Source: Octopus sinensis (lineage: Eukaryota). Taken from it: 7,773 bases of DNA. Numbering within the stretch: the stretch's first letter is position 1; each line of letters starts with the position of its first letter. The notes beneath the pieces are model-generated. The model ran no database searches, had not been told where the DNA came from, and worked only from the letters and a program-made list of their open reading frames with translations. The stretch is from contig NW_021828735.1 in the NCBI RefSeq assembly GCF_006345805.1, forward strand, positions 1 to 7,773, in the 5' to 3' direction. The position numbers and the translations under genes were made by a program. Below, in pieces: positions 1-7,773 of the stretch.

Positions 1-362
1 AATAAATATCTTTAACTTAATGACACCGCCTGATATAATCTGGGAAACCATTTCTATGTTATTTCTATTTTAAAAATGGACTTTCTTTATCTGGATATGC
101 ACGGTTAGTCTGGTATCCTTAAAATAAATTATTCCGGATATCATTTGAATATTACGAAAACTTACGATACTTACGTTGTCTTGTGTTATTTTTATTACAG
201 AGGTAAAGATATTTTTTTAAGCATATAGTAGTATATATACATATATATATTCGTATTGATTTGGACATATAGTTATATATAGTGAATTCAAATAAACAAT
301 AAATCTAATAATAACAGACAAGCGGACGTTCAGAAGGAATGTATCAGTTTGCCGCTTGGTAA

Positions 363-365
363 ATA

Positions 366-406
<41 letters not shown>
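363..406. repeat. (TA)n microsatellite, 5' flank of the LINE fragment
   Basis: Near-perfect TA dinucleotide run with one interrupting C. Confidence 0.95.
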
Positions 407-685
407 TGTTTCAAGGTTCATCCAAGATTGGGACCACGGGCCATACGTCCCCTGCCCAATTCAAGATCACAACATACATGTACACTGCAACATAATTTAT
501 TTTCCTCAACAGGCCCTGCCCTATTTAACATTGACCCGAGGGAGATCAAAGGGGAAAAGGATCCTATCAACTTTAAACGGAGTCTGGATAGATTCCTTCA
601 AAGAATACCAGATAAGCCACCCATAATTGGATACAACTAACCCAACAAGAACTCACTACTTGAATGGACCATAAACAAAACTTGA
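407..685 (+). pseudogene. Remnant of LINE ORF2 C-terminal coding sequence with a probable premature stop at 638-640
   Basis: The frame of track ORF 356..640 continues past TAA(638-640) as PNKNSLLEWTINKT to TGA(683-685), and the family-typical NSL motif lies after the first stop. The N-terminal part of the track ORF is only the TA repeat. Confidence 0.7.
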
Positions 686-784
686 CATAAACAGGATTCG
701 AATAATCCTGTCAGGTGGTGCTATTAAGTTAGACATAGCCTGGACCAATCTTTGGTCGAAACATATCTAAGTTTATCTAAGTTT
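407..784 (+). mobile_element. 5'-truncated non-LTR retrotransposon (CR1-like LINE): ORF2 C-terminus, 3' UTR and tandem-repeat tail
   Basis: Translation ...HNLFSSTGPALFNIDPREIKGEKDPINFKRSLDRFLQRIPDKPPIIGYN*PNKNSLLEW resembles the C-terminal pattern of invertebrate CR1-type ORF2 (F..RGP.LFN.LP..(I/L)R....FK..LD.FL..(I/V)PD.P...GY....NSL). It is followed by a short 3' UTR with hairpin GACCAA-TCT-TTGGTC (743-757) and a tail (ATCTAAGTTT)x2 at 765-784. Both flanks are (TA)n. Confidence 0.8.
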
Positions 785-831
785 ATATATATATATAAAT
801 ATATATATATATAAACACACACACATACGTG

Positions 832-876
<45 letters not shown>
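785..876. repeat. (TA)n/(CA)n compound microsatellite
   Basis: TA runs with a short CA run at about 815-825. Confidence 0.95.
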
Positions 877-877
<1 letters not shown>

Positions 878-1015
878 CAGGGTGGCCAAAAGTAGGTATA
901 CAGTTATCACGTAGGCAGCTTTATATAATTAAGATCTTTTATAATTAAGAACTGTTAATATATGAATGCGGAAGAGATAGTTGAATGACTGCAAACCTAC
1001 ATTTGAGCCACCCTG
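878..1015. mobile_element. 138-bp MITE with ~30-bp imperfect terminal inverted repeats, Tc1/mariner-like
   Basis: Left end 878-907 is CAGGGTGGC-CAAAAGTAGGTATACAGTTAT. The reverse complement of right end 985-1015 is CAGGGTGGCTCAAATGTAGGTTTGCAGTCAT. Termini are CAG...CTG, the right flank is TA (1016-1017) and the left flank is a TA run ending TAA. The interior is AT-rich and non-coding. Confidence 0.85.
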
Positions 1016-1018
1016 TAT

Positions 1019-1043
1019 ACACACACACACACACACACACACA
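1019..1043. repeat. (AC)n microsatellite
   Basis: Perfect AC dinucleotide run. Confidence 0.95.
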
Positions 1044-1076
1044 AATTCGCCCATACATATATATAGGGAGTAAGTT

Positions 1077-1381
1077 GAGGCGTGTGGTTAGAGAGATGGG
1101 ATATTTTCTATTCTAGGCACAAGGCCTGAAATTTTGTTGGAAGGCGTGGGGCAGTCGATTAGATCGATCGCAGTACGCAACTGGTACTTTAATTATCGAT
1201 TCCGAAAGGATGAAAGGGAAAGTCGACCTCGGCAGAATTTGAAAATATAAACGAAATACTGCTAGGTATTTCGCCCGGCGTGCTTACATTTCTGCCATGA
1301 TCGCAAGATTGTGGTTCTTATTCCTGGGTTGGTCGATGCCATGTGTTCTCGAGCAAAGCATACCATTTCACGTTGCTCCAG
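1077..1381 (+). mobile_element. Degraded tRNA-derived SINE in two pieces (~1077-1100 and ~1297-1381), interrupted by another SINE
   Basis: The 5' piece GAGGCGTGTGGTTAGAG resembles an A-box region. The 3' piece ATGATCGCAAGATTGTGGTTCTTATTCC has a B-box-like GGTTCTTATTCC (1313-1324), followed by TGTGTTCTCGAGCAAAGCA...ATTTCACGTTGCTCCAG, similar to the TGTGTCCTTGAGCAAGACAC-type central motif of many metazoan SINEs (from memory). Confidence 0.6.
1101..1297 (-). mobile_element. tRNA-derived SINE, near full length, resembling an abundant Octopus family
   Basis: The minus strand starts with A-box-like TGGCAGAAATGTAAGCACGCCGGGCGAAAT and has a damaged B-box (TTTTCAAATTCTG, ~1233-1245). The central domain is GCCGAGGTCGACTTTCCCTTTCATCCTTTCGGAATCGATAATTAAAGTACCAGTTGCGTACTG, similar to the CCTTTCATCCTT..GGTCGATAAA..AGTACC domain of metazoan SINEs. 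The 3' end is GGCCTTGTGCCTAGAATAGAAAATAT. Confidence 0.85.
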
Positions 1382-1446
1382 CGTTGCCCCGTTCAATGAG
1401 GATTATACTATCCCCACAGATCTCGGGATTTGTATACCCCTAAAAG

Positions 1447-2045
1447 CCACCACCACCACCACCACCATCAACAACAACAACATAGCACAACACCGCGTAA
1501 ACACATCGCTTTTACTCTCATTACCATCAGAAGGAGAATTACAACGTTGCTAATTTCCTCTAAAAACAGCCATTGCTAAAATATCTACCACAAAGACTTT
1601 TGAGATCGTTAATGCCAACAGCACCAGCAGAATCACTCGCACACCTCCAGCACCATCAGCATCACCAACACCAACACCACCACCACCACTATTACCACTA
1701 CTACTACTACTACTACTACTAACTACTACTACTACTACTACTTCTACTAATACGACGACGACGACGTCTGCTGCTGCTGCAACAGATACTACTACTACTA
1801 CTACTATGACCACCAGCACTATCACGACCACTGTTACTACTACTACTGCTGCTGCTACCGCCACCACGACCTACTACTATTAGGACCACCACCACAACTA
1901 CCACTACACCACTACTACTACTACTACCACCATCATCACAACCACTATCACCACAACCATCACCACTACAACTATTACTACTACTAATACTATCAATACT
2001 ATCGCAGTAAACAAAACTCTCTTCCTGACTACGACCGACACCCAC
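1447..2045. repeat. Compound degenerate trinucleotide region, (ACC)n/(AAC)n/(ACT)n/(ACG)n/(GCT)n
   Basis: Successive runs of related triplets, densest at 1640-2000. Source of the poly-Val/Ser ORFs on the minus strand. Confidence 0.9.
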
Positions 2046-2099
2046 ATACTAGCCTTCTCCTCCTCCCCATCCCCAGCATTCACGTGAATGTGGTTACGT

Positions 2100-2300
2100 A
2101 AATCGCTAGAAATAGCGCCGAAATCTTCCTCAAATTATATCATTTCTTATTGACTGAAATATCTTGTAAGAGTACATAGGATAATGCAGTCCTAGATGCA
2201 TTGTGGCATTATGACTGAAAGATGGTGGGTGTATCAATAAGCTATCGTCGGTCATAGGCCAGCTTGATTCAAACTGGCTTAGGGTTAAACAACTACAACA
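2100..2300 (+). mobile_element. Degraded retroposon (SINE/LINE) 3' fragment ending in a short (AAC)n tail
   Basis: GCTAGAAATAGCGCCGAAATCTTCCTCAAAT...GGATAATGCAGTCCTAGAT...TCATAGG...AGGGTTAAACAACTACAACA resembles an interspersed repeat I recall from Octopus. The AAC-type tail at ~2287-2300 gives the orientation. Confidence 0.55.
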
Positions 2301-2391
2301 TTAGCCAAACCACTTCCCTACTTCCACCTGAACATCCGTCACTCTCTCATTTCTGTTACTTGGTGTTCACTTAGAATCTCCTTCTATTAAT

Positions 2392-2489
2392 CTCTCTCTC
2401 CCTCTCACACACACGCACTCACACGCACATACACACATACACATGTACACACACTTACGCATTCAAGCACAGATGCAAGCGTACACACA
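2392..2489. repeat. (CT)n then degenerate (CA)n microsatellite
   Basis: TCTCTCTCTC followed by CACACACACGCACTCACACGCACATACACAC... Confidence 0.9.
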
Positions 2490-2665
2490 GCACGACGTAG
2501 CTTGACAATGGCGCTGTAATGTACGACAAAGACCGTCATCGTAATCTCACCAGTATTATCATCAGTAGCACCAACGCTATTGCTTAGCCATCGCCATCAC
2601 CAACGTCACCATCAACCCACCACCACCACCTCCAGTAAAGAAAACATCTTACAACCCTACCATAG

Positions 2666-3219
2666 GGAATCGGTAAAACATAGACGCTCAGAATCGGTAA
2701 TAAGTGTGGTACAAATGAATACGGAGGATACTAGAAGCGACTACGTGTGCGCTGGGTTTTGTAAAGCACTTCGTACTGAAAGTAAGATTGGAGATAAGTC
2801 AAGACAAAAGTGTAAGAAATAATCGATGTAGCATAGGTCATTTGACGGTCAAACACGAAGCAAGTCATACCGGGACACAAACCACTGCGGATCGATAAAT
2901 GCTCCAGCTAGGGTTCGTTGTAATCAAATATCATTAGGTCAAGGTGTGCCCTTCCCAAAAGAGATAATGCAAGTCCTATGGGTTTGTGGTCAACAGTAAA
3001 TTAGAAGGTCCCTTGAAAAACTTTCGAAGAGGAAGTAGGCAAAAGGACCTGCACTTATGATCGAATATCGATGGTTGAATATTAGTGATTAGTCGATCCG
3101 GTAAATAGGGGTCTCATATCAGTGAGGGGTGGTCAGTGCGCTGTAAAGGAATCGAGAGGAAGGCCTAGAAACGGTGCGCATTGTTTCCTGATGGACTCTT
3201 CTTAATTAGGGCCGATTCC
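2666..3219 (+). ncRNA. Candidate large structured non-coding RNA (~555 nt), family unassigned
   Basis: Terminal helix 2666-2674/3211-3219 (9 bp). Long-range helix 2694-2709/3049-3064 (15 of 16 positions paired, 3 G-U). Nested helices 2742-2750/2766-2775, 2874-2883/2981-2991, 3006-3011/3045-3050 and 3020-3025/3031-3036. 3' hairpins 3067-3097, 3112-3127 and 3168-3187. Helices were found by eye, with no folding statistics or homology. Confidence 0.5.
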
Positions 3220-3380
3220 ATCATCATCATCGTTGTCGTCGTCGTTGTCATCATTTTCAACCTAATTATCATTATCATCAAATTTAATCATCAGAACTAG
3301 CTTGTCAACGTAGCAGCTGCTGCGACTACTACTGCTACTATCAACTACCACGACTACTAGCATCGCTACTACTCTCGTTA
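3219..3380. repeat. Degenerate (CAT)n/(CGT)n/(ACT)n trinucleotide region
   Basis: CATCATCATCAT, GTCGTCGTC and ACTACTACT runs. Confidence 0.8.
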
Positions 3381-3454
3381 GTTTTGATACTGCCACAGTG
3401 ATGGTAATACCAAAAGATGTACTTAGGACGAAACTCGAAGTTTGAGAATTAATA

Positions 3455-3672
3455 AGAACGGATGGGGAGGAATGAGACATAAAGAAAGAGTGGGAGGAAG
3501 GGAGGAGGGAAAGAGTAAGAAAGAACGAAAGGTAGACAAATAAAAGGGAAAAGAGGCAAAAAAAAGTAAGACAAAAATGTTTGAAAGAAAGAGTAAAGAT
3601 TGATTGCGAAAGATGAGAGAGAGAAGGGGGACAGCGACAGAAAGAGAGAAAGAGAGAGAGAGAGAGACAGAG
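3455..3672. repeat. Purine-rich low-complexity tract ending in (GA)n
   Basis: Mostly A/G on the + strand, with (AG)n at ~3641-3667. Confidence 0.85.
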
Positions 3673-3787
3673 TAAACAGGGCTGATAGTACGTTGGGTGG
3701 TGATGTGTGAGGTATGTCTTAGGGGTTGCGGTAGGAGCTGTGTTTTTACCGACACTGACACTTGCACCGCTATCACCACCACTTGTT

Positions 3788-4600
3788 CTGGGTAGTAGTT
3801 GAGCTACACCGCCACCAGAATGGTTAGAGGTGGGTGGAGTGCAAGGTTGCCCCCACCACCATTTTCAAACTAGCTCCCGCCGCCAACGTTATCACAACCA
3901 TTACAAGAACCACTACAATCACCAATGCCCATTCACAAACCATCACAACTGCTACTACTACTACTACTACAACAACAACTACTACTACTGCTGCTGTTGC
4001 TGCTGCTGCTGCTGCTACTACTACTACCGCTACCACTGTCACCACTTCACCCCACGGTTGGCTGGGGTAGGAATTGAGTTACACGCCACCGCCACCGCCG
4101 CCGCCGCTACCATTGCAGTGGTGGATACGGAGCTACACTCTCTCAGGCGCCACCACCACCAGCATTACCATTACAACCGACGCTGCCACTGACAATACCA
4201 CTATCAACACTGCAACCAATACCACAACTACAATGAAAGCCACTGCCATCACTAACAACTCTACTACAATTACTGCTACTACCACCTTCACAACAACAAC
4301 AACAATTACTACTACTGCAATCGCAACCACAACTACCATCAAAATTACTACTACCACCCAAACAACACTAATAGCTACTATTACTACTACTACAACCGCA
4401 AACACGACTACCATCACAACTACTACTACCAACCCAACAACCACTACTACCACTAATACTACCACGACTTCACCCCACGATTAGCTTATGAAGGAGTTCA
4501 GTTACATCGCCGCGCCACCACATCTGAGGGGGATACGGAGCTACCCTATAGACCACCACCACCACCAACAACAACAACACCACCCTCACCAGCATTACCA
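3788..4600. repeat. Diverged tandem duplication (period ~410-430 bp) of non-SSR anchors separated by (ACT/ACC/AAC)n expansions
   Basis: ACTTCACCCCACG at 4044 and 4467, GGATACGGAGCTAC at 4123 and 4531, CACCAGCATTACCA at 4157 and 4587. A third partial copy CTGGGTAGTAGTTGAGCTACACCGCCACC (3788-3816) matches CTGGGGTAGGAATTGAGTTACACGCCACC (~4062-4090). Confidence 0.8.
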
Positions 4601-4910
4601 ACACAACCACCACCGCCTCCAACATCATCAACAAAACCTCCATCACACCGCTACCACCACCACAATCAGCATCATCATCGCCAAACCGCCACCATCACTA
4701 TCATCATCACCAGTATAAAACCCTACACCAACTGCGGCAAGGCCATTACCATCGCCATCATGACCACCACAATCGCCACCTCCCGTCGCCACCACCACCA
4801 CCACCACCACCGCCACCACCACCACCACCGCCACCACCACTATCATCATTGCTAAGACCATCCCCCCCCGCAAACACCCACCGCAACCGCCACCACCATC
4901 GCCATCACCG
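4600..4910. repeat. Degenerate (ACC)n/(ATC)n region
   Basis: ACC-dominated runs, near-perfect at 4788-4840. Confidence 0.9.
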
Positions 4911-5069
4911 GAGCAACGAAACAACTGATGTGTGCTTCCAAGCTCAAAATCATAACGGAAGTGACTCACTGTGGGTAGCGGAAGTACAATTAATTTGTCT
5001 AAAATGGGTCGAAATTGGAAACAATAGCGCTGAAATATGCAGTTTTCAATGTGCCTTGATGATGGCACA

Positions 5070-5305
5070 GTTGTTGTTGTTGCTGTTATTGTTGTTGTTG
5101 TTGCTGCTGCAGTTGGTGTTGTTGTTGCTCTTCTTAATGTCGTTGCTCTTATGACTGCAATTGTTGTTGTTTATTGTTGTAGTTGTTGGCTGTAAAGATG
5201 GCGGTAGTTGGTGGAGGTGGAGGTGATACGATATTCTCGGTGGTGTAGATGGCGACGGTGGTGGTGGTGGTGGTGGTGGTATTGGTGTTGGTGGTGGTGG
5301 TAGTG
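5070..5305. repeat. Degenerate (GTT)n then (GGT)n region
   Basis: TTG runs at 5070-5190 and GGT runs at 5257-5305. Confidence 0.9.
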
Positions 5306-5307
5306 GT

Positions 5308-5705
5308 ACTGCTGTTCTTCTTAACGAGGGTAGTGGGGGGTGATGGTCTTGGTAATGGTTGTGGTGGTGGTGGTGGTGGTGGTGGCACTGCTGTTCTTCT
5401 TAACGAGGGTAGTGGTGGTGGTGATGGTCTTGGTAATGGTTGTGTTGTTGGTGGTGGTGGTTGTGGTGGTGTGGTGTGGTGGTGGTGGTGGTGTTGGTGG
5501 TGGTGGTGTTAGTGGTGGTGGTGGTGGCACTGCTGTTCTTCTTAACGAGGGTAGTTGTGGTGGTGATGGTCTTGGTAATGGTTGTGGTGGTGGTGGTGGT
5601 TGTAGTGGTGGTGTTTGTGGTGGTGGTGGTGGTGCATTGGTGGTGGTACTACTGTCCTTCTTAACGAGGATAGTAGGGGTGGTGATGGTCTTAGTAATGG
5701 TTGTG
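5308..5705. repeat. Four-copy compound minisatellite: ~57-bp core plus variable (GGT)n spacer
   Basis: Core ACTGCTGTTCTTCTTAACGAGGGTAGT-N-TGATGGTCTTGGTAATGGTTGTG starts at 5308, 5387, 5529 and 5648 (spacings 79, 142, 119). Copy 4 is the most diverged (ACTACTGTCCTTCTTAACGAGGATAGT). Confidence 0.92.
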
Positions 5706-5737
<32 letters not shown>

Positions 5738-5940
5738 GGTGGTGGTGGTAGGCGTTATTATTGTTACTAGTGTTCGTGTTCGTGTTGTTAGTGTCGTCTT
5801 TTGGTGTTCGTTATGTTGTTGTTGATAATGTTGCTGTAGGTTCCCGCTATTGCTGTTGTTGTTATTGGTGCTGGAGATGGCGTTGGCGTGGTCGCTGATG
5901 AGGACATTGTTAATGTAGCTGGCTGTCGTTTTCAAGTCTG

Positions 5941-6435
5941 GTGATGATGATGACAATGATGATGATGATGACGACGACGATGAGGAGGAGGCGGGGATCA
6001 TGATGGCGATGATGAAGGTGACGAGGAGGAAGAAGTGGAGGAGGAGGAGGAGGAAGGAGAAGAAGAGATGGGAGGGAAACAGGAAGAAGCGGATTTTGAA
6101 GTGGAAGTAGAGGAAGAGGAGAAAGAGGAAGAAGAGAAAGAATGAGGAAAGAGAAAGATGAAGAAGGGGAGGTGGAAGAGGAGGTAGGGGAAGAGACGGT
6201 GAAAGAGATAGAGGAAGAAGAGGTGGTGAAAGAAGAGGACGTGGATGGGAGGAGGAGGAGGATCCGTCGGTGGTTGTGTTGGTGATGATTGTAATGAAAA
6301 CGATGAAAGAAGAAGAAGAAGAAGAAGAAGAAGAAGAAGAAAAGAAGAAGAAGAAGAAGAACGACGACAGCAACGACGATGATGGCAACGACGAAGTAGA
6401 CGACAATGATGAAAACGATGTCGACGTTGATGATA
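5941..6435. repeat. Compound (GAT)n/(GAG)n/(GAA)n/(GAC)n purine-rich low-complexity region
   Basis: GAT/GAC runs at 5941-5985, GAG/GAA-rich sequence at 6020-6260, near-perfect (GAA)n at ~6308-6361, then GAC/GAT. Confidence 0.9.
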
Positions 6436-6446
6436 AAATGTTTTGG

Positions 6447-6502
<56 letters not shown>

Positions 6503-6533
6503 TATTTTTATTTTTATTACTACTATTATTATT
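6447..6533. repeat. (ATT)n microsatellite, probable (AAT)n tail/target of the adjacent element
   Basis: Perfect ATT run at 6447-6497, then slightly degenerate. Confidence 0.95.
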
Positions 6534-7047
6534 GAGTGAGAGAGCAGTTCATGCCATCAAAGTGACACTGGGGTAAAATATACGAAGCCCAATACCATCA
6601 TGACTACCCGTCTGATAAAGGTACAACCAGGCACATGCATCACAACCATATGTGCGCGACATGGTGATCTCATATCAAGATAACAGCACCAGACCTTGCA
6701 GGTGGGGCCCAGTTAGAATTTTCTTCAGGTTGAGTAGCCCATCCCGCTCAACGGTCCCTGAATAAGGGTTGTTTAAGGATGTTGAAAGAACCACCATGTT
6801 TCCAGAGGTGAACTATTCAAACCCCCAAAGAATTCCTCTCAACACATGGCTATGATGCTCCCCCACTACTTCTGCTCGTGATCAGAGATGCACATATCGT
6901 CAGCCACTAAGGGACATGCTCAACTGGTTAAGGTCAAACAACTGACAAGCAATCTGTGGTATGAGCAGATATTTGCTGTAGCCCATCTTTTATACCAAGA
7001 CAAAACAATGTACATGAAACACTTCCAATCAGTTAAGATCAGAAGCC
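6534..7047 (-). mobile_element. 514-bp non-coding interspersed element embedded in (ATT)n; probable non-autonomous retroposon
   Basis: Sharp boundaries between complex sequence (GAGTGAGAGAGCAG...TTAAGATCAGAAGCC) and (ATT)n on both sides. No terminal inverted repeats and no credible ORF. It resembles a high-copy repeat I recall from Octopus. The minus-strand orientation is inferred from ...CTCTCTCACTC(AAT)n and is uncertain. Confidence 0.7.
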
Positions 7048-7138
7048 TATTATTATCATTTTTAATTATTATTATTATTTTTTTATTATTTCATATTATA
7101 TTATTATTCTTATCATTATTATTATTATTATTATTTTA

Positions 7139-7192
<54 letters not shown>

Positions 7193-7445
7193 TTTATTTA
7201 TTATTATTATATTTTTTTTTATTATTATTTATTATTATTATTATTTTTATTTTTAAATCATTATTATCATTTTTTATTTTATTATTATTATTCTCATTAT
7301 TATTATGATTATTATTATTATTATTATTATTTTTATTTTATTATTGTTATTATTATTATTATTTAATATTATTATCATTATTTTTTCATTATTATTATTA
7401 TTATTATCTATTAATATCATTAATTATTATTATTATTATATATTA

Positions 7446-7480
<35 letters not shown>

Positions 7481-7588
7481 TTATCGTGATTTTATCATTA
7501 TTATTATTATTATTATATTTTATTATTATTATTATATCATTATTTTATTATTATTATTATTATTTTTATTTTATTATTTTATTATTAC

Positions 7589-7617
<29 letters not shown>
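7048..7617. repeat. Long degenerate (ATT)n tract (~570 bp)
   Basis: ATT triplets with frequent TTT/ATC substitutions and very few G. Confidence 0.95.
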
Positions 7618-7619
<2 letters not shown>

Positions 7620-7773
7620 CAGCTGGGCGTAATAAATACTATAACAGTAGTTTGATGCTGGTAACAGCAATGAGAAGAAAGTTTATTATAATAAAGACAC
7701 AGATTATATAACGACCGATATGATGCTGTTTTTGTTTGTCCGGAAGTCATACTGATCCGGTAAACAACAGATG

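Follow-up and report, generated by a model that had tools for sequence, protein, structure and literature searches.

Among hammerhead ribozymes, the non-circularly permuted type SGC (HRIMA-1 and its variants) was validated by Eckert et al. in 2023 (PMC10085705). As set out in the text of that paper, CUGANGA is assumed always to stand directly before its stem II strand and six permutations are counted, the type-SGC examples are all environmental with none in the genomes of known organisms, and neither k-turns nor a retrotransposon setting is mentioned there. Hammerheads are also known in Penelope-like pseudo-LTRs and in non-LTR retrozymes, described in the preprint text as being of type I, with GIY-YIG elements or non-coding repeats as hosts (bioRxiv 10.64898/2026.07.22.740005). 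For R2 elements, the account in PMC3414825 describes SIDEs, i.e. internally deleted LINEs with a restriction-like endonuclease (RLE) that keep an intact 5' ribozyme and form amplified families; this HDV-like ribozyme frees the element RNA from the co-transcript. R2-Hero elements were found in a bivalve study to be, among molluscs, almost confined to cephalopods.

The window analysed here is an entire 7773-nt contig of a 2.72-Gb octopus assembly. It contains an island of about 555 nt (2666-3219) that is a decayed, internally deleted copy of an octopus non-LTR retrotransposon (LINE) with a restriction-like endonuclease, likely of the group HERO (Table 1).

Table 1. Features of the island (window coordinates) and the evidence for, or present state of, each feature.
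Feature	Position	Strand	Evidence or state in the island
N-terminal coding remnant of an RLE-type LINE (likely HERO)	2667..3047	+	tblastn, outside homologues, DNA identity
Deletion junction; about 3 kb gone (RT, zinc knuckle, endonuclease)	3040..3055	+	mapping to L059; L114
Element 3' UTR; the family's last ~75-100 nt of 3' end gone	3048..3196	+	L154, young family
Hairpin directly 5' of stem II	3112..3127	+	6 bp in island; position conserved across relatives
Predicted stem II, 5' strand (pairs with 3162-3167)	3129..3134	+	4/6 pairs left; core-proximal pair lost (C11.1 = A, 3167)
Outer helix (3135-3141/3176-3182)	3135..3182	+	7/7 pairs; counterpart of the type-SGC stem I-II interaction helix
Predicted stem III, inside outer helix	3148-3152/3171-3175	+	2/5 pairs; position 16.2 = A (3151)
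Predicted cleavage site and GAAA, both inside outer helix	after 3153; 3168-3171	+	
Predicted stem I (3154-3158/3183-3187)	3154..3194	+	4/5 pairs
CUGANGA core word	3188-3194	+	ends in G rather than A9
Non-homologous 23-nt tail, holding the 3' arm of the terminal helix drawn in the sequence-only reading	3197..3219	+	end of homology

The coding remnant comprises what is left of a C2H2 zinc finger, an SPDSNHSGSIN-like segment and a WPAANE...FEEKV segment, and positions 2706-2909 translate, through two stops, into the N-terminal region of the element. In tblastn the island matched the N-terminus of L060 with an E value of 1e-9 and L059 with 35.8 bits (shuffle maximum 21.9), and its N-terminal region was matched by 10 of 120 outside homologues. 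At the DNA level the 5' part is 67% identical to L101 over 367 nt and to L061 over 363 nt; its 5' edge is uncertain, at about 2650-2667, and the 5' UTR is absent. The island maps to the reference copy L059 at two separate stretches, 299-451 and 3532-3616, and one further locus, L114, is co-linear with it across the deletion junction (64% over 474 nt). The 3' UTR is 77% identical to L154 over 141 nt and about 80% identical to the young family over 86 nt, and the older subfamily (L101, L154) is closer to the island than the young family is. Homology stops at about 3190-3199 in most of the 26 aligned loci, leaving 3197-3219 outside the element family. Over the island interior the only long contig is one from another sample (X20); it agrees with 2731-3072 apart from 13 differences and ends just 25 nt past the deletion junction, and the outer edges of the island are bridged by none of the contigs. 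Strict own-genome searches with 2985-3125, which spans the junction, and with 2640-2840 matched the window alone, a result that is no measure of rarity. Given that the 5' UTR, the upstream ribozyme described below and three nucleotides of the ribozyme core are missing, this copy is likely dead.

The parent element is abundant in the octopus genome. An own-genome search with the island returned 798 candidates and, of 40 that were scored, most matched 3108-3193 at about 80%. The element copies have a common fixed 3' end, located after the end of an ORF, and variable 5' truncation, and the 5' part of the island matches the young family about 3.1 kb upstream of the 3' UTR match. L059 (1094-4790) is a near full-length copy, L060 has a 793-aa frame without a stop that encodes a reverse transcriptase (RVT_1, E 7e-19), and the N-terminal frames of the element give a weak C2H2 finger match. 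The best PDB matches of the element protein are R2 proteins and the closest named relative is P0047 of Octopus bimaculoides (87%). The parent copies thus show the features of RLE-type non-LTR elements of the R2 group: a single ORF, a zinc finger, RT and a C-terminal restriction-like endonuclease. The endonuclease was assigned from the motifs ELTVPxE and EVGCRG rather than from a profile match, and these C-terminal motifs are typical of the HERO clade. From these motifs and the reported near-restriction of molluscan R2-Hero to cephalopods, rather than from a tree of reference HEROs, the element is likely a HERO. As in the described members of that clade, the single ORF has an N-terminal zinc finger, RT and the C-terminal endonuclease, target specificity is absent and the host is a cephalopod (PMC4640811, PMC10294476, PMC3636483); unlike them, the island copy is deleted and decayed. 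A second young and abundant octopus family, with 2473 search candidates, encodes a protein about 50% identical to the first, and its own version of the 3' UTR motif described below was seen at L029 (~1060-1130), L099 (~4500-4580) and L260-L271.

Internal deletions of the same kind recur in the family. In 13 of 25 mapped loci, the island included, the N-terminal region is joined to the 3' end; these loci are a selected set, picked by a search with the 5' part and several of them for shortness. In young copies (94-95% identity) the deletions are numerous and differ from one another, and their junctions show 0-7 nt of microhomology or a short filler, which indicates that deletion is a recurrent by-product. 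Splicing as the source was ruled out, since GT-AG ends were absent from all 16 junctions examined in 13 loci. Alternatively, the island could be a member of a non-autonomous family descended from one deleted master, i.e. a SIDE, rather than one outcome among many separate deletions. There are at least 11 further old copies of similar short length, and several of these have the diagnostic bases of the island, namely a 6-nt insertion in the 5' part and its variant of the 3' UTR. In three copies (L114, L120 and L064) the breakpoint is no more than about 20 nt from the island junction, and known SIDEs, as described in PMC3414825, shorten further over time. The breakpoints nevertheless vary among copies, being similar and not identical, the young copies show the many different junctions noted above, the strict junction search matched only the island, and the island has no 5' end. 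We regard descent from a single master as the less likely origin, one that may nevertheless hold for the old short copies. Like R2 SIDEs, the island is an RLE LINE in which an internal deletion has brought a 5' and a 3' part together, but the ribozyme predicted for the octopus element is of another class and lies in the 3' UTR, and the island copy is without its ends. Descent from a deleted master and the presence of a ribozyme are compatible with each other.

In the 3' UTRs of metagenome relatives of the element (80 loci), GAAAC followed by CUGANGA was recurrent. Read 5' to 3', the motif begins with the 5' strands of stem II and of an outer helix, a loop, the 5' strand of stem III and U-H; the 5' strand of stem I, a short linker, the 3' strand of stem II and GAAA follow; and the 3' strands of stem III, outer helix and stem I lead to CUGANGA at the end. 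The block order is thus cleavage site - GAAA - CUGANGA (S-G-C). A full descriptor of this arrangement matched 21/46 outside UTR windows and 0/4600 shuffles, where the matches include near-duplicate outside loci, three loci (L199, L219 and L230) were parsed wrongly upstream in that run, and the contigs of the closest outside protein relatives (P0001-P0026) were not part of the UTR set. Among the 25 windows without a match, some are truncated, some have the motif farther out or with a variant core and some have no motif. Ten other descriptor matches were obtained in 590 kb, all on the sense strand and located farther downstream or upstream of the ORF.

The motif-bearing elements are 32-60% identical in protein to the octopus element. 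Pairing within each full-descriptor match is given by construction; G10.1-C11.1 and G16.2-C15.2 were not demanded by the descriptor and each is present in 20/21 distinct cores. All 21 contain the hammerhead core words CUGANGA, GAAA and N-U-H, and their helix positions show up to six pair types. When strands were swapped between sequences, full pairing occurred in 31, 96, 54 and 46 of 420 trials for stems I, II, III and the outer helix, respectively. The relatives thus show three covarying stems at a core with G10.1-C11.1 and A15.1-U16.1. As a guard against circularity, the demands for stem II and the outer helix were dropped in a relaxed search, which gave 34 matches, 33 of them sense. A Watson-Crick stem II of at least 4 bp, whose upstream strand starts 20-26 nt before the cut, was found in 28/33 (6.4 expected), and none of the 33 had a stem II strand with at least 3 Watson-Crick pairs directly after CUGANGA when 0-2 inserted nt were allowed, so that a canonical type-SGC stem II was rejected. 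A C precedes GAAA in 31/33, and the loop between stem III and the outer helix is k-turn-like in 21/33 (a bulge being the alternative). In 24 of 28 relatives a stem of at least 5 bp ends within 2 nt of G10.1, against 10.8 expected. On these comparative data we are highly confident that the ribozyme-like motif is real as a conserved structure of the family, and the predicted hammerhead quite probably is catalytic and cleaves itself.

At four loci, L191 (~3696), L251 (~3683), L219 (~3548) and L225 (~3483), the cores have stems I and III, and the 22-nt window tested upstream gave no Watson-Crick stem II of 4 bp (in L225 there is one if G-U pairs are allowed); these cores may be further variants. 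Several other assignments of the motif were rejected. Rfam gave nothing at E<=1 for five relative loci, at least four of them with the full motif, and this result together with the S-G-C order excludes the circular permutations of types I, II and III (CGS, GSC, SCG), which have no pseudoknots; a type II hammerhead was also tried and did not fit. In SECIS elements the UGA/GA quartet lies 11-12 nt from the apical AA, and the ORF they serve contains an in-frame UGA. The corresponding spacing here is about 17 nt, the 793-aa frame of the parent has no stop and there is no Rfam match, and a SECIS was likewise dismissed.

The motif has much in common with type SGC as described in the text of PMC10085705. 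The order cleavage site - GAAA - CUGANGA, the pseudoknotted stems I-III, the short linker between stems I and II and a fourth helix that links stems I and II at their other sides and is in some cases connected to stem III without a spacer, are the same in both. In contrast, where type SGC has a stem II strand after CUGANGA, this strand stands at the 5' start here. The chain of the motif is opened between A9 and G10.1 and the type-SGC ends are joined through the kink-turn-like loop or the bulge; an extra hairpin adjoins G10.1, and the octopus motif is found in LINEs of an animal genome. It falls outside the six permutations of that paper (PMC10085705), because these assume an unbroken block of CUGANGA and stem II. 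By its predicted structure, the motif would work like type SGC but lacks the placement of stem II after CUGANGA that marks the members of that type.

The full motif was matched in 18 of 29 octopus loci tested, and intact cores occur in both young families, in spite of a protein identity of only about 50% between them. The full descriptor had no match on either strand of the window. Of the helices in the island copy, the outer helix and stem I are preserved and stem III is broken, and the core positions A9, C11.1 and G16.2 are altered. We consider it likely, from comparison with the relatives, that the island is a deleted, decayed LINE (likely HERO) with a broken copy of the predicted rearranged hammerhead in its 3' UTR. 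The sequence-only reading had proposed a separate structured 3' domain; such a domain is present at about 3112-3194 and includes the proposed hairpin 3112-3127, which is part of the conserved structure in the relatives, but it folds differently from the drawing. Several results count against the ribozyme reading. For some octopus copies the minimum free energy (MFE) structure is a simple long hairpin in which the CUGAU core is paired and which folds equally well or better, and RNAalifold found no consensus on 29 mostly decayed octopus copies. The absence of a stem II strand after A9, which Eckert et al. took to be required, and the 25 of 46 UTR windows without a match also weigh against it. 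The simple hairpin was itself rejected as the structure of the 3' UTR, with single-sequence z-scores of -2.3 to 0 on seven sense strands and the same lack of an RNAalifold consensus.

The arrangement of young copies bears on the function of the motif. Among 29 young loci, 16 reach the 5' end of the element, and in 15 of the 16 a 3'-end piece stands immediately in front of it, with an exact junction. A pseudo-LTR-like arrangement was observed at L068-L096, L123, L125, L129 (G000) and L097, the last being from family D and having the same order of 3' piece and element. Eight of the upstream pieces share one start; the copies that carry them, L068, L072, L073, L078, L081, L082, L085 and L093 (mostly on contig C18), also have two deletions in common, which marks these eight as duplicates of one insertion. 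With duplicates removed and three older loci added there are 11 distinct upstream pieces, 10 of which start upstream of the predicted cut (19/20 when duplicates are included). This cut is at reference position 3576, 121 nt before the 3' end of the element. The motif is located upstream of the ORF also in the outside contigs L192, L204 and L248, and outside contigs with an upstream motif or repeated ends were seen. A tandem structure is also present in pufferfish Zebulon.

A linear RNA cut only at the upstream ribozyme is insufficient to explain these pieces, since they reach beyond the cut, and targeting of the element's own 5' end is disfavoured because the 3' flanks of single insertions are unrelated. 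A unit RNA that is cut twice, circularised or copied by jumps, and internally primed would account for pieces, junctions and flanks. Under such a mechanism, a copy preceded by its own 3'-end piece would be transcribed by read-through, and the upstream and downstream predicted ribozymes would cut out a unit-length RNA, which would then either be circularised by ligation or serve as a template for seamless jumps from end to end. Priming by the element RT would take place 121 nt downstream of the cut, and the enzyme would continue around the template, giving mostly 5'-truncated and sometimes more-than-unit copies, and jumps at microhomologies could produce internally deleted copies such as the island. 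The steps of cleavage, ligation and internal priming are those we infer from the arrangement of the copies; a circular RNA template, read from DNA copies alone, would fit the exact head-to-tail junctions of the young copies. Two internally deleted copies, L079 (880-2628) and L125 (1031-2150, both in oriented coordinates), keep the upstream as well as the downstream 3' UTR. With two predicted ribozyme sites each, they are candidates for non-autonomous circles of about 1.0-1.4 kb. The comprehensive scenario, in which HERO-type LINEs have an active hammerhead of a seventh connectivity, often kinked by a k-turn, and retrotranspose by internal priming on self-cut RNA circles, as Penelope elements and retrozymes do but with an enzyme of the R2 type, and in which deleted copies with two ribozymes (L079 and L125, for example) are nascent retrozyme-like parasites, may be right or wrong with about equal chances.

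The same element could instead carry a fold that is non-catalytic in vivo, a hammerhead-derived or hammerhead-like signal bound by the RT protein, with tandem copies produced by template jumps on linear RNA. R2 proteins recognise their own 3' UTR and jump between templates, as reported in PMC3414825, every insertion has a common 3' end 121 nt past the predicted cut, and the link between A9 and G10.1 is absent in the motif, all of which would suit such a signal. Against it, CUGANGA, GAAA, U-H, A15.1-U16.1 and G10.1-C11.1 are kept at 32-60% protein identity while the helix sequences vary freely. Template jumps of R2 add non-templated bases, unlike the exact tandem junctions seen here. We regard a purely non-catalytic signal as improbable and a self-cleaving hammerhead as the preferred reading. 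In the Penelope-like elements and retrozymes, as described in the preprint, tandem copies likewise have the ribozyme-bearing 3' region a second time, upstream, and cleavage, circles and rolling-circle-like copying are proposed (bioRxiv 10.64898/2026.07.22.740005); in contrast to those hosts and their type I ribozymes, the octopus host is a LINE with RT and a restriction-like endonuclease and the topology differs. No ribozyme in HERO elements was found in the literature searched, which did not take in Repbase Reports, the supplements of PMC10085705 or the majority of subscription journals, and within the same literature we could not find the strand order of the motif in print. Cleavage by the motif would contradict a stated rule on the wiring of the hammerhead core and would place a non-circularly permuted ribozyme at high copy number in animal genomes; HERO, a little-studied clade of the R2 group, would gain a concrete route of RNA release, and the exact head-to-tail copies would be explained. 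The island itself is an ordinary dead copy.

The sequence-only reading had described the island as one end-closed structured RNA of about 555 nt, similar to ROOL or OLE, on the + strand. All pairings it listed are in the sequence as written: the terminal helix has 8 Watson-Crick pairs and 1 G-U, the long helix 2694-2709/3049-3064 has 12 Watson-Crick pairs, 3 G-U and 1 mismatch, and CACAAACC/GGTTTGTG and AGGTCC/GGACCT were confirmed. The global fold is no better than that of shuffles on either strand, with an MFE z-score of -0.95 on the + strand (18/100 dinucleotide shuffles fold equally well) and -0.49 on the - strand, and the predicted MFE structure keeps the terminal helix and lacks the long one. 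The best helix was equalled by 79/300 shuffles and the number of perfect 8-bp stems was reached by 46/300. Helices scoring at least 20 were in excess (18 against a shuffle mean of 8.7; 0/300 shuffles), where many of the 18 are mutually exclusive and the other of the two thresholds tried gave 85/300. The first 30 nt also form a perfect 8-bp match with the last 30, which was seen in 28/5000 shuffles, with boundaries that were picked post hoc. The helix excess and this terminal match speak for the sequence-only reading, but conservation was found for neither.

Pairing was also examined in homologues, for which 22 loci were mapped to the 5' part of the island and 26 loci to its 3' part; about 50% pairing is expected from 70% identity alone. 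The long helix was 52% paired (51/99 cells), the terminal helix 50% (12/24, with the 3' arm aligned in just 3/15 loci), CACAAACC/GGTTTGTG 59%, where almost every locus lacked pairing at the same three positions, and hairpin 3168-3187 61%. Hairpins 3067-3097, 3112-3127 and 3020-3036 were 69-75% paired. The global fold is thus peculiar to this copy. The 5' terminal arm GGAATCGGT falls within the coding region of the parent element and the first GAATCGGT aligns within the coding region. A MITE with 9-bp terminal repeats was rejected, because its 5' arm would be made of coding sequence from inside the element and no homologue exists for its 3' arm. An Rfam search of the window gave nothing near a gathering score, ROOL, GOLLD and OLE included, the only hit overlapping the island being Methylobacterium-1 at E 9.3, and the island had no match in a phage collection. 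The suggested foreign or bacterial origin thus finds no support, with hundreds of candidate relatives in the same genome, no phage match and a matching contig from another sample. Of what had been proposed, the + strand as RNA strand was borne out, and an RNA-structured mobile element was rightly among the options offered. The outcomes that the reading had itself named as refuting the large RNA were obtained: a z-score near zero, listed long-range helices without conservation and a match to the interior of a transposon. The large RNA is almost certainly unreal as drawn and the island a dead LINE fragment. That the whole 555 nt is nonetheless a functional end-closed RNA of host or foreign origin, possibly exapted from the dead element, is highly improbable and already largely refuted: the existing helices, their mid-strength excess at one threshold and the terminal 8 bp stand against near-zero z-scores, the absence of Rfam and phage matches, unconserved long-range helices and the decayed coding homology of a transposon interior.

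Elsewhere in the window, a frame with one stop at 419-676 appears to resemble the C-terminal end of a CR1-type LINE protein. Between AT/AC repeats at 877-1016 there is a 140-nt element with 15-nt terminal inverted repeats (87%), likely a small MITE. The stretches at about 1065-1440 and 6535-7047 have the appearance of common octopus SINE-type repeats, the latter with (ATT)n flanks on both sides.
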